In this document: piece after piece, positions 1-64,000 of the stretch
Layout of the letters: every line of letters starts with the position of its first letter
Position numbering within the stretch: the first letter of the stretch is position 1
Origin: a virus
Length of the DNA stretch: 64,000 bases
IMG/VR virus record: IMGVR_UViG_3300010389_000002
Strand: one strand, 5' to 3'
The notes under the pieces: model-generated
Told to the model about the DNA's origin: nothing
Database searches by the model: none
What the model saw: the letters and a program-made list of their open reading frames with translations, nothing else
Position numbers and translations under genes: made by a program

Positions 1-990
1 AATGTTTGAGAATGGTTTGATTCCTAGGTCTGGATTAACTGGACCAGTGTTAACATTACCTAGAGCATCTTCGTTGGTGTAGAGAAGAAGTTCTACTAGT
101 TTGTCAACAGCATCCTCGATACCCTTTACAATCTCTCCCTTAATCCTAGAAATAAGACTAGTAACTAACTTGATTGCCTTATTAATATACTCCTTGCCGT
201 TGTCAATAATTTTATTTAATTCCCCAGTGTACTTACTGACATAGTAATCTCCAATCTGTCCACCAGAATCCTGATTGGCTTTCAACATGTCGCCAATGAT
301 CTTGTTTAGATTCTCTTGGAATTGTTTTTCTGTACCACAGTTTGGGTTAGCAATCTCTACACATACCTTCTGTCCATGTGGGTTGTTAGCACTAGGAGGG
401 GCGAAAGCGGAGTAAAATAGTGGTGCTGCTTTTGCTGGTACAGCAGTAGCTGGTAGTCCTGCTTGTCCTGGTTTGGTGGAACCAGCACTGCTGGAATCTG
501 CTGCTGTTGTAGTAGCAGTTTGATCTTTCTCAGTTGCTGCTAGTGGTTGATGGATGTAAGGATCTGATGCTGGATCAATGAAAGTAGTGAAAGACTTACA
601 TGTACCATCTGGATTAGGATCTTTTTCGATGTTCTCTAACTTGGTAGCACCTGCTGTGTGTCCAATAGATCCTAGGATCAATGGTCTTTGCTGATCATTA
701 TCAAGGAAGAAACCTACGACCCAGTTGCCTGTCTTGAGACCGATACTACTACCACTTACACCACCATCAGACCATGGGTTGCTAGCAGGCAGCATGACAT
801 TTGCCCAAGGCAAATCTTCTGTCTTGGTTGCATTACAATCCTTAAGGTGTACACCTACAATCCTTACTCTATATCTACCAGAGTTCTTTGGATCTTCACC
901 CTGTTCGGACTCTACCTGTCCAACCCACCAGTTAAAGCCGTCGGATCCAATCTTATGTATAGGAAAGAGAGAAGATAGTGCTGGATCCAT
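1..990 (-). CDS. gp5: Baseplate hub/spike protein gp5, N-terminal part (runs off window start)
   Basis: Hand translation from ATG at 990: MDPALSSLFPIHKIGSDGFNWWVGQVE...GRYRVRIVGVH...LPWANVMLP...GNWVVGFFLDNDQQRPLILGSI, the gp5 OB-fold N-terminus; absent from ORF track because truncated. Confidence 0.85.
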   Translation of the reverse strand, partial: MDPALSSLFPIHKIGSDGFNWWVGQVESEQGEDPKNSGRYRVRIVGVHLKDCNATKTEDLPWANVMLPASNPWSDGGVSGSSIGLKTGNWVVGFFLDNDQQRPLILGSIGHTAGATKLENIEKDPNPDGTCKSFTTFIDPASDPYIHQPLAATEKDQTATTTAADSSSAGSTKPGQAGLPATAVPAKAAPLFYSAFAPPSANNPHGQKVCVEIANPNCGTEKQFQENLNKIIGDMLKANQDSGGQIGDYYVSKYTGELNKIIDNGKEYINKAIKLVTSLISRIKGEIVKGIEDAVDKLVELLLYTNEDALGNVNTGPVNPDLGIKPFSNI

Positions 991-991
991 A

Positions 992-2410
992 TCAAGACTT
1001 TACATTACTAGAATATTCTTTCATGCCTGAGGTGTCTCTAATTAATTCAAGCATCGTGATAGCTTCGCTCTTATTTATATCTACATTGTGACCTAATTTA
1101 GATATCAAATACAATCCACTGTTCTCTTCATCATATGGTTGATCCTTTCTAAGATCACCAGCTGCCATGTTGGGGAGCATGACTTTAAGTTTATCACCTA
1201 CCTTTAGTTCTAAATTAACTGGAATTTGGATGTTAAGAACTTGATTCTCAATGCTTTGATAGCGAGAGAATGCTTGTGCCATGTAGAACTTTTGATAATC
1301 GGGGAAAGGATTGTTTCCACTGCCACCATCTCTATCTTCATTAGATCCAGATTCTTGATCACTAAACCATGTCTCGTGATCAATAATAGTTGAAACAATT
1401 CTAGTTGGTCTCTGTGATAAATCTTTCTGGAACTTTCCTAGACTTGTTTGACTTCCTAGGTGTGCTTGGTTAGCAAAAGAGTCTGCCATGTTATAGGTGT
1501 ACTCTTCATAAGATCCTGTGGAATAATTGTAGAAGCATAGGTATGTAGAAAACACACCACTTCTCATCTGATCAAAAAGATCAATCTCTCCTTTAAAAGA
1601 ATACTCGGTGATGATAGTTCTATTCTCAGCTGCCATCTGATCCTTTACTGGTTTGACCGTGTAAGTTTCTACTGGTGCTTGTCCACCAAAAGAATCTGTT
1701 CCATCCGAGAAGTAATAATCTACAGATTTAAAATGAAATCCATCATAGTTTTCGAAGAAAAAGTATCCCGCTGATCCAGATGCTTTCTTGGTATCCTTTG
1801 GCAAGGAACTCTTTCCTTTGGTTTTATTGCTCTCTGTGTTACTAGTAGACTCACTGGAAGGAACAGATGATGTCTTGGGTACAGACTTAGGAGCAAGCTG
1901 TTGGATAATAGTGTGTGCTTTCTTACCATTAGGAAAGAACTTTACTTGATACTTACTATCCTCTACAAATATTGCTTTGTCTGTCTCTAGATACTCCTTA
2001 AGAATCTTGGTAACAATATCATTTGGATATCCACTGAGGGGTTCATTGATTCTAACACCCTCATTGTACATTGCTTCCTTTGATATCAAACTGAGTTGAT
2101 AGGCTTGAGTCTTGTCGGTAAATTTCCTTCCCGAAATCTTATAGACAAAGAACTCATACGTGTACTTTTCTTCAAGAGTATCTTCAAAGACAATCTTTAC
2201 TTCTTCTCCACCTTGAATAGGGAGAGTACCATAAAGGTTCTTTCCTGAGTCCATGATCCATGCTTCAGCATGTAAGAATGGTTTATCAATATCTTCGAAG
2301 TAAGCAAAGTAAGGCATGGCAAACTTAATAGACTCCGAGACTCCATCTACACTAGTGATGGTAGCTTCTAGAACGTTACAGTATTTTACTCCTTTAATTT
2401 GATTTGCCAT
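992..2410 (-). CDS. Probable baseplate hub protein (gp27-like)
   Basis: 472 aa, directly upstream of gp5; C-terminal LNIQIPVNLELKVGDKLKV...SGLYLISKLGH pattern resembles hub proteins. Confidence 0.55.
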   Translation of the reverse strand: MANQIKGVKYCNVLEATITSVDGVSESIKFAMPYFAYFEDIDKPFLHAEAWIMDSGKNLYGTLPIQGGEEVKIVFEDTLEEKYTYEFFVYKISGRKFTDKTQAYQLSLISKEAMYNEGVRINEPLSGYPNDIVTKILKEYLETDKAIFVEDSKYQVKFFPNGKKAHTIIQQLAPKSVPKTSSVPSSESTSNTESNKTKGKSSLPKDTKKASGSAGYFFFENYDGFHFKSVDYYFSDGTDSFGGQAPVETYTVKPVKDQMAAENRTIITEYSFKGEIDLFDQMRSGVFSTYLCFYNYSTGSYEEYTYNMADSFANQAHLGSQTSLGKFQKDLSQRPTRIVSTIIDHETWFSDQESGSNEDRDGGSGNNPFPDYQKFYMAQAFSRYQSIENQVLNIQIPVNLELKVGDKLKVMLPNMAAGDLRKDQPYDEENSGLYLISKLGHNVDINKSEAITMLELIRDTSGMKEYSSNVKS

Positions 2411-4722
2411 TATGTAAAGTTACCTCTTGTTGTTGTTTGATATGTTTGCTGGAATACAGGAGATGTTAATAAACCTCCACCTGTATTACCTCCAATAGTA
2501 TATTGACTGCTTGGAGTATTGCTGGCATTAATTGTTTGGTATACAGCAGGTAACATTATAAATTGTGGTTGACCCATCGATGGCGACATTGATGTTGGTA
2601 CACCCAATGGTTGTGTATTAGATGTTAGTAGCGGTTGTCCTTGTGGTATGTTAACTCGTGGATTATTAGGGCTAGTAGTGTTGCCGCCATACTGAATGCC
2701 TCCATTTAATACAAATTGTGATGGGTCACCATACGTACGAAACGAAGCAGTGGATTTATTATATCCATCAGCATGATCAATGTGTACATGAGGACCAGTC
2801 GAAAGACCTGTGCTACCTGCTAATCCAATGACATCTCCTGCTTTTACTTTCTGTCCATTGGTGACTTTAAGAGTGTTAAAGTGTGCTAGTTTGATGTATC
2901 CGCCAGCATCTAATTTAATGACAGCAAAGTTTCCGTATCCACCGTTGTCTTTCTTCGGTGAATGATCGTTAGCATCTCCCATTACTGCAGCATCAACAAC
3001 AGTTCCTGGATATCCAATAGAAATCTTTTCGTTTTCAGGTACACCAATGTCTAGTCCAGTGTGACCACCAGGATTTCTACCAGATCCTAGATTATCTCTA
3101 ACACCAAGTCCTCTACCAAACATTGATCTAGTAAACTTCTTGCTGTTACCCACTGTCTCGGCAGCTGCCATTGCTGGTGGTCTGTATCTTGGTTGTGTAG
3201 TTGGTTGTGTTGCGGCAGCAGCAGGTCTGCCAAACAATCCACCGAACATACCCCTAAGACCATCTGATATCCTGCCTAGTATTCCTTTCTTCTTCCCTCT
3301 TTTTCCTGAAAGAGCTTTACCATCAACATGAGTTATACCTTTTTCACCGACAGCATTACCTTCAGCACCTTCAGCTGCTGTAGGATCAGAACCAGCAGTG
3401 ACATTGAGTATTGTCTCTGGCAATCCAAAAGCTTTAGCAATTGGTTTGAATGTATTGAGAATAGGAGCAGCAAATGGTCCAGCAATACCCTGTAATACTT
3501 GATTGATAATAGAGAAAGTCAAAGCACCACCCGCCATCGGGATTGCTTGTACTAATTTCGCTACTAGTTCTGGTTTCTGTTCCTCACTTACAGGAGCAGT
3601 TGTCTTTGATTTGTCCTTTGCCTTGCCTAATAGATCTGATACTCCGTTGTTTCTATTGAGAGGGTAGACTCCTTTGTCCTCATCTAATCTTCCCTTTGTG
3701 GGGTTAGTGTAGAGACCGGACTGAATGGTAGGCTCGGGTCTGGTGCCCTCACTCATCATCTTCCTACCAAAACCACCTAAGGCAGGCAGCAGGCTCTTAC
3801 CTGCTCCCAGAATTCTTGACCCAAGTCTTCCTTTCCCTGGTGGTGTTGGTGCCTTCGGTTTGGGTGTCTTCGGAGCGTCTGGTGTTTTTGGTTTTTTATT
3901 TCTTCTTAGTTTATCACCGAGAGCATCAGCACCAAGCTCGCTTGCTATCTCTCCTATTGCATCTGTTAATCCACTGACTAATCCACCTAGGAGTCCACCG
4001 CCACCACCTTCATCATCGTCATCATCCTCTGCTTTCCTGTTTGGATTATCTTCAGGATCTGCAGCTTTAGATTCAATGTCTGCTTCATTCCTAGCAGCTT
4101 CAGCATCATTCTGTGCTTGTTTAAATAGATCTCCCTGTTCTACCTCTACTTCAACTTGATCCTCTGCTATGTCTATGTCACGTTTGATCCACTGCTTTAA
4201 TCTGTCAAGTAGACTAGCAAAGTTACCTAAGTTATTGTTGGTTGTATCCTGTTGATCAGAAGATACATCTTGCTTATTACCTAGTCCCTTAATACCTTCG
4301 GCAACTTTCTGAGTGTTGTCACTGATAGTATTGAGTATAGGAGTCAACCAAGATTGAAGAGGAGCATCTTGTACAAATTCATCGTCACGGATACCTTCAA
4401 GACCCAATTGTGTGACACCAGGGGCATTCTTAATCTCCCCTCGAATCATCTTTTGATATCTTTCTTTCTTAGATAGACCAGGATCATTCTGTTCATCAGG
4501 ATTTACCTGGAACATTCCTTTGGTTCTTCTTAGTTTATCTCCACCAAACTCTGCTGCTAATGCTTTACCAAAGAAGTACCCTCTACCTGTCTCAACTCCG
4601 CTCTCTTTATTTGCTTCTCTCTCCTGAGCTGCCATCTTTCTTGCAGCTTTAATCTTACCCCCAATATACTTGCCGAGATCTCCAGTATCTGCTTGTCTAT
4701 AGTTTCGTACTCGTGCTGCCAT
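2410..4722 (-). CDS. Tape-measure-like tail protein with C-terminal M23 peptidase
   Basis: 770 aa; HTGLD (HxxxD) and TGPHVH (HxH) M23 zinc motifs; low-complexity helical N-terminus; baseplate context. Confidence 0.75.
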   Translation of the reverse strand: MAARVRNYRQADTGDLGKYIGGKIKAARKMAAQEREANKESGVETGRGYFFGKALAAEFGGDKLRRTKGMFQVNPDEQNDPGLSKKERYQKMIRGEIKNAPGVTQLGLEGIRDDEFVQDAPLQSWLTPILNTISDNTQKVAEGIKGLGNKQDVSSDQQDTTNNNLGNFASLLDRLKQWIKRDIDIAEDQVEVEVEQGDLFKQAQNDAEAARNEADIESKAADPEDNPNRKAEDDDDDEGGGGGLLGGLVSGLTDAIGEIASELGADALGDKLRRNKKPKTPDAPKTPKPKAPTPPGKGRLGSRILGAGKSLLPALGGFGRKMMSEGTRPEPTIQSGLYTNPTKGRLDEDKGVYPLNRNNGVSDLLGKAKDKSKTTAPVSEEQKPELVAKLVQAIPMAGGALTFSIINQVLQGIAGPFAAPILNTFKPIAKAFGLPETILNVTAGSDPTAAEGAEGNAVGEKGITHVDGKALSGKRGKKKGILGRISDGLRGMFGGLFGRPAAAATQPTTQPRYRPPAMAAAETVGNSKKFTRSMFGRGLGVRDNLGSGRNPGGHTGLDIGVPENEKISIGYPGTVVDAAVMGDANDHSPKKDNGGYGNFAVIKLDAGGYIKLAHFNTLKVTNGQKVKAGDVIGLAGSTGLSTGPHVHIDHADGYNKSTASFRTYGDPSQFVLNGGIQYGGNTTSPNNPRVNIPQGQPLLTSNTQPLGVPTSMSPSMGQPQFIMLPAVYQTINASNTPSSQYTIGGNTGGGLLTSPVFQQTYQTTTRGNFT

Positions 4723-4801
4723 TAAACTTTTTTAGCATTTTTTTGGCGGAAAATTTTTTTCGGAATTTAGGTAATCATAAATTGAATTTTCTATTTAATA
4801 T

Positions 4802-7800
4802 TTAGTAGACTTCCCTGGTGGCATTCTTCATGGCAAAGAAAGTAGATAGTTTCATAGGACCTTCGGGTTGCTCTTGTTCCTGTTGCTGTTGTTGTGGAGC
4901 AGCTGGTTGTCTCTGGATAACAGGGAGGATCATAATCGTGGCACCTTCCATTGGATCTCCGTAAGGTATGGTTGTTGCTGGTCCTGGATTCAATGGCAGT
5001 GACGTTAGTATTGCCTGTCCTGTAGGTTGCTGTTGTGGTTGTGCTGGTAGTGGCGACGCTGGTAAGGTTGGTCCAGTGTTCTGAATTAGTCTGACTGGAT
5101 TCTCTGGTTGTGGGTCCATGGAAGGAGCAGCAGTATTAGTTAGACCCATGCTAGTAATCATTTGATCGTAAGCATCAGCTGTATATCTTTGTTGTACATC
5201 TGCTGCTGGTCTTTCCCAATACTTCATCCAATCATATGCTGCTGCACCTGGAGAAGAAAATGGCGTAGCAAGATATGTAGGACCATGATCTTCACCCAGA
5301 GCATAATCAATTTGTCCCTGCCAGTTTGATTGCCAGTCAGGAACTGCTGCCATCATGTTCTCTGCTCTACCACCATTCCATTGGAACAATCCAAACGAAC
5401 CAGCACCAGGATCATTAGGATTGTGTGCTCCTAGTTTGAATCCAGATTCTCTACTGATGTTAGCCGTGATTCCCTTGGCATGATTCTCACTCATACCTTT
5501 AGACAATAGGTAACGATAAACTTCACTAGCTGTAGTTCTTCCTTCTCCACCACCCAAGTTAGGAATGATGGGTGCTCCTGTTCCTCTGGATCTAGTAGTG
5601 CCAGTAGAATCATCTGTTAGTCCCAGGAACGACAGTAATCCTTCAAACATACCACCGAAAGGATTAAACTGATCCATATCCTGTCCTGATTTCTCACCAG
5701 CGCCACCACCAATGTCAGCAGGGAAACTATACTTCTCCATGCCAAACGCTTTAACTAATGGAGCAAGATAGTTGGTCATGTATGGTCTAGCAGCTGCTCC
5801 AAAAATACCAGACTGTTTCAATACAGTATCGATTGCCCCTAAGATAGCAGCAGCACCCATGTCTGTAACTGAGCTAGTAGCATCTACTTGATCTATTACT
5901 TCTACTAACTCTTTATCACTTGCTACTAATTCATCACCTGCTTCACCAATCATCACTTTCTCTCGTGCTGATTCAATCATAGGTTTATTAACTAAATCAT
6001 CCTCTTTGATTCTTGGACCTTGGATCTCCTCTAATACAGGAAGAGTACCTTCACTTAACTTCTCTGCTCCTGGATAACTATCTCTAAATTCTTTTTCAAA
6101 TTTTAAATAATCATCTATGTCTTCCTCTACATAACCTTCTGCTCTTCTTTTCTTAACCCATTCCTCTTTTGCTTTGTCTTTATCTGCGTTAAACTTTTCT
6201 TCCCACTTCTGTTGCTCTGTCTTCTCTTCAGGTTTCGGACCCATCTTGTCCATCATTTCTTTCTGTGCTTCATCATTGCCATAGATATTACCGAACCCAC
6301 CCTTCTCGTCAGGGATAACATTCAAGAAGTCAATACGATTCATCCACCCACGAGTGTACTCTCTAAGTCTGGCATCAAACTTGGCAAGATTGTGTGCTTG
6401 CTTCTCTCTGTCTTCTTCATTAAGGAATGGATACCTAACCGCTTCGACAGCATACCTGAAAGGAGCACCGATAGCATCGAGTGCTACACCAGTTCCCTTT
6501 AGTGTTTCATTGAGTGCTCCCTCTCCTTCATTCGTTAGTTGAAAGAGTCCTTCGCCAGCAGCAGAAGCAGCAAGACCAGCACCAGATACGATAGCAGCAG
6601 CAGTAGCAGCACCTATGCTACCTGCTTGTGTTACTGCTCCAGCAGTTTGTGTAACAGCTTGGGATCCTGCTTGGGCTCCTCTCTGTAGTGCTTGTTGTAC
6701 TGTTTTCTTTACACCTTCTCCCTTTATCCTATCAAATATTTTATCTTGCGCTAGTTCAGTGCCGATGTCTATAGCAAAAGAACCTAAGGCTCCAAGTATT
6801 CCATCACCACCACCTTCATCATCACCTTTCTTCTTACCTCCGAAGAGGTTTCGAATCATCTTGATAAGATTAGGTAGTCCACCTTCAGCACGGAGATACT
6901 TTCTAAATCCAGCACCACCGCCACCACCTTCTTCTATCTTTGCCTGGTTAGCAGCTGCTTCATCAGCATTAGCAGTGTCTTCTTGGATATCTAATGACGC
7001 TTGCTTGGCAACTAGAAGTTGTTTTTCCGTGGAAACTTTTTGACCTAATAGTTTATTGATCTCATTAATCTTATCATTAATAGCTTGGGTAGTTACTGCT
7101 CCTGTAGTATCTTTCTGGACAGTGTTATCAAACTGAGTGACAGCCATACTAAATGCTGCCATGGTGTCAGCATAAGTATCATTCAGTACCTGTATCTCCG
7201 GACCTATGCCTACTTCACCCAGACCACCAGCAGGTTGAGGCTCTTCTTGCTTTGGTGCTGGTAGTGTGGAAGACATCAATGGTCTTACACTAGCACCGAA
7301 TCTTTCTCCTCTAGATAGACCAGGATCATTCTGAGCATCAGGATTTACCTGGAACATTCCCTTTGTTCGGGCAAGTTTGTCACCACCAAACTCAAATCCT
7401 AATGCTTTGGTGATGAAACGATCTTTGAGGAAGCTTCTGTTCTTTAGATCCTCAGGGGATCCACCCATGTCGATGAATTCTTTTCTGGCACGAGCAGCAT
7501 TAGTGAAAGCTGACTTTAATTTTATGCCTACGAAATCATTAAAAGTCTTTGCCTTGGATGCATCGGTGCTTCTATACTTAGGATCATCAACCTTAGGTGC
7601 TACAGATACAGTAGATTTTGTTGATGATACTACTTCTTTCTGCTTTCTCTTCTTCCTTGGCAGTGGAGCAGGCGGAGCAACGATGGTTTCAATTAAAGGA
7701 TCTAAAAGATTCTTATTGAATCCCTCTGCCATTCTCTGGGCAGTAGTTTTCTTATCTGATTTCTTTTTCTTAAAAGTATTCTTTATCCCAGGGAGTCTTA

Positions 7801-8251
7801 GTCTCTCTGGAGCACGTAACTTCTGTTCTGGTGTTGATTCAAACGGAGCTTCAATCTGAATAACAATGGGTTCATCGGGTTGCTTCTGCTCAACCTCGAT
7901 AATCTCTACCTCTACAGGAATATCTTCTGATTCCTGTGTAGCATTAGGAGTATCAACTAAGTACCTATCAATGATCCACTCTTGATATTCTCTTTCTGCT
8001 TCGCCACTGGTACTACTAGTTTGAAGCATGGGATATCCATCTTCATCCTGCTTCATGTTAGCGATGATCTTGTCAGCATCGCCACTAGATAGACTTCTAT
8101 CGTGTAATTTAAAATAACTGGTGCCGCTATCGTCTTTGCCACCAGTTAGTTTTGCCTTAAGTATATTAAAGATACGATCGGGCTGCCCACCACCAGCCAC
8201 GCCTGGTCTATACCATTCTACTGATGCTGGTGCTGGTAGGTTGAACATCAT
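4802..8251 (-). CDS. Tape-measure-like tail protein with C-terminal phage tail lysozyme-like domain
   Basis: 1149 aa; YLLSKGMSENHAKGITANISRESGF...GSFGLFQWNGGR...WERP motif; Ala/Gly-rich helical middle; follows gp26/gp51. Confidence 0.75.
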   Translation of the reverse strand: MMFNLPAPASVEWYRPGVAGGGQPDRIFNILKAKLTGGKDDSGTSYFKLHDRSLSSGDADKIIANMKQDEDGYPMLQTSSTSGEAEREYQEWIIDRYLVDTPNATQESEDIPVEVEIIEVEQKQPDEPIVIQIEAPFESTPEQKLRAPERLRLPGIKNTFKKKKSDKKTTAQRMAEGFNKNLLDPLIETIVAPPAPLPRKKRKQKEVVSSTKSTVSVAPKVDDPKYRSTDASKAKTFNDFVGIKLKSAFTNAARARKEFIDMGGSPEDLKNRSFLKDRFITKALGFEFGGDKLARTKGMFQVNPDAQNDPGLSRGERFGASVRPLMSSTLPAPKQEEPQPAGGLGEVGIGPEIQVLNDTYADTMAAFSMAVTQFDNTVQKDTTGAVTTQAINDKINEINKLLGQKVSTEKQLLVAKQASLDIQEDTANADEAAANQAKIEEGGGGGAGFRKYLRAEGGLPNLIKMIRNLFGGKKKGDDEGGGDGILGALGSFAIDIGTELAQDKIFDRIKGEGVKKTVQQALQRGAQAGSQAVTQTAGAVTQAGSIGAATAAAIVSGAGLAASAAGEGLFQLTNEGEGALNETLKGTGVALDAIGAPFRYAVEAVRYPFLNEEDREKQAHNLAKFDARLREYTRGWMNRIDFLNVIPDEKGGFGNIYGNDEAQKEMMDKMGPKPEEKTEQQKWEEKFNADKDKAKEEWVKKRRAEGYVEEDIDDYLKFEKEFRDSYPGAEKLSEGTLPVLEEIQGPRIKEDDLVNKPMIESAREKVMIGEAGDELVASDKELVEVIDQVDATSSVTDMGAAAILGAIDTVLKQSGIFGAAARPYMTNYLAPLVKAFGMEKYSFPADIGGGAGEKSGQDMDQFNPFGGMFEGLLSFLGLTDDSTGTTRSRGTGAPIIPNLGGGEGRTTASEVYRYLLSKGMSENHAKGITANISRESGFKLGAHNPNDPGAGSFGLFQWNGGRAENMMAAVPDWQSNWQGQIDYALGEDHGPTYLATPFSSPGAAAYDWMKYWERPAADVQQRYTADAYDQMITSMGLTNTAAPSMDPQPENPVRLIQNTGPTLPASPLPAQPQQQPTGQAILTSLPLNPGPATTIPYGDPMEGATIMILPVIQRQPAAPQQQQQEQEQPEGPMKLSTFFAMKNATREVY

Positions 8252-8424
8252 CGCTGTGCTGCTTTCCTTTGCTCTTCTTTTTCTTTCATAAGATTGTTAA
8301 GCATAGCGATGTAGATTTCCCTCTCAAAGGGAATCATATTTTCAATCTCCGTCAAACTATATTTATGCTCCTGCATCAGGATGAAGTTTGTTCTATAATA
8401 ATTTTGAAGGGTGTTATAGAACAA
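8248..8424 (-). CDS. gp51: Baseplate hub assembly protein gp51-like (58 aa from TTG; possibly made only as a frameshift extension of gp26)
   Basis: Hand translation LFYNTLQNYYRTNFILMQEHKYSLTEIENMIPFEREIYIAML matches the conserved T4-like gp51 pattern; not in ORF track. Confidence 0.8.
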   Translation of the reverse strand: MFYNTLQNYYRTNFILMQEHKYSLTEIENMIPFEREIYIAMLNNLMKEKEEQRKAAQR

Positions 8425-8439
8425 ACTTATCCGAAAAAA
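8384..8439 (-). promoter_or_regulatory. Candidate -1 programmed ribosomal frameshift signal
   Basis: Heptamer T TTT TTC (8433-8439) in gp26 frame, 4-nt spacer, perfect 15-bp inverted repeat 8414-8428/8384-8398. Confidence 0.7.
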
Positions 8440-9242
8440 GACTGGAGACCTTCTAATCTGTAGGTAGACTCGACACCAGTGTTTGGATTGACAACAGTAA
8501 AATCATGATACAACTTCGGCATAGTTGTGAAGAAATCTTGTAACTTTTCGAACTGCTTCTGTGTCATGCCCTCGATAAAGGAAACAATCTCAGACTTCTT
8601 AGTGTCAGCAGCATCCCAAACCTCATCACCCTGGAAGATTTGATCCACACAGTCAGCAATCATATCAAATAGTTCTTGTGTATCATCAAGACTCTTGTTC
8701 AATAGAGTTACATCAATGAACTGTTTGATACCAGGATACTTCATGACTAGACCGAGATCATCAGACAGCATGATTTTATTACTATGTCCTTCTGGCTTAT
8801 GTACCTGTACTTCCTCAAGATTGATAGCAGTCATGACCTCAGTCTCTCGGTCATCCTTACAAACCACCTTGAGTTTGATAACTTCACCAGCAGAGGCAGA
8901 TCTAATCTTCAAGAACAAATACTCTAGATCAAAGTTAGCTAGGTCTTCGATCTTAACTCTAGAAACAATACATGCTCTCAGAATGTCTTTGATTGTTTCC
9001 CTTACTTTATCCTCCCAATCTTTTCTTTCTTCTGCTTCAATTTTATACAGTTCATCCTTGGTCTCGGGAGGAAGCTGAGCAAAAGGAATACCACCCAGTT
9101 GATTAGGCAACTCGGGTTCTGATTCCATTGTAAACAACAATAGTTTTTCTTCCTTGACTAGAAAAGGACGATACTTTACTTTTCTACCAGTCGATGGAAT
9201 TGTGTCTTCAAAAGTAGGTACTGTTGGACTAGGTAAAGACAT
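8427..9242 (-). CDS. gp26: Baseplate hub assembly chaperone gp26
   Basis: PSTGRKVKYRPFLVKEEKLLL, DLEYLFLKIRSASAGE, C-terminal LEGLQSFF. Confidence 0.88.
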   Translation of the reverse strand: MSLPSPTVPTFEDTIPSTGRKVKYRPFLVKEEKLLLFTMESEPELPNQLGGIPFAQLPPETKDELYKIEAEERKDWEDKVRETIKDILRACIVSRVKIEDLANFDLEYLFLKIRSASAGEVIKLKVVCKDDRETEVMTAINLEEVQVHKPEGHSNKIMLSDDLGLVMKYPGIKQFIDVTLLNKSLDDTQELFDMIADCVDQIFQGDEVWDAADTKKSEIVSFIEGMTQKQFEKLQDFFTTMPKLYHDFTVVNPNTGVESTYRLEGLQSFFG

Positions 9243-9277
9243 AAAAGAGAGTTCAAATCATGTAACTATTTAGAGAG

Positions 9278-9982
9278 TTAGTTTTTAATTTTATTATAAG
9301 TTACTAGGTGCTTGGAGTAATAAAAGTTAGCAGTAACCTTTACAATTTGTGAGGCACCATAGGACATAGGTACAGCATCAATACTGTAAGGATAAGCATC
9401 AATCATTGTGTAGGCAATGGGTGCCTGACCATTAGCAGCTGCCTTATTCCTGTCTGTCTTTGTGATAATAATTGTAGAGAGATAATCCTCTGGGTAGTTT
9501 AGTCTAGTAGTACGTCCAGCATCCACTCTCTTACCCGCTTCATTCTTAACTTGACTTAGACTTCTGTTAGTAAAATTAGAACCCGCTGGAGTCTGTACCT
9601 TTTCATTATCTCCTTCATACTCATCAAAGATATATCCATACCATAAATTTAAAAACTTAAGTGACAACAGGTTAGCATCGCCCATCCACCCTAGTTGGAA
9701 GTCATTATAAACCTTGGTGTGTGGGTACTTAACTAATCCTTCACCAAGAAATCTTCCACTGATCTCACCGGTAGCAGCTTGAATGTTAGGGAGTTGTGCT
9801 TCTTCACAAAGCAACTTCAAAGTAGTACCAGTGCTACTATCATTGCCAAACTCAATACCATAGGTCTTCATCCTATCTGTGAGTGTATCAGGGAGAGTAA
9901 ACTCCACGTCGAAATTATTACTTAGAGAAAATCCACCGTTGTTATTAACGTTTTCAATAAATCTTGAAAGGGAACCTGCCAC
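9278..9982 (-). CDS. Baseplate tail-tube initiator gp54-like (tube fold)
   Basis: LLCEEAQLPNIQ, AYPYSIDAVPMSYG, KVTANFYY motifs; position next to gp4. Confidence 0.65.
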   Translation of the reverse strand: MAGSLSRFIENVNNNGGFSLSNNFDVEFTLPDTLTDRMKTYGIEFGNDSSTGTTLKLLCEEAQLPNIQAATGEISGRFLGEGLVKYPHTKVYNDFQLGWMGDANLLSLKFLNLWYGYIFDEYEGDNEKVQTPAGSNFTNRSLSQVKNEAGKRVDAGRTTRLNYPEDYLSTIIITKTDRNKAAANGQAPIAYTMIDAYPYSIDAVPMSYGASQIVKVTANFYYSKHLVTYNKIKN

Positions 9983-9988
9983 TCTAAA

Positions 9989-10014
9989 TATAAATAGATA
10001 TCATGATTATTTAT
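9989..10014. promoter_or_regulatory. Divergent T4-type late promoters
   Basis: TATAAATA on + (9989-9996) toward gp4 and ATAAATA on - (10008-10014) toward gp54. Confidence 0.6.
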
Positions 10015-10471
10015 GGCTTACTCTGGGATATACAAGCCCAATAATCCTCAGAAATACAGAGGTAATCCTACCAGGATTATCTTTCGTTCACTGTGGGAAC
10101 GTAAGTTCATGGATTTCTGTGATAAAAATCCTAACATCATGGAATGGGGGAGTGAAGAAGTTATTATTCCCTATCGTTGTCCTACCGATGGCAGAGTTCA
10201 TAGATACTACCCTGACTTCTACATCAAAGTCAAGAGTAGATCAGGACTCATCAGTAAGTACATCATTGAGGTGAAGCCTAAGAAGCAAACAAAGAAACCA
10301 AATGAAAACCCAAAGAGAAAGAGTGCTGCTTGGAAAAGAGAAGTTCAAACTTACCTAAAGAATCGTGCTAAGTGGTCAGCCGCTGAGAACTTCTGTGAAG
10401 ATAGACAGATGAAGTTTATGATACTGACCGAAGATCATTTAGGAATCAAGAACAATGGCAAAGAATCGTAA
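10013..10471 (+). CDS. gp4: Head completion protein gp4
   Basis: YKPNNPQKYRGNP...FRSLWERKFM...WGSEE...RYYPDF...IEVKP. Confidence 0.92.
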   Translation: MAYSGIYKPNNPQKYRGNPTRIIFRSLWERKFMDFCDKNPNIMEWGSEEVIIPYRCPTDGRVHRYYPDFYIKVKSRSGLISKYIIEVKPKKQTKKPNENPKRKSAAWKREVQTYLKNRAKWSAAENFCEDRQMKFMILTEDHLGIKNNGKES

Positions 10472-11126
10472 GAAGGCAAGAGGATTCTCCCCTGAAGTTA
10501 GAGATCCAATAGAAAATAGTGGATACGAAACTATCTTTGAAAAAATAGTTAGAAGAACTAATGGAGAAAAGAAGTCTCTTTCTTGGTACAAGAATGAACT
10601 AAGATCTATTACCGATGGGATGAAATTAATCTCAGGTGAGAAGAGAGATGGACAACAAACAAAAGAGACTCGTGACCAAAATGTTCTAACTATTATTCCC
10701 AAGAGAGGAAGACTTTACTTCTTTGAGTATGAAGCTAAGTCAAGATGGTTACCATACTATGATACCTTTCCTCTACTCTACATGCTAGGTAAAGGAGAAA
10801 CACCAGACACTTTTTATGGTGCTAACTTACATTACTTAGAACCAAAGAAAAGAATACAGATCATCAACAATCTAAAGGGAGACATAGTTGACATTCCTAG
10901 GAACATCATCCATAAATATATTAAAAAGCAAGTAAAGAGCTTGTATCTTGAGTTAGCTGAACCAGAGTGGGAAACCTCTATATTATTACCCGTTGAAAAC
11001 TTTGTTAAAACTTCTGGGAGTGGTAAACTTCCTTATAAATCTGAGGATGTTTGGCAAGAGATCGGGAAGAAATATTATGAAAGAGTAAAAGCACACAGGA
11101 TTGTAAGCAACGATGGCAGCAACTAA
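10455..11126 (+). CDS. gp2: DNA end protector protein gp2
   Basis: GRLYFFEYEAK...PYYDTFPL...GANLHYL motif. Confidence 0.85.
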   Translation: MAKNRKKARGFSPEVRDPIENSGYETIFEKIVRRTNGEKKSLSWYKNELRSITDGMKLISGEKRDGQQTKETRDQNVLTIIPKRGRLYFFEYEAKSRWLPYYDTFPLLYMLGKGETPDTFYGANLHYLEPKKRIQIINNLKGDIVDIPRNIIHKYIKKQVKSLYLELAEPEWETSILLPVENFVKTSGSGKLPYKSEDVWQEIGKKYYERVKAHRIVSNDGSN

Positions 11127-12051
11127 ACAAAAGAGGTTATCATACCCTAGGAACAGGGTATATGAAAAACACACAGATTATATTACATTTGAGTTTTATA
11201 ATTACCTTGCTCCTTATGGTAAGAGTGCCAATAGGGATGCTGAGACTAAACTAGATGCTTATCAAAATACATCGGAAGGTAATGAAGCTAAATTAGATGA
11301 TACTTTACCTAAAATTCTTCTGTACATGCCAGAAGATATTCAGACAGCTACAGGTGCTCAGTGGGGTGAGAAATCTTTCACCAATACAGGAAGAGATGCT
11401 ATGAAAGTAGCGGGAAGCTTGTTAAACGGTAACCCTGGTCAAGCAGTCGCAAAGCTGGGAGAAGCTATTGGAAAAAGCACAGGAAGACTACCTAGTTTTA
11501 TTGCTGCTGGCATGGCATCTGCTATCAATGCTCTTCCTGGTGGTATTGGAGGCAACGTAGGTTTAAATGATATTTTATCAGGTGCCAAAGGAGTTGTATT
11601 GAATCCCAACACAGAACTTCTCTACCAAGGTTATGGTCTAAGAGAATTTGATCACGTATTTAAATTTACTCCCCACAATAAGGATGAAGCTAAAGAGATC
11701 CAAAATATTGTAAACACCTTTAGAAAAGCATCACTACCAAATTATGGTGCTAAGCCAGGATTTTTTGCCGATGCTCAAGAAGGTACTACTGATCCTAAGG
11801 TAGAAGGTAGTGTCAATGATAACTACATTAGTGTACCTAACTTAGTTAAGGTTAGATACATGAAAGGTAAAAAAGATCATCCATACCTACCCAAGTATTT
11901 GTATTGTGTCATTACAGATCTCAATATAAACTACACACCAGATGGAGTGTATGCTACCTATGAAGATGGTTCTCCTGTAGCAACCACACTATCAGTTTCA
12001 TTCACGGAAACGAAACTCATCTACCGTTCTAATGTTGATCAAGGATACTAA
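11113..12051 (+). CDS. gp48: Baseplate tail tube cap gp48
   Basis: LYMPEDI, NPNTELLYQG..LREFDHVFKFTPHNKDEA, CVITDLNINYTPDG, LSVSFTE. Confidence 0.88.
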   Translation: MAATKQKRLSYPRNRVYEKHTDYITFEFYNYLAPYGKSANRDAETKLDAYQNTSEGNEAKLDDTLPKILLYMPEDIQTATGAQWGEKSFTNTGRDAMKVAGSLLNGNPGQAVAKLGEAIGKSTGRLPSFIAAGMASAINALPGGIGGNVGLNDILSGAKGVVLNPNTELLYQGYGLREFDHVFKFTPHNKDEAKEIQNIVNTFRKASLPNYGAKPGFFADAQEGTTDPKVEGSVNDNYISVPNLVKVRYMKGKKDHPYLPKYLYCVITDLNINYTPDGVYATYEDGSPVATTLSVSFTETKLIYRSNVDQGY

Positions 12052-12053
12052 AA

Positions 12054-12716
12054 ATGGCAACATACTTTTCAGTAGTACCGAACTTAGAGTACAATAAAAA
12101 ACCAATTGAGTATCCATTCTCGGAATCAGATTTTGTATTAGTCAAGAACTTCTTCAAGAAGTTTAAGATTAATACAATCTTTGACAACAGTGTACTGTAT
12201 CAGAAATATAATATTAGTGAAGAGTATACAAGACTCGAACAGTTATCGGAAGCTTTCTACGGAGATGCTCAGTATGATTGGGTGATTGTTCTTACAAATA
12301 GAATGGTTAATCCTCTGTTTGATTATCCCATGTCTAGCTATCAATTACAGAAACATGTGGAAAAGAGCTACGAGAATCCACAAGCTGTAAGACACTACGA
12401 AATTGTCAGCAATACATACCAAGAAGAGGAGTTCGGAAAAGTATTGTGGGAAGAGGGAACGAGAGTAGACGAGACGTTCTACAATACCTCACACGAATAC
12501 TGGAATGGAACAAGTGTGTCTACTGTACTAGGTTCAGACATTGCTGACCCCGTAACCTTCTGGTCTTATGAAACACAAGAGAATGAAAAGAGAAGAGAGA
12601 TCTACATGTTAAGACCAAAGTATCTTAGAGCTTTCATCGAAGACATTAGAAGACAGACAACCTACAAGAAGTCTTCTTCATTCGTAAGCAGCAAAGTAAA
12701 GAAAGCAAACAAATAA
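12054..12716 (+). CDS. gp53: Baseplate wedge subunit gp53
   Basis: YFSVVPNLEY, RLEQLSEAFYGDAQYDWVIVLTN, YETQENEKRREI. Confidence 0.88.
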   Translation: MATYFSVVPNLEYNKKPIEYPFSESDFVLVKNFFKKFKINTIFDNSVLYQKYNISEEYTRLEQLSEAFYGDAQYDWVIVLTNRMVNPLFDYPMSSYQLQKHVEKSYENPQAVRHYEIVSNTYQEEEFGKVLWEEGTRVDETFYNTSHEYWNGTSVSTVLGSDIADPVTFWSYETQENEKRREIYMLRPKYLRAFIEDIRRQTTYKKSSSFVSSKVKKANK

Positions 12717-12750
12717 AAAGAGGGGATTGACTGGATTTTGCCAGTCCCCC
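12715..12750. terminator. Intrinsic terminator between convergent gp53 and GT25 genes
   Basis: AAAAAGAGGGGATTGACTGG-ATTTTG-CCAGTCCCCCTC hairpin with A tract. Confidence 0.6.
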
Positions 12751-12777
12751 TCTATGGCTTAGCGCCGACGATATACT

Positions 12778-13689
12778 TTATTTATATCCCATGATCTGAT
12801 CAAGGGTTAGATCTTTTCCTTGTGTCTTCCACCAGTCCATCACCATTTTGTTTGACAAGTTGTGTGGACTATTAGGGTCAACATAGTCTTCTGTCGTCCA
12901 CGTACTTTCGTAAGCAAGATTTTCTGTGAACAGAGGGAAAGTAAACACAGTGTCTACGTTCTGCCTGAAGTAGGAGTAGACCATAGTTTCACTAGTTGGT
13001 TTCTTCTGCCATTCTAAAGTTCGAAAGGGTGCATCGTATCCTTTATACTCTAGAATAATAGTATCATCAGGATAATAATGGTCGATGATTTTCCTAGCGT
13101 GTCCTCTCTTCAAAAGATAAGCAGCACAACTCCAGTCACACCAGTCTCTAGGTCTAAGCTTGTTAGTTGCCAATGTACGATTTAGGTAATTAGTGTGAGT
13201 GATACCATTATCAGCTATGATCAATGCTAACTGAACAATTTCCCAGGTCTCGGGTAGAGCATCAACAAATTCTTCGAAGGTAAAGTTCCAATACTTTACT
13301 GCCTCAAAAGAAACATCATCTTCAAAGAAGACAGCGTAGGGTTCGCTGGTATTCCAGTACCAGTCTTTGATTGCCTTCAAGTGTGAGGTAACTGGTCCTC
13401 TAGTATTAGGTGGAGCTAAGTCAGCTGTAGCACCACCAATCTTATGGTCCTCATCTCTATACTTGTCGTAAATGTAGGGGGTAATCTTAGTAATTTTATT
13501 CTGAGCAAACATCTCATACAAGTCTTGCCTTCTGTTTGCTGCTTCAGGTATACTAATGAAGTGTACAGCTGGGAAATTGTGTAGCTTATCTACGTCAGTA
13601 AGAACTTTCTTTTCTTCTGTGATGCCAAGAAAAGATTCAATCCTATTGAGTCTCTCCTGAACTGACGCTAGTTGTTCGTTGATATCCAT
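12778..13689 (-). CDS. Glycosyltransferase family 25-like protein
   Basis: HFISIPEAANRR, SHLKAIKDW, AVFFEDDV, SCAAYLL motifs. Confidence 0.75.
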   Translation of the reverse strand: MDINEQLASVQERLNRIESFLGITEEKKVLTDVDKLHNFPAVHFISIPEAANRRQDLYEMFAQNKITKITPYIYDKYRDEDHKIGGATADLAPPNTRGPVTSHLKAIKDWYWNTSEPYAVFFEDDVSFEAVKYWNFTFEEFVDALPETWEIVQLALIIADNGITHTNYLNRTLATNKLRPRDWCDWSCAAYLLKRGHARKIIDHYYPDDTIILEYKGYDAPFRTLEWQKKPTSETMVYSYFRQNVDTVFTFPLFTENLAYESTWTTEDYVDPNSPHNLSNKMVMDWWKTQGKDLTLDQIMGYK

Positions 13690-13692
13690 GAT

Positions 13693-14214
13693 TTAAATAG
13701 GTATTAAGGATAAAATAGGATGAGGTTTATCAGTAGGAGTGACACAAATATCAAACCCCAAAGTAACTCTGGGTTCTTCGTAAAAATCATTGACAACTAC
13801 TTTGTGTCTTCTATACCCTGGACCAATATAAATGTTGCCTACTTCATTATCAATTTCGTATCCTTCAAAGACTGTGGTTGTATCTTTAGGATCAATACAA
13901 ATGTATCCGTGATAGTCCCACTGGTGATCATGCCAGTCTAGAACTTGATCGGAGTGGTGATAATTTAACCAGCACTGCATCCACTTGTTCTCTTCAGGAA
14001 CATAGTTGTTGACAATATCTCTCAACTCATAGAATAGTTTGTTGAAGAGTAAGCTGGGGGAACTTAAACCAAAGAAATTATATCTTTTGTAAGTCCACGT
14101 TGAATTATCCCCAGGGAAATACATCTGATGTACAAAGTGAGAGTCGTGTATCTGACGAACCATCTCATCTTTGTTATCGATAATCAGTTGTGACCTGTAT
14201 AACTTATGGTCCAT
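13693..14214 (-). CDS. Putative 2OG-Fe(II) dioxygenase-like (DSBH) protein
   Basis: WLNYH...DWHDH...GYI...RHKV...RVTLGFD pattern. Confidence 0.55.
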   Translation of the reverse strand: MDHKLYRSQLIIDNKDEMVRQIHDSHFVHQMYFPGDNSTWTYKRYNFFGLSSPSLLFNKLFYELRDIVNNYVPEENKWMQCWLNYHHSDQVLDWHDHQWDYHGYICIDPKDTTTVFEGYEIDNEVGNIYIGPGYRRHKVVVNDFYEEPRVTLGFDICVTPTDKPHPILSLIPI

Positions 14215-14224
14215 GACAATACTA

Positions 14225-14247
14225 ATAAAAAAGGGAGAGACGAATCT
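14225..14247 (-). terminator. Intrinsic terminator after gene 32
   Basis: AGGGAGAGA-TTCG-TCTCTCCCT followed by T tract on minus strand. Confidence 0.75.
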
Positions 14248-14261
14248 CTCCCTGGTATTTA

Positions 14262-15167
14262 TCAGAACTCTTTGTTAGCAAGGTCTTGGAAGAACGAGAA
14301 GGCGTCTTCCTCACCAGTGCTAGAGGAGGTAGCGGCAGCAGCGACAGGGGTCGGTGCCTTGGCAGTGGGAGCATCCCAGTTGAGTTCATCTTCCTCGTCA
14401 GCAACCTCAGGTGCTACAGCACGTTGCTGTTTCTTGTTGCCGAGAACAATGTCAAGACGTTCTTGAAGCTGTTCGTAGGATTTGAACTGATCAGCAGCGG
14501 TGAAAGCGGCGAGGCTATACTGCTGCTTGTAGATCTCTTCTAGTTCATCATCGTCTGCGCTGAGAGCACAGGGTTCGCTGAACTCAGAAGAATCATAGTT
14601 CCAGTAACCACCGACAGTCTTGATCTTCAGTTTGAAGTTAGCACCTTCCCAGAAGTTAAAGACATCACAGGGTTGCTCATCAGCAAACTCAGGCTTGAGT
14701 GCTGCCATGATCTTGTCATGGATCTTCTTGCCGTAACGGTAGAGGAACACACGACCCTCATTCTGAGGGTTAGCAGGGTCCTTGACCACATAGATGTTGC
14801 TGTAGTAGTTGAGCTTACGCTTCTGCTTACGTGCCTGTTCTTGACCAGCAGAACCTTCACCCTGAGACCAGAGGCTACGGTTCAGTTCACCGACAGGATC
14901 GTTCTGACCAATGGTGGTCAGGGAATTCTCGATGTACCACCCACCAACATCTTCGAAAGCGTGGGAGTACAGTTTTGCCCAGGGCAGAGTCTCACCCTCG
15001 GGGGCAGGGAGGAAACGGATCACGGCATAACCGTTACCATTTTCCAGAACCGGCTTCCAGAGACGATCGTCTTTGTTGCTAGACTCAGACTTGTTAGTCT
15101 TCTCAAGTTCCTGCTGGAGGAACTGGAGGTTGCTCTTGGAATTACGGCGGAGATTTGAAAAGGACAT
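14262..15167 (-). CDS. gp32: Single-stranded DNA binding protein gp32
   Basis: DDRLWKP...NGYAVIRFLPAP...YIENSLTTIG...FNFWEGANFKLKI...NYDSSEF; acidic tail. Confidence 0.97.
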   Translation of the reverse strand: MSFSNLRRNSKSNLQFLQQELEKTNKSESSNKDDRLWKPVLENGNGYAVIRFLPAPEGETLPWAKLYSHAFEDVGGWYIENSLTTIGQNDPVGELNRSLWSQGEGSAGQEQARKQKRKLNYYSNIYVVKDPANPQNEGRVFLYRYGKKIHDKIMAALKPEFADEQPCDVFNFWEGANFKLKIKTVGGYWNYDSSEFSEPCALSADDDELEEIYKQQYSLAAFTAADQFKSYEQLQERLDIVLGNKKQQRAVAPEVADEEDELNWDAPTAKAPTPVAAAATSSSTGEEDAFSFFQDLANKEF

Positions 15168-15217
15168 TGGATTCTTTGGATAAATTGGATTCGGTTTCGT
15201 GACTCGTCACGTTGTTC

Positions 15218-15246
15218 ATCGTAACACAAGGAGAGGGTGGAGTCAA
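15218..15246 (-). promoter_or_regulatory. Sigma70-type promoter for gene 32
   Basis: TTGACT-N17-TACGAT with the -35 box inside a hairpin. Confidence 0.6.
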
Positions 15247-15584
15247 GCCCTCTCCTCTTCCAGTTTTTGTTTCATCATGGAGACCTTATTGAGAAGGTCA
15301 TCAAAACACTCATTGATTGAGAGGTCTTTGTTCCCTCCCAAAAGAACAACAGCTTCTCTTAAGCTCTGTGCCATATCCTGTGCTTCGGGATCATCACTCA
15401 GTTGAATCCGAGTGTTAAAGATCTTCTGCTTTTCAAGGAGAGTCTTAAGAACATCAAAATATTCTAACTTTTTTTCATAGGTAAGAATAGGAAATGAGTT
15501 TGCTGCCATGAAGCAATACTTCTGTAGCTCCATCATCTCCTGGAGATCTCCTCTTACCATTTCTGATTTAAAGAAGTCAGTCAT
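15243..15584 (-). CDS. Conserved cyanophage protein (DUF1825-like)
   Basis: FFKSEMVRGDL...LLEKQKIFNTRIQLSDDPEA; usual position between gp33 and gp32. Confidence 0.65.
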   Translation of the reverse strand: MTDFFKSEMVRGDLQEMMELQKYCFMAANSFPILTYEKKLEYFDVLKTLLEKQKIFNTRIQLSDDPEAQDMAQSLREAVVLLGGNKDLSINECFDDLLNKVSMMKQKLEEERA

Positions 15585-15829
15585 ACCGTTAATAGCTTTG
15601 CTCTTGTAGTTTTTTTCATGTAGTTCAACTTCTGTGCATCGAACTTAAGTTTTTCTTTCAAAGGTTTTGAGATAAGTTTGGGGACAGACTCAATCTCAAT
15701 TTCATTTTTCTCACAGTAAATAAGAACAGCATCAATGTAATTAATGTCGTTGTTCTCTATGGCAATTTTCTCAACTTCCTGTGAAAATTTCACAGATGTC
15801 ATAAAGTTATCCTCCAGTTTTTTTGTCAT
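15581..15829 (-). CDS. gp33: Late transcription co-activator gp33
   Basis: YIDAVLIYCEKNEIEIESVPKLISKPLKEKLKFDA..LNY. Confidence 0.88.
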   Translation of the reverse strand: MTKKLEDNFMTSVKFSQEVEKIAIENNDINYIDAVLIYCEKNEIEIESVPKLISKPLKEKLKFDAQKLNYMKKTTRAKLLTV

Positions 15830-16493
15830 GCTTTCGTTTGTATTCTTGGATGTACTCTAATAATGAAACAAGGTACTCCTTACGAACGGGTTGGACACTA
15901 ACCTGGGGCTTGTCTCCTTCGATAGCAACAATAGTTACTAACTGCTCAACACGAATGCCGTAGCGTTCATCTAAGCAAAGAGCGTAAGCACACTCTTGAA
16001 CGTAATAGTCGTAAAGATACTCTTCTTTTTTATATTTGTCGGAAGTTTTAAAGTCAATGATGGATAAGACTCCATCAAACTCAGCAATACAATCAACTCT
16101 TCCGGCAATTTCCAGCTTATCTGAATATAAAGCTGCTTCTTGTAAGTATATATTATTTATACGATCAAGAGTATCCTTAGATTGTTTAAACATGTATACA
16201 GGAAGTGGTTGATCCTTATACTTGTCTAAATCTAATTCATTATTAAAATAATCCTCAGCAAGTTTATGATATCTAGTTCCCCTTGTAGCAGAAGAAGTAG
16301 ATTTCTTTTGTGCTGCTTCTATACCAACTCTTGCTCTCCATTTAGCAAGAGCTGCTTGCTTCTTTGGATTGCTACTGATAACTGTAGTGATAGATGGATA
16401 CTTGTTACCTTCTGGAGTAACATAGTATCTCTTGCCATCTACCTCCACAGTATTCATCTCGATGGGATCCATCCCTACATGTGTAAAGATCAC
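15807..16493 (-). CDS. PD-(D/E)XK exonuclease (Cas4-like phage exonuclease)
   Basis: YPSITTVI, RGTRYH, AGRVDCIAEFDGVLSIIDFKTS, QECAYA. Confidence 0.85.
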   Translation of the reverse strand: MIFTHVGMDPIEMNTVEVDGKRYYVTPEGNKYPSITTVISSNPKKQAALAKWRARVGIEAAQKKSTSSATRGTRYHKLAEDYFNNELDLDKYKDQPLPVYMFKQSKDTLDRINNIYLQEAALYSDKLEIAGRVDCIAEFDGVLSIIDFKTSDKYKKEEYLYDYYVQECAYALCLDERYGIRVEQLVTIVAIEGDKPQVSVQPVRKEYLVSLLEYIQEYKRKHDKKTGG

Positions 16494-17242
16494 AGTCCGA
16501 GATTGAGCTTCGAGATCAAGTAGGACTTGACAATACCAGAGCGAACAATGTCTTCAATACCATACTCAATGACATCAAACTCTTCCATGTTCTGAAGAAT
16601 TTTCTGGAAGTCAATCACTCCATCTTTTTCATTCTGTTTCTGTAGGTCAGACTGTCTTGCATCACCACAGAACATGATCTTAGTATCATCACCAACACGA
16701 GTCATGATGGAATCTAACTCGTGGAAGTTCAAGTTCTGACACTCATCCACAATGACAATAGCTTTGTCTAAGGTAGTACCACGAAGGAATGATGTAGACC
16801 AGAATGAAATAGTTTCCTGATGCTTGAGATTCTCATACAGCATATCAAAACTGTTGTCATCTGGCATCTCGAACATGTACTTGACCATATTCTTGTAAGG
16901 AATTTGATACAACGATGCTTTATCTTCATGTGTACCAGGAAGGAAACCAATCTCTCTAGTAGCAACCAGAGAGCGAACAATGTATACCTTTTCGTATGGT
17001 GTCTCTTCATTAAGAACATCTTTAAGTGCCAGATACAAAGCAACAAACGTTTTACCTGTACCAGCAGCTCCGTAAGAGTAGACACACTTACCACTGTTGT
17101 AGGAATCAAATACTCTTTGCTGAGTATTAGTCAATGGATTAATTTCAAGGAGATAGTCTTGATTGATTGGTTTTCTTCGCTTCAACATTTTAACACTCAT
17201 GCCATTGATATCTGGTTGTGTCTTCTTACGCTGTCTTGCCAT
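16490..17242 (-). CDS. phoH: PhoH-like ATPase
   Basis: GAAGTGKT, IGFLPG, FLRGTT, IVDECQN, CGDARQSD, IVRSG. Confidence 0.95.
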   Translation of the reverse strand: MARQRKKTQPDINGMSVKMLKRRKPINQDYLLEINPLTNTQQRVFDSYNSGKCVYSYGAAGTGKTFVALYLALKDVLNEETPYEKVYIVRSLVATREIGFLPGTHEDKASLYQIPYKNMVKYMFEMPDDNSFDMLYENLKHQETISFWSTSFLRGTTLDKAIVIVDECQNLNFHELDSIMTRVGDDTKIMFCGDARQSDLQKQNEKDGVIDFQKILQNMEEFDVIEYGIEDIVRSGIVKSYLISKLNLGL

Positions 17243-17243
17243 A

Positions 17244-17516
17244 CTAATAATTGTATTTTTGTGTAATGGTTTTGTTACCCACGGTCTTTGCTTGAGGAAC
17301 GATCTTGTTCTTCATGATGTCCGCCCAACCAGGATGAGTCTTAGACATCTTGTCTCGGAAATCACCCATCTCAGCTGCCATAGGAGCAGTCGATGGGTCA
17401 GACCAGTCACGATCCCAGTCTGGGTTATCGATCTTCCATTGATCCCAGTCATGAACACTAAGAACTACTTCTTTCTGTTCACCTGTGACCTTATTTATCA
17501 CTGGATAAGTTGCCAT
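17244..17516 (-). CDS. Conserved cyanophage hypothetical protein
   Basis: MATYPVINKVTGEQKEV...WKIDNPDWDRDWSDP; start moved to second Met. Confidence 0.65.
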   Translation of the reverse strand: MATYPVINKVTGEQKEVVLSVHDWDQWKIDNPDWDRDWSDPSTAPMAAEMGDFRDKMSKTHPGWADIMKNKIVPQAKTVGNKTITQKYNY

Positions 17517-17733
17517 CTTCTTGCTCCTTATTGAATCCAAATCTATCTAACTTAGTTTGTACTCGCTGTTGTTGTGCCAGCTTACAGATGTTCTCCATCA
17601 CCTTGAGCGTATCTTCAATCGATGGATTAGATTGAATACACTTCAAGCGTTGGTAAACTTCCTCATACAGAGGCAGGAAAATATCTGCTGCCTCTTGTAC
17701 TTCTTCGAGTGTCAATGGTTTACTTAGATCCAT
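17491..17733 (-). CDS. Hypothetical protein
   Basis: 80-aa ORF tightly packed in the operon. Confidence 0.6.
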   Translation of the reverse strand: MDLSKPLTLEEVQEAADIFLPLYEEVYQRLKCIQSNPSIEDTLKVMENICKLAQQQRVQTKLDRFGFNKEQEDGNLSSDK

Positions 17734-18389
17734 TCTAGTGCCTCTGCTACGGTTGGAAATTGTTCAGCAAACACTGCCTTACAGTTGTTGGCAATGTCCA
17801 TGTGCTCCTTCTGTGTGCCGTGTCCAGAGCGTAGAGAGATATAATGTATCCAACTACGGCATGAACCCGTCATGTAGATCCTTGTAGGCACCGCTGCTGG
17901 GAGAACAGCGCGGGCACACTCCTTGGCAATTCCCCTTCCTAGCATCTGAGTGTAGAGTGCTTCAGCAGAACTGAATAGAGTTTCAATCTGTCTCTCGATA
18001 ATCTCTTTCTCTTCTGGATCGATATCATCAATAGAATTTTGCCTGTTCTTATCATCTTGACGGCGAAGGTCAGGCATCTGTAGAGTTCCCAGCTGAGTGC
18101 TATCAGCATAGCGTTGCGAAAACTCTTGGAAGGTGAACGAACGATGACGCAAAATTTGAGGTGAAATCTCCCTGGTAGTATTGATCTCAAGTGTCATGTA
18201 TGCCTGCTCAAAGATAGACCAGTGCTGATGCTTAATACAATACTTGAGGAGACCAGCAGCCGTATCAAAGTTCAGCTGATTGTTTGGGTTAGATACCCTA
18301 GCAATATAAGAGATGACATCTTGGGCAGTCTTATCCACCAGTTCTCCAGCACCTTGGGTGATGGCAATCAACTTAACTTGTTCACTCAT
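17724..18389 (-). CDS. thyX: FAD-dependent thymidylate synthase
   Basis: HWSIFEQA, QILRHRSFTFQEFSQRY (ThyX motif), ECARAVLP, LRSGHGTQKEH. Confidence 0.95.
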   Translation of the reverse strand: MSEQVKLIAITQGAGELVDKTAQDVISYIARVSNPNNQLNFDTAAGLLKYCIKHQHWSIFEQAYMTLEINTTREISPQILRHRSFTFQEFSQRYADSTQLGTLQMPDLRRQDDKNRQNSIDDIDPEEKEIIERQIETLFSSAEALYTQMLGRGIAKECARAVLPAAVPTRIYMTGSCRSWIHYISLRSGHGTQKEHMDIANNCKAVFAEQFPTVAEALEWI

Positions 18390-18699
18390 TAACAAATTCC
18401 TCCACAACTTCAACTTCAACAGATTTTACATCATCGCCGGGGGTGTAGTCAACTACATCCTCTACGGTCTCTACTTCTTTTACCTTAAAATCTTTCAAGG
18501 GTTTCTTTTTGTATCCAAATCCTTGAGAAGACCGTTCTTGTTCTCGAAGCAATTTCTTTAGTTTGTTTGCTTCATACAGTTCTTTCTTGATCTTAGCGTA
18601 CTCTTCGTAGCTATACAGATAAGGTTTTGATACAGCTCTCTTCAACCACTTAATATACTTAGGCAAAGTGTTTGGAGAAGCGGGCTCTACGTAATCCAT
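18382..18699 (-). CDS. Hypothetical protein
   Basis: 105-aa ORF directly behind a sigma70-type promoter. Confidence 0.6.
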   Translation of the reverse strand: MDYVEPASPNTLPKYIKWLKRAVSKPYLYSYEEYAKIKKELYEANKLKKLLREQERSSQGFGYKKKPLKDFKVKEVETVEDVVDYTPGDDVKSVEVEVVEEFVNE

Positions 18700-18720
18700 A
18701 ATTTAAATCAATGACAATCT

Positions 18721-18756
18721 ATTATAGCATAAAAAAAAGAGGGGCGTCAACCCCTC
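18721..18756 (-). promoter_or_regulatory. Terminator hairpin carrying a sigma70 promoter
   Basis: GAGGGG-TTGACG-CCCCTC-T8 then TG-n-TATAAT (18-nt spacer). Confidence 0.75.
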
Positions 18757-18914
18757 CTGTTATACATTGGTTCAACATTTAAAAGTTGATCAAAGTATTC
18801 TCGCAAGTGTATTTTATAGCAAGACCAGTATGTTACTCCCCTATATTTTAGTTGGTAACATGACGGTGGTCTGTTATCGTTATCCATATCATCAAAGTGA
18901 TATCGATAATCCAT
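18747..18914 (-). CDS. Small YRGV-motif protein (55 aa)
   Basis: MDYRYHFDD...LKYRGVTYW; starts just after the DUF4278 stop. Confidence 0.55.
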   Translation of the reverse strand: MDYRYHFDDMDNDNRPPSCYQLKYRGVTYWSCYKIHLREYFDQLLNVEPMYNRRG

Positions 18915-18915
18915 A

Positions 18916-19080
18916 TCACTTGTTATAAGTGTGACCACGATAGCAGAAAGTGCCGTGAATTTCTTCAGCACCTTGCTTACACTCATACTTGACACCACGA
19001 TAGGTAGTCATAGCAATTTGAGCATCGTGAAGGGCGTTGGCTTTTTGAATCTGCTTTTTGATGAGGGTTAGTGTGTTCAT
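18916..19080 (-). CDS. DUF4278-like small protein (54 aa)
   Basis: Hand translation MNTLTLIKKQIQKANALHDAQIAMTTYRGVKYECKQGAEEIHGTFCYRGHTYNK with two YRGxxY motifs; SD AGGAG; not in ORF track. Confidence 0.8.
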   Translation of the reverse strand: MNTLTLIKKQIQKANALHDAQIAMTTYRGVKYECKQGAEEIHGTFCYRGHTYNK

Positions 19081-19116
19081 TGTAGGTACTCCTAAAGAAA
19101 TGAGTTAATTAAAACC

Positions 19117-19382
19117 CGTTCCTTCAGTCGTGTGCGTCCTATACTTCTGGCAGGAAACATGCTGGGTCAGTATGTTCCATCCAATGAATGAGGATATCAG
19201 CTTTTTCAAAAGGAGTGAAAAGAGTTGTCTCTTCCAATCCTTGCTTCAACCATTCATAGTCTTCACAGCGAAGATAATTCTCCACTGGGACATGACTAAA
19301 AAAGATGAGTGCTAATGAAAGCATAGGATGAACGCTCCGTTCCGCGACTTACTTGCGTCCTCCTCTGGGAGGAGGATGAACG
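19117..19382 (-). ncRNA. Tandem glutamine-II (Downstream-peptide, yfr6-like) riboswitch
   Basis: Two units CGTTCA-[P2 stem]-CGCA-N11-GAACGG at 19338-19382 and 19117-19334, upstream of a DUF4278-like gene. Confidence 0.75.
19139..19324 (-). CDS. 61-aa ORF nested inside riboswitch unit 2
   Basis: ATG lies in 5' arm TCCTATGC and TAG in 3' arm GTATAGGA. Confidence 0.65.
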   Translation of the reverse strand: MLSLALIFFSHVPVENYLRCEDYEWLKQGLEETTLFTPFEKADILIHWMEHTDPACFLPEV

Positions 19383-19389
19383 TATGGTA

Positions 19390-19419
19390 ATACTACCACA
19401 ATATATTTATGCTTGTCAA
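19390..19419 (-). promoter_or_regulatory. Overlapping sigma70 and late promoters for the riboswitch transcript
   Basis: TTGACA-N18-TAGTAT plus ATAAATA at 19404-19410. Confidence 0.6.
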
Positions 19420-19422
19420 GCC

Positions 19423-19755
19423 TTAGAGACGCTGGACACAGGTGGTGTTATTGCTAGTAGGATGTAACTGTTCCAAGATAATATCTACAGCAATCTTTGG
19501 TTCCGACTCACCACAAGTAAATATATCAAAAGCAGCTTCACCTTTCTCTGGCCAAGTATGAACAGAGATATGTGACTCAGATAATAAACACAAGGCAGTG
19601 ACACCTTGAGGTTCAAACTTATGTGATGTAGTATCTAATACTTCTGCTCCACAGGCAATAGCAGAATTTTCCAAAAGATCTCTTAAAAAGAGTTCATCAT
19701 CAAGAAGACGTGGCGACACGCCATATACGTCTAACAAATAATGTACGGATGCCAT
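19423..19755 (-). CDS. speD: Pyruvoyl-dependent decarboxylase, SpeD family
   Basis: HKFEPQGVT..LLSESHISVHTWPEKG.AAFDIFTCG. Confidence 0.93.
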   Translation of the reverse strand: MASVHYLLDVYGVSPRLLDDELFLRDLLENSAIACGAEVLDTTSHKFEPQGVTALCLLSESHISVHTWPEKGEAAFDIFTCGESEPKIAVDIILEQLHPTSNNTTCVQRL

Positions 19756-19756
19756 T

Positions 19757-20017
19757 TCACTTCTTTTTCTGGGGTTTACTAGGATCGTTCCATAGTTTGG
19801 GATTCACTCTACCCTCGGATTGATACCACGGAGGTTTGAAATCTTCTCTATACTTATCCCAGTAATGATCAAAGATTTCTATTTGTTTTCTTGGTTGTAC
19901 AATATCATAACAAACTTTACCATCCTCAATATAAGTTACTACATAAGAATTGTATGGTAGATCTCTTGTATTGTGAGCGGCAAGGTCACAGTCACGATGT
20001 ATAATTTTTATACTCAT
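19757..20017 (-). CDS. Conserved cyanophage hypothetical protein
   Basis: LPYNSYVVTY...IFDHYWDKY...EGRVNPKLW. Confidence 0.65.
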   Translation of the reverse strand: MSIKIIHRDCDLAAHNTRDLPYNSYVVTYIEDGKVCYDIVQPRKQIEIFDHYWDKYREDFKPPWYQSEGRVNPKLWNDPSKPQKKK

Positions 20018-20463
20018 GAACGCTTACCCCATACGATTTGTGGAAAAGCTTCTTCCACAACAGCACGGGTAAGGCGGTATTTTTTGTTCAACGATTTATC
20101 CTTGGCTAAGCACACGACTTGTGCTTCATCTTCATGCAGTCCTTCTAGAAGTTGAATGAAGAGAGACTCCCTACGAATAGGAGTTAAATTAGATCCACCT
20201 TTATAGAACAGTCTTAGCTGTCGGTACTCTCTTTCGAGTACAGTATGCTCTGTTCCCTTGGGAGCGTCGTTGGGTGTAAATGGTACTTCGCCTTCAGGCA
20301 ATAAACACTCAGCACTTTCATCGTAACTAGCGATCAAGATAGCACGAAGAGCATTAGTATTATGCTGCCTCAAAAGATTAACCTTTTCTGCTTTTGTTTT
20401 AGCATTGCTTACTTTTTGTAAGACTTCAGATATTAACAGTTTCATTTTTATTGAACATGGCAA
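20014..20463 (-). CDS. Conserved T4-like hypothetical protein
   Basis: LLISEVLQKVSNAKTK...LLPEGEVPF...RRESLFIQLLEGLH; usual neighbour of rnh. Confidence 0.75.
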   Translation of the reverse strand: MPCSIKMKLLISEVLQKVSNAKTKAEKVNLLRQHNTNALRAILIASYDESAECLLPEGEVPFTPNDAPKGTEHTVLEREYRQLRLFYKGGSNLTPIRRESLFIQLLEGLHEDEAQVVCLAKDKSLNKKYRLTRAVVEEAFPQIVWGKRS

Positions 20464-21313
20464 CGTTTACAGTAGATACATAGAACCTATCCATAAGAGC
20501 ATTCAATTGATGATTATGTAGGTATTCTAAAGGTACAGTCTTTTCAAGAGTATTTAGCGAGTTGTATTCTTCTAGAATTTTATCTTGAATTTCCTCAGGA
20601 ATGTAATCACAATCAATAAGATTTAAATTTCTGTAGTAGTTAGCAAGTTCTTGCTCGGTTTTACAGAAGTAAGATGGATCTTTTTCAATCCATACATTTA
20701 ATTTCTTTTGACTAATTGGTTTCTGCCTAACCCCTTTGACAAAAGTATCATCAGCAGATAAGAAGTTGGGAATACCATCCGACTTGTCTCCTTTGATAAC
20801 ATGTTGTCTAATATATTTCCAAGGGTTTTCTGAAGTTACATATCTTTTGGTGACAGGATTATACTGTGATACACCAGGGTAGCGATGAAGCTGAATGAAA
20901 TCTTTATCACCTGAGAGAATTAAGATTCTTTCTTTAGGTTTTTTATTCTTACATAAGACAGCGATAACATCATCTGCTTCAGCACCATTAACTTCTACCA
21001 CTTTATAGTGAAAGTGTTCTCTAATCTCATCCTTGATTTGATTCAAGAAATCAAAGATAGAAGTCCAGTTAAGACCAGACTTTTTTCTATCTTTCTTTCT
21101 AGACCATTTGTAGTATGGAAAATATTCTTTTCTCCAATAGTTTCTACTATCATAAGCAAGAACTACTTCACCATACTCTTCCCCATACTGTTGCTCGTAA
21201 TTAGAAAGGTTTCTTAGAACCAAGAACCTAACTAAGTTCTCATCTAAGTGTGCTTTTTTAATTTGAGTCATCAGATTACTAATCATAATCTGATTCATAT
21301 CAATAATAATCAT
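20426..21313 (-). CDS. rnh: T4-type RNase H (5'-3' exonuclease)
   Basis: IIIDMNQI, EADDVIA, LSGDKDFIQL, GDKSDGIPN. Confidence 0.95.
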   Translation of the reverse strand: MIIIDMNQIMISNLMTQIKKAHLDENLVRFLVLRNLSNYEQQYGEEYGEVVLAYDSRNYWRKEYFPYYKWSRKKDRKKSGLNWTSIFDFLNQIKDEIREHFHYKVVEVNGAEADDVIAVLCKNKKPKERILILSGDKDFIQLHRYPGVSQYNPVTKRYVTSENPWKYIRQHVIKGDKSDGIPNFLSADDTFVKGVRQKPISQKKLNVWIEKDPSYFCKTEQELANYYRNLNLIDCDYIPEEIQDKILEEYNSLNTLEKTVPLEYLHNHQLNALMDRFYVSTVNVAMFNKNETVNI

Positions 21314-21533
21314 CCTCCTCTTCTTCCTCCTCGTCAATGAATCTTACAGAGAGAAGCTCTTCATTAATAACAATTCCGTCTTCGTCATACATTTCAGGAT
21401 GCATCTGAATCTGAGAGTTCTTATTGTAAAAGTTGTAAACAATGTCGTTGATAAACCATCCAGCAATTATGCCCACTATAAAGAACAAAACAGAAAAGCT
21501 ACCCCAAATAAAAAGCATTGTTGGTGTTTCCAT
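21300..21533 (-). CDS. Hypothetical single-TM protein
   Basis: Hydrophobic N-terminus then MHPEMYDEDG acidic tail. Confidence 0.6.
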   Translation of the reverse strand: METPTMLFIWGSFSVLFFIVGIIAGWFINDIVYNFYNKNSQIQMHPEMYDEDGIVINEELLSVRFIDEEEEEEDDYY

Positions 21534-21550
21534 ATCTTATCTCCTGGAGA

Positions 21551-21772
21551 TTATTCTTCTGTGTTGTCTACCCTCCTCCAATTAAACTCTAAGTTAAAAT
21601 AGAATTGTTTTCTTAGGAGGGTCAAGGAATGACTAAACCTAAACCCTTGAGTGTCTGGTTTATTCTTGTTCCTCCTGAGCATTAGCTCTACACCTCTATT
21701 TATGGATCTTTCTTTTGTTTTTGGATCCTTTTCGTCGCCCTGGTCGCTTATCATATTCGTAATCTTTGGCAT
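21551..21772 (-). CDS. Hypothetical protein
   Basis: INRGVELMLRR motif; operon packing. Confidence 0.5.
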   Translation of the reverse strand: MPKITNMISDQGDEKDPKTKERSINRGVELMLRRNKNKPDTQGFRFSHSLTLLRKQFYFNLEFNWRRVDNTEE

Positions 21773-22046
21773 CTTGAATAATTTTTTCTAGATAATTTGC
21801 TATCTTTCTTGCCTTTGGTTTACCAACATGTCGATAAGCTTCAAGCAATGTTTTGTTACCTCCAGAACAATAGTCTCTAAGTTCTTCTATCATACTTTCG
21901 ATGTGTGATGTGGAACTAAGAAATTGGGTAGCGTCTTTTCTCTTTGCGTTAGCACCCTTAAGGTACTGATACAAATTTAAAACGTATCTATCATTCTTAA
22001 ACGCTTCATCAATGGCACGTTCTACAATCCAGTTTACTTCTTCCAT
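21696..22046 (-). CDS. Conserved cyanophage hypothetical protein
   Basis: LYQYLK...EAYRHVGKPKARKI. Confidence 0.65.
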   Translation of the reverse strand: MEEVNWIVERAIDEAFKNDRYVLNLYQYLKGANAKRKDATQFLSSTSHIESMIEELRDYCSGGNKTLLEAYRHVGKPKARKIANYLEKIIQDAKDYEYDKRPGRRKGSKNKRKIHK

Positions 22047-22294
22047 TACTTTCTTTTCGATACCAATCCTTTATCTAATAAAAACTTAGCGGTCTCCACA
22101 ACGCCACCAATTACTTCTCCATCTATGAGAACAAATGGAAATGATGTACGGTCTGGATACATAGAAGCAAACTCTTCACGGGGAATAGTTACTCCAACTA
22201 TTGATTCTATATAGTCAAGATTAGCTCGTTGTAATAGAACTTTTAACTTTTTACAATAAGTACACCCAGGAATTGAATAAAATTCGACCTTCAT
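22046..22294 (-). CDS. nrdC: Glutaredoxin
   Basis: CTYC active site, SFPFV, IGG. Confidence 0.88.
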   Translation of the reverse strand: MKVEFYSIPGCTYCKKLKVLLQRANLDYIESIVGVTIPREEFASMYPDRTSFPFVLIDGEVIGGVVETAKFLLDKGLVSKRK

Positions 22295-22315
22295 AGGATT
22301 AAATCCTCAACACAT

Positions 22316-22344
22316 AGTATACAAGGGATTGATCTGTTTGTCAA
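22316..22344 (-). promoter_or_regulatory. Sigma70-type promoter
   Basis: TTGACA-N17-TATACT. Confidence 0.65.
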
Positions 22345-24380
22345 TCCTCAGTGTCAAAGAAAAACATTTGCCATAGACGACAGTTCTCTTTAACTGTTCC
22401 AAAATATCCAGAGGATGAATGTATACAAGCAGCATCAAAGATTACTAATCTATTGTATACATTACCAAGGACATCGACTGGTTCGAAGTCACTACCATCT
22501 AGGTGTGGGTCTCCTGGAATTCCCTCCCACGATGCATTCCATCCTGTCTGACGATAACTTCTAGCTTTAGTGTATCTTTGAGCATACAGAGTAGTACCGT
22601 ACTGGAAGGGAGCGCCTGGTGTCAGGTATAGCATACCACCCCACATCTGCTGATCACAGTGCCAGACCTGAGGTTGTCCAGAGATACACCACTGGAATCT
22701 ACCATTCATTCCATGCTCCTGCCACTTAGTAATCTTCTTACCCATGATCTCTTCGAACCTTTCTTTGAGACCAGGAAACAAGAACTGTTGATGAGTCCTA
22801 TTACCAATGTATCCTCTACCAATACCACCTGTATGATAGTCTTGCTTGAGAGCAAAGCTTCTTACTGAATCAGGATCCTTATAGAAACCATCAACAATCC
22901 AGACAGATTTTTGTGGAGTGGAATTTAAAACCCCAATAGGTTCAAAGGTTGATATTGGTTCTGGATTAATATTGTTACCGTTGTCAAGATAAAGCATCAA
23001 CTCACGTTGATAGTTATCGATAAAGTGATCATCAAAAATCTTATGAGTAAAATCAAAGTGCTTGTTCTCATAGTTCACAGCATCACTGATAAGCTTATAA
23101 GATCCAAACTTATTGAGATGTTTATCTCTAAACGCTTTAAACTTTTCTCTAAAGTTAGGACCTCTCAAGTGTAACTCCATAGAAATAAATTCTACTTTGT
23201 TAGCAAGGTAGTTAATGTTTTCTTCTGAGAATACTTCATACTCTCCTCCTTCAATATCCATCTTAAGAAAATCAATTTTCTTTAAGTTGTTATCAATTAG
23301 AAACTCAAGGAAAGTCTGAGAAGTGAAGTCCTTATCAGTAATCATACCAGTCTTATCTTGTCCGTCAGAAAGAAGAGCATGATTAACTACAACTAGATCA
23401 ACTCCATTCTCTTCCGCCAGAGCATCACAATTTTTATGGATTGCTTCGACAGAAGTTTTGTTTGGTTCTACACAAATAACCTTCGAAGGTTTTTGTGCCA
23501 AGATACTATGAGTGAATGGTCCACAGCTAGCACCAAGATCAACAACCACATCTCCTTCTTGAACATCACGGAACCAACGATAGACTTTCTCCGTGTAAAT
23601 CTCTCTTTGAATTTGATATACATTGTCCCAGTCTAAAAGAGCCCAGTCGAACTCTCTAGGATTCATAATATAATCAAACTTACTATCATCAACCCAATCA
23701 AATGTCATGGGAGGACGAAGAGATTCCATAGAGACTCTCTTGAATACCATAGCAGCATCAACAATATGAATTCTACGGAATCCAAGAGTCTCTAGGTAGT
23801 GAGGAATCCCTTTCTCTACACCCCAGTTGACATCATCGAGAATACAATAGCCCCCAACCTTAACACGCTTAGCATACTTATCAACATCTCTGTATGCCTG
23901 GACAGTGTGCTGACCATCAATGTATGCATAGTCAACGTCAGGAAACTCAGGAGCATCATCACTGGTTGATCTGATTACATTAATATACTTAGACGTTTCT
24001 GTCTCTTCGATAACAGTCAGAAAAATATTATAGTAACGTTCTAGGTCAACAGTAGACCAATAATTTTTATCTTGTCCGTGATAATCTATGGTCGCTTCTT
24101 CATTAGACCACGGATCAATAGCATGAATAATACCTTTACCATGCCGCTTCAGTTCTAAGGCAGCTGGGAACACACTCATGCCACCAAAAACACCAACCTC
24201 AACACAGACAGGATTCTCTACGTTTTTACAGATATCATCTACATAATCAATGATACATCCAGCCTTGTTTAGAGAACAGAATCCCCATGAATTATTATAC
24301 TCTTTGCTTTTTTCTCTATACAAGTCAATGATTTGATTCTTCGTATCATGGATGGTACGAGTCACAGTTGATGTAGTCAT
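22341..24380 (-). CDS. Three-domain protein: class I methyltransferase + FkbM-like methyltransferase + 2OG-Fe(II) dioxygenase-like domain
   Basis: VEVGVFGG..YIDGQH; VVDLGASCG..VEP..LKMDIEGGE; WIVDGFYKDPDSVR..HCD..NRLVIFD..HS. Confidence 0.75.
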   Translation of the reverse strand: MTTSTVTRTIHDTKNQIIDLYREKSKEYNNSWGFCSLNKAGCIIDYVDDICKNVENPVCVEVGVFGGMSVFPAALELKRHGKGIIHAIDPWSNEEATIDYHGQDKNYWSTVDLERYYNIFLTVIEETETSKYINVIRSTSDDAPEFPDVDYAYIDGQHTVQAYRDVDKYAKRVKVGGYCILDDVNWGVEKGIPHYLETLGFRRIHIVDAAMVFKRVSMESLRPPMTFDWVDDSKFDYIMNPREFDWALLDWDNVYQIQREIYTEKVYRWFRDVQEGDVVVDLGASCGPFTHSILAQKPSKVICVEPNKTSVEAIHKNCDALAEENGVDLVVVNHALLSDGQDKTGMITDKDFTSQTFLEFLIDNNLKKIDFLKMDIEGGEYEVFSEENINYLANKVEFISMELHLRGPNFREKFKAFRDKHLNKFGSYKLISDAVNYENKHFDFTHKIFDDHFIDNYQRELMLYLDNGNNINPEPISTFEPIGVLNSTPQKSVWIVDGFYKDPDSVRSFALKQDYHTGGIGRGYIGNRTHQQFLFPGLKERFEEIMGKKITKWQEHGMNGRFQWCISGQPQVWHCDQQMWGGMLYLTPGAPFQYGTTLYAQRYTKARSYRQTGWNASWEGIPGDPHLDGSDFEPVDVLGNVYNRLVIFDAACIHSSSGYFGTVKENCRLWQMFFFDTED

Positions 24381-24386
24381 AGTAAT

Positions 24387-24548
24387 TTAATCACTTTTAT
24401 GTTTTACAAAAGGTTCCCAATGTTCCCATCCATATTTATGGACTGCCCACATACCTAGGATAGGAACAAATATCAAAGAGAATCCCATGATGCCTAAGCA
24501 CCACGGGCGCTCCATTACTATTCTTGCTATGTGTCCTAGTTCGTGCAT
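24387..24548 (-). CDS. Small membrane protein (53 aa)
   Basis: MHELGH...LIFVPILGMWAVHKYGWEHWEPF; start reassigned. Confidence 0.55.
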   Translation of the reverse strand: MHELGHIARIVMERPWCLGIMGFSLIFVPILGMWAVHKYGWEHWEPFVKHKSD

Positions 24549-24634
24549 CACCAGTCCGTTAAAATAGAAACTACAAATAAAAATACACCAAACCCTATAC
24601 AAACACCCCAGATTATTGCTCCTGCTATATCCAT
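24548..24634 (-). CDS. Single-TM micro-protein (28 aa)
   Basis: MDIAGAIIWGVCIGFGVFLFVVSILTDW; stop overlaps next start (TGATG). Confidence 0.45.
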   Translation of the reverse strand: MDIAGAIIWGVCIGFGVFLFVVSILTDW

Positions 24635-24780
24635 GTCGCCCACGGGTCACAGTTACCAATACAAGACTGTGGATGCTTCCAGTCATTCTCTTTTAAAACT
24701 TTAATCTCAAATTTAAGTGCTTCAATTTCTTTTCTTAAAACATAGTTTTCTTGTTTAAGTTCTTCTAGCGTAAGTTCCAT
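24625..24780 (-). CDS. Small coiled-coil protein (51 aa)
   Basis: MELTLEELKQENYVLRKEIEALK...CIGNCDPWATWI. Confidence 0.5.
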   Translation of the reverse strand: MELTLEELKQENYVLRKEIEALKFEIKVLKENDWKHPQSCIGNCDPWATWI

Positions 24781-24796
24781 AAGTTTCTATAGTGCT

Positions 24797-25462
24797 TTAC
24801 CTAGTAACATTGTCCCAATCCTTTTGGAATAGTTCCAACCCTTTGTCTGTCATGATGTTGTTATACATCTTCCAGAACACTGCTGGTGGCATGGTACAAA
24901 CGTCAGCGCCAGCAAGAGCACAAGCTTCTACGGAACGGACATCACGTAGAGATGCTGCTAAGGTTTTGGTGTTATATCCATTGTAAAAACTAATGTCTTT
25001 ACTATTATATTCATAGATCTTATTGATAAGATCTACGCCACAAATCCCATTGTCTTCCCACCTGCCTACGAATGGAGAAACATATTCTGCTCCTGCATTC
25101 TTAGCAAGAATATGCTGTGCCAACGAGAACACAAGTGTCACATTAACAGAGTGTCCAATAGAAGACAGTGCCTTACAAGTTTGTAACCCAGGAACAGTCA
25201 TAGGAACTTTGATAGTGATGTTACCATCCATACAAATGTATTCCTCTGCCTGTTCCATCATACCATGGACATCATCTGCTACAACTTCAGCAGAGATGCT
25301 GTCGAGGGCAGGGAAGGACTGTCCGATCTCTCGGATGACATCTTGTGGTATCCTACCCGACTTGAGGATTAGAGTAGGATTGGTGGTCACTCCATCCAGT
25401 AGTCCTGTTTCGTAAGCTTTGCTGATCTCATCTACATCAGCAGTATCAAGAAATAGTTTCAT
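24797..25462 (-). CDS. talC: Transaldolase (TalC family)
   Basis: LFLDTAD, GVTTNPTLI, IKVP, NVTLVFS, YVSPFVGR, AASLR. Confidence 0.95.
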   Translation of the reverse strand: MKLFLDTADVDEISKAYETGLLDGVTTNPTLILKSGRIPQDVIREIGQSFPALDSISAEVVADDVHGMMEQAEEYICMDGNITIKVPMTVPGLQTCKALSSIGHSVNVTLVFSLAQHILAKNAGAEYVSPFVGRWEDNGICGVDLINKIYEYNSKDISFYNGYNTKTLAASLRDVRSVEACALAGADVCTMPPAVFWKMYNNIMTDKGLELFQKDWDNVTR

Positions 25463-25596
25463 GGATTATGGTTCCTGCTATCTTTGATTTTATTAAATGC
25501 CCAGACTCCCAGAGCACCTGCTCCGAGTCCTACAATACAACAAACAATCATGTGAGTAAGGTGTTCAAAGGTTGAGTGGTCAGCGTGATTCATCAT
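25459..25596 (-). CDS. Single-TM micro-protein (45 aa)
   Basis: MMNHADHSTFEHLTHMIVCCIVGLGAGALGVWAFNKIK...; stop overlaps talC start. Confidence 0.5.
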   Translation of the reverse strand: MMNHADHSTFEHLTHMIVCCIVGLGAGALGVWAFNKIKDSRNHNP

Positions 25597-25677
25597 TTAG
25601 ATTTTTTAACGGGAAAGGTTGCTTCCATTGCTGTAGTCAACAAGAAAGCAAATCCAAAAACAAATAAGTGCTCCATG

Positions 25678-26001
25678 TTATGAGACATGAATTGTACCGA
25701 TCATGCCCGCACCTTTGTGGGGAGCACACCAGTAAGTATAGTCTCCTGCCTCTGGGAAGTCAATCGTAAAGTCTTCGCCTGGTAACATAGCGAGACCTTC
25801 GTGGCTCAACTCAGGATGACCATCAACCACGACATTATGTGGTGGTAGCATATTGTTAATAAAATGAACAGATTCTCCAGCATTGATTGATACCTCAGCA
25901 GGTTCGAACACTAGGTTGCCATTAGCACCCATCTGGACATCTACTGCCCAAGCAGGAAGTGCCAAAAATAGTGAAGCAAATAATGCTAATAAAAACTTCA
26001 T
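25678..26001 (-). CDS. petE: Plastocyanin
   Basis: Signal peptide, PHNVV, YWCAPHKGAGM copper ligands. Confidence 0.95.
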   Translation of the reverse strand: MKFLLALFASLFLALPAWAVDVQMGANGNLVFEPAEVSINAGESVHFINNMLPPHNVVVDGHPELSHEGLAMLPGEDFTIDFPEAGDYTYWCAPHKGAGMIGTIHVS

Positions 26002-26119
26002 AAGTCTTAATGTGACTACTGTATGTAGGTATTATTTCTTAGATTTTATATTTTTTTAACAAGACTGTGTTAGAAAATGATAACAATAAAAAAGAGGGTC
26101 CTAAAACCCTCCAGTTATA

Positions 26120-27178
26120 TCACAGGGCGTTGCCTCTTGGCAACACTTCTTCTGGGAATACAAAGTTCTCATGTGGTTGATCCACTGGTGCCATCCAAGC
26201 ACGTAGACCTTCATTCAATAGGATGTTCTTGGTATAGAACGTCTCGAACTCAGGATCCTCTGCTGCTCTGATCTCTTGTGAAACAAAGTCATAAGCTCTA
26301 AGGTTAAGTGCAAGACCAATAATACCAATGCTGCTGGTCCAAAGACCCATAACAGGAACAAACAACATAAAGAAATGTAGCCAACGCTTATTGCTGAAGG
26401 CGATACCAAAGATCTGAGACCAGAAACGATTAGCCGTGACCATCGAGTAAGTCTCTTCTTCTTGAGTAGGCTCAAAAGCCTTGAATGTATTTGATTGTTC
26501 ACCATCTTCAAACAAAGTATTCTCTACGGTAGCACCATGAATAGCACAGAGCAATGCTCCACCCAGGATACCTGCTACACCCATCATGTGGAAGGGGTTG
26601 AGTGTCCAGTTATGAAAACCTTGGAGGAACAGGAGGAAACGGAAGATTGCCGCCACACCAAACGAGGGGGCAAAGAACCAACTGGATTGCCCCAGAGGAT
26701 ACATAAGGAATACGCTGACAAAGACAGCAATCGGACCAGAGAAAGCAATAGCATTGTACGGACGAATACCTACAAGACGGGCGATCTCAAACTGCCGAAG
26801 CATGAAACCTATGAGAGCAAAGGCTCCGTGGAGCGCCACAAAATTCCAGAGTCCCCCAAGTTGGAACCAACGGATGATGTCTCCCTGAGCTTCTGGACCC
26901 CATAGAAGAAGTAGGGAATGTCCGAGAGCGTCAGCAGGAGTTGATACAGCAGCAGTAAGGAAATTACATCCCTCAAGATACGAAGAAGCAATCCCGTGAG
27001 TGTACCAGCTCGTGACGAATGTTGTGCCCGTGAGCCAACCGCCCAGTGCCAGGTAAGCAGTAGGGAACAGAAGAAGACCTGACCAACCAACAAAAACGAA
27101 CCTATCACGCTTAAGCCAGTCATCGAGTACATCAAACCACCCCCTTGTTTTTACTTGTGTTAGTGTGCTTGCGACCAT
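26120..27178 (-). CDS. psbD: Photosystem II D2 protein
   Basis: Full 352-aa D2 sequence ending [10 protein letters not shown]. Confidence 0.99.
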
Positions 27179-27272
27179 TAGTTTTTTCCTTTTCTTTTTT
27201 TAACCAATATAATTGTGGCCATGTATCACGAATAATTTCTCTTAATTTGTTTGGAGTTTCTTCGTTGTACAT
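27132..27272 (-). CDS. Small hypothetical protein between psbA and psbD (46 aa)
   Basis: [26 protein letters not shown]...; overlaps psbD start. Confidence 0.45.
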
Positions 27273-27278
27273 AGATGG

Positions 27279-27302
27279 AAAAAGGGGGCGAATGCCCCCT
27301 TA
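27279..27302 (-). terminator. psbA terminator
   Basis: AAGGGGGC-ATTC-GCCCCCTT followed by T tract. Confidence 0.75.
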
Positions 27303-27322
27303 AAAGTTATTCAGTTTTTATA

Positions 27323-28399
27323 TCAACCAACCGTAGGAGCGGTGAGAGCAATAGGAGTGCTCTCAGCAGCAGCAAGGTCGAGAGGGAAGTTGTGAGCATT
27401 ACGTTCGTGCATCACTTCCATGCCAAGACCAGCACGGTTAAGAACGTCAGCCCAAGTGTTGAGTACACGACCTTGTGAATCAACGATGGACTGGTTGAAG
27501 TTGAAACCGTTGAGGTTGAATGCCATGGTCGAAACACCCAGAGCGGTGAACCAAATACCTACAACTGGCCAAGCAGCGAGGAAGAAGTGGAGCGAACGGG
27601 AGTTGTTGAACGAAGCATACTGGAAGATCAGACGACCGAAGTAACCGTGGGCAGCCACGATGTTGTAGGTCTCTTCTTCTTGACCGAACTTGTAACCATA
27701 GTTCTGTGACTCGTTCTCGGTGGTTTCACGAACAAGCGAAGAGGTAACCAGAGAACCGTGCATTGCCGAGAACAGAGAACCACCGAAGACACCAGCGACA
27801 CCCAGCATGTGGAAGGGGTGCATCAGGATGTTGTGCTCTGCTTGGAAGACAAGCATGTAGTTAAAGGTGCCACTGATACCCAGGGGCATAGCATCGGAGA
27901 AAGAACCTTGACCGAAAGGATAGACGAGGAAAACAGCGGAAGCAGCAGCGACAGGAGCACTGTAAGCAACCATGATCCAAGGTCTCATGCCGAGGCGGTA
28001 GGAGAGTTCCCACTCACGACCCATGTAGGCGTAGATGCCGATGAGGAAGTGGAAAACAACCAGCTGGAAAGGACCGCCGTTGTACAGCCACTCGTCGAGG
28101 CTGGCGGCTTCCCAGATGGGATAGAAGTGAAGTCCAATAGCGTTGGAACTAGGAACAACAGCACCAGAGATGATGTTGTTACCGTACATGAGTGAACCAG
28201 CGACGGGTTCACGGATGCCGTCGATGTCCACTGGGGGAGCACCAACGAAAGCGATGATGAAACAAGTAGCAGCAGCGAGCAAGCAAGGAATCATCAAGAC
28301 TCCAAACCAACCAACATAAAGACGGTTGTTGGTGCTAGTGACCCAGCTACAGAATTGTTCCCAAGTATTTGATTGTCGTTGTTGTGAAAGAGTTGTCAT
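27323..28399 (-). CDS. psbA: Photosystem II D1 protein
   Basis: Full 358-aa D1, no intron, long C-terminal extension after HNFPLDLA. Confidence 0.99.
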
Positions 28400-28404
28400 T
28401 GTTA

Positions 28405-28528
28405 TGAAACAGTTAGTAGGTCCATCAGGGAAATGGTGGAGATACTATTTCCTCACCACCCTCAGGTGAGGATATGAGAGACGGATTGTTAGACCTGCCT
28501 AGTCTCGGTCAAACGGCAGGGGTTGAAC
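28405..28528 (-). ncRNA. Structured psbA leader, PhotoRC-II-like
   Basis: GACCGAGACTAGGCAGG...CGTCTCTCATATCCTCACC-TGAG-GGTGGTGAGGA with several stems; typical location of this motif. Confidence 0.5.
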
Positions 28529-28567
28529 ATGTAACAAACGTGTTAAGGTTCGTAACATTTGTTTACC

Positions 28568-28601
28568 TATTTAGTATAGCAGAGAGTCGGTTTTCCGTCA
28601 A
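28568..28601 (-). promoter_or_regulatory. psbA promoter: sigma70 plus overlapping late promoter
   Basis: TTGACG-N17-TATACT fused to CTAAATA. Confidence 0.75.
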
Positions 28602-28704
28602 GCCCCCAAATTTGAGTATTTGTACTCATCTGGTGGGGTCTTCTCAACTACCCTAGTATTATAGGGCATTAAAAAAGGGACCTGTGGGTCCCTTGTGACA
28701 GTTA

Positions 28705-28827
28705 TTAAGTTGGAACTGATACAGGGATCATCATCCCACCATCCATGTCATCATCATCTGCATCATCATTACCCAAAGACATAATAAAAAAGTATGCTCC
28801 GAGCATCATGATAACAAGTAACGACAT
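28705..28827 (-). CDS. Micro-protein, TM helix plus acidic tail (40 aa)
   Basis: MSLLVIMMLGAYFFIMSLGNDDADDDDMDGGMMIPVSVPT; start overlaps hli stop. Confidence 0.6.
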   Translation of the reverse strand: MSLLVIMMLGAYFFIMSLGNDDADDDDMDGGMMIPVSVPT

Positions 28828-28946
28828 CACCATACTCCCGGAATGATTTGTCCAGTAGTCATGTAGGTGCCAACAGCAATGACGAAACCGAGCATTGCCA
28901 GGCGAGCGTTGAGGATCTCTGCCTCAGGGGTGAATCCGAATTTCAT
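28827..28946 (-). CDS. hli: High-light inducible protein (39 aa)
   Basis: AEILNARLAMLGF (ExxNxRxAMxG); not in ORF track. Confidence 0.92.
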   Translation of the reverse strand: MKFGFTPEAEILNARLAMLGFVIAVGTYMTTGQIIPGVW

Positions 28947-29092
28947 TGTTGTTTCTCCTGTGTAGTGTTGTAAATTACAACTCTGCCATTTTCATGAGTG
29001 AACACCAGTTCGTCATCATGTGCCCAGCAGAGTTCTTCATAGAGGGCATTTAGTTTTCTCATGTCCTCCCAGAGGACATTTTCATCCGACAT
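28943..29092 (-). CDS. Small conserved cyanophage protein (49 aa)
   Basis: LWEDMRKLNALYEELCWAHDDELVF; stop overlaps hli start. Confidence 0.6.
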   Translation of the reverse strand: MSDENVLWEDMRKLNALYEELCWAHDDELVFTHENGRVVIYNTTQEKQQ

Positions 29093-29609
29093 GTGCTTTT
29101 AACCAAGCAAGGACAGTATCAGGATCGCTCACTTCATAAGGATCGACAGGGCAGTTACCTACCTTGCCAGGTTCCTCAAACATCATCTCGATCTCTCCGT
29201 CATTAACAATCATAGCATAACGCCAAGAACGGAAACCAAATCCTAGGTTCGCTTTATTGACAGACATACCCATAGCGTAAGTAAACTCACCGCTACCATC
29301 AGGGATAGGTTTGACATTTTCAACTCCTTGCTGTTTGAACCAAGCGTTCATAACAAACGAATCGTTTACAGAAATACAATAGACATCATCGATACCGAAC
29401 TTCTTAAACTCAAAGTATGCTTCATCATAACCAGGAAGCTGGAAAGTGGAGCAGGTAGGAGTGAAGGCACCGGGCAAAGAGAATACAACTACACGCTTAC
29501 CAGCAAAGTAGTCAGCAGTAGTCACATCTTCCCAACGGTAAGGGTTAGGACCCTCAACGGTGATGTCACGAATACGTGTATGAAAAGTTACTTCAGGTAC
29601 TCTAGTCAT
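29082..29609 (-). CDS. Peroxiredoxin (Prx5/type II)
   Basis: SLPGAFTPTCS, SVNDSFVMNAW, RSWRYAMIV. Confidence 0.92.
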   Translation of the reverse strand: MTRVPEVTFHTRIRDITVEGPNPYRWEDVTTADYFAGKRVVVFSLPGAFTPTCSTFQLPGYDEAYFEFKKFGIDDVYCISVNDSFVMNAWFKQQGVENVKPIPDGSGEFTYAMGMSVNKANLGFGFRSWRYAMIVNDGEIEMMFEEPGKVGNCPVDPYEVSDPDTVLAWLKAHVG

Positions 29610-29905
29610 CAGTACAAGTTCTCCTCTTGATCAGTCAGGACAACACAATCGCTCGTGGGATAAGATACACAAGTAAGAATAAACCCCTGTTCAATTTGAT
29701 CATCATCAAGGAACGATTGATCACCTTGGTCTACAGAACCTGACTCCAAACGACCAGCACAGCTAGAGCATGCGCCAGCACGGCAAGAGTAATTAAGGTC
29801 AATCCCTGCTTCATCAGCAGCATCGAGGATATAGGTATCATCGGGACAAGTGATAGTTGTTTCTTCTCCAGAAGGAGTTTTGAAAGTAACGTTAAAGTCA
29901 GCCAT
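29609..29905 (-). CDS. petF: Plant-type [2Fe-2S] ferredoxin
   Basis: [13 protein letters not shown]...LTCV. Confidence 0.97.
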
Positions 29906-29991
29906 CAGTAAGTTTTACACAATTGTTCAATAGATTTTGCTAGTGTCACGAAGAACACTATGCTAAGCATTGTAAAGAAAAGAGCGGTCAT
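29905..29991 (-). CDS. Single-TM micro-protein (28 aa)
   Basis: [28 protein letters not shown]; stop overlaps petF start (TGATG). Confidence 0.5.
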
Positions 29992-30005
29992 TGTCAAGTC
30001 CTATG

Positions 30006-30209
30006 TCAGAAGATACCGAAAAAGAGTTTGCCGGTGGCAGCGTAGGAGATAGCACCGAAGATGATGCCCATCATTGCCCAACGACCATTGTACATCTCGG
30101 TCATCTGCATGGGAGTACGGAGTCCCTTACGATTGTACTCTTGATAAACCATCTCTGGTTCTTTAGCCCACATATTTTGTTGGCCATATTCGTTGCTTGT
30201 AACAGTCAT
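30006..30209 (-). CDS. hli: High-light inducible protein
   Basis: NMWAKEP, EMYNGRWAMMG. Confidence 0.92.
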   Translation of the reverse strand: MTVTSNEYGQQNMWAKEPEMVYQEYNRKGLRTPMQMTEMYNGRWAMMGIIFGAISYAATGKLFFGIF

Positions 30210-30236
30210 GACACTTTTTGTAATAATTCTTTACAT

Positions 30237-30272
30237 AGTATATAGTAAAAAAAGAGGGGCGTCAAGCCCCTC
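30237..30272 (-). promoter_or_regulatory. Terminator hairpin carrying a sigma70 promoter
   Basis: GAGGGGC-TTGACG-CCCCTC-T7; TTGACG-N17-TATACT. Confidence 0.75.
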
Positions 30273-30286
30273 TGTAATTATTGTTG

Positions 30287-30484
30287 TTAATCACTAACAT
30301 AAGATTCACAAATGTCAGGATTCTTACGGCAAAAGTTTTTCACATAACTGTTCGTGTCCGTACTCATAGTATAGTGAGCGTGAGTATGTACCAGCTCAAT
30401 CACTGCTAAGACCCCAACACACAGGGCTACGAAGTGGCATATAGGACTTGTGGCACAGCATGTCAGGTTCTTTTTGATGTTCAT
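30287..30484 (-). CDS. Hypothetical protein
   Basis: 65-aa ORF with TM stretch and terminal CxxxxxxC. Confidence 0.55.
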   Translation of the reverse strand: MNIKKNLTCCATSPICHFVALCVGVLAVIELVHTHAHYTMSTDTNSYVKNFCRKNPDICESYVSD

Positions 30485-30840
30485 CAGAACTTGTACTTGG
30501 TGCCGACTTCAACCTTCCAGTCAGTCTTAGTGCTGGTGCTGATGAATTCTGCCTTTGCTTTAGCAGACAGTTTCTCGGTCAGCTTGAGAGCAGATCCGAT
30601 CTCAGCAGCAGTGAAACCAGCAGAGGAACCACCATCAGGGGTCTTGGCACCACCGCCAAGTTCAACATAAGGTTTAGCGGAACCAACCTTCCACTCGTAA
30701 CCGAGACGAGCTTGGTTGACTGCTTCTTTGTAATTCTCGTCGCTGAATTTGAATTCAGATTTGGTCATGACGTAGGGACCAGCAAGGGCAGGTGCCGTCA
30801 CCATAGGAATGGCAAGGGCGGCAAGAGCGAGTGCTTTCAT
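30484..30840 (-). CDS. Small outer-membrane beta-barrel-like protein
   Basis: Signal peptide ending ALA-GPYV, alternating beta pattern, terminal KYKF. Confidence 0.55.
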   Translation of the reverse strand: MKALALAALAIPMVTAPALAGPYVMTKSEFKFSDENYKEAVNQARLGYEWKVGSAKPYVELGGGAKTPDGGSSAGFTAAEIGSALKLTEKLSAKAKAEFISTSTKTDWKVEVGTKYKF

Positions 30841-30939
30841 TTGAAATTTCCTTTTACTTAGGGGTTTAGTGTCTCATAAAAAAAGACCTCTACATCTTAG
30901 CAGAGGTCTTTGGTTTTGTAGTTAAGGGTTAGTTAACGA

Positions 30940-31311
30940 TCAGAAAGCCCACTTCAGACCAGCTTTGGTGCCGTAAGAACGGTCAACACCAGCAACGCCC
31001 GAACCAACGAACGAAACTTCGCCGTAAGCAGAGAGGCTATCGGTCAGACCAACGCCAAGACCTGCCTTACCCGAAGGAACGGTGTCAGAAGCACCAGCAT
31101 CGGGGAGCTTAGTGGTGATACCACCCTGAACGTAGTATGAAGCAGATTCGCCAAGAGCGCCTTCGTAACCAACGTGGCTATCGATAGCAGTGCCACCGTA
31201 GTTAGAACCAGTCCAACCAGAGTTGGCTTCAACGTTCACATAAGGACCTGCCATAGCAGCGCCAGCGAAAAGGGGAGCAGCAGCTAGAGCTGCGAAAGCG
31301 GATTTGATCAT
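30940..31311 (-). CDS. Small outer-membrane beta-barrel-like protein (paralog)
   Basis: Signal peptide ending AMA-GPYV, terminal GLKWAF; start reassigned behind SD GAGG. Confidence 0.6.
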   Translation of the reverse strand: MIKSAFAALAAAPLFAGAAMAGPYVNVEANSGWTGSNYGGTAIDSHVGYEGALGESASYYVQGGITTKLPDAGASDTVPSGKAGLGVGLTDSLSAYGEVSFVGSGVAGVDRSYGTKAGLKWAF

Positions 31312-31324
31312 GAGAAATACCTCG

Positions 31325-31440
31325 TAATTTTTACTTGTGGAATGGTTACCCACAGATGATGGGTCGGATTCGACTTCCCGACCGCTGTTTGATTTTAGCA
31401 GACTAGACCCGAGTAGTTGAGGGGAATATGCTGTCTGTTG
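31325..31440 (-). ncRNA. Structured leader RNA, possibly manA-type
   Basis: Stems CAGAC/GTCTG, GGTCGG/CCGACC, TGTGG/CCACA between a late promoter and the gene, next to tRNAs; family identity not verified. Confidence 0.4.
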
Positions 31441-31493
31441 TAAAACGTTACATTGTAACGTTCTGTTTATTTATACAAGTTTTACCTTGTATA

Positions 31494-31567
31494 CGGGACT
31501 GATGGGACTCGAACCCACGACTTCCTGCGTGACAGGCAGGCGCTCTAACCGTCTGAGCTACAACCCC
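31494..31567 (-). tRNA. tRNA-Asp (GTC)
   Basis: Cloverleaf; CCTGC-CT GTC AC-GCAGG; GTTCGAGTC. Confidence 0.93.
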
Positions 31568-31571
31568 AAGG

Positions 31572-31654
31572 TGTCGGCAAGAGGACTTGAACCTCCACGT
31601 CATAAAGACACTGGAACCTAAACCCAGCGCGTCTACCAATTCCGCCATGCCGAC
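31572..31654 (-). tRNA. tRNA-Leu (TAG)
   Basis: Long variable arm; CTGGG-TT TAG GT-TCCAG; GTTCAAGTC. Confidence 0.92.
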
Positions 31655-31664
31655 GTATGTGCTG

Positions 31665-31700
31665 ACTATATCAGAAGTGTTGGGGGTTTGTCAACCCCCT
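31665..31700 (-). promoter_or_regulatory. Hairpin-embedded sigma70 promoter for tRNA-Leu/Asp
   Basis: GGGGG-TTGACAAA-CCCCC; TTGACA-N18-TATAGT. Confidence 0.65.
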
Positions 31701-32266
31701 TACTTCCAAGCAGGACCAGCAAACCATCCGACCAAAGAAACTCTTTTACCGGAGGTAACCTTCTTGACTCTATGGATCATGTCCGAAGAGAAAATAATAG
31801 CATCACCACAACCTAACTTCAAACGATGCATCCCTCTGTTAGCGTCAACAAGGATTTGAAACTCACCTCCCGTGTAATCAGAAGATTGTGAGAGACATAA
31901 GCTGATACTAAGTTTCCGTATCAGGTTCATATCTGGATAGAACTTAGACTCTGCTAGATCTTCATGCCACCCATAATGGGATTCAGAATTATCATACACA
32001 GTGTATTGAACTTTATCAGACCAAGCATACAAATCATAATGAAATAGATTATTGTTTGCTTGATGAATAAAGTGTGCCATCATACCAGATACCCAGTGGT
32101 CGGTATCGATCCACCCTATCTTAGCATTCCTAACGTCGTGAGTTTCTCCATCTAGAATCTTAGCTTGTTCCAGTTGAATGTAACGTTGTTGTTCTAAGAT
32201 AACCTGTGCTACTGACGGATCAATAGCACTTGGTATATGATAAAATTTACTGCCACTAATACTCAT
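31700..32266 (-). CDS. 2OG-Fe(II) oxygenase
   Basis: QYTVY..YGWHED..RKLSISL..YTGGEF..HRVKKVTSGKRVSLVGW. Confidence 0.9.
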   Translation of the reverse strand: MSISGSKFYHIPSAIDPSVAQVILEQQRYIQLEQAKILDGETHDVRNAKIGWIDTDHWVSGMMAHFIHQANNNLFHYDLYAWSDKVQYTVYDNSESHYGWHEDLAESKFYPDMNLIRKLSISLCLSQSSDYTGGEFQILVDANRGMHRLKLGCGDAIIFSSDMIHRVKKVTSGKRVSLVGWFAGPAWK

Positions 32267-32279
32267 TACTATCCAGATA

Positions 32280-32422
32280 TCAGGCTCGCCACTTGTTCTT
32301 TAACTGGAAACAAGAAACCAGGCGGGAGTTATCCCATCCGCACCACTAGTTTTTATGGAGAAACTAGAAACCCGGAGGTCGAAGGACCATCCCGACCAGT
32401 GCTGTTAGAGTCCATCCGTGAC
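32280..32422 (-). ncRNA. wcaG-type cis-regulatory RNA
   Basis: Two repeated units, each a hairpin followed by TGGYG (TGGTG, TGGCG), in the leader of the oxygenase gene. Confidence 0.65.
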
Positions 32423-32640
32423 TATTGACCACCTTCCAGTTCGGTGAGTGATTCTACGGCAGAGTCAATGGCATCAGCAATGCTTGACCATTTACCATAC
32501 ATGATATTTTCATGCTCCCACCAATATTCACCATCCCTATTAATGATGTTATAGTATGTAGTCACGGTATCTCCATGACCCACTTCTTCAACAATTCTCA
32601 TAGGGATTACTTCCCGTGAATCATCTTCTAAGTTACTCAT
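32422..32640 (-). CDS. Hypothetical protein
   Basis: 72-aa ORF, operon packing. Confidence 0.45.
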   Translation of the reverse strand: MSNLEDDSREVIPMRIVEEVGHGDTVTTYYNIINRDGEYWWEHENIMYGKWSSIADAIDSAVESLTELEGGQ

Positions 32641-32894
32641 AGTGATAGAATATCCTCAGAAATAGAATCTTTGAATGTTACTTCACCACTAGTGATGTAG
32701 TCATCATACATTCCACTGAAGTCTAGATTGTATCGATAGTCTTGGGGAACATCTATTTGCTGGACTTCATAGTAAATATTAAACAGCTGCTTTACTAGAG
32801 CAACATGTTTGTTTTCAATTGCTTCCACCAATGCTTTGGCGGTAGCATCCTTAAGGGAATCAAGAGCAGTCATCTTTAATATAACAAGGGACAC
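32637..32894 (-). CDS. Hypothetical protein
   Basis: 85-aa ORF, operon packing. Confidence 0.5.
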   Translation of the reverse strand: MSLVILKMTALDSLKDATAKALVEAIENKHVALVKQLFNIYYEVQQIDVPQDYRYNLDFSGMYDDYITSGEVTFKDSISEDILSL

Positions 32895-33099
32895 GATCAG
32901 GATCTAACCACTTAGTATACTCGAAGTCTTCCATAGCAGTCATAAGTTGCATCTGGTTGTCTAAGAGATACATATCACGATACCTTTTGGTATAGTGATC
33001 TGCTTTTTGAATACGATAGTCTGGCATACCGTTAATTTCTAGTATACCACACTCAACGTAGCGATACGGGAATCGCTCAAGCAATACTTTCGGCGTCAT
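32860..33099 (-). CDS. Conserved cyanophage hypothetical protein
   Basis: LERFPYRYV..GILEINGMPDYRIQK..MYLLDNQMQL. Confidence 0.65.
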   Translation of the reverse strand: MTPKVLLERFPYRYVECGILEINGMPDYRIQKADHYTKRYRDMYLLDNQMQLMTAMEDFEYTKWLDPDRVPCYIKDDCS

Positions 33100-33262
33100 C
33101 GAGGATTTCATCCAAGCGGTGTTTGAGATACTCACTAATGATATCACCAACTTGCTCACTTGTCAAGTCATTCAACCAACTCCAGTTAGGATCGTTGGGA
33201 TCCCAGTCCAGTGTGATCTGTCCTGTTTCATCATTTACTTCTACTTTAAGAGAGTCTTCCAT
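33077..33262 (-). CDS. Hypothetical protein
   Basis: ITLDWDPNDPNWSWL motif. Confidence 0.55.
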   Translation of the reverse strand: MEDSLKVEVNDETGQITLDWDPNDPNWSWLNDLTSEQVGDIISEYLKHRLDEILDDAESIA

Positions 33263-33485
33263 TAGCTTGTAAATATTCGATTGTTTCTTTTGCCCCACCA
33301 ATTACTTGATCATCAATGAGAACTTTAGGAAATGTAGAACCTTCCCCAAAGATAGCATAAAAATCTTCTTTGTCAAAATCTGTATTCAAAGACAATACAG
33401 TTGGAGAAATGCCAATATGATACATTACCTCTTCTGTTTTTACACAGAAGGGACAACCAGATTTAGAATAGATTTTTACATTCAT
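33246..33485 (-). CDS. Glutaredoxin
   Basis: YSKSGCPFC, TFPKV, IGG; start set after tRNA-Pro. Confidence 0.88.
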   Translation of the reverse strand: MNVKIYSKSGCPFCVKTEEVMYHIGISPTVLSLNTDFDKEDFYAIFGEGSTFPKVLIDDQVIGGAKETIEYLQANGRLS

Positions 33486-33507
33486 TGATAGTTTGTCGGT
33501 GGGACAA

Positions 33508-33581
33508 TCGGGGCGACAGGATTCGAACCTACGACTTCTGCTTCCCAAAAGCAGCGCTCTACCAAGCTGAGCTACGCCCCG
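33508..33581 (-). tRNA. tRNA-Pro (TGG)
   Basis: CTGCT-TT TGG GA-AGCAG; GTTCGAATC. Confidence 0.93.
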
Positions 33582-33836
33582 TTATTTTATTTCAAAGTCA
33601 AGACGCTTGACTTTACGTTGCTTACGTGCTTCTTGCCATGCAACATCTTCTTTAGATAGGATAGATTTTTGTTGTTTGCCATACCCTGTAACGATCTCAA
33701 CTAGCGATAGATCGTTCGCTGTGATATTTCCACCACGGATGCTCGTAAGGTTCGGGCACTGACAGCATCTGGTTTTGGTGGGATGTTCTTCTAAGTTCTT
33801 CCCGCAACTCTTGCATCTGATTACTAACATCGTCAA
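33582..33836 (-). CDS. Small Cys-rich (zinc-ribbon-like) protein
   Basis: CKSCG...CCQCPN. Confidence 0.6.
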   Translation of the reverse strand: MTMLVIRCKSCGKNLEEHPTKTRCCQCPNLTSIRGGNITANDLSLVEIVTGYGKQQKSILSKEDVAWQEARKQRKVKRLDFEIK

Positions 33837-33891
33837 GCATTTCCTTCAATTCGTCAAGTGTTTCTTCTGGCATGTGGTATTTATAGAATAA

Positions 33892-33963
33892 TGGGCGAAG
33901 AGGGGATCGAACCCCCGACAACCTCGGTGTAAACGAGACACTCTACCGCTGAGTTATTCGCCC
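33892..33963 (-). tRNA. tRNA-Val (TAC)
   Basis: CTCG-TT TAC AC-CGAG; GTTCGATC. Confidence 0.93.
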
Positions 33964-33999
33964 TTGGTAGTATCATAAAACCGTTTAGGTATTTATGAA

Positions 34000-34072
34000 C
34001 TCCTCCACCTGGGCTCGAACCAGGGACATTCTGATTAACAGTCAGACGCTCTACCGACTGAGCTATAGAGGA
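34000..34072 (-). tRNA. tRNA-Asn (GTT)
   Basis: TCTGA-CT GTT AA-TCAGA. Confidence 0.93.
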
Positions 34073-34102
34073 ATATATTCGCTATTCGGAAATAGCGAAT
34101 AG

Positions 34103-34174
34103 AGCGAGATACCGGATTCGAACCGGTGACATCCAACTTGGAAGGATGGCGTTCTACCACTGAACTAATCTCGC
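34103..34174 (-). tRNA. tRNA-Gly (TCC)
   Basis: CCATC-CT TCC AA-GTTGG (one T-T mismatch). Confidence 0.9.
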
Positions 34175-34251
<77 letters not shown>

Positions 34252-34265
34252 TTGAGTACCCACAT

Positions 34266-34294
34266 ATTATACGGTACGTGGGAAACCCTGTCAA
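34266..34294 (-). promoter_or_regulatory. Consensus sigma70 promoter of the tRNA operon
   Basis: TTGACA-N17-TATAAT. Confidence 0.85.
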
Positions 34295-34297
34295 GCC

Positions 34298-34903
34298 CTA
34301 CGCCCAAACTAATTTCTTAGTGTATTGATATGCGTAGTGTTGACGATATCCTTTGATACCCCAACCCAACCAGTAGTAAGCAGCGACCATGTACTGATCA
34401 ACTTTCTTACCAGGACCCTCAAACTCAGGAAGGTAACGCTGGAAGACAGACTCATTGATCATGTATGCAGTTTGACCTTCAAGAGTCGAAGGATCATAAC
34501 CATAACGCTTGGCAAACTTACCAAGGTTATTGTAGCGTCCTATTGAAGTCCACTGAATAAGACCATAACCCCCACTACGGCAAGCGTGGTAAGGAACTCT
34601 AGCCCCTCCCTCGCATATATCGGGATGGAAGTTGCTTTCCGACTTAATGTTTCCCATAATCGTTGCAAGAGCATTACGATCTGAGATCCTAGTTTTCTCT
34701 TGGAGTTTTTCGAGGACATATTGTTCATTGTAATTACATCCAGGACACTTCCAGGAGGATTTGTAGGGTTCTACAGGAATCTCCACTACCTTCGGGGGAG
34801 GTTCAATCTGAGAAATAGACGGGTAAGCACAGGCAGCGCCAGTGACACTTAGAACAGTAGCAGCGAGAAATTTACGAAGCATAAGAATTTTTAAAATCGA
34901 CAT
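34298..34903 (-). CDS. Secreted cell-wall hydrolase, phage tail lysozyme-like fold
   Basis: Signal peptide; MGNIKSESNF...GGYGLIQWT. Confidence 0.7.
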   Translation of the reverse strand: MSILKILMLRKFLAATVLSVTGAACAYPSISQIEPPPKVVEIPVEPYKSSWKCPGCNYNEQYVLEKLQEKTRISDRNALATIMGNIKSESNFHPDICEGGARVPYHACRSGGYGLIQWTSIGRYNNLGKFAKRYGYDPSTLEGQTAYMINESVFQRYLPEFEGPGKKVDQYMVAAYYWLGWGIKGYRQHYAYQYTKKLVWA

Positions 34904-35006
34904 CCACTTCTACGGGACATGATCCGTTTGAGTGGCACGAAGTATATATGATACCAGCATACCCCCGACCTGTCAAGCCCTAAATACAAATAGCTTTATT
35001 ATTGAC

Positions 35007-35186
35007 ATGTATAACTTGAACTGCAGTGATATCAATCGCCTCATCCGTGCCTGTGAATTCTATAAGGATTACACAGGATCTGAATATATGTGGGAACAAT
35101 ATGATGATTTAATTCAGAAGCTACAAATATATTCAAATCAAAATCTATTGGAGTGTGAAATCCATGGGAGCAATGAAACCGCCTAG
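35007..35186 (+). CDS. Small conserved cyanophage protein
   Basis: LIRACEFYKDYTGSEYMWEQYDDLI. Confidence 0.55.
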   Translation: MYNLNCSDINRLIRACEFYKDYTGSEYMWEQYDDLIQKLQIYSNQNLLECEIHGSNETA

Positions 35187-35625
35187 TAGAAAAAGTTGCT
35201 ACAACTTCAGGGTAGTAGAAATAAATAGGGTTGTAGATGGCGATACAATCGATGTCACTATTGATCTGGGGTTTGACCTTTATAAGAAAGAAAGAGTTAG
35301 AGTTGCTGGAGTCGATACGCCAGAGAAACGAACTAAGGACGACGAAGAGAAAGCTCTTGGGTACGACGCAACCCACTGGCTCGAAGACAAGCTCAATGGT
35401 GCTATCGCTGGTGATGATGACCTCGTTATTAGGACTGAGCTTGTTGGGGGTGTTGGTAAATACGGTAGACTCCTGGGATGGCTTTACATCGGAGACTCAG
35501 AAGTCTCTCTCAACGAAATGATGATTACTGAAGGATATGCCTGGGCATACGATGGTGGAACCAAACAAAAGAACTTTGAAGAACTTCGTGAAATAAGGAG
35601 AGCACACGGAACCCTGGTGGAGTAA
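35155..35625 (+). CDS. SNase/thermonuclease-like nuclease
   Basis: RVVDGDTIDV..RVRVAGVDTPE..GKYGRLLG. Confidence 0.85.
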   Translation: MKSMGAMKPPSRKSCYNFRVVEINRVVDGDTIDVTIDLGFDLYKKERVRVAGVDTPEKRTKDDEEKALGYDATHWLEDKLNGAIAGDDDLVIRTELVGGVGKYGRLLGWLYIGDSEVSLNEMMITEGYAWAYDGGTKQKNFEELREIRRAHGTLVE

Positions 35626-35752
35626 ATGGATCAAAGAGAATGGCAAGAAGTTTTTAGCATTGTGAGAAAGTACCAAAGAAATATGCTTGGTACTACATAT
35701 GATCGTTCTGAATATGAAAGATTAACTAAAATATTGAATGAATTAGAACCCT

Positions 35753-35962
35753 ATGCTTATGGAACACCTAAAGAATGATTGGAGATACAGTGATGACAGG
35801 ATGGCGTTAAGAGCTGACGCCTTTGTAAAACTCAAGAAACATTTTACTCTCAAAGAGAGTAGACATTTATATGAGTTCTGCCATCACTGGGTAAGTCAGG
35901 GCAATAAAACTCTTGACAATATAGAAGAAGAGTTTCAAAAATATTTGGAACTAAATAAATAA
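35753..35962 (+). CDS. Hypothetical protein
   Basis: DWRYSDDRM..LYEFCHHWV. Confidence 0.55.
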   Translation: MLMEHLKNDWRYSDDRMALRADAFVKLKKHFTLKESRHLYEFCHHWVSQGNKTLDNIEEEFQKYLELNK

Positions 35963-35982
35963 GCAACTATGTTCTGCGTCAA

Positions 35983-36483
35983 ATGAAAAAAGCACTCTTA
36001 GCTTTTGGAATGTTACTGATGACAGCACCTGCCGCTAATGCTGGTGCCCTTACACATAAACTATCATCTAGTGTTCAACTGACGGTTGATGCTGCTGCTA
36101 CCAGAGCAGTAAGAGTTGGTTCTTCATATTCTGTATCGGGAAATGGAGTATCAACCACTGATGGAACCAATGCTGGTGCTGTTGGTGGTCTGGGTGCCAT
36201 TTCTTCTGGTATAGGTTCCCCTGCCAACATCACCGCTACACAGGCAACCAGCGGCAACTCCTTCTCCTTCAATCAGTCGTACTTAGAAGGCGATGCTCTC
36301 AGTGGTTCCGCTCCTACTGTGGGTGCTGTTGCTAACTACAGCGACCTAACATCCACCACAGCTGGTACTGCTGGTTCTCTAGCAGGTACTATCGACACTG
36401 CTGGTGCCATTAGCGTGACTGCTGGTGGAGCAGGTTCGAGTGCTATAGGACAATTCGTTTCTGAAATCTCTATCTTTGACTGA
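35983..36483 (+). CDS. Secreted Gly/Ala/Ser/Thr-rich protein
   Basis: Sec signal peptide (ANA cleavage), late promoter-like CTAAATA upstream. Confidence 0.7.
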   Translation: MKKALLAFGMLLMTAPAANAGALTHKLSSSVQLTVDAAATRAVRVGSSYSVSGNGVSTTDGTNAGAVGGLGAISSGIGSPANITATQATSGNSFSFNQSYLEGDALSGSAPTVGAVANYSDLTSTTAGTAGSLAGTIDTAGAISVTAGGAGSSAIGQFVSEISIFD

Positions 36484-36920
36484 TGACTAGACTACAAGAA
36501 GCAATCGGTCTCGGATTGATTCTTGGTATGGCACATGGGGCAGCACAAGCTGTCCCCGTAGTCCCTAACTTCACACAGGGAACAATGACAACCAGGACAG
36601 AGACCACACAAACTATTAACGAAACCATCAACTCGATGGATTATTCGACTGGATATACATATTCAGTAACGGGTACTAATGTTAAAACTACCAGCGGAAA
36701 GATTAACTTACCCACATCAAATACATCTAATACTATAGACGGAGTGACTTCATCATGGACTGGATTACAAGGATCAGAAACTTGGGTGCAAGCAAATCCA
36801 GGAGCAGCATTTCAATTCACAGAATCCTATCAAGGACCAGGATTACAGAACCAGACCATTATCCAAAGAGAAACTCTCATAGAATCCGTCACAGAAACTA
36901 CAAGTATCTTCTCGCAGTAG
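36483..36920 (+). CDS. Secreted Thr-rich protein
   Basis: Signal peptide, AVPVVPNFTQG motif; coupled to previous stop. Confidence 0.7.
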   Translation: MTRLQEAIGLGLILGMAHGAAQAVPVVPNFTQGTMTTRTETTQTINETINSMDYSTGYTYSVTGTNVKTTSGKINLPTSNTSNTIDGVTSSWTGLQGSETWVQANPGAAFQFTESYQGPGLQNQTIIQRETLIESVTETTSIFSQ

Positions 36921-37642
36921 GTTTATTTGGACTACTATCACCGTCTCAAGCATTGGCTAATACTGTGGGTGGTGTTAGCGCCACAGCTAATCCTGTTGCT
37001 AACTCTTCAGGTAGTGTTACTAACCAAGCAATACAAGTTTTACAGGGTCCGTACATCACAAACACTTATGGCGGTGGGATCCAGTGTCAGGGACCTACGC
37101 TAAACTTTACTCCTTATGTAACTGGTAGTGTGTCTGCTGCTAGACCTTATGAGCCATACTATCAAGACCCTGTATATGATGTTAGTGATCTAAATGAGGA
37201 TGGTGTATTAGATAATCCCGGTGATGTTATCTTCTACAAGAATACAAGAACCGGACAGAAAGATAACTATAGTCTAGGTGTTGGATTCTCCGCTACATGG
37301 TCCAAACCACTAGACAAAAAACTACAAGAACAATGTAAACAAGCAGCAGCAACACAGATTGCTTTACAGCAACAACTGACTGCTAATAAGAGATTAGATT
37401 TTGAACTGGCAAGACTTAAGACTTGTGGAAATCTAATGAAGGAGGGTATTCTATTCACCCCCGGTACAGAGATGGCAAAGTTATGTGCTGATGTGACAGT
37501 AATGAATAAGAATGCTATTGCTTCACACCGTCATTCTATTCCTGCTCCAGTTTCCAGAAATGCTAATGATTTAGGTGGACCTATTTCCTCAAGTCCCGCT
37601 GCAACTGGCGTCTCTCAGCAACAGACAAGACCTCAACCTTAA
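36755..37642 (+). CDS. Secreted protein (true start uncertain)
   Basis: Signal-like KYLLAVGLFGLLSPSQALA then VSATANPVANSSGSVTNQAIQV, paired Cys. Confidence 0.65.
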   Translation: MDWITRIRNLGASKSRSSISIHRILSRTRITEPDHYPKRNSHRIRHRNYKYLLAVGLFGLLSPSQALANTVGGVSATANPVANSSGSVTNQAIQVLQGPYITNTYGGGIQCQGPTLNFTPYVTGSVSAARPYEPYYQDPVYDVSDLNEDGVLDNPGDVIFYKNTRTGQKDNYSLGVGFSATWSKPLDKKLQEQCKQAAATQIALQQQLTANKRLDFELARLKTCGNLMKEGILFTPGTEMAKLCADVTVMNKNAIASHRHSIPAPVSRNANDLGGPISSSPAATGVSQQQTRPQP

Positions 37643-38243
37643 CACCTATCTTATCTTTTGCTTTCTTAATTATTTTCTTGACTGCTGGTTTGATAAGTTT
37701 TAGTAGAAACTCTGCTAATGGTTTACCAAACACTGCTGCTGTTGCTGCTGCTACAGCAATAGTAACTGTCGTTGAAACTTCTTCTGCTGACGGCAAGTAT
37801 TTCTCCACAAATGATGGTTCTTCGACTAACTCTACTGGTTCTTCTTTCTTCTCTTCCTCTTTTATAATAGCAGTAACAGGAGGTGCTGGTGGTGGTATAT
37901 CTGGTGTCTTTGGTATCTCTGGTGTATCACCCTCATAAGAAGGAATAGGTTCTGGTGGACCAGTCATCACCATACCATCAGGTTCATAATCCATAGGATT
38001 AAATGATGGCACAGTAGCATCACATATCACCCTGTTTCCATTAGGGTCATTGTCTACCCCAGGACCATTTGGATTATATTCCACACACCCTGGCACATTA
38101 ACAATAGGAGTTCCTATAGTGACAGTAACTGGTGGTGATACATTTGTAATGACTGGTTCAGGGAGACCAGTAAAGACACTCCTAACTGGAGGAATACCAA
38201 TCTCCCTAATAGGTTCCACTTTTACATCACGAATGTCAGGCAT
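37581..38243 (-). CDS. Pro-rich membrane-anchored protein
   Basis: IVNVPGCV..CDATVPSFNPMDY; TM near C-terminus. Confidence 0.65.
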   Translation of the reverse strand: MPDIRDVKVEPIREIGIPPVRSVFTGLPEPVITNVSPPVTVTIGTPIVNVPGCVEYNPNGPGVDNDPNGNRVICDATVPSFNPMDYEPDGMVMTGPPEPIPSYEGDTPEIPKTPDIPPPAPPVTAIIKEEEKKEEPVELVEEPSFVEKYLPSAEEVSTTVTIAVAAATAAVFGKPLAEFLLKLIKPAVKKIIKKAKDKIGVKVEVLSVAERRQLQRDLRK

Positions 38244-38388
38244 CAGTCTTTAAAGATGTTAGCAACAGCAGTGAACAAGTGGAAGAAAATTACATACAAG
38301 AAAAACTTGTCTTGATTATCATCTCGTTTTTTAGCAGGTACTGATCTAGCCATGGTCTAGATATTAAACTTCAATACTATTTAACAAA

Positions 38389-38964
38389 CTAACAATCGTT
38401 AAATACGCTACCAACTTGAGATCCTAATTCAGACCCTGCTTTCTGTCCTAATAGAAGTGCCCAACCAGATGCTAACCACCCGATGTATGGAATGTTAGCG
38501 ACAGCAGGAACGACAAGACCAGCACTAATTGCTGTCCCTGCCATTGCACCTTGTGACCGAGCTCCAGCGTCCGCCACTAAACACTCTACTTCTTTGGCAG
38601 ACTTTCCCTCGCTGTCAGCAGCACCCCCTCCCCCTAAGTTACGGGTGCCTTCTCTGGTGTATTGATCTCTACGATATTCTTGACGACCCTCGCTACCACC
38701 ACCAAACCATCCTTTCTTATTTCTATATGAATCTAAGGATCTTTCTGACTCTAACACCTTGGGATCATCAGAACGGAACTCGATTTCATATCCATCCTTA
38801 CCTGCCTTGATTCTATATGAAGAATAAGGTCCGTGGGGGATGTTAAATGCTGGTGGTTGTTGAACTTTTGGTTGTTGATGAATGAGATGTCCTAAGACAC
38901 CGATGTGAGAAACACCAACAATAATACCAACAGTCCAGACAATGCCTTTTAATGGTTGTTTCAT
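38389..38964 (-). CDS. Conserved cyanophage membrane protein
   Basis: N-terminal TM; ECLVADAGARSQGAMAG...IPYIGWLASGW glycine-zipper-like end. Confidence 0.65.
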   Translation of the reverse strand: MKQPLKGIVWTVGIIVGVSHIGVLGHLIHQQPKVQQPPAFNIPHGPYSSYRIKAGKDGYEIEFRSDDPKVLESERSLDSYRNKKGWFGGGSEGRQEYRRDQYTREGTRNLGGGGAADSEGKSAKEVECLVADAGARSQGAMAGTAISAGLVVPAVANIPYIGWLASGWALLLGQKAGSELGSQVGSVFNDC

Positions 38965-39209
38965 GGCATTACTGGACCAGTCATCGTTGGAAACTTAGGT
39001 GGTTCAGGAATCTCAGGCATAGCAGCGTCTACCATACCAGGAAGTGCTTGTGTAACGGCATCAGTAACTGCCTTGGTTGCCTTTGCTCTGGCATCTTCAA
39101 TAAGAGCATCCTTATTGACATAAAGATATGCTCCACCACCCAGAACTGATAGTGATACCAGTCCAGATAGTAAAGCAATAACGTTAACTAGTTTTTGCAT
39201 CGTCATCAT
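38961..39209 (-). CDS. Small membrane protein
   Basis: MQKLVNVIALLSG..GGAYLY..ALPGMVDAAMPE. Confidence 0.65.
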   Translation of the reverse strand: MMTMQKLVNVIALLSGLVSLSVLGGGAYLYVNKDALIEDARAKATKAVTDAVTQALPGMVDAAMPEIPEPPKFPTMTGPVMP

Positions 39210-39465
39210 CCTCTTTCTTTTTCTTTTTGTCTTTAGAGGCTGCTACCCCAAAAGTAGCTAGAGTCCCAGTAAAGACACTAGCAATAAAAGTGGGATCAAT
39301 TTTCCCCTGCTCAGGAATAAAAGGCAGAGTTACATAGTTTAAAGTCAAAATGCTGGCAGACCATGCCAAGATAACAATACGAACTAGAGCAGATAGTCCT
39401 TCGTCCCACCACTGATACCCGTCGTGGTCTTTCTTATCCATTATTGAGCGTATAAACTTAACCAT
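39184..39465 (-). CDS. Two-TM membrane protein
   Basis: LVRIVILAWS..IDPTFIASVFTGTLATFGV. Confidence 0.7.
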   Translation of the reverse strand: MVKFIRSIMDKKDHDGYQWWDEGLSALVRIVILAWSASILTLNYVTLPFIPEQGKIDPTFIASVFTGTLATFGVAASKDKKKKKEDDDDAKTS

Positions 39466-39467
39466 AG

Positions 39468-40133
39468 TTATTTAGCGATGAACCCTTCTTCTTGTAACCA
39501 TTTCTTAGTGAGTGGGGTAGGCTCATAATCTGTCCACATTGTACCATTAGCACACGATTTGAGTGCTTTCTGTGTCATACCTTCAGTCTTACCTGCCCAG
39601 GTTGCTTCTGCTTCCCAGGGGACAGCAGACTTGGGGTAGGACTTCTCCACCATCTCACGCCAGATAGGAGGAACTTCCTCTTCTGGTTTGATAATGGCAA
39701 TCAAACTATTCTTAATAGTTCCTGCCATACAATCTTGTGCTGCGTGCCATCCTTCATGTCTCATTACAGACATAAGAACATGTGGACGGTGCATGAATGC
39801 TTTGTTTAGATAGAAGTTGTTGGTTACCGTGTGATAGGAACCACGAGTCATGGCAGGAAAATAATGTGCTGGACCTAGAAATACTTTAACTCCGATCTTA
39901 TTAAGGGATGTAAGGAGTTCGGTAAATTCCACAGCAATAGGATCAAAATTAGAATTAGGATAATAATTGATGAGGTCTCTAATAGAGTGTACTTCTTCCA
40001 CATCTTCTACACACTCCCGTAAAATCATACATCCCATTGCTTCATTACTGTAGTAAAGAACTTTAGGATCTTTTGCTTCAGCAGGGAAAGCAAGAGACGT
40101 AGCTGCTAGAACACTAAGGATTTTTTTGATCAT
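39468..40133 (-). CDS. Secreted zincin-like metallopeptidase
   Basis: Signal peptide; MRHEGWHAAQDC (HExxH), WEAEA. Confidence 0.65.
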   Translation of the reverse strand: MIKKILSVLAATSLAFPAEAKDPKVLYYSNEAMGCMILRECVEDVEEVHSIRDLINYYPNSNFDPIAVEFTELLTSLNKIGVKVFLGPAHYFPAMTRGSYHTVTNNFYLNKAFMHRPHVLMSVMRHEGWHAAQDCMAGTIKNSLIAIIKPEEEVPPIWREMVEKSYPKSAVPWEAEATWAGKTEGMTQKALKSCANGTMWTDYEPTPLTKKWLQEEGFIAK

Positions 40134-40222
40134 AAGTTAATACCAGATAGATTATATAGATGACACCAATCAAGAGTAAACCTAAACTAAAGATTATACT
40201 CCACGTCGGATCGTTTATGTCT

Positions 40223-40576
40223 TCATGTGGTCTCAGTAAGAGTTCCATTACTATAAAGGCTAATGAGATAGTCGGCATCAATAACAGCAAGAGGTTTCTT
40301 GCCGTTTTTCTTCATAATAAGGAGGGGTTCATAGTTTCCTGCATTAGCAACCGCTTGGTCATAAGCATCCCAAACGTTTAACTTCTCTACATTCTTACAC
40401 TCAATAGAGTGTGGAAACTTTTCTCTTGCTGCTCTAGCCATGATTAGATCTTCTCCACCAGCACCCATAGACCTTGATTCAATGTCTTCTGGATGGACCT
40501 GTAACACCTCTATAAGGCGCTCACGGACCCACTGCTGTAGTCTTCGACCCTTTGCCTTAGCAGATTGAGTTTTCAT
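40223..40576 (-). CDS. Holliday-junction-resolvase-like PD-(D/E)XK nuclease
   Basis: SAKAKGRRLQQWV..GAGGEDL..SIECKN. Confidence 0.65.
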   Translation of the reverse strand: MKTQSAKAKGRRLQQWVRERLIEVLQVHPEDIESRSMGAGGEDLIMARAAREKFPHSIECKNVEKLNVWDAYDQAVANAGNYEPLLIMKKNGKKPLAVIDADYLISLYSNGTLTETT

Positions 40577-40609
40577 AAAAAAATACCCCACATGGGGGTA
40601 TTTATATAG

Positions 40610-41050
40610 TCAGACTATTGGGTCGTCCCACGGGTCAGGAATTTGAATCTTATTGCTTGAAGGTGCCACGCTTGTGCCAGACTCTTCGGTCCCTCTCTCA
40701 ACAACTGGATTTCTAATTCTGAGAGTGGGAAGGTCGGACACGCTAGAAGGTCCCTCTTCCACTGTTGGTTGTCGGTTGAGCTCATCTTCTTTGTCCCAGA
40801 TTTCTCCAATGTATTTGACTTGTTTGTCGATGGATGCCATCTCCATCTCTACTCTACCATCTACCCAGCGTTTACGCAACCATTCAATAGCACCAAGGGC
40901 AAGATGGTTGATGGGGAACTTTTGTTTGTTCGCCCATCTCTTACCCTTGGTGTACCAATTATCTTCACCACCCCAGTGGTGTTCAAACTTATAGTTGAAA
41001 TCCACTGAACGAATCTTTCTTAATGTCTTGCTTAATGCCACCGACAACAT
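40610..41050 (-). CDS. Hypothetical protein (start uncertain)
   Basis: FEHHWGGEDNWYTK; overlaps nrdB end. Confidence 0.5.
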   Translation of the reverse strand: MLSVALSKTLRKIRSVDFNYKFEHHWGGEDNWYTKGKRWANKQKFPINHLALGAIEWLRKRWVDGRVEMEMASIDKQVKYIGEIWDKEDELNRQPTVEEGPSSVSDLPTLRIRNPVVERGTEESGTSVAPSSNKIQIPDPWDDPIV

Positions 41051-42170
41051 AATTCTCTACTTCTGTTTCCTGTGGTGCTACTTGTAATCCTTTAGAGGAT
41101 AACCAATGCTCCGTCCAGGGGAGAGGATTGTTGCTTAGCGGTACATTAAAAACTGGCTTCAATCCAATTGCTTTCATACGACGATTAGCAATCCATTCAA
41201 CATATGTAGAGAGAAGCTTATCATTCAAACCGATCATAGATCCATCCTTGAACAGGTATTCTGCCCAGAGTTTCTCTTCCTCTACACAAGATTTAAACAT
41301 ACCGATAACAGTATCTTTCTCTTGTTCTGCTATCTTTTTCATGTCAGGATCATCACCAGCTGCCCACTTGTTAATAATGTTCTGGGTGATGACGAGATGC
41401 TGAGACTCATCTCTAGCAATTAGTCCAATGATCTTGGCATTGCCTTCCATGAGTTTATTCTCACCAAAAGCAAAAGAACAAGCAAAAGAAACATAGAAAC
41501 GAATACCTTCTAGGATGTTGACATTAACAACAGCAAGGTATAATTTTCTCTTCAACTCATAAAGAGTATCTTTTGCCTGAGGAACACCCTCCATGGCATA
41601 TTTCCAAGAGTTGCTAGCATCATATTCATGTGCTGCTGCAATGAATTCATTATACGCTCTAGTAACACTCTCTGCTCTACTCAAGATAGCTTCATCACCA
41701 ATGATAGCATCGAGAACTTCAGATGGATTAGCATACACGTTCTTAATAATGTAAGTATAAGAACGTGAATGAATCATTTCCATAAATTCCCATGCTTTCA
41801 TGGCAGCTTCTAACTCAGGTAGAGAGCAGTAGGGGGAAAATGCCATGCCAGGACCACGACCTTGTACAGAATCCAAAAGAATCTGGTACTTAAGGTTACT
41901 GGTAAAAATATGTTTTTGCTGAGATGTTAGTGTTTGGTAGTCAGCACGATCTTTTTGAAGGGAGACCTCCTCAGGTCTCCAGAAATATCCTAGTTGTGTC
42001 TGTGTTAATTTATCAAAGACGGGATACTTAAAGTGATCATACCTTTGGATACCCAAAGGAGCACCAAAGAACATAGGTTGTTTAGTGTAGTCCACTACAT
42101 CTGTATTAAATACTGTCATACCTTCTACAGATGTCATATCTTCTGTCCCTCTAAATTTTGCAACTGTCAC
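40989..42170 (-). CDS. nrdB: Class Ia ribonucleotide reductase beta subunit
   Basis: FWRPEEV, EMIHSRSY, LEGIRFYVSFA, RDESQH, APQETE. Confidence 0.97.
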   Translation of the reverse strand: MTVAKFRGTEDMTSVEGMTVFNTDVVDYTKQPMFFGAPLGIQRYDHFKYPVFDKLTQTQLGYFWRPEEVSLQKDRADYQTLTSQQKHIFTSNLKYQILLDSVQGRGPGMAFSPYCSLPELEAAMKAWEFMEMIHSRSYTYIIKNVYANPSEVLDAIIGDEAILSRAESVTRAYNEFIAAAHEYDASNSWKYAMEGVPQAKDTLYELKRKLYLAVVNVNILEGIRFYVSFACSFAFGENKLMEGNAKIIGLIARDESQHLVITQNIINKWAAGDDPDMKKIAEQEKDTVIGMFKSCVEEEKLWAEYLFKDGSMIGLNDKLLSTYVEWIANRRMKAIGLKPVFNVPLSNNPLPWTEHWLSSKGLQVAPQETEVENYVVGGIKQDIKKDSFSGFQL

Positions 42171-44466
42171 AATCTTCCTCCAGTTCTAATAATTCGTTAA
42201 CCATTTTCTCTACGTCTTCAGCAGACTGTTGCTGTTCTCCCTCTTCGAATTTCTTGGAGTCGTAAGTATTTTGATAATAAGAAGTCTTCCATCCATACTT
42301 GTAAGTATTGAGAAGATCTTGTGCCATCACTGATACTGGCACCTGATTGTCTTCATAGTTTTCTGGATTATAACTCCAGTTACCAGAGATTGCCTGGTCG
42401 AAGAACTTTTGCATAACAGCGACGATATTGATATAACCATCGTTGCTCTTCATATCCCACAATAGATGATAACTATTCTTTAGAGTAGTATACGACGGAA
42501 CAATCTGCTTAAGGGGTCCTTTCTTACTCTTCTTAATGGACAAGTAGTCTCTAGGAGGCTCGATTCCGTTTGTGGCATTTGACACAACGGAACTGCTCTC
42601 CGAAGGCATCTGTGCGGACAGTGTTGAGTTCCTGAGACCATGCTCCAGGATATCTGCCCGAAGACCTTCCCAATCTTGTCGTAACTCATTTTGACAAATG
42701 GCGTCTACATCCTTCTTATATGTATCAATTGGGAGAATTCCGGCAGCATACTTAGTCTTATCGAAAGCAGTACACTTACCCTTCTCCTTAGCAAGGTTGT
42801 TGGAAGCACGTAGCAACCAATATTGGAATGATTCACTAAGATCATGTACCATTCTCCAAGCACCTCTAGTATCCCAACGGGCATCACAACGTGCCAAGAA
42901 ATGTGCTAGACCAATATAACCAATACCAAGGGATCTACGTGCCTTGGTGCTGTCCTCAGCTGCCTGAATGGGATACTTTTGATAATCAATAAGTTCATCC
43001 AGACCACGTACAGCAAGATCACAAAGAGGTTCAAGTTCCAGAGTGTCACGAATCCTACCAACGTTAATAGCAGATAGAATACACAAAGCAATCTCACCTT
43101 CTCCATCAATATGCTGAAGAGGATCTGTGGGAAGAGTGATCTCCTGACACAGATTGGACATGTAAACCTTATCTTGGAAGGAAGAGTGCTCATTACAGTG
43201 GTCGATATTCATGATGTAAATACGACCAGTCTCTGCTCTCTCCTTTAGAATATCCATGATGAGTGTTTGAGCCCCTACTTTCTTCTTAGGAATGTCTGGG
43301 TTGTTCTCAGCAGCCACATATAGTTCATCAAACTCAGGCAAGCCAAAAGCATCATAAACGTCCGGCACATCATGGGGAGAGAAGAGAGTAATCTCAGCAT
43401 CTTGGATGAATCTCTCATAGAATAGCTTGCTAAACTGAATGGAGTAATCCAACTTACGGACTCGGTTATCTTCCGTCCCTTTATTGTTCTTAAGTACAAT
43501 AATATCCTCTATTTCTTGGTGCCAGATAGGAAAGTGGACAGTAGCTGACCCACCTCGGATCCCGTTTTGTGTACAGCATCTGACAGTTGACTCAAACTTT
43601 TTGAGGAAGGGGATAACACCTGTGTGTTGAACCTCGCCGCCTCGGATTTTACTGTTGACACCACGGATTCTGCCTGCGTTGATACCGATTCCCGCCCTTT
43701 GTGCAACGTATCTGCCAATAGCCATATCGCTAGTAAAGATACTATCGAGGGTGTCATCGCTATCAACAAGGACACAGCTAGCAAATTGTCGAAGTGGAGT
43801 TCGCACTCCCGCCATGACAGGTGTGGGAAGGCTGATGTAGAATTTCGAGATTGCGTGGTAGTAGTTTTTGACATATTCGAGTCTCGTCTCTTTAGGGTAG
43901 TCTTGGAAAAGCGTAAGAGCGATCATCATATACATGTATTGAGGAGTCTCGTAGATATCCCCATTGCTTCTGTCTTGTACCAGATACTTATCAACTACCT
44001 GACGAAGACCAGCGTAAGCAAAATAATAATCTCTCTTATGGCTGATAGTATCATTTAGTTGGATCCACTCACCATCATCATATTTGTCCAGAATTTCTTC
44101 ATCATATACTTTAAGAACTGTCGCATTGTATAGAGCAACATCATAAAGTTTTGGCATACCTGCTCGCCAAACATTCTTATTAAACACCTGCTTTCTCAAA
44201 CCAAAAAGTAGAAGACGAGCAGCAACAAACTGATAGTTTGGGTTCTCTAAGCTGATAAGATCGCTAGCGGAACGAACAAGAATCTCTTGAATTTCACTGG
44301 TAGTAATCCCATCATAGAATTGAATTCCAGAATTCATCTCAACTTGTGAAGGAGAAACACCAGCAAGATCTTTACAAGCTTCTTCCACCATCTTATGAAT
44401 TTTATCCAAATTCAACAGTTCCGTAGAACCATCTCTTTTAACAACATTAATGCTATCGGTGCTCAT
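42151..44466 (-). CDS. nrdA: Class Ia ribonucleotide reductase alpha subunit
   Basis: ATP cone VVKRDG, PTPVMAG, SNLCQEI, MPSESSS, C-terminal CDSCKI. Confidence 0.98.
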   Translation of the reverse strand: MSTDSINVVKRDGSTELLNLDKIHKMVEEACKDLAGVSPSQVEMNSGIQFYDGITTSEIQEILVRSASDLISLENPNYQFVAARLLLFGLRKQVFNKNVWRAGMPKLYDVALYNATVLKVYDEEILDKYDDGEWIQLNDTISHKRDYYFAYAGLRQVVDKYLVQDRSNGDIYETPQYMYMMIALTLFQDYPKETRLEYVKNYYHAISKFYISLPTPVMAGVRTPLRQFASCVLVDSDDTLDSIFTSDMAIGRYVAQRAGIGINAGRIRGVNSKIRGGEVQHTGVIPFLKKFESTVRCCTQNGIRGGSATVHFPIWHQEIEDIIVLKNNKGTEDNRVRKLDYSIQFSKLFYERFIQDAEITLFSPHDVPDVYDAFGLPEFDELYVAAENNPDIPKKKVGAQTLIMDILKERAETGRIYIMNIDHCNEHSSFQDKVYMSNLCQEITLPTDPLQHIDGEGEIALCILSAINVGRIRDTLELEPLCDLAVRGLDELIDYQKYPIQAAEDSTKARRSLGIGYIGLAHFLARCDARWDTRGAWRMVHDLSESFQYWLLRASNNLAKEKGKCTAFDKTKYAAGILPIDTYKKDVDAICQNELRQDWEGLRADILEHGLRNSTLSAQMPSESSSVVSNATNGIEPPRDYLSIKKSKKGPLKQIVPSYTTLKNSYHLLWDMKSNDGYINIVAVMQKFFDQAISGNWSYNPENYEDNQVPVSVMAQDLLNTYKYGWKTSYYQNTYDSKKFEEGEQQQSAEDVEKMVNELLELEEDCDSCKI

Positions 44467-45449
44467 ACTTTTTTCCATTCGTTCAGTTTAAGTTTTGCTG
44501 TTAATCCTTGGTAGGTGTTCAATTCTACCATCTTTTGTACATCGTGTCCAGCTAGTACCATATCGTTAAGATCTTTTTGAGTTACTGTCTTGGGAAAGAT
44601 CACTACCTTGTGCCCTTGCTCGGCTGTCTTAGCAATCTTAGTACAGATTTCTCTGCTTCTAGGTTCGTTGTCGAAGACGAATACGAACTGATAATTGTAA
44701 CTGCTAAGGTCAACATCGCTACCACACATAGCAATACTGTTCCTAAGGAAAGTGGAGTCGAAAGGTCCTTCGGTGACATATACATCCTCTGTTTCATCAA
44801 TACGATCTAGTCCAAATACTTTTGGTTTAGATTCATCTAACATAACAGTGATGTATCTAAGCTTAGACTTGGGAGCGAGTGATCTTCCTTGGAAACCAAA
44901 CATGGTTCCATCTTTATCCCTCAATGGGATGATAATTCTGGCACTATCTTGGCGAAGCGTATCGAATACTTTCTTCTGTTTATTAGTCCAGTCCTTAAAT
45001 TTTGGGCAGTAGTAAAAGTAATCGAGGTCTTCTATTTTTCTCTGCTCAAGATACTCTCGGGCAGGGTGTTCTTTATTTAGTTCAGATACCTTTGTGAGAT
45101 CTGATACATTTGAGGATTTAAAAACAGGTGCTTTAAAATTAAACTGAGGTTCAGCTGTCTGTGTTCCTTTACCAGTCAATCCCTCCTTGTATCTATCCAT
45201 AACATACCTGTCATGGAGATGGGAGCTTTGATCTTTTAGAAAGTTAGTAAAGGTTCTACCCACACCACAGTTGTGGCACTTAAAAACATAATCGTTTTTA
45301 ATTTGGAAGAGGTATCCCCTGGTTTTATTTTTATTCTTCTTAGAGTCGCCACAATAAGGACACCTAAAATTGTAGGTCCTACTCTTCTTACTGAATTTTT
45401 CTAACTGTGGGGAGACTAAGCGAATATACGTTTCGTCAAGATAACTCAT
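44463..45449 (-). CDS. gp61: DNA primase gp61
   Basis: NFRCPYCGDS..CHNCG zinc finger; VTEGPFDS TOPRIM; KDLND. Confidence 0.96.
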   Translation of the reverse strand: MSYLDETYIRLVSPQLEKFSKKSRTYNFRCPYCGDSKKNKNKTRGYLFQIKNDYVFKCHNCGVGRTFTNFLKDQSSHLHDRYVMDRYKEGLTGKGTQTAEPQFNFKAPVFKSSNVSDLTKVSELNKEHPAREYLEQRKIEDLDYFYYCPKFKDWTNKQKKVFDTLRQDSARIIIPLRDKDGTMFGFQGRSLAPKSKLRYITVMLDESKPKVFGLDRIDETEDVYVTEGPFDSTFLRNSIAMCGSDVDLSSYNYQFVFVFDNEPRSREICTKIAKTAEQGHKVVIFPKTVTQKDLNDMVLAGHDVQKMVELNTYQGLTAKLKLNEWKKV

Positions 45450-45870
45450 TCACAGACAGTTCCACTGGTGCCATACTAACAGTCTTGTGTTGTGATGTCA
45501 AGGTAAGTCCCAGATTTGGTAACACTTGTAAGATTGTCACAGCTGTGGTCAGGACAGCACCCGCCATCCAGATCCACTTCTGATTCTCTTCTATCTTTTT
45601 ATTTTGATCATGAAATTTGAGACGAACACTCTTGTCAATTTCATTAACTTCTGCTTTTACTTCTTCAATCATCTTAATGATAAGTTGTTGTGACTTATCA
45701 ACTTCGTCAAGACGATTATCATGACGCTCCAAGATTACAGCAACTTTGTTACTATTATCGGAGATTGTGCCGACTGCTCTTTCGAGCTTGTCAAGCATTT
45801 CTTTAGACAGGTCTTCATAAATATCAAGTTTCTGTTCAAGTACCTGAAGTTTTCCAAGACCAAATGCCAT
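45436..45870 (-). CDS. Coiled-coil protein with C-terminal TM
   Basis: LEQKLDIYEDLSKEMLDKLE..WIWMAGAV. Confidence 0.65.
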   Translation of the reverse strand: MAFGLGKLQVLEQKLDIYEDLSKEMLDKLERAVGTISDNSNKVAVILERHDNRLDEVDKSQQLIIKMIEEVKAEVNEIDKSVRLKFHDQNKKIEENQKWIWMAGAVLTTAVTILQVLPNLGLTLTSQHKTVSMAPVELSVNELS

Positions 45871-45871
45871 T

Positions 45872-46597
45872 TTAGACGTTCCTCACAGCGAAATCTAATG
45901 CTGTTTGATACGACGCTGCATCTTTGTTGAGCATGTAGCGGAACTGCTGCTGTTGTGTGTCATCCAGTTGGGCATAGCAAGCAGCAATACGCTTAGCAGA
46001 GAAGTTATCAAGATTTTGTGTGTCGCCGTTGCTGAACTGAATCTTAGCGAAGGATGTTTCGCCAGAAGGATTGAGTTCAGAAGTAGCAACCTCAAGTGCT
46101 ACATCCATGGCATCCATAGTTCTAGTATTTTCCATCATCATTTCACCTTCCATTTCAAATGAATTATTTTGCTTTAGTTTTTTTGTTTGATCAGACGCTT
46201 TTGATTTAAAGTCACTCAGACGTGCCTTCATGAGGGTGTCCATTTCTTTTGTCTTGGACTGCATCTTCTTCTTGGCTTCATCACGCTTCTTTTGTAGCTC
46301 TTTAGCACGACCAAGCTTCTTCTGCTGAGCAATTTGTTTCTGTGCTCTCTCAGTTTCTGACTGCTTCTCAACAATGAGATTTTCTTCGACTTGTTCCTTC
46401 ATTTTTTTACGTCTGTGAATTCTATCGAGTAATGATTTAGCGCCTTTAGTTCTTCCATCCACGGATGAAGCATTGTTTGCTTTATACTTACGATGCTTCT
46501 TGGGGTTAACAACCACAAAAGCGGGGGGTAACTGTAGTCCAGATCCATCGCCAGCAGAGTTAATCATTTCGTCAATGGGTTGAGAAGAGTTAGACAT
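45872..46597 (-). CDS. Conserved cyanophage hypothetical protein
   Basis: NSAGDGSGLQLPP, DGRTK, charged coiled coil. Confidence 0.65.
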   Translation of the reverse strand: MSNSSQPIDEMINSAGDGSGLQLPPAFVVVNPKKHRKYKANNASSVDGRTKGAKSLLDRIHRRKKMKEQVEENLIVEKQSETERAQKQIAQQKKLGRAKELQKKRDEAKKKMQSKTKEMDTLMKARLSDFKSKASDQTKKLKQNNSFEMEGEMMMENTRTMDAMDVALEVATSELNPSGETSFAKIQFSNGDTQNLDNFSAKRIAACYAQLDDTQQQQFRYMLNKDAASYQTALDFAVRNV

Positions 46598-46923
46598 TCT
46601 TGGTTAATATTATTATTTAGTTCAGATGGTAGTTCACCTATATGTAATAAGAAAGCTTTTAATACAGGGTGCTGCTTAGGTTCTGTCTTGTAAAAAAGCA
46701 GAGGGATAGCAGCGTCACCAAAAACATTAGTTAGCATAGTAATATGATTAAGAATCAACTGGGTTTTTAATTGCCCAGTTGATTCATATCTTTTAAACAG
46801 ACGTTTAATATACTTAAACCTGTTTAAATCCTCCTCAAATTCTTCGTAAGTAACTGAGGAGGGATTTAAATAATTACGAATAGCAAAAGAGAGCCATGTC
46901 TCTTTGTTCAATTCATCAAACAT
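46564..46923 (-). CDS. Conserved T4-like hypothetical protein
   Basis: FDELN..FAIRNY.NP..EEFEEDLNRFKYIKRL..LILNH. Confidence 0.75.
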   Translation of the reverse strand: MFDELNKETWLSFAIRNYLNPSSVTYEEFEEDLNRFKYIKRLFKRYESTGQLKTQLILNHITMLTNVFGDAAIPLLFYKTEPKQHPVLKAFLLHIGELPSELNNNINQECLTLLNPLTK

Positions 46924-46933
46924 TTACATATTA

Positions 46934-47803
46934 TCAGGTTAATGTAACAGTTAGGGTAGCGGCACGGGAAACAACCTCTGGAGCACCATTAGTAGAGTTG
47001 ACCTTAACTCTGTATTGGTCTTGGTCGTTATCTGCTACGGTTAAACCGGCGAGATTGAGAGTGTCACCAGTCTCGGCGGCGAGGTTAGTCCAGCGACCAC
47101 CAGCTGCCTTACGCTGCCACTGGAAGGTAAGAAGCGTAGCATCTCCAGGAGGAGTAGAAATTGCTCCGGGTTGAATGGTAAAGGAAGCAGTACCGACGGC
47201 TTCTGTTCCGGCAGCATCTGCTGGTAGGAGAGCATCAATCGTGATGATAGCATCAACCTGACCAGCAACAGTATCCTCAGCAGTAGCGGCATCGTCAAGT
47301 AGTGTATCGTCACCAACAACACCAGCGGTGCCGCCAGAGATAGCAAAGGAAGCAATACACTCAGCCTTATGACGAGTGTTTCCACTAGCATCTACATAGG
47401 TTTTGTAATGCCACCAACCAGGACCAGTAAGACCACGGGCACGAGATCCAGGATCCTGTGCTTCAGCAAGACTTAAAAGCAAGAGGTTTCCAACAAAAGT
47501 GTCACCAGGAGCATCCACATAATCAGCAACCTCCTTAGGAGGAGTTCTTCTTGCTGCTGCTTGTCCAGCACCAAGAACAGCATCTCTCCTTAGTTGTAGT
47601 GTCTCGCCATCGGTAATAGCGTATACAACAGAGGGAACTTCATTGAGCTCTAGAACATCTCCAGGTTCAATGTAGTTATCATCGGTGGGATCGGTGATGT
47701 CACCACCAAGAATTTTAACCTGACGAGGATCGCCGTTAGCATCCGCTTGTACTTCCGCTGTGACAGTCAATACCTGCCTGTCAATCTTGCCTAAAATTGC
47801 CAT
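46934..47803 (-). CDS. Probable virion structural protein with C-terminal Ig-like domain
   Basis: GLTGPGWWHYKTY; LTFQWQRK...YRVKV Ig pattern; TATAAATA late promoter at 47839-47846. Confidence 0.7.
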   Translation of the reverse strand: MAILGKIDRQVLTVTAEVQADANGDPRQVKILGGDITDPTDDNYIEPGDVLELNEVPSVVYAITDGETLQLRRDAVLGAGQAAARRTPPKEVADYVDAPGDTFVGNLLLLSLAEAQDPGSRARGLTGPGWWHYKTYVDASGNTRHKAECIASFAISGGTAGVVGDDTLLDDAATAEDTVAGQVDAIITIDALLPADAAGTEAVGTASFTIQPGAISTPPGDATLLTFQWQRKAAGGRWTNLAAETGDTLNLAGLTVADNDQDQYRVKVNSTNGAPEVVSRAATLTVTLT

Positions 47804-47849
47804 TGTTTTCCTAACTGATTGGGACTATTTCTTAGTAGTATTTATAATA

Positions 47850-48065
47850 TTACTCGGCTGCTGGTTCCTCTTCTCTAGCAAGAATTGCTTTCTCTACAAC
47901 AGCAAGAAGTTGATCATCCATGTCTGTCTTAGTTAGCTTGACTGCTTTCTTAAGGATAAGCAAGCAAATTTCTACTAGTTTTTCGCCAAGTTCCTCATTG
48001 TCGGGGATCTTAGCAACAGCATCCGAGATAATTTTCGAAGCAAAAGGGAGTAAAAATGATAACAT
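47850..48065 (-). CDS. Small conserved protein
   Basis: LLPFASKII..KAVKLTKTDMDDQLL. Confidence 0.65.
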   Translation of the reverse strand: MLSFLLPFASKIISDAVAKIPDNEELGEKLVEICLLILKKAVKLTKTDMDDQLLAVVEKAILAREEEPAAE

Positions 48066-48090
48066 TGTATGAGTCTCAAATAGAGCTCTA

Positions 48091-48357
48091 TTATTTATTC
48101 TTATTTTTATGCTTCCACGCTGTAGCGTAAGCAATTCCTTCTTTTTCTTTAGGATAGTTCTTCTTAATATGCTTCACCATCCTCTCATACTTTTTTCCAG
48201 GAGGAGCAACCTCATTTACTGTCTCTTCTTTGACAGCTGGTGGAGTTGCTCTCTGGGATCTCAACGCTTGCTGAACTTTCTTTTTGTTTTTCTTAGAGTC
48301 AGCATCAGGAGCATTAGGGATCTCGGGCATTACCTCAACGGTAGCACCCTTACTCAC
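48091..48357 (-). CDS. Small basic protein
   Basis: EVAPPGKKYERMVKHIKK..IAYATAWK. Confidence 0.65.
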   Translation of the reverse strand: MSKGATVEVMPEIPNAPDADSKKNKKKVQQALRSQRATPPAVKEETVNEVAPPGKKYERMVKHIKKNYPKEKEGIAYATAWKHKNKNK

Positions 48358-49157
48358 TTTTTTTCCTGAAGTTCTGCCTCCTCTTTCATCTTCTTCTTAG
48401 CAGCAATGATCTTGCTTACTTTCTTACGACGACCATGTAGATACTTGTCAGACTTATCTACATCACCATCGTTGTCAATGTCGGCATCTTCCTTGCCAAC
48501 TGGATCTAGTTTCTTCTCACCAAGCACTTTGAACTTGACACCATCCATCTCTCCAAGTGTGTCAAGTTTTTCTCTAACTTCAGACCAAAGTTGATTAGCA
48601 GTATCTACATCATACTCAACGCCTGCCTTGATACAGTTATCAACACGCTTACCACCCTTCATCTTGGTGCCTGCTTGCTTATAACCTTTCCAGCAAGCTT
48701 TTCCATCAAGACCTTTTTGCTTTTCAACGATAAAGATATCACCATCAACTTCGATCTCGTGACGCTCAAGGATTTCAAACTCTTCTTTCTTCATTTCACA
48801 CTTGGAGCATCCTTTTCCACCACAGGAAGAACATTCTTTCTTCTTCTCTCCGTGCTCACTTCCACAGGATTCAGCAGCAACTACTTTAGTAGTGTCTTTG
48901 ATCTGAGCGCCAAACTGCTTTTGTCCGCTTGGTTTGGTTACATCACCAGGAGCAGCACTCTTCTTAGGATCATTCTCTGCAGTTACATCAGTACTTTCTT
49001 TGCCATATGGATTATCTTTGAGAGTAGGAATCGATTCCTCTCTCATGACAGGAGCCCATGTATAGTTTGAATGAATGTTGTCTACAGCAGCAGCAATAAG
49101 TGCTCTACTGTAATCATCCATGTGCTTCACTTCTGTAGTAGTCTTCTGTCTTTCCAT
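48354..49157 (-). CDS. Motif-mosaic protein, possible internal head protein
   Basis: CSSCGGKGCSKC; ACWKGYKQAG..DNC; LDPVGKEDADIDNDGDVDKSD; late promoter TATAAATA 49188-49195. Confidence 0.6.
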   Translation of the reverse strand: MERQKTTTEVKHMDDYSRALIAAAVDNIHSNYTWAPVMREESIPTLKDNPYGKESTDVTAENDPKKSAAPGDVTKPSGQKQFGAQIKDTTKVVAAESCGSEHGEKKKECSSCGGKGCSKCEMKKEEFEILERHEIEVDGDIFIVEKQKGLDGKACWKGYKQAGTKMKGGKRVDNCIKAGVEYDVDTANQLWSEVREKLDTLGEMDGVKFKVLGEKKLDPVGKEDADIDNDGDVDKSDKYLHGRRKKVSKIIAAKKKMKEEAELQEKK

Positions 49158-49179
49158 TTGATAAAAGAAGTTATTTATT

Positions 49180-49392
49180 CTATAAGTTATTTATACTACG
49201 AATATCCTTGACCCAGGCACGAAACATCTCCCCACCTTCGGTAATAGCAATAATATAGTTCACGCCAGCACGATGGATCTTACCCTTCTGTCCTGTGATA
49301 GATGACATAATAATATCACCTTCTTGGAATACTTCCGTCTGTCTGTACTGCTGACGGATAGCACGTTCTCTAAGCTTTCTAAAGTCTTTCAT
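49180..49392 (-). CDS. Small SH3-like hypothetical protein
   Basis: FQEGDII..G.I..GVNYII..FRAWVKDI. Confidence 0.6.
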   Translation of the reverse strand: MKDFRKLRERAIRQQYRQTEVFQEGDIIMSSITGQKGKIHRAGVNYIIAITEGGEMFRAWVKDIRSINNL

Positions 49393-49955
49393 TTCAATCC
49401 GTTTACAACTTCACCCATCAATTCTTTTATATCTCTATCATTTAGTGTACTAGGCATAGCTTTCTTGAAGGCACCGATATTCATTGTTGCTGCCGCTAAT
49501 CTCATTTTAGTAGCAGACATACCTTCAGCACCCTTTGCTTTTGCGTCTCTCTTTCCAGCATTAACAAAATCAATATTCCTATAAGTATATTCCTTATTAT
49601 TATAAGTGGTAATCGTCCTTACGTAATCATTGAACTGGTCATCACCCGCTACCAATACAATATCATCATATTCTTCCTGGTATTTTTGAAATAACTGAAT
49701 GATTGTTTTTATACTAGTATCATAGATGATGTTGTTTCTATATTCGGGAAACATTTTAGTCAACCAATAATTTTTTCTGTCGGCAGGCAATGGATTTGAC
49801 TTAAATCCATTATCATCTTTCTTACCACCAAAACTATGAGTTGGATAGATGAAGAAGGGATCTTCACCAGCAGTTGTCTTGGCGATATCCATCAATTTTT
49901 TGTGTCCCATATGAGGAGGATTGAATCTTCCCCAAGCAACTACTACTCTCTTCAT
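49389..49955 (-). CDS. Cytidylyltransferase-like (HxGH) nucleotidyltransferase
   Basis: WGRFNPPHMGH, SNPL, VAGDD, GMSATKMR. Confidence 0.88.
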   Translation of the reverse strand: MKRVVVAWGRFNPPHMGHKKLMDIAKTTAGEDPFFIYPTHSFGGKKDDNGFKSNPLPADRKNYWLTKMFPEYRNNIIYDTSIKTIIQLFQKYQEEYDDIVLVAGDDQFNDYVRTITTYNNKEYTYRNIDFVNAGKRDAKAKGAEGMSATKMRLAAATMNIGAFKKAMPSTLNDRDIKELMGEVVNGLK

Positions 49956-51193
49956 TTTTTCTTAGCCCACTTCTTCTGTTCGTTAAAGTTTCTTTCACTG
50001 AAACCACCAAGTCTTTGAACGATTTTTACAGCTCTTGATGAATCTCTAACGACGACATATCCTTCCTGGTTACCAACTTCATAAGTTCCATCCTTTTCAT
50101 TATAGTAAAACGTTTTGAAACGTTCACCAGATTCAAATTTGGGAATGAAGATAGTTTTGATGTTTTGGATACTATTATATATCCCAACCATTGCTACGAA
50201 ATGTGTTTTGTTTTTCTGAATAAAGTCATATCCATCATAGAACTTTTTCTTCCATTTAGCAATTGAATTGGGTTGAGTTAAACTAGTATACTTTGCTCTT
50301 AGTTTTTCTTCATAGTAATTACAATAGTCGGTAAAGAACTTACTGGCACTGTTTACTGCCTGACCTTCTCTAACTCTAGCATTGAAATACTGTTTGATAA
50401 AATATGCGTGATCCCAAGAGTCATCATAGTTAGCGGCAATAGTATCTAAGAACGTAGAGCATTGTAGAAGAAGATTATTCACTGCTCTTCTAGATCTTTC
50501 AATCTTTCTTTTTTCTGTGAGTGTAAGAACCATACTAGAACCCAGTTCTGATGTGTATGGTGTCAAGATCAACATCTGTTTAGTAGAAAGATGTGAAGCA
50601 TCAAATCCAAAACTTACATTCAAGTCATGAATAGTTTTAGCATTAGGATTAGCAGGATACTTTGCATGGATTACCACACAAGCATCGCAGTTTTTAGCTT
50701 TGTCATAGAGATCATCATGATCTGGAATACAATAACTAATCAACTGAGGTTTGAACATAATGCAGTTTTCACCATGAACATCACGAACTATCTTTCTACC
50801 ACCCTTATGAAAAAGAAAGTCTCCTTGGATCACATCTTTTAGTTTACCAGAATCATACAATGGTTTAAACCCTTTCCATAATGCCATGTATGCTTTCTTG
50901 AGATCTGGATCAGCTTTAGTATCTCCTTTAATCTCTGCTTCGGACTTATACATCCCAGGAGTTTTATTGAAGACACTCTTCTTACCCACAAAGAATGCTC
51001 CATCAGCGGGATCATATCCACAGAAGATAGAAGGAGAACCATCCCACTTGGTAGTGATCTTTCGGTTCCCCTTAGGAACAGAAGAAAATGTATGTACAAG
51101 ATCATCGATGTACTCAAAAGCTTCATCAACTCCCTTCCTGCCCAGCATGAGCATGAGGTCTTCTGCGTGTTCTAGGTGAAGGTTAGCTGCCAT
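49952..51193 (-). CDS. DUF6267-like conserved T4-like protein
   Basis: HLEHAED, TTKWDGSPSIFCG, QGDFLF, EGYV. Confidence 0.75.
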   Translation of the reverse strand: MAANLHLEHAEDLMLMLGRKGVDEAFEYIDDLVHTFSSVPKGNRKITTKWDGSPSIFCGYDPADGAFFVGKKSVFNKTPGMYKSEAEIKGDTKADPDLKKAYMALWKGFKPLYDSGKLKDVIQGDFLFHKGGRKIVRDVHGENCIMFKPQLISYCIPDHDDLYDKAKNCDACVVIHAKYPANPNAKTIHDLNVSFGFDASHLSTKQMLILTPYTSELGSSMVLTLTEKRKIERSRRAVNNLLLQCSTFLDTIAANYDDSWDHAYFIKQYFNARVREGQAVNSASKFFTDYCNYYEEKLRAKYTSLTQPNSIAKWKKKFYDGYDFIQKNKTHFVAMVGIYNSIQNIKTIFIPKFESGERFKTFYYNEKDGTYEVGNQEGYVVVRDSSRAVKIVQRLGGFSERNFNEQKKWAKKK

Positions 51194-52557
51194 TAGACTA
51201 CAGGTGTTGAGAGGAAGAGGTTGCCGTCAGAATCTTTTTCTACCCAGTGTGTTACACGAGTTTTCTCTCCATACGGGAAGACAGACAAACGAGCACCCTG
51301 AATTCCCAAATCTGCTCGTCCTTGTCCAGCAAGAATGTTCTCCGTTGATGCTTTCTTAATACACATTAGCACGGGTTCATAGGCTCCAGTCATCTCAGTG
51401 GGGAAGTTTACCAAGTGTCCACTCATAGAAAGTGTGGAGTGAGACCTGCCATAAGTGATAGTAGGATCTCCTTGAAGAACTACATTACATTTATGTGGTC
51501 CAAAAGATCCATTAGGTTCTTTACCATACACAGCAAACTTTCTAAGATTTGCATATTGTGGACCATCAATCTTCATGCCGATAGTAATACCAGAAGTAGC
51601 CTTAGTGAAATCAATGATATTTCCAATACCAACAATCTCTTTCATGTAATCAACAAATTGTTTCACAGTATTATCAGTTCTATAAAGATCTGTCATACCA
51701 CCCCATTGTCCAAAGTCTTTTGCCTTGGATCCTTTCTTATGAGAAGCCCAACAAACTTCAACTAGTTGTCTATTTTGAAGAGCAACAAATACTAGGTCTG
51801 CTTTACCACTACCAGCAACTTTATTTACTCCAATAATATTTTCATAAACTTTATTGCCAATCTTCATGTTAAGTCCACGACCACCATTAGAACCAGCAAT
51901 CTCTTCCAACTTACTATTGAAGTCTGAAATGAAAGCAGCCTCACCATCTTCTTTTGCTGATGGATAGTTTAAATTATAACTAATTGAAAGTGGTGGTTCG
52001 GATAGAAGTGCTAACTTACCCCAATTAATAGATCTAATAGTCCCTTTTGGAGGATCACCACCCAAACCTTGAAAGCTGTTACCATAGATTGTTCCATCCT
52101 TAAGGATCCAACTACTATTAATAGTTTGAGAAAGTGTTGGAGACTTTGATGTGGCAAATTGAACTTTTACTGGTGCTTCATTGTACGCAGGTGCTCCAGG
52201 ACCAGCTTCACCTTTTTTCTTTAAATTCTCTGGAGTGATGCCAGTGTATTTTTCAATATATTGGTGAAGACTAGCAACACTGCCAATACCACCACCACCT
52301 AAGTAGAATTTCTCAGTCCTAAATTTTTTCCACTTTTGTTTCTGAGCATCCCATTCAGGAACCATCAATATCAATTGAGTAAAGTAAATATAAACACCAT
52401 CCTCCGAATCCCTATGCTTGGCAAGCAAAACGAAAGGATGTTTGTTCTTACACCTAGTAAAAATCTCATCCATTACATCTTTATATCTCTTGGTAATTTG
52501 AGACCAAGTAAGACCAACAGTTCCTGTAGTAGCTGGATTTGAATTTGCCGTTGCCAT
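51193..52557 (-). CDS. Hypothetical protein, possible PD-(D/E)XK nuclease
   Basis: KADLVF...ASHK..DFGQWGG. Confidence 0.5.
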   Translation of the reverse strand: MATANSNPATTGTVGLTWSQITKRYKDVMDEIFTRCKNKHPFVLLAKHRDSEDGVYIYFTQLILMVPEWDAQKQKWKKFRTEKFYLGGGGIGSVASLHQYIEKYTGITPENLKKKGEAGPGAPAYNEAPVKVQFATSKSPTLSQTINSSWILKDGTIYGNSFQGLGGDPPKGTIRSINWGKLALLSEPPLSISYNLNYPSAKEDGEAAFISDFNSKLEEIAGSNGGRGLNMKIGNKVYENIIGVNKVAGSGKADLVFVALQNRQLVEVCWASHKKGSKAKDFGQWGGMTDLYRTDNTVKQFVDYMKEIVGIGNIIDFTKATSGITIGMKIDGPQYANLRKFAVYGKEPNGSFGPHKCNVVLQGDPTITYGRSHSTLSMSGHLVNFPTEMTGAYEPVLMCIKKASTENILAGQGRADLGIQGARLSVFPYGEKTRVTHWVEKDSDGNLFLSTPVV

Positions 52558-52596
52558 AAAAAAATCCTCCCGTCTAATTATTTAGGGAAGGTAACA

Positions 52597-52683
52597 CGGA
52601 GGGAGGGGGAGTCGAACCCCCAAGGGCTTTAACACCTCAACTGTTTTCAAGACAGGTTCCGTCGCCAATCGGATTGCCCCTCC
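52597..52683 (-). tRNA. tRNA-Ser (TGA)
   Basis: Long variable arm; CTGT-CT TGA AA-ACAG; GTTCGACTC. Confidence 0.93.
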
Positions 52684-52689
52684 AATAAA

Positions 52690-52929
52690 TCAACGACGAC
52701 TACACCAGTAGGCATCGTTGGGTTTGTCGGCACAAATCCAAACGTTTGTGCCTGTGTTGTTCCAGTGGCGGATTACTCCTGCAACAATGAAACAGTTAGT
52801 GACAAGATAAGTGAGAAGTATAACAGTCCGTAGACCAGATATAATATTGGCTTCTTTGTCATTTCTTCCTTCCTTTCTGCCAAGAGCATAACTCCACAAC
52901 CGCCACGACTTTCGTAGCAGTGGTTTCAT
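52690..52929 (-). CDS. Small membrane protein
   Basis: WRLWSYALGRKEG..TYLVTNCFIVAGVIRHW. Confidence 0.65.
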   Translation of the reverse strand: MKPLLRKSWRLWSYALGRKEGRNDKEANIISGLRTVILLTYLVTNCFIVAGVIRHWNNTGTNVWICADKPNDAYWCSRR

Positions 52930-53342
52930 CGATCATCCTCTGCCCGATTCTCACTGTAGTAAGCATCAAAAGCTCCAGCAGGATAACGCTTGCCCAGTTT
53001 AGCGATGTTAGTGTCAAGAACTTCTTCCATAGACACTCCCAGTGCTTGAGTTGCTTGAGCAACATACCACATTAGATCACCGAGTTCAATGATTAGATGC
53101 TCACGGTTGTCTTCATTCCACGGTTTACCTTGGAAGACCATCTTCTTAATGATCTCCAAGAACTCACCGCCTTCGGCATTGATGCCAACGCCAGCAGTAA
53201 GAAGCCGCTCAATGTTAGCGCCCTTGCCATCGAGTTCTACCATACGATCAGACAAGGCAACAAAATCTCTAGAAGCATCAGACGTTACAGCGTCAACGAA
53301 CTGTTCATACTTAGAAAATTCAATAGTCATAATTAAGTCCAA
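52926..53342 (-). CDS. mazG: Nucleoside triphosphate pyrophosphohydrolase MazG
   Basis: GINAEGGEFLEIIKK..ELGDLMWY..NIAKLGKRYP. Confidence 0.93.
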   Translation of the reverse strand: MDLIMTIEFSKYEQFVDAVTSDASRDFVALSDRMVELDGKGANIERLLTAGVGINAEGGEFLEIIKKMVFQGKPWNEDNREHLIIELGDLMWYVAQATQALGVSMEEVLDTNIAKLGKRYPAGAFDAYYSENRAEDDR

Positions 53343-54721
53343 TCAGAAAATTTATTCAAACGGTTTTGTTTAGCGGCAGTCTCAAACTGCTCATAGGTAT
53401 CTTCTTCAGCAGCATCGAGGATAGACTCAGTTGCTTCAGAATCGTCAACATTATAGAGCTTCATCTTCGCTCTGTCAATACCAACAGTAAATCTCTTGTA
53501 GAAGGAGAGATCATTATATCTGTTCTTGAGTTGCTTGACCATGATCCTACCAGATTGTTCAAGTTCCTCAGTAGAGATAAGAGCAAGCATAAGGTCAGCA
53601 GTAGCGGGAAGCCCAAAAGACTCACTGGTGTCGGTAAGATCAATATCACTATTGCCATACCCACTCCTAGTAGTTTGAGTAGCAGAAACAACTGGAACGT
53701 CGTGCTCAACAGCAAGACCACGAAGTTCCTCTGCAATTGCTTTAACATAAGTGTATGAGTTGACAATGTGTCCCTTATAACGAGACGAGGCACATATATT
53801 TAAGTAGTCAATAAAGATAATATCAGGTTTGAAATATTTCTTTAGACTCAACTCATTTAGTAATGCTTTGAAGTGTCCGGCATGTGCTGCAGCAGTAGGA
53901 TATTCTTTGATAATCAGTCTGCCTTGAGACTTCTTAGCAAGTTCATTAACTCTGCTGGTGAAGATTGCTTCTGGGATTGAGGAGATATCCTTGATATTTA
54001 CATCCAGAAGATTGGCATCAATACGTTCAGCAATCTTCTCCTCCGCCATCTCACAGGTGATGTATAAAACATTGTATCCCTGTGACAAACAAGAGGCAGC
54101 ATGGTCACACATAGCAAGAGACTTACCAACACCAGTTCCTGCTAAGATAATGTTAAGTGTTTTCTTAGGAATACCACCCTTTGTGATAGTATTTAACTTA
54201 TCAATGTGGAAAGGAATCTTATCTTCTTCTAGATGATAGAAATCATATCGTTCATTAGCATTCTCGAAGTAGTCATGACCTACATGTTCGTCGAACGATA
54301 CTGCCAAGGCCTCTTGGAGTATGCTGGGGATCGCATCCTTTGATACTTTCTCTTCACCTCCATCCGCAATCTTGATGGATTCGAGTAGAGCGAGATAGAT
54401 TGCTCTGTCTTTACACCACTTCTCAGTGGAGTCAAGGAGCCATCCATACTCAACAGGATCATCCGTGAACGCCTTGATGGTCTTAACAGAATCTTGATAA
54501 GTTTGTTCGTCAAGGTCTTTCCTACCCTGAAGGTTGATAACAACAACCTCTGCAGTAGGCGGCATGTTGTATTTACTAGCGAAATCCCACACCTCCTCAT
54601 AGATAATTTTTTCATGGTTTGATTCGAAATAGTCTGGTTTTACAAACGGGACTACTTTTCTGTAGTAATCTTCATTACAAAACAGATTCCTCAGAATAGT
54701 AGTCTCAATTCTCTCCATCAA
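53333..54721 (-). CDS. gp41: Replicative helicase gp41
   Basis: AGTGVGKS, IKEYPT, IDYLNI, ATQTTRSG, SESFGLPATAD, KQLKNRY. Confidence 0.97.
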   Translation of the reverse strand: MMERIETTILRNLFCNEDYYRKVVPFVKPDYFESNHEKIIYEEVWDFASKYNMPPTAEVVVINLQGRKDLDEQTYQDSVKTIKAFTDDPVEYGWLLDSTEKWCKDRAIYLALLESIKIADGGEEKVSKDAIPSILQEALAVSFDEHVGHDYFENANERYDFYHLEEDKIPFHIDKLNTITKGGIPKKTLNIILAGTGVGKSLAMCDHAASCLSQGYNVLYITCEMAEEKIAERIDANLLDVNIKDISSIPEAIFTSRVNELAKKSQGRLIIKEYPTAAAHAGHFKALLNELSLKKYFKPDIIFIDYLNICASSRYKGHIVNSYTYVKAIAEELRGLAVEHDVPVVSATQTTRSGYGNSDIDLTDTSESFGLPATADLMLALISTEELEQSGRIMVKQLKNRYNDLSFYKRFTVGIDRAKMKLYNVDDSEATESILDAAEEDTYEQFETAAKQNRLNKFSDWT

Positions 54722-55796
54722 TAGTTTCCTCCTCTCCAGTGCCGTACAACATTTCTTGCTTTACTACTTCATCGATAGCTTCTAAAACCTCTTGGGTAAA
54801 GAACTGTTCTGGTTCTTGTAAGATTGTCTTACCATAATACTTTTTGCCATCGATTTCAAAACGTGTACCAGACTTGCCCCACACGCCTGCTCTCACGGCA
54901 TACTCTTCGAGACCATAATACTTATCCAGTCCACGATTGTCGAAGAACAGGCGAGTTTCTACCTGAGAGTTCTCTCTTGTCAGACGAGACTTCTTAGCCT
55001 TGCAGCGGATAATGTTTCCGACTTGATCCGTTCCATCTTTTTCCTTTCTCTTTCCGAGAAATATGACTGTGCTAGCAGAATACTTGAGTCCACTGCCTCC
55101 TCCCATTTCCTCTTCAGGATACATAGCACCGATTTTGTCATAGGTATGATTGGTAAAGATCATTGGTACATTAGCCTTGCCACACTTGAGTGTCAAGACC
55201 CGGAAAGCTCCTTTGATGAGCTGAGTCTTGGTCATGTCACGTTTCTCAACGCCTGCTGCCATGTCAGTCATCTCTTTAGTTGTGGAGAGCATCCCCAAAG
55301 AGTCTAGCACAAACAGCATGGGTTTACGATCTTCTTTAGGAACATCTAAGTATTTGTCTAGGATCCTGACCGCCTCTGTCCTGAACTCTTCAATAGTAGC
55401 GACAGGGAAGATAATCATACGGCGAGAGTCAATACCACGACTCTCAATCATATCCCTAGAAATAGCAGACTCAGATTCAAAGTAAACCACACCAGCTTCA
55501 GGATCAGTATCAAGGAAATTACGTACCACACTGAGAGCATAAAAAGTTTTACCGGTGCCAGAGGGTCCCGCAAGAGCGGTGATTTTATTGGAAGGAAGAC
55601 CTCCAAAAATCGAACCACTAACCACGGCATTAAAGAGGTAAGAGCCCGTATCAATATAACCTGAGACATCACCAGCAGCAACACCTTCGCTAACAAAACC
55701 AGCGTATTCATTTTTGCTGTCCTTGATTACTTGTGAAAGAAAATCCATATTAAAAGAATGAGTTAAGTGATACTTTACGTTCTGTCTGCCACCCAA
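54705..55796 (-). CDS. uvsX: RecA-like recombinase UvsX (start probably at MDFL)
   Basis: DTGSYLFN, AGPSGTGKT, LDSLGML, GGGSGLKY. Confidence 0.95.
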   Translation of the reverse strand: MGGRQNVKYHLTHSFNMDFLSQVIKDSKNEYAGFVSEGVAAGDVSGYIDTGSYLFNAVVSGSIFGGLPSNKITALAGPSGTGKTFYALSVVRNFLDTDPEAGVVYFESESAISRDMIESRGIDSRRMIIFPVATIEEFRTEAVRILDKYLDVPKEDRKPMLFVLDSLGMLSTTKEMTDMAAGVEKRDMTKTQLIKGAFRVLTLKCGKANVPMIFTNHTYDKIGAMYPEEEMGGGSGLKYSASTVIFLGKRKEKDGTDQVGNIIRCKAKKSRLTRENSQVETRLFFDNRGLDKYYGLEEYAVRAGVWGKSGTRFEIDGKKYYGKTILQEPEQFFTQEVLEAIDEVVKQEMLYGTGEEETIDGEN

Positions 55797-58257
55797 TAGC
55801 GTCTAGAACTTTACGAAGTGGTTCAAGAAAAGACTTCTCGAACTGGGTCTTGTAGTCAACATACTTCTCAAGATTTAATTCTTTTGGAATCTCTTGGAAG
55901 AAAGCAATGACATTCTCCTTGATTGGGTTAGGAGTTTTAAGATAGATAAACTTGATCTTCTCGCCCTCTTGGATGAGCTGATACTTATTATCTAATTTGT
56001 TTTTCTTAATGTAGTGATTGTAAAGCAGGGCTCCTCTCACTTGGATAGGAACAGAAGCTTCTTTAGTGTATATTGTATGATGGTTTCCGTACTTTGTCAA
56101 TCCGTTACACCCACGAGGGAAAGCAACGTTAGTATATTCTTGCTCTGTGGTTTCTTTCTTCACCTTCTTAATAAACGAGAAGATAGCATCGTTATCTTGA
56201 GTCAAGATAATGTCAAAGGCATCCTTGAGTTTATTACGGAAGAACTGAGGAGTGGATGAACGTTGGGTGTCCATACCACAGATCTTCATCTTTGGTTTAT
56301 TGTAACGGACGCCTTCACTATCCCATACGTTGAGAACATAACGCTTCTTCGCTTTCCAGAATCCACGTTCAGCAATGTTCTCTCGCTTCATCTTCATCTT
56401 CTGGTCATACGCCGATACATAATCAGCAAGCTTCTGGTAACTGTTCTCGATAAACGGTTCCAACTTCTCCTGAGAGATCGTATCCAGAATGTTAACAATC
56501 TTGATCTTATCACCAGCAAGATGACTATAAAATTTATCAACAAGAGGTCCCAAATTAAGATAGATTGAATCGGTGTCAGCGGCGATAACATAATCGACTT
56601 CCTCCGTTTGCAATATCTTATTTAGATATTGGTTAATATCATTTGCCACCCACTGGATAGAGAGTTGACCGCCCAAGGTAATTGCCTCAGCAATGTCCAG
56701 GCGATAGTAACGGAAGTGTTCGTTACCGATAGCACCATAAGCAGAGTTTAGCTGAATCTTACGTGCCATCTGAATGTTATTACATCGAGCAATCTCTTTC
56801 TTCAAAGCAGGGGTAGGAGTCTTCTCATACTGCTGCTTCGCTTCCAGCATCTTCTTTTTATAGATGGTCCGTTCGTTGTAGATCTTCTCCATCAGTTCGG
56901 GCAGGAACCCCCTGAAGGTAGTGTCATAGAACGTGCCGTTAGCACACACTGTCTGCCCCTGTAGGTCGCTCAGATCCAGTTCCTTGGACAGAAGACGGTC
57001 TACGTTAGCGGACGGGTGCTTGTGGGGCATAAGAGTCTCTGGCGAGATGTTGTACTGCATGATCAGGTGAGGGTACAGACTATTCAAGTCAAAATTCACC
57101 ACCCAGTCATATAGACCAGGAACCGGTTCCTTCACATAGGCACCAGCATACTTCTCACTCTTAACAGCACTTTCTTTCTTAGGAGGAATGACAATGTTCT
57201 GCTTAGAGAGGTAAACATAGATGATGTTATCCCACATACGAACCTGAGAATACACATCCTCAAAGTTGACCTTGGCATCGTATGCCATGCTGACAGCAAG
57301 CTCTAGCAACTTCATCTTGTCATCCAACTGATCAACCAGTCGAACGTCATGGATGTTGTACTCGATAAACTTCTGCCAGTTGTTGGTATAGAACTCCTTA
57401 AAAGTGTCATACTCACTGTGATCTAGTTTGTTGGCACCCAGTTCTACCTCACAGATATAGTCCAGACGATAAGATGCCTGGTTGGTGTAGGTAAACTTCT
57501 TGTACAGTTCTAGGTAATCAAGCGTGGCAATACCAGAAATATCATAAGCAATCTCTTTCTTACCTTTAATATAGATTTCACGACGGAGCACAGCTTTCCA
57601 GGGAGACAACATCCGTGCTTCTTTCTCCCCAAGGATACGTTCGATCCGATGAAGAATGTATGGCATATCAAACAACTGGACGTTCCACCCAGTGATGATG
57701 TCAGGATAATCAGATGCCCACCAGTTAATGAAAGCTTTCAGCAATCCAACCTCGGTGTCAAAGTGCATGTAAGTAACCCTAGGATCATCATTGTCAAATG
57801 GTTTGGCACCAAAAACAATGATGTTCCCAGAGGAACTATCTTTAATACTGATAGCAAGTATTTCCTGATCAGCAGACTGAATATCAGGAAACCCATTCTC
57901 AGCAGCAGTCTCGATATCAATGTTGAACACACGGATATCTTTCATGTCATAGTCAATATAATCTTCAGAATACTCTCGGAGAATATATTGATTGATGAAC
58001 CTAGTCTGTCCATATACAGGGAAGTCTTCTAGTTCCTTGTACTTGTCAATAAAATCCTTGGCATCACGAATACTTCCCATGGGGACAGAGCGTACAGGTT
58101 TACCATCCAGAGTCTTAGCTTCTACAGAAGCATTACCCGTGTCACCAACATACAAAACAGGGTTGAACTTCACCTTGTCCGTAAACCTTTTACCGTGCTC
58201 TACACCCCGGACGAGGATGCTGTTGCCGGACTGTTGGACACTGGTGTAGAACTTCAT
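55750..58257 (-). CDS. gp43: Family B DNA polymerase gp43
   Basis: DIET exonuclease, FDLNSLYPH, KIQLNSAYG, ADTDS, KKRY; no intein or split. Confidence 0.98.
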   Translation of the reverse strand: MKFYTSVQQSGNSILVRGVEHGKRFTDKVKFNPVLYVGDTGNASVEAKTLDGKPVRSVPMGSIRDAKDFIDKYKELEDFPVYGQTRFINQYILREYSEDYIDYDMKDIRVFNIDIETAAENGFPDIQSADQEILAISIKDSSSGNIIVFGAKPFDNDDPRVTYMHFDTEVGLLKAFINWWASDYPDIITGWNVQLFDMPYILHRIERILGEKEARMLSPWKAVLRREIYIKGKKEIAYDISGIATLDYLELYKKFTYTNQASYRLDYICEVELGANKLDHSEYDTFKEFYTNNWQKFIEYNIHDVRLVDQLDDKMKLLELAVSMAYDAKVNFEDVYSQVRMWDNIIYVYLSKQNIVIPPKKESAVKSEKYAGAYVKEPVPGLYDWVVNFDLNSLYPHLIMQYNISPETLMPHKHPSANVDRLLSKELDLSDLQGQTVCANGTFYDTTFRGFLPELMEKIYNERTIYKKKMLEAKQQYEKTPTPALKKEIARCNNIQMARKIQLNSAYGAIGNEHFRYYRLDIAEAITLGGQLSIQWVANDINQYLNKILQTEEVDYVIAADTDSIYLNLGPLVDKFYSHLAGDKIKIVNILDTISQEKLEPFIENSYQKLADYVSAYDQKMKMKRENIAERGFWKAKKRYVLNVWDSEGVRYNKPKMKICGMDTQRSSTPQFFRNKLKDAFDIILTQDNDAIFSFIKKVKKETTEQEYTNVAFPRGCNGLTKYGNHHTIYTKEASVPIQVRGALLYNHYIKKNKLDNKYQLIQEGEKIKFIYLKTPNPIKENVIAFFQEIPKELNLEKYVDYKTQFEKSFLEPLRKVLDAIGWQTERKVSLNSFF

Positions 58258-58526
58258 TCTGTTTCTTTCTTTCTGTTGGAGTGGTAAAGGGAAGCTAGAG
58301 CATCATCAACATCAGAAGTGATACTAACATCCGAAGAACGAATGTAGATCTCTCTGTTCCCAGAGAAGGGAGGGAATACGGAAAGAACTGTACCTTTTCC
58401 GTCGCCCATCTGCTCAAGCGAGTACGGATATTTTAGCACACAATCGGGGTCACCCCACTCGGATTCTGGAATTGTTTCAATTTCAGAAACAACCCAGAAC
58501 CCATCAAGTCTAAAGATTTGAATCAT
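58254..58526 (-). CDS. Small beta-rich hypothetical protein
   Basis: WVVSEIE..GDPDCVLKYPY. Confidence 0.6.
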   Translation of the reverse strand: MIQIFRLDGFWVVSEIETIPESEWGDPDCVLKYPYSLEQMGDGKGTVLSVFPPFSGNREIYIRSSDVSITSDVDDALASLYHSNRKKETE

Positions 58527-58915
58527 CCCATTGTTACTCCAGCTACAGAAACATCCGAAGCCCAGATACTCTTAGTCTCTGGTTTTGGATTCTTAGCTTC
58601 TTCGATTCTCTTTTCCGCTGCCTCTACCTTAGCTTCATACGCTTTCCTAAGACTCTCTTCTGGTTCACCAATGGTTAGAACAGAATCATACGGAATCTTA
58701 TACTGATACTCAGAAGAGAAAGGCATCCACCTAGTAAACTGGACCTGTACTTCTTTAGATGGTTCATCAGTTGGTTTTGAAACTAGATCAAGTTTAAAAG
58801 GATGTGCCATCATTAGACAAACACCACGCTTGTCTTCGCCCTCTCCTTTAAAAACCTCTTGGAGATTAGTAACTACTGTTTCTCCAGTCATCAACATAAC
58901 TACACTTGGTTTCAT
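58523..58915 (-). CDS. Small beta-rich hypothetical protein
   Basis: VVMLMTGETVV..PF..FTRWMPFS. Confidence 0.6.
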   Translation of the reverse strand: MKPSVVMLMTGETVVTNLQEVFKGEGEDKRGVCLMMAHPFKLDLVSKPTDEPSKEVQVQFTRWMPFSSEYQYKIPYDSVLTIGEPEESLRKAYEAKVEAAEKRIEEAKNPKPETKSIWASDVSVAGVTMG

Positions 58916-59265
58916 TCTTCAATCTCCTGTTGTTCTTGATTCATAGAAGCTGTTGCTCTCTCTGCCCACACGGGATCAAAGGGGCTAACTACTTCAATAT
59001 ATTTTTCTTTGATGAAGTTCTTTGGTTCGGCAATATGCCTACATCCCCCAAATCCCAGACGGATTTCATTATCCTGAATATAAGGATTGTACGCAGAGAA
59101 TCTAATATTTGTCTTACCCTCTTCGTCAACTTGATTTTCCAGGAGGAAAGGATAAGACATCAGGAAACAAAGAGACTCTCCATCAGGTGACTTTAGTTCG
59201 CTTAGTCTAGTAATGATACTAGTATTGTCAGTCAAAACAACAACTTTAATGTCCATAGTTATCAC
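58912..59265 (-). CDS. Small beta-rich hypothetical protein
   Basis: IKVVVLTDNTSII..YPF..FSAYNPY. Confidence 0.6.
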   Translation of the reverse strand: MITMDIKVVVLTDNTSIITRLSELKSPDGESLCFLMSYPFLLENQVDEEGKTNIRFSAYNPYIQDNEIRLGFGGCRHIAEPKNFIKEKYIEVVSPFDPVWAERATASMNQEQQEIEE

Positions 59266-59278
59266 AAAGAATAATTAG

Positions 59279-59317
59279 AGTATACCATAAAAATACGAAG
59301 GGGGCAAGTGCCCCCTG
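59279..59317 (-). promoter_or_regulatory. hsp20 terminator carrying a sigma70-like promoter
   Basis: AGGGGGCA-CT-TGCCCCCT hairpin; TTGCCC-N17-TATACT. Confidence 0.55.
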
Positions 59318-59323
59318 TATAAT

Positions 59324-59761
59324 TTATTCTGTTAAGAGTTGGGGTGACGAACCACCAATTTCGTAAACGGTTTTCTTTTGGTGTTCCGGAATAATTTTTT
59401 CCAGAGAAATTAGAAGTAGACCGTCCTCAAAACTTACGTCTTGGATTCTTACGTCATCTGCTAACTGCCACGAATGATTAAAGGATCGTTTAGATAATCC
59501 TTTGTGGAGATACTGGACTTCAGAATCTCGGTCTTGAACTTTGGAGGTAACTTTGAGAATGTTTGATTCAGAAGAAACTTCAATCTCCTCTGCTCTAAAG
59601 CCCGCCAAAGCGATTTCAATTTCATAATTGGAACTGTCTCTCTTTAGAATATTATACGGAGGATAATTGGTAGTTTTTGTGCTCAATGTATCTAAAGCAG
59701 AAAGCATCGAGTCGATACCAATTCCGTAAGGATACAATGTATCCCAGCTGTATTTATTCAT
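59324..59761 (-). CDS. hsp20: Small heat shock protein (Hsp20/IbpA family), 145 aa
   Basis: NYPPYNI..EIALAGF..YLHKGLSKRSF..DGLL.I.L..IIPE; SD AAGGAG before Met at 59761. Confidence 0.95.
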   Translation of the reverse strand: MNKYSWDTLYPYGIGIDSMLSALDTLSTKTTNYPPYNILKRDSSNYEIEIALAGFRAEEIEVSSESNILKVTSKVQDRDSEVQYLHKGLSKRSFNHSWQLADDVRIQDVSFEDGLLLISLEKIIPEHQKKTVYEIGGSSPQLLTE

Positions 59762-59816
59762 GGTTGTCTCCTTGTATAAGCGAGTAACTTTGTATGGACC
59801 CCGAAGGCATCCAATA
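59759..59816 (-). promoter_or_regulatory. ROSE-like RNA thermometer candidate
   Basis: CTC-G-CTT/AAGGAG hairpin with bulged G over the SD, preceded by a UUCG-loop hairpin. Confidence 0.6.
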
Positions 59817-59997
59817 CTATTTAAACGCAATTACAAAATAGAGACTAGTGAGAAGACCGAACTTTTTTATACGGACATCAGTATAGTATAACCCATTCTC
59901 CTCACCCAATCTAAGTGTGCCTTTCCCCAAGGTACGGTCATCCACTTAGTCTTGTTATCTTTAAGGAGCATGAGTTTTACTGTTCGATTCATAACGT

Positions 59998-60411
59998 CTA
60001 TTTTTTTCTACCGATATTGTACTTACTTTCTAACGTCCACTTATCTTTATCTTTAAAAGATAACACTTTGATCTGCGTTAGAGGAGCAATGTCTACAATT
60101 TTTTCAGGATAGATAACTGAAATGAGTCCCCAGTCAGACAACAGCTGAATGATCCTATTTCTACGTTGAATGTCATTCAAAGAAAAATTTGTTGCCTTAC
60201 CATCAAGAGCAAACAGTTCTTTAAAATGTACAATATAATAACGTCCTTGCTTGTGGAGAATGTGACAAGACTGATAGATTTTTTTCTCTCTACGTGATGC
60301 CACCCCAATACGGGTTAGTGTTTCTCTTACTTTAAGGAAATCATCTGGTTGATTCAAAGAGATCTCAACCATATCTGATTGCTGCCACTGGATATCAATG
60401 TCAGTTGTCAT
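59998..60411 (-). CDS. regA: Translational repressor RegA
   Basis: DDFLKVRETLTRIGVAS..QSCHILHKQGRYYIVHFKELFALDG. Confidence 0.97.
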   Translation of the reverse strand: MTTDIDIQWQQSDMVEISLNQPDDFLKVRETLTRIGVASRREKKIYQSCHILHKQGRYYIVHFKELFALDGKATNFSLNDIQRRNRIIQLLSDWGLISVIYPEKIVDIAPLTQIKVLSFKDKDKWTLESKYNIGRKK

Positions 60412-60803
60412 AACATTCCGCCTTTATTCAATGCTTTTCTTATACTTTCTAGTTGCTCGTTAGTTAAAATATCTAGAGCTTTCAAAGCTTTATCATGGTT
60501 ATAACCATAATATTCTTTAACTAGATCAAGATGATCCAGTGTTTGCTTTTTAACCCACGGAGTAAATCTTTTCCGTGGCTTCAAAGTATTTATAAGAAAA
60601 TCATATTGAAGACGTTTATCTAAATGAGAGTTCTTATTCATCTCGTTGGCAAATAGGATAGCGTCCTTGTGCCCAGACAAACATTTATTTACAATGAAAG
60701 GAGGATAACTCTTCTCTGTAGAAGGGTCATCCTCAATAATATTCTCTTTAGACTGGTTGATAGATTTCATCCAGTCATTAAGTTCTACTCGTTTTTTCTC
60801 CAT
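60408..60803 (-). CDS. gp62: Clamp loader small subunit gp62
   Basis: YPPFIVNKCLS..ANEMN..QYDFLIN..KEYYGY. Confidence 0.93.
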   Translation of the reverse strand: MEKKRVELNDWMKSINQSKENIIEDDPSTEKSYPPFIVNKCLSGHKDAILFANEMNKNSHLDKRLQYDFLINTLKPRKRFTPWVKKQTLDHLDLVKEYYGYNHDKALKALDILTNEQLESIRKALNKGGML

Positions 60804-60813
60804 TCTTTTCCCA

Positions 60814-60954
60814 TTAGAAGACGGCAGTCACAGAAACAACTTTAGCGTGAGGGTTACGAGCAAGGGCAGTCTCCCTTGCCTCTTCGTAGTTACGAGCGTG
60901 GACAATCTCTTCAAAGATTTTGCCAGCAACGTAGAGTTTAACTTGAACTTTCAT
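60814..60954 (-). CDS. Small conserved protein (46 aa)
   Basis: MKVQVKLYVAGKIFEEIVHARNYEEARETALARNP; not in ORF track. Confidence 0.65.
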   Translation of the reverse strand: MKVQVKLYVAGKIFEEIVHARNYEEARETALARNPHAKVVSVTAVF

Positions 60955-61798
60955 TTGTCTGATAGTTGGTTAGGACGAGTTCTGTTCGACTCGCTTGATC
61001 TATATTATAAGTCCCCACGGACCTCATGGTGTAAGTATGTGCAAATTCTCCAACCGTCCACCCCTCGAACCGATCTAGAATCATTTGCGACGAGTTGTAA
61101 GATATAAGTTGAGGACCGACAAAACGATCACAGTCGCCAGCAAAGGAGTCGTGATCAAATCCTTTGTGCATACTTCCCCTTCTACCATAAAGATTAGATC
61201 CGATGTCGTAGGGGGGATCGAGATAAGTGAAGACGGATCTATCGTCGGTGAGGAGCTCTTCATAAGATAAATTAGTAATTTTCCAATTAACAATTAGTTT
61301 TTGGTACTCGGGCAGTCGGTCGATTCCTGCCATTGAGAAGTTGCTGTCGCTTGCTTGCTTGGAGAAAGAACTGGATTCTGTAAGCCCAGAGAAAGAACAC
61401 TTATTAACCACATAGAAGGAAACAGCACGGTGGAAATCTTTAGTGTCTTCCAAAGGTCGCTCCAGATATTCTTTTGCACTATCAAACAAAGTTCGCGCAG
61501 ATCCAGGATCGATATGTCTTTGTTTAAGTTGGACGAGTTCATCTCTAAGTGCTTGTCCATGGTCCTGAAGTTCTCGCCAGAAGTTATAAAGAGGTTCGTA
61601 AAGATCGTTGACCCAGATATTCAAATGAGGATACCGCTTGGAGATCTCCAAGGCGACGCTACCGCCCCCTAGGAAGGGTTCCCGGTACTCCTTATACCCC
61701 TTCAAGTCCGGGACGTACTGGAGGAGTTTTGAGAGTGCTCTGGACTTGCCGCCTGGGTAGCGAAGCGGGGTCTTCAGGGATTTGATAGTCTGGGGCAT
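60938..61798 (-). CDS. dam: DNA adenine methyltransferase (Dam/D12 class)
   Basis: LRYPGGKS, EPFLGGG, YLDPPY. Confidence 0.92.
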   Translation of the reverse strand: MPQTIKSLKTPLRYPGGKSRALSKLLQYVPDLKGYKEYREPFLGGGSVALEISKRYPHLNIWVNDLYEPLYNFWRELQDHGQALRDELVQLKQRHIDPGSARTLFDSAKEYLERPLEDTKDFHRAVSFYVVNKCSFSGLTESSSFSKQASDSNFSMAGIDRLPEYQKLIVNWKITNLSYEELLTDDRSVFTYLDPPYDIGSNLYGRRGSMHKGFDHDSFAGDCDRFVGPQLISYNSSQMILDRFEGWTVGEFAHTYTMRSVGTYNIDQASRTELVLTNYQTNESSS

Positions 61799-61946
61799 GA
61801 TATTTAAGATATTCACGAAAGGTCAGTTTCATTTCTTTGTTTGTCATACCGCAATGAGCGGCGGCAGCAGGTAGATTCATTGTAGCATGAAACAAACTTT
61901 CATTTGCTTCTGCTACATTCTCTGGCGTAGTTTTAACTTTACTCAT
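61692..61946 (-). CDS. Small hypothetical protein
   Basis: LFHATMNLPAAAAHCGMT..MKLTF. Confidence 0.55.
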   Translation of the reverse strand: MSKVKTTPENVAEANESLFHATMNLPAAAAHCGMTNKEMKLTFREYLKYHAPDYQIPEDPASLPRRQVQSTLKTPPVRPGLEGV

Positions 61947-62833
61947 ACAGCACACCTAAGTTTAGCATAATCAAATATTTTTTGGGGAATATTAATTCCT
62001 AACGCCTGCTCAAACCCCTTGAACCCAGGGCTGGAGTTGGCTTCACAGATCCTGTATCCGTCATTATGAAATAGTAAATCGACACCAGCAACATCAAGGT
62101 CAAGAACTTTTGCAACTTGAATGGCAAGCATTTCCATTTCGTCGTCAACATCGTAGGGTTCCCCTTTACCTCCTCGGGAAATATTGGCTTTAAAAGATCC
62201 ATCCGTAGAGGTACGTTGCATGGCACCGATTACTCGACCACCAACCACGATGACACGTAGATCACGCCCTTCGGAGAACTTAATGTACTCCTGGATGATC
62301 ATGCTTGTCTTACCGTCTAGCGACGAAATGAGTTCTGAGAGATCTTCAAACTGTTTGGCGTTCTCACAAAGATAAACACCAGCGCCATGTGATCCTGTGA
62401 CAACTTTCAAGACACAAGGAAAACCCGTTACTTTCTCAACTAACTCTGCTTTACACGGGAAACGAGTGAGCATTGTCTTTGGGATAGGAAGTCCTGCTTG
62501 TGCCAGAATCTGGTTAGCATACATCTTATCCTTTGATGCTTCAATCGAAGCAGAGTTGGGAAGAGTTGGTACGTTTAGTCTTTCAAACTGTCTGAGAACA
62601 GATAGGTTAAAGTAACCAGTACCGCTCCCAGTCCTAGCAAGTAAACTGTCTGGGAGAGAAACAATATCATTGCGAAATCGAATGGACTTACGATCATCTC
62701 TAGAAACAATCAAGTCGATTTCATCAGCAAATACTACTGTGAAATCTATACCATATTTATCAGCTTCTTCGATAAATCTTTGTCGTTCGTAAGTCTCTGT
62801 AGTAATACGATTACCCAACATCCAGAGTTTCAT
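61943..62833 (-). CDS. rimK: RimK-family ATP-grasp ligase
   Basis: DKM..Q.L...GLPIPKT, GSHGAGV, IQEYI, DLRVIVVG, FKANISRGG, AGVDL, EANSSPG. Confidence 0.92.
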   Translation of the reverse strand: MKLWMLGNRITTETYERQRFIEEADKYGIDFTVVFADEIDLIVSRDDRKSIRFRNDIVSLPDSLLARTGSGTGYFNLSVLRQFERLNVPTLPNSASIEASKDKMYANQILAQAGLPIPKTMLTRFPCKAELVEKVTGFPCVLKVVTGSHGAGVYLCENAKQFEDLSELISSLDGKTSMIIQEYIKFSEGRDLRVIVVGGRVIGAMQRTSTDGSFKANISRGGKGEPYDVDDEMEMLAIQVAKVLDLDVAGVDLLFHNDGYRICEANSSPGFKGFEQALGINIPQKIFDYAKLRCAV

Positions 62834-63027
62834 TATACTTCACCAGCATATTCAAAATCTTCAATAGAAGATACAGGAACCTCATGTTCATTTGCAATAA
62901 GATACCAATGCTCACCATCTCGTTCTCCGAGATACTTCATTTGGTCTTCATCAAAAACATGCTCACGCATTGCTGCTTGGATCTTAAGGTGGATAAGATC
63001 TGATTTAGAGGGAACAGATAAGGTCAT
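62833..63027 (-). CDS. Small hypothetical protein
   Basis: HLKIQAAMRE..MKYLG..HWY. Confidence 0.55.
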   Translation of the reverse strand: MTLSVPSKSDLIHLKIQAAMREHVFDEDQMKYLGERDGEHWYLIANEHEVPVSSIEDFEYAGEV

Positions 63028-63311
63028 ACGATTAACTTCTTAGAGGGGGATTTAATAATAGAAAACATTTCAGTATATTGTTCTTCAATTTCTGGTTGAG
63101 TCTCGGCAATATAAACTACATATCCTTTAGCTACATTAATGTCTTCGTTCTTTCCTTTGAACAAAGGAGACCAAGGAGCAAACCCAATGTTACCTTGTCC
63201 TGTAGGAACACCAACAATAGGATTTTGAATGGTTATCACATCAGTACCATCCTCAATAAGGTCGGCAATAACATCTTCACCAGACCACATACGAATTAGT
63301 TTAACGTTCAT
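63024..63311 (-). CDS. Small beta-rich conserved protein
   Basis: MNVKLIRMWSGEDVIADL..NP..FAPWSP. Confidence 0.7.
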   Translation of the reverse strand: MNVKLIRMWSGEDVIADLIEDGTDVITIQNPIVGVPTGQGNIGFAPWSPLFKGKNEDINVAKGYVVYIAETQPEIEEQYTEMFSIIKSPSKKLIV

Positions 63312-64000
63312 TTGAATTCACAACTCATCATAATTTCAATAAGACATGCCAAAAGATTGATCTCCTGGTCAGGAACAACCTCAATGTCCCTACTATATTT
63401 GGCAATACAAAGAACAAGCTCAGGAATAGAGCTCTTCTTCATGACAGACTCCTGTGCCAGAGAATCATAGATCCTACGGAAGACAAGAGAAATATCATTG
63501 TTCACGTTTTCCACAACCCAGCGGCGAACAGTGGTAAACTCTCGGTTCTTCAAAGCTGTAGAAAGAGAACCAATATTAAGGTCACCTACCTCAGCAAGAA
63601 CAGAAGTGTCCAACGTACCAGAGGAACTGTAACGCTGCACTTCATTGATCAAACGACGCCAGTCTGGATAATATCTCTGTACCACCTTAACCAGAACCTT
63701 CTGATCAAACTCCACTCCCTTCTCTTTCAGGATATCCTGAAGGCGATTAAAGAACTGAAACTGTAGCTGTTGGACTTCTTCTTTCCTAATGCTGAAGTCA
63801 ACTACGGTACAACGGGAATGGATAGGTTCCATAATCCTGTTAGGGAAGTTACATGTAAGAATGAACCTACAGTTACCACTAAACTTCTCCATGGCATGAC
63901 GAAGAGACATCTGTACAGTCTCAGATGTATTGTCTGCCTCATCAATGATGACGACCTTATGCTTAGCAGTATCAGATAGTCCGACAGTTGTAGCAAACTG
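63308..64000 (-). CDS. gp44: Clamp loader large subunit gp44 (5' end outside window)
   Basis: Frame open to window end: KVVIIDEADN (Walker B), NCRFILTCN, SRC sensor, YPDWRR. Confidence 0.95.
   Translation of the reverse strand, partial: QFATTVGLSDTAKHKVVIIDEADNTSETVQMSLRHAMEKFSGNCRFILTCNFPNRIMEPIHSRCTVVDFSIRKEEVQQLQFQFFNRLQDILKEKGVEFDQKVLVKVVQRYYPDWRRLINEVQRYSSSGTLDTSVLAEVGDLNIGSLSTALKNREFTTVRRWVVENVNNDISLVFRRIYDSLAQESVMKKSSIPELVLCIAKYSRDIEVVPDQEINLLACLIEIMMSCEFK

Follow-up and report, generated by a model that had tools for sequence, protein, structure and literature searches.

The locus lies on the minus strand of a 64,000-nt stretch of DNA (the window) from IMG/VR virus record IMGVR_UViG_3300010389_000002, which represents a marine T4-like phage. 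A 271-aa open reading frame (ORF) at 8427..9242 (-), taken here as frame 0, matches PF12322 T4_baseplate (E 8.2e-63, with 212 bits where the cut-off is 24.5) and phrog_150 (E 1e-67), and it is the sole copy of this gp26-type family in the window, where no second PF12322 gene was found. Directly upstream is a tail-tube-type gene of 234 aa (9278..9982, minus strand; PF23849 Phage_TTP_2, E 1.2e-50; phrog_45, tail tube). On the other side, in the -1 frame, a small ORF matches phrog_634 ("baseplate hub assembly catalyst", E 3e-25) as well as the C-terminal end of the phrog_150 profile, and its product is homologous to the C-terminal tail of T4 gp51. These matches bear out the names gp26 and gp51 that the initial annotation had given to the two ORFs. 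The stop codon of the gp51-type tail overlaps the ATG of the next gene (ATGA), which encodes a 1149-aa tail protein (4802..8251, minus strand) with a tail-lysozyme domain (PF18013 Phage_lysozyme2, E 7e-21). The accompanying claim that this gene is tape-measure-like agrees with its position and with the annotation of relatives, in which the gene at this place is called tape measure, but BLASTP revealed no similarity to T4 gp29, and the match to phrog_9570 TMP (E 1e-10) is confined to residues 905-1021, a stretch that PF18013 also matches. We treat the protein as a tape measure candidate by position and by the annotation of its relatives.

The gp26-type ORF ends in ...CAG TCT TTT TTC GGA TAA, with the TAA stop at 8429-8427 (-), and within it the slippery heptamer T_TTT_TTC (U_UUU_UUC in the mRNA) falls at 8439-8433, phased as X_XXY_YYZ in frame 0. 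No stop interrupts the -1 frame between a point about 20 codons 5' of this predicted shift site and a TGA at 8250-8248; this frame reads ...FFRISLFYNTLQNYYRTNF... and is that of the gp51-type ORF. After the shift it would encode a gp51-type C-terminal tail of 61 residues (8248..8433, minus strand; RISLFYN...AAQR), so that the predicted products are a short form of 271 aa and a long form of 331 aa, the latter made up of gp26 residues 1-270 plus these 61. Beginning 4 nt past the heptamer (spacer GGAT) is a putative stimulatory hairpin at 8384..8428 (-), in which a perfect 15-bp stem pairs AAGTTTGTTCTATAA (8428-8414) with TTATAGAACAAACTT (8398-8384) around a 15-nt loop. A weak SD-like element, GAAGGT, lies on the 5' side at 8448..8453 (-), with 9 nt separating its GG from the heptamer. 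The only start codon of the -1 ORF near the stop is a TTG at 8424-8422, 2 nt past the gp26 stop and buried in the 5' arm of the stem, and the first -1 frame ATG (8376-8374) has no SD. In all of these particulars, namely the end of gp26 with its heptamer, the stem and loop, the open -1 frame, the poor start signals of gp51 and the two product sizes, our reanalysis agrees with what had first been described. Four independent metagenome assemblies span the site with zero indels at the T run, which rules out a sequencing error in the homopolymer as the cause of the frame break. Moreover, every one of the best 120 database homologues of the gp26-type ORF is 238-271 aa long, and the break has therefore never been healed among them.

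The best explanation for this arrangement, to which we assign a probability of roughly 0.8 from the sequence evidence, is a programmed -1 ribosomal frameshift at the 3' end of the gp26-type gene. Most ribosomes would read ...TCT TTT TTC GGA and then stop, yielding the 271-aa short form. A minority would pause at the 15-bp hairpin while two tRNA-Phe occupy UUU-UUC, move back one base to U-UUU-UU and go onward in the -1 frame (CGG AUA AGU UUG...), adding the 61-residue gp51 tail to give the 331-aa long form. Short and long forms of a tail/baseplate assembly chaperone very probably arise from one gene because some ribosomes slip one base back on UUUUUUC. If ribosomes do join the frames, the small gp51 ORF annotated in cyanophages would be a C-terminal extension of gp26 and not a free-standing gene. 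The original proposal that gp26 and gp51 are such a short and long pair is strongly supported on comparative grounds, by the invariance of the heptamer, by coding in the -1 frame, by the excess of hairpins and by the architecture of T4 gp51.

To our knowledge, the classic bacterial heptamers of high efficiency do not include U_UUU_UUC, a point against the frameshift reading. A heptamer alone would be unremarkable, and it is the comparison with relatives that gives this one its significance. Relatives were sought in IMG/VR by a profile search with a 6-sequence alignment. No stretch was conserved across a 12-sequence alignment with proteins from T4, Aeh1, Vibrio and Kuttervirus among its members. 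Of 91 distinct related junctions, 89 keep an in-frame T_TTT_TTY. Phe-Phe is preceded by S, N, D, A or T, yet the codon for this residue ends in T every time (TCT 32, AGT 25, AAT 25, GAT 6, GCT 1, and ACT in L103); elsewhere in the same genes, T-ending codons account for 39-82% of the codons for those amino acids. Among 64 conserved columns with a synonymous choice, the two slip-site Phe columns are the only ones that are synonymously frozen (TTT in 89/89 and TTC in 87/89), compared with 55-94% for the major codon of other Phe columns. The T run is 6 T long in 87 of the 91 junctions and reaches T8 in HTVC008M and T7 in Cr30. The combination of signals, together with synonymous-site constraint, is conserved in Kyanoviridae, one pelagiphage, Caulobacter phage Cr30 and Straboviridae (Aeh1, LPCS28). 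The initial annotation had suggested looking for heptamer and stem at gp26/gp51 junctions across T4-like phages, and this comparison was positive.

Folding of positions 8340-8450 gave -33.4 kcal/mol. Dinucleotide shuffles gave -17.3 +/- 3.2 (z = -4.97), and none of 200 folded as well; against synonymous-codon shuffles of the -1 frame z is -3.6. The local fold of the hairpin itself is strong, at -20 kcal/mol. RNAalifold returned no single consensus structure over all 87 junctions because the hairpins occupy different registers in different clades. Structure was instead assessed by folding each sequence against synonymous-codon shuffles and by counting pairs within the subclade of the window. 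Across the family, the stretch just 3' of the heptamer has a mean MFE of -14.3 kcal/mol versus -8.0 for the shuffles (mean z -2.6), and z is below -1 in 85% of junctions. Hairpins of differing sequence are thus kept beyond what the protein requires. Within 17 subclade sequences, the helix of the window type has 92.5% of its cells paired, against 40-52% in slid controls, and shows a compensatory change from C-G to U-A. The hairpin was also considered as an intrinsic terminator and was ruled out, since a T tract is absent and no minus-strand terminator was matched. The spacer between heptamer and hairpin is usually 5-9 nt, and the 4 nt found in the window fall below this range, which counts against the frameshift reading, as do the lack of one consensus structure for the whole family and the weak SD-like element of the window.

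The SD-like GAAGGT of the window forms a weak duplex with the anti-SD (-4.5 kcal/mol). In relatives the motif is usually GAGGG or GGAGGG, with GAGG 9-10 nt 5' of the heptamer, and its anti-SD energy averages -6.6 kcal/mol versus -1.4 for background windows. An energy of at least -6 kcal/mol is reached by 69% of junctions and by 6.5% of background windows, and the Glu codon at this place in relatives is GAG 56 times and GAA 4 times. This layout, with the SD-like GAGG on the 5' side of the heptamer and a hairpin a few nt on its 3' side, resembles the tripartite -1 signal of E. coli dnaX, which likewise consists of an SD-like element, a heptamer and a stem-loop. The two sites differ in the heptamer (A_AAA_AAG in dnaX, U_UUU_UUC here), in the weakness of the SD-like element of this window and in the outcome, as ribosomes that shift on dnaX soon terminate and make a shorter protein, whereas the shift predicted here would make a longer one.

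In the related junctions, codon periodicity in the -1 frame sets in directly after the gp26 stop (entropy by codon position 0.86/0.72/1.41). Coding in this frame begins at the slip site, and the frame lacks a reliable start of its own. An alternative is that a small free-standing gp51 (58 aa from the TTG at 8424, or 42 aa from the ATG at 8376) is produced by termination-reinitiation, in which ribosomes ending gp26 would unfold the hairpin and initiate again at the start codon in its 5' arm, and the T run would reflect no more than a conserved Phe-Phe. The place of the TTG, inside the stem and just past the stop, suits this scheme, as does a hairpin that hides a start codon beside the stop. The same is true of the 36/87 relatives that carry an ATG in place of the TTG, 2 nt after the stop and 2-3 codons past the slip site, from which gp51 of P-SSM2 is annotated, and of the 42-43 aa ORF called by gene callers in relatives. 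Because that ATG is present in about 40% of relatives, some independent initiation may occur in those lineages. Reinitiation leaves unexplained, however, the invariant T as third base of the variable codon before Phe-Phe and the TTT found in 89/89 junctions. In another 36/87 junctions (also about 40%) the first ATG is at codon 19, although the intervening codons are conserved as protein, and in Aeh1, LPCS28 and HTVC008M the region around the stop contains no start codon at all. The SD-like element cannot serve initiation either, since it is too distant from any start codon past the stop (about 24 nt from the TTG/ATG), and in T4 the tail occurs only fused to a gp26-type domain. We consider reinitiation an unlikely origin for gp51.

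Transcriptional slippage, in which an additional U inserted by RNA polymerase at the T run would bring the ORFs in frame, would yield a protein identical to that of ribosomal slippage and could draw on the homopolymeric T run, especially on its longer versions in HTVC008M and Cr30. Known bacterial sites of this kind need about 8-9 T or more, however, and the run is merely 6 T in nearly all junctions. The conserved 3' hairpin and the 5' SD-like element at dnaX-like spacing are, in addition, stimulators of a ribosomal event, and we regard polymerase slippage as very improbable. Least credible of all is the view that no recoding takes place and that heptamer, hairpin and open frame are coincidental or serve mRNA stability or processing. 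In-frame heptamers are indeed frequent in AT-rich genes, but chance or a role in mRNA processing would have to account for the same combination, under synonymous-site constraint, from Kyanoviridae, the pelagiphage and Cr30 to Straboviridae, and the hairpin has no terminator-like tail.

If the programmed frameshift is accepted, its products can be compared with those of T4. T4 gp51 consists of a PF12322 domain (residues 1-201, E 4e-52) followed by a tail that matches phrog_634; the Pfam families for T4 gp26 and gp51 are PF12322 T4_baseplate and PF28602 Gp51_C. The short form in the window is a homologue of T4 gp26 (PF12322, E 8e-63), and the predicted long form has the same domain order as T4 gp51, PF12322 and then the phrog_634 tail, and is architecturally equivalent to it. 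Judged by these similarities, the short form would correspond to T4 gp26 and the long form to T4 gp51. In T4 the tail is in frame, whereas here its joining needs the inferred shift. The two T4 forms are, moreover, diverged and divergently transcribed paralogues (genes 26 and 51) whose products share about 20% identity over a 161-residue aligned stretch by BLASTP, whereas a single gene and recoding would suffice here; T4 gene 26 ends in GAG TTC TTT GAG TTA CTA TAA, with no slippery site. Both T4 gp26 and gp51 are listed as hub assembly chaperones, and gp51 is required for assembly and absent from the particle (PMC3004832).

The gpG/gpGT logic of lambda, which the initial annotation had invoked, is recognizable in several features. 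Both loci have two overlapping ORFs after the tail tube gene and before the gene for a very large tail protein, an X_XXY_YYZ heptamer one or two codons ahead of the stop, a -1 frame extension without initiation signals of its own and, as predicted here, an N-terminal body common to the short and long products. The lambda gpG/gpGT frameshift was reportedly described by Levin, Hendrix and Casjens in 1993, and Xu, Hendrix and Duda are said to have found in 2004 that the -1 frameshift of the tail assembly chaperone is conserved in long-tailed phages. Unlike lambda, however, the family here is PF12322 and not a gpG family, the body of about 240-270 aa is far above gpG size, an SD-like element precedes the heptamer, which is U_UUU_UUC, and the T4 counterparts are assigned to baseplate-hub assembly and not to tube polymerisation. 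We infer the occurrence and efficiency of the shift as well as the binding partners of each form: by analogy with lambda gpG/gpGT, the shared body may bind the tape-measure/hub protein, the tail may recruit a second partner and the shift may fix the short:long ratio.

Structural comparison of a predicted model gave a weak likeness to gpG-type proteins. With the full-length gp26 model, 3KLU, 2OB9 and 3FGX ranked 1, 2 and 4 of 48,161 chains at weak Z scores of 5.0-5.2, the matches covering residues 1 to about 125. When only the N-domain was used, the three scored Z 5.7-5.9 but fell to ranks 17-32, behind generic helical hairpins, and Foldseek searches of PDB and AFDB Swiss-Prot with the gp26 model returned zero matches. 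The fold of 2OB9 is presumably that of the HK97 tail assembly chaperone. We regard the modelled likeness of gp26 to gpG-type chaperone folds as suggestive. All three structures are tail assembly chaperones (PMC9603447).

A review covers the -1 frameshift that tail assembly chaperone genes of long-tailed phages have in common (PMC5009743), and neither a full-text literature search nor a 2016 recoding review yielded a report of a gp26/gp51 frameshift. If the shift takes place, a single assembly chaperone would exist in a short form, gp26, and a long form, gp51, and the T4 superfamily would fall under the recoding rule of lambda-, P2- and Mu-like phages. We lean slightly toward a broader reading, in which gp26/gp51 are the counterparts and possibly distant homologues of gpG/gpGT, the -1 shift is ancestral and by far the most frequent arrangement among T4-like phages (cyanophages, pelagiphages, Aeh1-like phages and others) and the T4 pair is a derived duplication that took the place of recoding. 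Were this so, the "catalytic" gp51 of T4 would be a GT-type chaperone, and the tail-chaperone frameshift rule would reach the T4 group, the one large group of long-tailed phages for which it is undescribed in the literature searched.

A real shift would also mean that gp51 annotations are systematically wrong, as hundreds of T4-like genomes have "gp51" either annotated as a tiny separate gene or missed. A joined CDS at the gp26/gp51 junction is marked in 0 of 9 annotated records inspected, and the records of Aeh1 and LPCS28 leave the tail wholly unannotated. The group would, finally, offer a natural experiment in which most lineages recode and T4 duplicates the gene: T4 has two PF12322 genes and no heptamer, and Syn1, P-SSM2, Aeh1 and LPCS28 have one such gene each, with the heptamer.

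On the minus strand, where all the genes of this region lie, a tail-tube-type gene (9278-9982; PF23849) precedes the gp26-type ORF (271 aa, 8427-9242; PF12322, E 8e-63; phrog_150). Behind them come a small gp51-type ORF in the -1 frame, which ends at 8248 and has its match in phrog_634 ('baseplate hub assembly catalyst', E 3e-25), and then a 1149-aa protein with a tail-lysozyme domain (4802-8251), whose ATG overlaps the stop of the small ORF. The 271-aa ORF is clearly homologous to T4 gp26, and the small ORF also matches phrog_150, at the C-terminal end of that profile. Because of its other genes, including gp32, the window is assigned to a T4-like phage. The closest cultured phages by gp26 are cyanomyoviruses (~50% identity), and near-identical DNA is present in seawater, marine-sediment and salt-marsh metagenomes. 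Both adjoining large tail proteins (2410-4722 and 4802-8251, minus strand) match phrog_5453, one having a terminal M23 peptidase domain and the other the tail-lysozyme domain; one of the two may be the tape measure.

We consider it probable, at roughly 80%, that a -1 frameshift joins gp26 to the gp51-type tail. The minus strand at the end of gp26 reads GGT CTC CAG TCT TTT TTC GGA TAA GTTTGTTC, placing a T_TTT_TTC heptamer at 8439-8433 in the X_XXY_YYZ register. Four nucleotides 3' of it begins a stem of 15 perfect base pairs (8428-8414 / 8398-8384) that encloses a 15-nt loop, and no stop codon interrupts the -1 frame through the slip site, which gives a predicted fusion of 331 aa; all of these elements of the initial annotation were confirmed from the sequence. 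The junction folds much more stably than shuffled sequence (z = -4.97) and than synonymous-codon shuffles (z = -3.6 in the window). Contigs from four independent runs contain no indels at the slip site; one SNP (8410) falls in the hairpin loop and leaves the -1-frame protein unchanged.

Junctions were compared among annotated phages (Sf-FP1, Syn1, P-SSM2, HTVC008M, Cr30, Aeh1, LPCS28, Vibrio K469 and a Kuttervirus), 88 IMG/VR loci and six contigs of closer relatives. The heptamer, whose conservation had been proposed as a check, proved to be kept in frame at 89 of 91 distinct junctions (T_TTT_TTC in 87, T_TTT_TTT in two), and in 87 of these 89 it stands one codon ahead of the stop. Of the 64 conserved columns where a synonymous choice exists, the two Phe columns alone are frozen (TTT 89/89, TTC 87/89). 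The second codon stays TTC despite TTT being the preferred Phe codon, and in the -1 frame its C opens the codon of a conserved Arg. The codon ahead of Phe-Phe ends in T in every case (TCT, AGT, AAT, GAT, GCT, ACT) while its residue varies; elsewhere in the gene, 39-82% of codons for the same amino acids end in T. Two loci lack a canonical heptamer. In Vibrio phage K469 (L014, 2070-2280) the gene ends CTT TTT GCG TAA TG ATG, with the ATG overlapping the stop and a 60-aa ORF annotated. In Salmonella Kuttervirus aagejoakim (L017, 2130-2330) it ends GAG ATT TTC ATT TAA, and the -1 frame there encodes a gp51-like tail (…MPWHL…) that is unannotated and has no start codon, so this phage may shift at another site.

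Directly 3' of the gp26 stop, the -1 frame has the periodicity of coding sequence (entropy 0.86/0.72/1.41 by codon position) and encodes a conserved peptide from the slip site onward, FFR[IV][AS][LM]F.N.LE.YY.TNF.LMQHHKYSLTE. Of 87 junctions, 36 have an ATG 2-3 codons past the slip and a further 36 have their first ATG at codon 19; at the early position the conserved residue alternates between Met and Leu. In Aeh1 and LPCS28 the heptamer is present, and the tail carries neither a start codon nor an annotation. Precomputed Pfam annotation assigns PF28602 'Gp51_C' to 42-43-aa ORFs after gp26 in three closer-relative contigs (L099, L100 and L103); the window tail had no match in a Pfam copy without PF28602. 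An SD-like GAGG/GGAGG lies 9-10 nt 5' of the heptamer and is too distant from any post-stop start for a role in initiation. It is encoded by a conserved Glu-Gly, with GAG outnumbering GAA 56:4 though GAA is preferred elsewhere; the window's own element is weaker (GAAGG, -4.5 kcal/mol). The order of SD-like element, heptamer and hairpin is that of the E. coli dnaX signal.

No one consensus structure was found for all junctions, because the hairpins vary in sequence and register from clade to clade. Excess folding is nevertheless general, with a mean energy of -14.3 kcal/mol versus -8.0 for each junction's own synonymous-codon shuffles (mean z -2.6). Stem conservation and covariation, the other comparison proposed at the outset, were borne out in the window's subclade, where the 15-bp helix is 92.5% paired versus 40-52% in slid controls and six sequences share a C-G to U-A double change.

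In T4 gp51 (249 aa) a tail matching phrog_634 comes after a full PF12322 domain (E 4e-52); T4 gp26 is the PF12322 domain alone. Genes 26 and 51 of T4 are divergently transcribed, and gene 26 ends GAG TTC TTT GAG..., without a slippery run. A family search of whole records found a pair of PF12322 genes in T4 but a single one in each of Syn1, P-SSM2, Aeh1 and LPCS28; the window has one within its 64 kb. From these counts and the architecture of T4 gp51 we infer that the long form has its own gene in T4 and would otherwise be reachable only via the shift. No healed in-frame fusion occurs among the best 120 database homologues, all of 238-271 aa, which argues that both forms are needed. The T4 tail review describes both gp26 and gp51 as chaperones of hub assembly, and gp51 as essential, of unknown function and not in the particle (PMC3004832).

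The proposed shift represents a known kind of recoding, the tail-chaperone frameshift, in variant form and in another protein family, and its initial interpretation as a G/GT-type event is supported by the frozen heptamer, -1-frame coding and excess hairpins seen in comparison. No report of a gp26/gp51 frameshift was found in the full-text literature searched or in a 2016 recoding review, and it is apparently unpublished. Foldseek returned no match for the gp26 AF2 model (pLDDT 88). An exhaustive structural search of 48,161 chains placed 3KLU, 2OB9 and 3FGX, all phage tail assembly chaperones (PMC9603447), at ranks 1, 2 and 4, with Z 5.0-5.2 over residues 1 to about 125. When just the N-domain was used, they scored Z 5.7-5.9 but ranked below generic helical hairpins. 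Possible homology of gp26 to gpG-type chaperones is thus a lead from modeled structure. An insert of ~30 residues (PELPNQLGG...EERKDWEDK; 9065-9170, gp26 residues about 41-75) is present in the window phage and its closest relatives, which have the 271-aa forms, and absent from the 238-241-aa cyanophage gp26; in the AF2 model it falls within a long helix (residues 59-91).

CATAAATA (8360-8367, minus strand), within the gp51 tail, spans the His-Lys-Tyr codons of HKYSLTE with its synonymous sites kept, and ATAAATA occurs at this position in 76 of 87 related junctions. It resembles the late promoter of T4-type phages, TATAAATA. Elsewhere in the window the motif recurs 33-60 nt 5' of the starts of several minus-strand ORFs, among them at 10015 (ahead of the tube gene), 49195, 47846 and 24440. 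The copy at 8360-8367 may act as an internal late promoter of the 1149-aa gene. A 35-nt block (8333-8367) is common to many different metagenome contigs.

Follow-up and report, generated by a model that had tools for sequence, protein, structure and literature searches.

Layout of the leader element and its transcription unit

The window, i.e., the whole 64,000-nt stretch of viral DNA analyzed here (IMG/VR record IMGVR_UViG_3300010389_000002), carries a leader element with two glutamine-aptamer cores (19382-19116), flanked on its 5' side by a promoter and on its 3' side by a DUF4278 (IF17-like) gene; these and all features of the unit described below lie on the minus strand. The candidate promoter is of the sigma-70 type (19390..19419; TTGACA-18 nt-TAGTAT), with 10/12 consensus positions and a TG preceding the -10 box, and transcription is predicted to start at ~19383, 1-2 bases 5' of the first CGUUCA. 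Downstream, the DUF4278 gene (54 aa, 18916..19080) encodes a protein that matched PF14105 at E = 2.2e-4 (22.0 bits, under the cut-off of 25.3), matched phrog_545 strongly and has visible YRG repeats. Its Shine-Dalgarno sequence (SD; AGGAG, 19093-19089), identified from sequence and fold, is occluded by a hairpin (19127-19092) in which CUGAAGGAA (19127-19119) and UUUCUUUAG (19100-19092) form a stem that encloses an inner hairpin (19117-19102). This structure has a free energy of -16.3 kcal/mol (z = -4.8), occurs within the full-length minimum free energy (MFE) fold, and is mutually exclusive with three parts of the aptamer described below, outer P1, P3, and J3/1. A second small gene (55 aa, 18747..18914) showed a weak DUF4278 match, and an intrinsic terminator predicted from sequence (18729..18758) would end the transcription unit. 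Metatranscriptome contigs from four studies (marine, estuarine, and salt-marsh) covered 18723-19385 at high word depth and almost nothing on either side, beginning at ~19378-19385 and stopping at ~18723-18760; such contigs give no strand, true ends or level, and mapping to 18723-19385 is inflated since the stretch is unusually conserved.

The original prediction described two repeated units at this site, and all of their strings were found where it had placed them. Unit 1 consists of CGUUCA(1) (19382-19377), a hairpin of UCCUCCU-CCCAG-AGGAGGA (19376-19358), CGCA (19357-19354), AGUAAGUCGCG (19353-19343), and GAACGG (19342-19337). Unit 2 consists of CGUUCA (19334-19329), UCCUAUGC (19328-19321, holding an AUG at 19324-19322), a nested ORF of 61 aa (19324-19139), GUAUAGGA (19144-19137, holding a UAG at 19141-19139), CGCA (19136-19133), CACGACUGAAG (19132-19122), and a second GAACGG. 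Since this last string, GAACG(2) plus one G, spans 19121-19116, the 3' end of the element is 19116 and not 19117, where the boundary had been set. The short motif CGTTCA..CGCA occurred 2 times in the window vs. 0.8 expected, i.e., within chance by itself; the whole arrangement was matched in 413 phage records and >170 unique IMG/VR elements, with covariation in every helix.

Evidence for crossed pairing of the two cores

The two units had been read as tandem glutamine-II aptamers, and aptamers in series are the usual interpretation of tandem glutamine riboswitches. Scripted pair counts over 142 complete unique homologous elements fit a different, crossed arrangement: the first CGUUC and the last GAACG pair with each other, and the GAACG and CGUUC between them close a local hairpin. 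At positions 5'(1), 3'(1), 5'(2), and 3'(2), the haplotypes were C,G,C,G in 122 elements, C,C,G,G in 11 (10 backgrounds), U,C,G,A in 8 (4 backgrounds), and U,G,C,A in 1. Each of these is Watson-Crick when nested, whereas the last three, amounting to 20/142 elements, mismatch in one or both P1 helices when paired in series; no sequence among the 142 breaks the nested fold. In outer P1 (CGUUC at 19382-19378 with GAACG at 19121-19117), a C-G to U-A double change was present in 9 unique elements and 0 were broken. The C-to-U variant of CGUUC(1) was invariably accompanied by G-to-A in the 3'-most GAACG, and, conversely, in all 10 complete elements whose 3' string is AAACG, the matching CGUUU lay ~250-300 nt upstream and not in the adjacent unit. 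In P1', the local hairpin (GAACG(1)-GAG loop-CGUUC(2), 19342-19330), G-to-C in GAACG(1) was always paired with C-to-G in CGUUC(2) (17/171 elements, 0 single changes, at least 10 backgrounds). The covariation of P1 and P1' concerns one base-pair position per helix, the Fisher p-values take no account of relatedness, and, since the inner sites of P1' are only ~10 nt apart, they can spread jointly by recombination.

The remaining helices fit the same architecture. Outer P2 occurred in 45 stem versions among homologs, the first four pairs being always paired (selection of the homologs partly required pairing). The complementarity of AGUCG (19349-19345) and CGACU (19130-19126), which had been proposed as a contact between separate aptamers, is present; that contact did not hold up, being instead P3 of a glnA-type three-way junction, with an AUUCG/CGAAU double change in P-RSM4-type phages and all single variants wobble-compatible. 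The 8-bp stem predicted around the ORF, here termed P2', was confirmed as seven Watson-Crick pairs and one G.U, which the MFE fold lengthens to 11 pairs (UCCUAUGCUUU with the AUG, 19328-19318, against the AGAAGUAUAGGA region, 19147-19137). The arms of P2' covary: pair 4 was C-G in 81, U-A in 74, and G-C in 2 sequences, and true partner arms bound at -10.3 kcal/mol vs. -7.4 for shuffled partners, with 0/200 shuffles reaching the observed value. RNAalifold recovered the same nested architecture de novo, including outer P1 and P1'.

Rfam placed the element among the glutamine riboswitches only in part. Unit 1 scored below threshold in both families (Glutamine-II, 27.1 bits with a cut-off of 33; Glutamine, RF01739, 24.8 bits with a cut-off of 35), and unit 2 of the window gave no Rfam match at all. 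The RF01739 match to the window sits in the in-series register, the model being unable to bridge the ~215-nt insert in P3. By comparison, six compact, ORF-free homologs scored 38.4-43.6 bits with RF01739, passing its threshold in the nested register only, with the inner unit as a P3 insert of 38-48 nt; one compact homolog (L122) also reached 34.0 bits with RF01704 on unit 2 (cut-off, 33). Since compact relatives pass RF01739 in the nested register, we read the element as a glnA-type three-way junction with a permuted second core inside P3. The helices and junctions of the RF01739 model are present: a P1 of CGUUC/GAACG in which the two ends of the element pair, with junction A completing CGUUCA(1); a P2 hairpin followed by J2/3 CGCAAGUA (19357-19350), which aligns to CGGAAGUA of RF01739 with one consensus difference, CGC for CGG; and a P3 between J2/3 and GAAG-GAACG. 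J2/3 unites the CGCA ligand-pocket nucleotides with AGUA, one half of a loop-E-like motif; the other half, GAA, is supplied by J3/1 (GAAG, 19125-19122) in the same alignment. Judged from these strings and pairings, the inner junction is a circular permutation of the outer one, with the P1' hairpin as its closed P1, then junction A, P2' around the ORF, and J2/3' (CGCACA, 19136-19131; invariant as CGCA[A/C]A in homologs) leading into P3.

The H-type pseudoknot of glutamine-II was not found: unit 2 lacks an enclosing 3' hairpin and unit 1 offers only a 3-bp candidate. In the solved structures, the ligand is contacted by C1:G40, G2:C39, G18, and C19:G41, and we follow the same source for the roles of G18 and C19 in J2/3 (PMC6698751). 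All seven of these nucleotides (C1, G2, G18, C19, C39, G40, and G41) are present by sequence for both putative pockets, each of which is made of CGUUCA, CGCA, and GGAACGG, with its 5' half from one unit and its 3' half from the other. The inner junction has no AGUA/GAA loop-E-like motif, so its predicted ligand binding is less certain.

By nearest-neighbor energy, the nested fold (-88.1 kcal/mol) is favored over the in-series fold (-84.7) and lies ~10 kcal/mol above the free MFE fold, a difference that would need to be made up by tertiary contacts and ligand. The free MFE fold consists of the in-series P1 of unit 1, CGUUC(1)/GAACG(1), plus the anti-SD helix. This is exactly the ligand-free combination expected if the in-series and nested folds were two states of one switch, with glutamine driving strand exchange, and both folds are possible in 86% of sequences (122/142). 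We regard such a model as conceivable though rather unlikely; in the swapped variants, the in-series helix loses one terminal pair only, so that covariation neither demands nor excludes it. It is very improbable that the units are two independent, pseudo-cooperative glutamine-II (Downstream-peptide) aptamers in series, each with its own CGUUC/GAACG helix, as 157 glutamine doublets have been classed (PMC9481103): the identity of the repeated strings means that each unit could fold alone in 122/142 sequences, and the sub-threshold Rfam alignment of unit 1 and the free MFE fold take that form, but the mismatching haplotypes, the distant partners of AAACG, the confinement of above-threshold RF01739 matches to the nested register, the absence of a 3' hairpin around GGAACGG as required by the glutamine-II model, and the crossed strands with just one SD and one anti-SD platform all oppose it. 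Of the original assignment, a relative of the glutamine riboswitches upstream of DUF4278 stands; by the covariation, the strand partners of the two units are crossed, and a reading as independent, serial glutamine-II aptamers is not supported.

The nested ORF

The unit 2 hairpin had been predicted to enclose a real ORF with its AUG and UAG in paired arms, and the 61-aa open frame does carry a coding signature. Variable sites numbered 24, 16, and 42 at codon positions 1, 2, and 3; codon differences were 11,396 synonymous and 8,717 nonsynonymous in frame vs. ~2,300 and ~18,000 in the other frames; and indels were multiples of three. The protein of the window (phrog_13397, related to phrog_504) has two conserved Cys and a predicted helical hairpin (AF2 mean pLDDT 85), and it belongs to one homologous family of 138 unique members, 53-66 aa long. 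A Pfam search gave no family, PHROG matches were of unannotated function only, Atlas clusters were unnamed only, and no PDB fold matched at E <= 0.001. As far as sequence can tell, the nested ORF is a genuine gene. In relatives, an ORF may lie in P2, in P2', in both or in neither, and the first-hairpin ORF is paralogous to the nested one (hhalign, 90% probability, E = 1.4e-6, with alignment of both Cys).

The overlap between this gene and the aptamer is precise and has been kept in at least seven genera of the Kyanoviridae. In 151/155 homologs, the AUG occupies positions 5-7 of the P2' arm; it lies in a stem, with no conserved SD before it. The stop falls within either the 3' arm or CGAC-U[GA]A-AG in 154/155, and in 137/155 it is the U[G/A]A of CGAC-UGA-AGG; in most relatives, the first two bases of J3/1 finish this UGA or UAA. 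In the window, the ORF ends 15 nt before that site, with the UAG of the P2' arm; the predicted pairing of start and stop is thus real in the window and is a minority layout among relatives. In the paralogous P2 ORFs, the 3' arm contains UGA, UAA or UAG, and each of these is accompanied by matching changes ahead of the AUG. The cores encode a C-terminal D-A-N-D, and we rejected the idea that they are kept for this coding role only: copies that do not code (unit 1 and those of compact elements) show the same degree of conservation, and the tail, missing from 17/155, is dispensable.

The dispensable tail could also suggest that the ORF is a passenger, parked in an insertion-tolerant P2 loop for the sake of a strong promoter, with the riboswitch controlling DUF4278 alone and translation of the ORF having no regulatory tie to the sensor. 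Loops of P2 and P2' range from 4 nt to >200 nt, the position of the ORF varies as described above, and ORF-free variants occur in the same metatranscriptomes, as joints skipping 19136/19140 to 19322/19336. However, a passenger does not account for start and stop placement conserved across genera or for stops in the 3' arm of P2 that come with matching pre-AUG changes; the AUG sits in a stem with no conserved SD before it, and physical exclusion between ribosome and fold would be unavoidable. We consider this explanation unlikely.

A likely expression platform and a putative glutamine switch

The hairpin over the DUF4278 SD is the likely expression platform. Its strand CU[G/A]AAG covaries with CUU[C/U]AG (Fisher p = 1.6e-13, relatedness ignored): a J3/1 A stood opposite C in 0/38 cases (one further case was unscorable), while G stood opposite C in 75/119. 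Glutamine-I and glutamine-II are both ON switches of IF17/DUF4278 genes (PMC6212724), and a covarying anti-SD helix that competes with outer P1 suggests a glutamine ON switch for DUF4278 here as well. The leader would then combine two glutamine-sensing cores with a single expression platform, within a self-contained cyanophage transcription unit. Its predicted fold comprises outer P1, the P2 hairpin, J2/3, P3, and J3/1, i.e., a glnA-type three-way junction, with a second junction inside P3. When ligand is absent, the pairing of the anti-SD strand with the SD region would hide the SD; when glutamine is present, P1, P3, and the loop-E-like region would capture that strand, freeing the SD so that DUF4278 could be translated. 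A ribosome on the nested ORF would unfold the sensor and the folded sensor would bury the AUG. With the AUG at the foot of P2' and the stop in the 3' arm (in the window) or in P3/J3/1 (in most relatives), the two should exclude each other, so that the embedded protein and DUF4278 would most likely be expressed reciprocally or one after the other.

As a whole, the combination of nested double sensor, ON switch, and exclusion by the embedded ORF appears to us a fairly probable explanation, in which glutamine binding, the two sites, the ON polarity, and the coupling to ORF translation are inferred. We are more tentative, and incline somewhat to doubt, as to whether cyanomyoviruses use a strand-swapped two-site sensor whose helices are partly built from the start and stop codons of an ORF, so that ribosomes and glutamine compete for the RNA. 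An alternative, which we judge quite improbable, is ribosome-coupled activation, whereby translation of the ORF to the stop in CUGAAG would melt the anti-SD helix and turn DUF4278 on at any glutamine level, the aptamer mainly tuning how often the AUG is accessible. The 137/155 stops within the 5' strand of the anti-SD helix agree with it, as does the G/A polymorphism, which preserves both stop codon and pairing; against it, the ORF of the window ends upstream of that strand, in the P2' arm, and compact ORF-free elements retain the anti-SD helix, so the platform works without an ORF.

The nested double sensor resembles several known systems in part. Like glutamine-I (structure of Ren et al., 2015, cited after PMC6698751), it has P1, a P2 hairpin, J2/3 CG(G/C)AAGUA, P3, and J3/1 GAAG upstream of a DUF4278/IF17-like gene; unlike glutamine-I, its P3 holds a complete second core in place of a short loop, the P3 insert of the window being ~215 nt long and including a gene. 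With glutamine-II (RF01704) it shares CGUUCA-hairpin-CGCA and GGAACGG, and its inner core likewise has no loop-E; however, no H-type pseudoknot is needed, and its two units share P3, whereas glutamine-II units each own a P2. Glutamine-II RNA was crystallized as a strand-swapped dimer (PDB 6QN3), in which the CGUUC of one molecule pairs with the GAACG of the other, the same crossed pairing as found here, and a two-piece aptamer works with glutamine (PMC6698751). A review considers the dimer presumably not to occur in vivo (PMC7357161); in the element, by contrast, the swap lies inside one RNA chain and is evolutionarily conserved. As in the tandem glycine riboswitch, two homologous, structurally interdependent amino-acid cores serve one expression platform, but the glycine aptamers stand side by side, dock by tertiary contacts, and embed no gene, whereas here strands are exchanged and one core lies inside the other.

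Genes inside structured RNAs are familiar from group I and II introns, whose peripheral loops carry ORFs and in which a long-range stem closes around the gene. In the element, too, a protein gene occupies a loop of a functional structured RNA, with a long-range stem around it; the element is a riboswitch leader and not a ribozyme, and its start and stop codons lie in the conserved stem and sensing core. In leader-peptide or uORF attenuators, translation of a short upstream ORF remodels the mRNA and sets downstream expression. Translation of the nested ORF would similarly remodel a structure that controls the downstream gene, but the ORF encodes a conserved, folded family of 53-66 aa rather than a sensor peptide, and what it would remodel is an aptamer of the metabolite-binding type.

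If the proposal is correct, one highly expressed transcript would yield, reciprocally or in a timed order, Cys-pair proteins and an IF17-like regulator of glutamine synthetase. Phage control of host nitrogen status through such a factor would thereby be linked to a transcript seen in four metatranscriptome assemblies. The covariation would also be evolutionary evidence that nature uses, inside one RNA chain, the strand-swapped pairing of the glutamine-II crystal, and it suggests that some glutamine riboswitches classed as "tandem", at the least, are each one interlocked sensor with two sites and a single expression platform. Coding and sensing overlap in an unusual way where a conserved protein gene has its start and stop codons inside an aptamer, and the interplay of translation with ligand-dependent folding is here directly testable.

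Riboswitches are considered rare in phages, and a survey of cyanophage genomes counted only two glutamine aptamers (PMC5473149), and our full-text literature search (with Ames and Breaker, 2011, outside its scope) returned no paper joining a nested glutamine aptamer with a cyanophage. Standard models miss the element since genes sit within its helices. In the host family, Cyanobiaceae, the nested signature was absent from all 31 loci fetched from 121 genomes, and 16/16 inspected matches were single aptamers. Scanning genome contigs with GGAACGGN{1,5}CGTTCAT gave, among the matches listed, chance matches in unrelated bacteria; a scan with CGCAAGTAATTCGC gave mostly chance matches and just three more true elements, all with CGAAT. 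Elsewhere in the window, an Rfam match to tRNA-Sec (52598-52683) proved to be an ordinary tRNA-Ser(UGA).

Crossed pairing of the two units

The element occupies the minus strand of the window at 19382-19116 and holds two units, each with a CGUUCA-hairpin-CGCA-GGAACGG core (unit numbers follow strings in parentheses). All strings listed in the original prediction were located there, as was its 8-bp stem, UCCUAUGC/GUAUAGGA, which consists of seven Watson-Crick pairs and a single G.U, sets A19324 of an AUG opposite U19141 of a UAG, and encloses an open frame of 61 codons; when the leader is folded as a whole, the minimum-free-energy structure lengthens the stem to 11 pairs. The units had been read as a tandem, i.e., in series. 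Most sequences carry CGUUC twice and GAACG twice without any difference between copies, which allows either register, and the variants are the informative ones. Among 171 unique elements (duplicates removed), GAACG(1) was changed to CAACG in 17, always together with CGUUC(2) to CGUUG and with no single changes; this double change was seen in 10 or more sequence backgrounds, with AG, ATT, TTC, or AAC as the loop of the inner hairpin (P1'). GAACG(2) to AAACG was always accompanied by CGUUC(1) to CGUUU, ~250-300 nt apart, in 10 of 10 complete elements, a set obtained by searching for the 3' variant. Haplotypes of the 142 complete unique elements, in the order 5'(1), 3'(1), 5'(2), 3'(2), were C,G,C,G (122), C,C,G,G (11), U,C,G,A (8), and U,G,C,A (1). 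Crossed pairing, with CGUUC(1):GAACG(2) as outer P1 and GAACG(1):CGUUC(2) as P1', is Watson-Crick in all four, whereas closure in series leaves mismatches in C,C,G,G, U,C,G,A, and U,G,C,A, and the single U,G,C,A element makes the two covariations independent of each other. The variants therefore argue for interlocked units instead of a tandem, from covariation at one position per helix and with statistics that ignore relatedness and recombination. Nearest-neighbour energies were -88.1 kcal/mol for the nested fold, -84.7 for the in-series fold, and -97.7 for the free minimum-free-energy fold, and unit 1 may in reality pair in series when no ligand is bound.

The noted complementarity of AGUCG and CGACU holds, but compensatory variants make it a helix (P3) and not an inter-aptamer contact: P-RSM4-type phages carry AUUCG with CGAAU (four unique cases), and the remaining variants (GGUCG, CGGCU, CGAUU) are all wobble-compatible. 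The arms of the long-range stem, P2', were found to covary as well, arm pair 4 being C-G in 81 cases, U-A in 74, G-C in 2, U.G in 4, and mismatched in 1. Duplex energy was -10.3 kcal/mol for true partner arms versus -7.4 +/- 0.18 for randomly paired arms, and 0 of 200 shufflings were as good. One relative (L172) has a ~65-nt insertion between GGAACGG(1) and CGUUCA(2), so the P1' loop also tolerates insertions.

Relation to known glutamine riboswitches

In the window, Rfam matched unit 1 at sub-threshold scores only (Glutamine-II, 27.1 bits, threshold 33; Glutamine, 24.8 bits, threshold 35), while unit 2 was unmatched. Eight unique relatives carry short hairpins in place of the ORF, and six of these eight matched RF01739 (glutamine-I) at 38.4-43.6 bits (threshold 35), in an alignment that sets P1 on the outermost strands, P3 on AGU...ACU, and unit 2 as a 38-48 nt insertion in P3. 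RNAalifold also predicted the nested architecture de novo. Therefore, the outer unit is a glnA-type three-way junction, with J2/3 AGUA and J3/1 GAA as the loop-E-like strand pair of that family. The inner unit, which runs P1' hairpin, A, P2', CGCA(A/C)A, and back into P3, is a circular permutation of such a junction that lacks the loop-E motif. It looks like glutamine-II, and in one homolog unit 2 scored over the RF01704 threshold (34.0 bits).

CGUUCA, CGCA, and GGAACGG are present in each junction, and together they include every nucleotide that, in crystal structures, contacts glutamine or closes its pocket (C1:G40, G2:C39 with G18, and C19:G41; PMC6698751). Each predicted pocket combines a 5' half from one unit with a 3' half from the other. 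The same pairing is seen in a domain-swapped glutamine-II crystal dimer. A two-piece glutamine-II aptamer assembles on glutamine (PMC6698751), and the swapped dimer is, according to a review, presumably absent in vivo (PMC7357161); in the phage element, swapped pairing appears to have been fixed by evolution within a single chain. In the published work examined (PMC2864571, PMC9481103), glutamine tandems are described solely as in-series or pseudo-cooperative. The element belongs with the glutamine riboswitches but has an apparently new architecture, in which two strand-swapped cores share a common P3 and a single expression platform, and protein genes are built into the aptamer stems.

The element is real and widespread, and looks functional. 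A tblastn-based scan with the ORF protein as query yielded 175 IMG/VR relatives, and a 14-nt core pattern 120 further loci; BLAST matches occurred in 413 of 50,697 phage records, and the element was seen in seven Kyanoviridae genera. RF01739 matched 46 of the 121 host Cyanobiaceae genomes sampled; the host aptamers inspected were ordinary and single (16 of 16), and the nested signature was found in 0 of 31 host loci examined. P1 was CGUUG/CAACG in all 16 inspected cellular glnA-type aptamers, with its G-C pair oriented as in the 'swapped' inner helix that some phage elements have, and their length variation stems from ordinary P2 or P3 hairpins.

Genes within the aptamer stems

An ORF lies in P2' in 155 of the 171 unique elements, with its AUG at arm positions 5-7 in 151. 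The proposed start-stop pairing stands for the window but is a minority layout among relatives: in 137 of the 155 the ORF reads ...GAC GCA AAC GAC through the core to a U(G/A)A stop within CGAC-UGA-AGG, and in 17 the stop is a UAG in the 3' arm. Compared with read-through relatives, the window type has CAG to UAG, which both creates the stop and converts a stem A.C mismatch to A-U. Pairing of the 5' arm is kept in all three C-terminal layouts (59, 61, and 64 aa).

The nested ORF is a gene. Variable sites numbered 24, 16, and 42 at codon positions 1, 2, and 3, the third being the most variable, and codon differences in frame were 11,396 synonymous versus 8,717 nonsynonymous, compared with about 2,300 versus 18,000 in the other frames. 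All 138 unique proteins fall in one BLAST-connected family; indels are of whole codons, the N-terminus is hydrophobic, and two Cys are near-invariant. They belong to phrog_13397 (window) and phrog_504, neither with an annotated function; in the AlphaFold2 model, which is confident (mean pLDDT 85), two helices form a hairpin in which the two Cys lie close to each other, and a search with this fold returned no informative matches. P2, the first hairpin, likewise contains an ORF (phrog_6471) in 17 relatives; the AUG of this ORF occupies the corresponding arm position, and the stop falls within the 3' arm. Stops UGA, UAA, and UAG each occur with a matching pre-AUG change (UCUCAUG/CAUGAGA, UCUUAUG/CAUAAGA, and UCCUAUG/CAUAGGA, respectively). 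The two families aligned by hhalign with 90% probability (E = 1.4e-6), both Cys included, and are, judged from sequence, paralogs; therefore, the aptamer-plus-gene unit may have duplicated as a whole.

Transcription unit and expression platform

The window derives from a T4-like cyanomyovirus, with Synechococcus and Prochlorococcus phages as nearest DNA matches. All on the minus strand, the element is flanked by speD (19755-19423; PF02675) and a DUF4278-like small gene (19080-18916), with a promoter (TTGACA-18-TAGTAT) ending at 19390 and an intrinsic terminator at 18758-18737. Metatranscriptome contigs from four studies were placed on 18723-19385 with word depth up to tens of thousands, and depth was near zero on adjacent speD and on genes past the terminator in the four assemblies. 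Contigs are no proof of strand, ends, or level, and conservation in this stretch is unusually high; the data are consistent with, but short of proof for, a discrete abundant transcript; it may be among the most abundant of cyanophages, or its depth may be inflated by conservation. Several contigs jump from 19136/19140 to 19322/19336, which marks ORF-free variants co-occurring in the metatranscriptomes.

At the 3' end of the leader, CUGAAGGAA (19127-19119) pairs with UUUCUUUAG (19100-19092) round a small hairpin, both in the full-length minimum-free-energy fold and in the isolated 3' segment, and this anti-SD helix (-16.3 kcal/mol, z = -4.8) buries A19093, G19092, and G19089 of AGGAG. The P3 end, J3/1, and a portion of outer P1 all enter this helix, so it cannot coexist with the folded sensor. 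It also covaries: an initial A in J3/1 faces C in 0 of 38 cases, while an initial G faces C in 75 and U in 44, and compact relatives have the same fold. Known glutamine-I and -II riboswitches turn IF17/DUF4278 genes ON (PMC6212724), and in the mechanism proposed by Huang et al. a ribosome-binding site that is otherwise occluded becomes free when the ligand binds (PMC6698751). Together, the helix, its covariation, and this published work suggest that the element is most likely a glutamine ON switch for DUF4278.

The nested AUG lies at the base of P2', adjoining the inner pocket, and is preceded by no conserved SD, because the P1' loop, the would-be SD site, varies; the folded sensor should therefore block initiation on the ORF. 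Conversely, a ribosome translating the ORF would have to unfold P2', together with P3 and J3/1 in most relatives, and outer P1 could close only once the inner domain had folded. Most simply, one would expect translation of the ORF during transcription or when glutamine is low, and of DUF4278 after the RNA has folded round glutamine; where the ORF has the majority layout, a ribosome terminating at CUGAAG could open the anti-SD helix as well. We hold such coupling of ORF translation and sensor to be a tentative proposal, somewhat short of an even chance. That the ORF is a mere passenger in the stem seems unlikely.

Some relatives (L196, L200, L206, L092, L166, L148) have an extra conserved ~40-nt insert in the GGAACGG(2) to SD interval, between aptamer and anti-SD strand, which includes AAACGGAUCC, a stem-loop, and GAAGGUUAA and may be an added structured module of the expression platform. 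Two others (L010, L108) have lost the final GGAACGG and the DUF4278 gene and continue with GAAGGAACAACUGAAGGAAACAC, a terminator-like hairpin, and another CGUUCAUCCCAUC; these look like a rearranged or truncated element beside a different gene.

Elsewhere on the minus strand of the window, two known cis-regulatory motifs of cyanophages scored over their Rfam thresholds, wcaG RNA (32278-32375, 99.4 bits) and PhotoRC-II RNA (28437-28534, 60.4 bits). Seven clustered phage tRNA genes (Asp, Leu, Pro, Val, Asn, Gly, Arg) were found at 31493-34251 and 52596-52684; an Rfam tRNA-Sec match at 52598-52683 (49 bits versus 47) was rejected, as ARAGORN called a long-arm tRNA-Ser(UGA). The ORF at 17724-18419 carries RHRSFTFQEFSQRY, which we take to be a ThyX-like motif.

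Follow-up and report, generated by a model that had tools for sequence, protein, structure and literature searches.

The closest described counterparts of the leader reported here are the 5′ untranslated regions (UTRs) that Pseudomonas ibpA genes carry. These are short ROSE-like RNA thermometers composed of two hairpins, with a U(U/C)GCU sequence paired to the Shine-Dalgarno (SD) sequence and a free AUG (PMC3669281). Hairpin II melts with heat while the G-C-rich hairpin I does not, and in P. putida an upper G-C clamp of hairpin II was found to matter (PMC3669281). In Synechocystis, hsp17 carries a thermometer made of a single hairpin (PMC3669281). ROSE-type 5′ UTRs are also used for autoregulation: IbpA of E. 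coli, Cedecea and Vibrio represses its own translation via such a region (PMC10474464; bioRxiv 10.1101/2020.04.20.050740). This self-repression lasts until IbpA is titrated by aggregates and requires Arg93; IbpB has a glutamine at this place and cannot repress (PMC10474464; bioRxiv 10.1101/2020.04.20.050740). It has been demonstrated only in gamma-proteobacteria. In T4-like cyanophages hsp20 is one of 25 core genes (PMC3037559). A full-text literature search found no paper linking cyanophage or phage hsp20 to an RNA thermometer or a ROSE element, and a 2024 review merely speculates that phage RNAs might act like thermometers.

The window analysed here is the whole stretch of 64,000 nucleotides (64 kb) taken from the IMG/VR virus record IMGVR_UViG_3300010389_000002. 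The features around hsp20 are as follows, in the 5′ to 3′ direction of the minus strand.

Upstream of hsp20, minus strand: the clamp-loader gene gp62
60411-59998, minus strand: regA, directly upstream of hsp20
59818-59825, minus strand: A/T box TTTAAATA, candidate promoter element of the −10 or late type
4 nt, minus strand: gap between the box and the first paired base of hairpin I
59795-59813, minus strand: hairpin I, UGGAU-G-CC UUCG GG-GUCCA, 7 pairs with a UUCG loop and bulged G59808
59785-59794, minus strand: A-rich linker of 10 nt, unpaired in the minimum free energy (MFE) fold and in the consensus structure
59768-59784, minus strand: hairpin II, CUC-G-CUU AUAC AAGGAG, 6 pairs with loop AUAC and bulged G59781
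59784-59778, minus strand: anti-SD CUC-G-CUU, with UCGCU at 59783-59779
59773-59768, minus strand: SD AAGGAG, pairing with UCGCU around the bulged G
59759-59767, minus strand: spacer ACAACC (6 nt) and ATG (59761-59759), unpaired in the consensus structure
59324-59761, minus strand: hsp20, 145 aa, an IbpA-type (class A) small heat-shock protein (sHsp; Pfam HSP20, E = 2.4e-14)
59289-59316, minus strand: intrinsic-terminator-like hairpin with a T-rich tail, 7 pairs of which 6 are G-C, just past the hsp20 stop

Because regA and gp62 lie upstream of hsp20 on the same strand, the window can be assigned to a T4-like cyanophage. Its closest cultured relatives, S-RIM32, S-PM2, S-CAM1 and others, are ∼70% identical in DNA. 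The original prediction, made from the letters of the window, had described the box, both hairpins, the SD pairing, the 6-nt spacer and the ATG, and every one of these elements is present on the minus strand at the positions listed. The leader occurs in a single copy in the window. Our preferred reading, to which we give a probability of about 70%, is that this ∼50-nt two-hairpin ROSE-like leader, of SAR11-type ancestry, hides the SD of the phage IbpA-type hsp20 and is opened by warmth.

In the MFE fold of the window leader both hairpins were formed. The fold energy was ordinary (z = −0.94; 33 of 200 shuffled sequences folded equally well), and the heptamer TTAAATA was present at chance level in the window, with 14 occurrences against 14.2 expected. 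The window sequence alone is therefore not above chance. What places the case above chance is comparison: CTCGCTT-N4-AAGGAG, taken as an exact motif, has a single occurrence in the 64 kb, a covariance model (R1) built from 50 phage leaders gave one match in the window, at hsp20, and the structure is conserved and covaries among relatives.

For this comparison we used 80 IMG/VR loci encoding protein relatives with 45-100% identity. Including the window, the leader was found in 81 of 81 genes, which carry 52-55 distinct leader sequences. Standard pairs made up 98.5% of the cells in 52 aligned leaders, compared with a shuffled mean of 90.9%, and compensatory changes were present at 8 of the 13 pairs, a number that none of 500 shuffles reached. 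When the 3′ partners were slid by 1-3 columns, pairing dropped to 33-65% of the cells. RNAalifold returned the same 13 pairs from 50 leaders without a supplied structure. The original prediction had been staked beforehand on conservation of the hairpin, and both hairpins are kept, with covariation, in 52 distinct leaders.

Compensatory changes were seen at all seven pairs of hairpin I, for example UGGA/UCCA, GAGA/UCUC, GAAGA/UCUU and GCGGAGUC/GAUCCGU, and its bulged G was invariant in the 52 leaders. The linker between the hairpins varies in length among relatives. The anti-SD of hairpin II is nearly invariant, with the G, C, U and U of the U(U/C)GCU region fixed in the 52 leaders, and the natural variants of this hairpin still pair, CUUGCUU by a U-G pair and GUCGCUU/AAGGAC by a compensatory change. 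Leaders L056 and L064 have the UUGCU variant of the anti-SD. In just 7 of 53 leaders is the ATG within hairpin I both in frame and open; the leader is thus non-coding, and a coding N-terminal extension of the protein was rejected. A terminator function of hairpin I was also rejected, since this hairpin has no U tail.

The predicted energies fit the logic of ROSE elements, a stable hairpin I being combined with a marginal hairpin II. Hairpin I has a predicted ΔG of −8.8 kcal/mol at 37°C. For hairpin II the predicted values are −5.8, −4.4 and −2.8 kcal/mol at 15, 25 and 37°C, respectively. In silico removal of the bulged G59781 changed the 37°C value from −2.8 to −6.6 kcal/mol; the bulge thus has a predicted cost of ∼3.8 kcal/mol, and hairpin II would therefore stay marginal. 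In the 52 phage leaders the interquartile range for hairpin II at 37°C was narrow, −3.0 to −2.8 kcal/mol. Predicted stability of hairpin II did not separate the phage leaders (median −2.8 kcal/mol) from bacterial ROSE-like leaders (−2.9 kcal/mol), and for this reason we do not propose that the phage leaders are tuned to cold water. When 18 coding bases were added to the leader, ViennaRNA preferred an alternative fold below 40°C that touches the AUG and in which the anti-SD is paired to coding sequence, a prediction that counts against a thermometer.

Hairpin I is predicted to remain folded at 60°C, which would also suit a constitutive element in which hairpin I protects the 5′ end, hairpin II sets a fixed moderate level of translation and nothing is sensed. 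A role of hairpin I in mRNA stability has been proposed in Pseudomonas (PMC3669281), and RNA contigs of hsp20 are deep in four metatranscriptomes where the neighbouring regA is uncovered, a weak hint in the same direction. We nevertheless consider a constitutive element improbable. A fixed attenuator does not need the geometry of a near-invariant anti-SD with a bulged G that weakens the helix, and homologous leaders are proven thermometers (PMC3669281).

In an Rfam scan ranked by E-value, the sole meaningful match to the window leader was ROSE_3 (RF02523; 24.1 bits, E = 0.014). The alignment covered the full length of the model (positions 1-69), and relatives of the window leader scored 24.8-32.6 bits. 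Neither the window nor its relatives (maximum 32.6) reached the Rfam gathering score of 43 for ROSE_3, and the window leader gave no match to the Rfam families ROSE or ROSE_2. Common to the leader and ROSE_3 are the GGAUGCC...GGGUCC core of hairpin I, the ACUCGCU anti-SD, AGGAG and ACCAUGA. The ROSE_3 positions concerned (the G39 bulge, G51/52/54 of the SD and G65 of the AUG) bear the same numbers as in the experimentally validated Pseudomonas ibpA thermometers (PMC3669281).

Like the Pseudomonas ibpA leaders and ROSE_3, the phage leader has two hairpins in front of an IbpA-type gene, the core GGAU-G-CC...GG-GUCC in hairpin I, where one G is bulged, and U(U/C)GCU:SD pairing around a second bulged G. 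The AUG, free in Pseudomonas, is unpaired in the consensus and in the leader-only fold of the phage leader and is touched by the fold predicted with 18 coding bases. The 5′ UTR would be of similar size, ∼50 nt compared with 61-62 nt in Pseudomonas ibpA. Unlike the Pseudomonas leaders, the phage leader has shorter stems and a sequence richer in A and U, a putative phage promoter box takes the place of the sigma-32 promoter, and the carrier is a virus of cyanobacteria. Hairpin II of the phage is also shorter than that of Pseudomonas and lacks the upper G-C clamp. The missing clamp counts against a thermometer function.

Likeness to the enterobacterial ibpA/ibpB leaders (ROSE_2, RF01832) lies in the UCGCU anti-SD with its bulged G and in an IbpA-type protein with an equivalent of Arg93. 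The enterobacterial leaders differ in having three stem-loops and a longer SD hairpin, predicted at −5.2 kcal/mol compared with −2.8 kcal/mol for the phage at 37°C. The Synechocystis hsp17 thermometer, from the phylum of the host, likewise masks the SD of a small heat-shock gene. However, it is one hairpin, to our knowledge without a U(U/C)GCU motif, and the phage gene and leader are of proteobacterial, not cyanobacterial, type. The claim of a ROSE-type thermometer on a phage sHsp gene thus gains from the short ROSE-like architecture, the IbpA-type gene and the conservation, but the leader falls below the Rfam gathering score for every ROSE family. Judged by these sequence comparisons, the leader is in structure a viral member of the known short ROSE-like class lying below the Rfam threshold; this structure is well supported, and its function would be that of the class.

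We also examined the distribution of the leader in other phages. R1 found it upstream of hsp20 with 35-62 bits in Syn9, S-SM1, P-RSM3, S-RSM4, S-PM2, P-TIM40 and the OM43 phage Melnitz; the cultured phages tested with R1 were absent from the leaders on which the model was trained. Scores were weaker on pelagiphages, with 26.6 bits for Mosig and 21.6 bits for HTVC115P. For HTVC008M, R1 aligned hairpin I only (15.3 bits, E = 0.032), and hairpin II was read by eye as CUUUGCUUU-AAC-AAAAGGAGG ahead of the ATG. In each of the ten cultured marine phages that were checked, the minimum present was hairpin I together with a hairpin II of the U(U/C)GCU/SD kind. A scan of IMG/VR with the motif CTCGCTT-N3-6-AAGGAG-N4-9-ATG gave at least 120 matches. 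Among the 120 matches listed, 94 stand in front of an hsp20-like ORF; a further 7 are truncated at the contig end and resemble hsp20.

Two other functions have been suggested by the surroundings of the CTCGCTT region, a DNA site for a host regulator (Pho box) and an RNA operator for RegA, and we regard both as very unlikely. The sequence ATTCAAACTCGCTTAAATA upstream of S-PM2 hsp20 is listed as a putative Pho box, but in the same study the S-PM2 fragment was not bound by PhoB in an EMSA and the gene did not respond to low phosphate (PMC10976474); on the former ground the Pho box was rejected. Within the leader, ATTCAAACTCGCTTAAATA corresponds to the linker together with hairpin II's anti-SD. 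The position of regA directly upstream of hsp20 in the window would suit a RegA operator. However, in Syn9, S-SM1, P-RSM3 and P-TIM40 the leader is present although hsp20 does not adjoin regA, so the leader travels with hsp20 and not with regA. SAR11 bacteria carry the leader too, and we know of no RegA in these bacteria.

The occurrence in SAR11 bears on the origin of the gene. The window Hsp20 is 34% identical over its full length to an enterobacterial IbpA and 45-48% identical to SAR11 IbpA, and among 301 sampled genomes of the phylum the SAR11 protein was the best match (48% identity). The likeness to IbpA agrees with a published phylogeny in which cyanophage sHsps lie nearer to those of bacterial class A than to those of cyanobacteria (PMC3827213). 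Our search for bacterial leaders covered proteobacterial genomes. In a scan of species genomes by protein, which returned two loci, a Pelagibacteraceae genome was found to have an ibpA leader with the same two hairpins and both bulged Gs, behind a sigma-32-like promoter CTTGAAA-N-CCATATAA. With R1, 51 of 101 Pelagibacterales genomes gave a single match each, whereas among 150 other genomes from across the phylum just 3 were matched. Twenty of the Pelagibacterales matches were read, and all 20 lie upstream of an ibpA of 148-150 aa.

The ibpA leaders of SAR11 and pelagiphages are like that of the cyanophage in having two hairpins with both bulged Gs (GUC-G-CC UAAU GG-GGC; CUUGCUU AACA AAGGAG). 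Those of SAR11 differ by a sigma-32-like promoter, CTTGAAA-N-CCCATATA, which precedes all 20 leaders read, and by the UUGCU variant of the anti-SD. No Rfam ROSE model, ROSE_3 included, matched the SAR11 leaders at E ≤ 1, and a literature search found no description of the SAR11 or pelagiphage ibpA leaders. A U(U/C)GCU-type anti-SD was present in nearly all of 34 other proteobacterial ibpA/ibpB leaders, one of which is a bona fide ROSE_2 (71.7 bits).

An Hsp20 tree was built by maximum likelihood (LG+C20 PMSF) with midpoint rooting and without a non-proteobacterial outgroup. All 23 cyanophage Hsp20 sequences form one clade (support 99/95), whose sister group consists of SAR11 and the pelagimyophages HTVC008M and Mosig (99/92), and a branch with 100/99 support parts this marine group from 33 other proteobacterial sequences; the tree should be read with the caveat that the marine phage and SAR11 lineages resemble one another in being A+T-rich. 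The simplest account has gene and leader passing jointly, in one direction or the other, between the SAR11 lineage and marine T4-like phages, and the heat-shock promoter being replaced.

A heat-opened leader with such an ancestry would work as follows. Transcription would start at the phage promoter box, a few bases 5′ of hairpin I, rather than at a heat-shock sigma promoter. The stable hairpin I probably shields the 5′ end and aids folding of the leader. Hairpin II would be weak by design, its anti-SD UCGCU pairing with AGGA of the SD around the bulged G, so that at low temperature the ribosome-binding site would be partly hidden while the AUG is free. Warming would shift hairpin II to its open form and more Hsp20 would be made; loss of leader-bound Hsp20 protein may open hairpin II as well. 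Leader and gene would have been inherited jointly from a SAR11-type proteobacterial ibpA, with the sigma-32-type promoter swapped for phage promoters. In picocyanobacteria, translation often begins in the absence of a strong SD, and control through a masked SD could be weaker as a result. The slow change of temperature in the ocean makes a heat-shock signal ecologically less obvious.

The repression arginine of IbpA brings in feedback by the protein itself. R92 of the phage protein aligns with R93 of IbpA, and no variation was seen at this arginine across 56 distinct proteins of phages, those of 6 isolates and 20 SAR11 IbpAs; a glutamine was found only in three IbpB paralogues. Because of this invariance, feedback by Hsp20 is a serious alternative or addition to heat sensing. 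Free Hsp20 oligomers would attach to the leader of their own mRNA and keep hairpin II closed, with temperature a minor input, and translation would be released when Hsp20 is drawn to unfolded or aggregating protein, for example during mass synthesis of late capsid proteins. By analogy with the Arg93-dependent precedent in E. coli, Cedecea and Vibrio we give this explanation an appreciable, though minority, chance, and it can coexist with a thermometer. Hairpin I sequence and the bulged G have been kept from Pseudomonas to cyanophages beyond the need of a simple stabilizing hairpin, and this conservation would fit recognition by a protein. On the other hand, the arginine is widespread in proteobacterial class A sHsps and is thus a weak discriminator. 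Moreover, where IbpA has the C-terminal IEI motif, which E. coli needs for the repressing oligomers (bioRxiv 10.1101/2020.04.20.050740), the window protein has YEI; among cyanophage sHsps the C-terminal IXI motif is present in some and absent in others (PMC3827213). Where the ocean is thermally steady, it is at least as plausible that a lytic phage senses the burden of its own unfolded protein as that it senses heat.

From the same analogy we propose, tentatively and as a rather doubtful extension, that the leader, universal in the T4-like cyanophages examined, is chiefly an aggregation sensor acquired from SAR11-type bacteria, in which Hsp20 represses its own synthesis and is freed by unfolded phage proteins. 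If this were true, chaperone supply would follow the protein load of the phage, tuned by sea temperature, without a host sigma factor. It would rank as the first chaperone feedback loop encoded by a phage, and a cis-regulatory RNA would have moved between bacterial phyla on phage genomes.

Returning to the leader as a putative RNA switch opened by warmth, its conservation offers a testable handle on the control of the core gene hsp20. The prediction is that, in the most abundant marine phototrophs, the synthesis of phage chaperone responds to temperature, protein-folding load or both, and this matters for the effect of sea temperature on infection yield. A regulatory RNA would have travelled with its gene from an alpha-proteobacterial lineage (SAR11) to phages of cyanobacteria while the promoter was exchanged, and the ROSE family would be extended to viruses and to SAR11, where Rfam thresholds miss the leader. 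New here are the link to SAR11, the pelagiphage intermediates, the argument from Arg93 and the reinterpretation of the S-PM2 ‘Pho box’.

The upstream box was compared among the phage leaders as well. An A/T box is found at the matching place, 3-8 nt upstream of the first pair of hairpin I, in 48 of 52 leaders; the remaining 4 have an extra upstream hairpin and a box further away. Box types were TATAAT in 33, NATAAATA (the cyanophage late consensus) in 7, YTAAAT in 7 including the window, and ATAAAT in 1, and Syn9, S-SM1 and P-RSM3 have UUAAAUA at this position. The original prediction had called TTAAATA a late-promoter-like element. This is uncertain, as the type of box varies and the heptamer itself, being at chance in the window, was rejected as a significant promoter signal. 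The A/T box TTTAAATA would nevertheless act as a promoter. A sigma-32-type promoter was not seen upstream of the window hsp20, where TTTAAATA stands and relatives have TATAAT or NATAAATA; a promoter of this type commonly accompanies ROSE-like thermometers but does not define them. Its absence here, unlike in the SAR11 relatives, makes control independent of the cyanobacterial heat-shock regulon, as originally proposed, a reasonable inference.

Since the outermost pairs of hairpin I covary, they are probably transcribed, and the transcript would start at ∼59813. Metatranscriptome contigs of a relative (∼94% identical) extend over hsp20 between the terminator and 59792-59800, with depths of 15-18, and regA is not covered in the four metatranscriptomes; all of these are salt-marsh runs from one year and may represent one campaign. 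This gives a weak hint of a monocistronic, well-expressed hsp20 message with a 5′ boundary near 59792-59800. One contig of depth 2 continues upstream. A contig from another run reaches 59916, so in some transcripts the 5′ end may lie beyond the leader. At the other end of the gene, the 3′ ends of contigs lie near the terminator, at 59274, 59285 and 59295.

A two-hairpin ROSE-like leader was found on the ibpA genes of SAR11 bacteria (loci L084-L103 from Pelagibacterales genomes; for example, L088:1470-1570), with a sigma-32-like promoter, CTTGAAA-N-CCCATATA, upstream of it. R1, the covariance model built from 50 phage hsp20 leaders, matched in 51 of 101 Pelagibacterales genomes. None of the Rfam ROSE models matched the leaders of L084-L103 at E <= 1, and no publication describing SAR11 ibpA leaders was found in a literature search.

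In the Pelagibacter phage HTVC008M (L143:380-490), a pelagimyophage, two motifs stand in front of the hsp20 leader: a CTTGAAA box, which resembles a sigma-32 -35 element, and TATAAATA, the T4 late consensus. This promoter arrangement appears intermediate between the bacterial and phage types.

In S-PM2, ATTCAAACTCGCTTAAATA upstream of hsp20 was published as a ‘putative Pho box’ (PMC10976474). We found that this stretch comprises the linker and anti-SD of the ROSE-like hairpin II (L142:904-971). Its assignment as a Pho box was rejected, PhoB binding being absent in PMC10976474 itself.

Two features flank hsp20 in the window:
59867-59992, minus strand: 41-aa ORF (MNRTVKLMLL...), occupying much of the 237-nt regA-hsp20 spacer
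58523-59265, minus strand: two adjoining paralogous genes of 130 and 117 aa, downstream of hsp20

Metatranscriptome contigs extend into the spacer, one to 59916 and another to 59942; the ORF at 59867-59992 could represent a small gene, or else mark a transcript start further upstream. The 130- and 117-aa paralogues matched DUF6561 weakly (26.8 and 27.4 bits, on either side of the Pfam cut-off of 27 bits), and the former also gave a weak Sm-like match.

Four viral contigs (L155, L171, L211 and L232) carry a CTCGCTT-loop-AAGGAG hairpin without hairpin I, immediately preceded in L171 and L232 by a terminator-like hairpin. The gene that follows encodes a 63-75-aa protein beginning MLLYADMAIDAIQSS or MVDYTKFDITKMF, and is possibly a further gene with a masked SD.

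On a 3.3-kb contig (L082) from a MAG labelled Candidatus Pacearchaeota, a phage-like hsp20 (41% identity) has a promoter of the form TTGACA/TATAAAT and a leader with two hairpins, which R1 scored at 18.5 bits. The contig probably originates from a virus or a bacterium and was placed in an archaeal MAG by binning. Finally, a cyanophage contig gave a glutamine riboswitch (RF01739) match of 31.4 bits, against a gathering score of 35, ~500 bases upstream of hsp20 (L063:251-307, minus strand).
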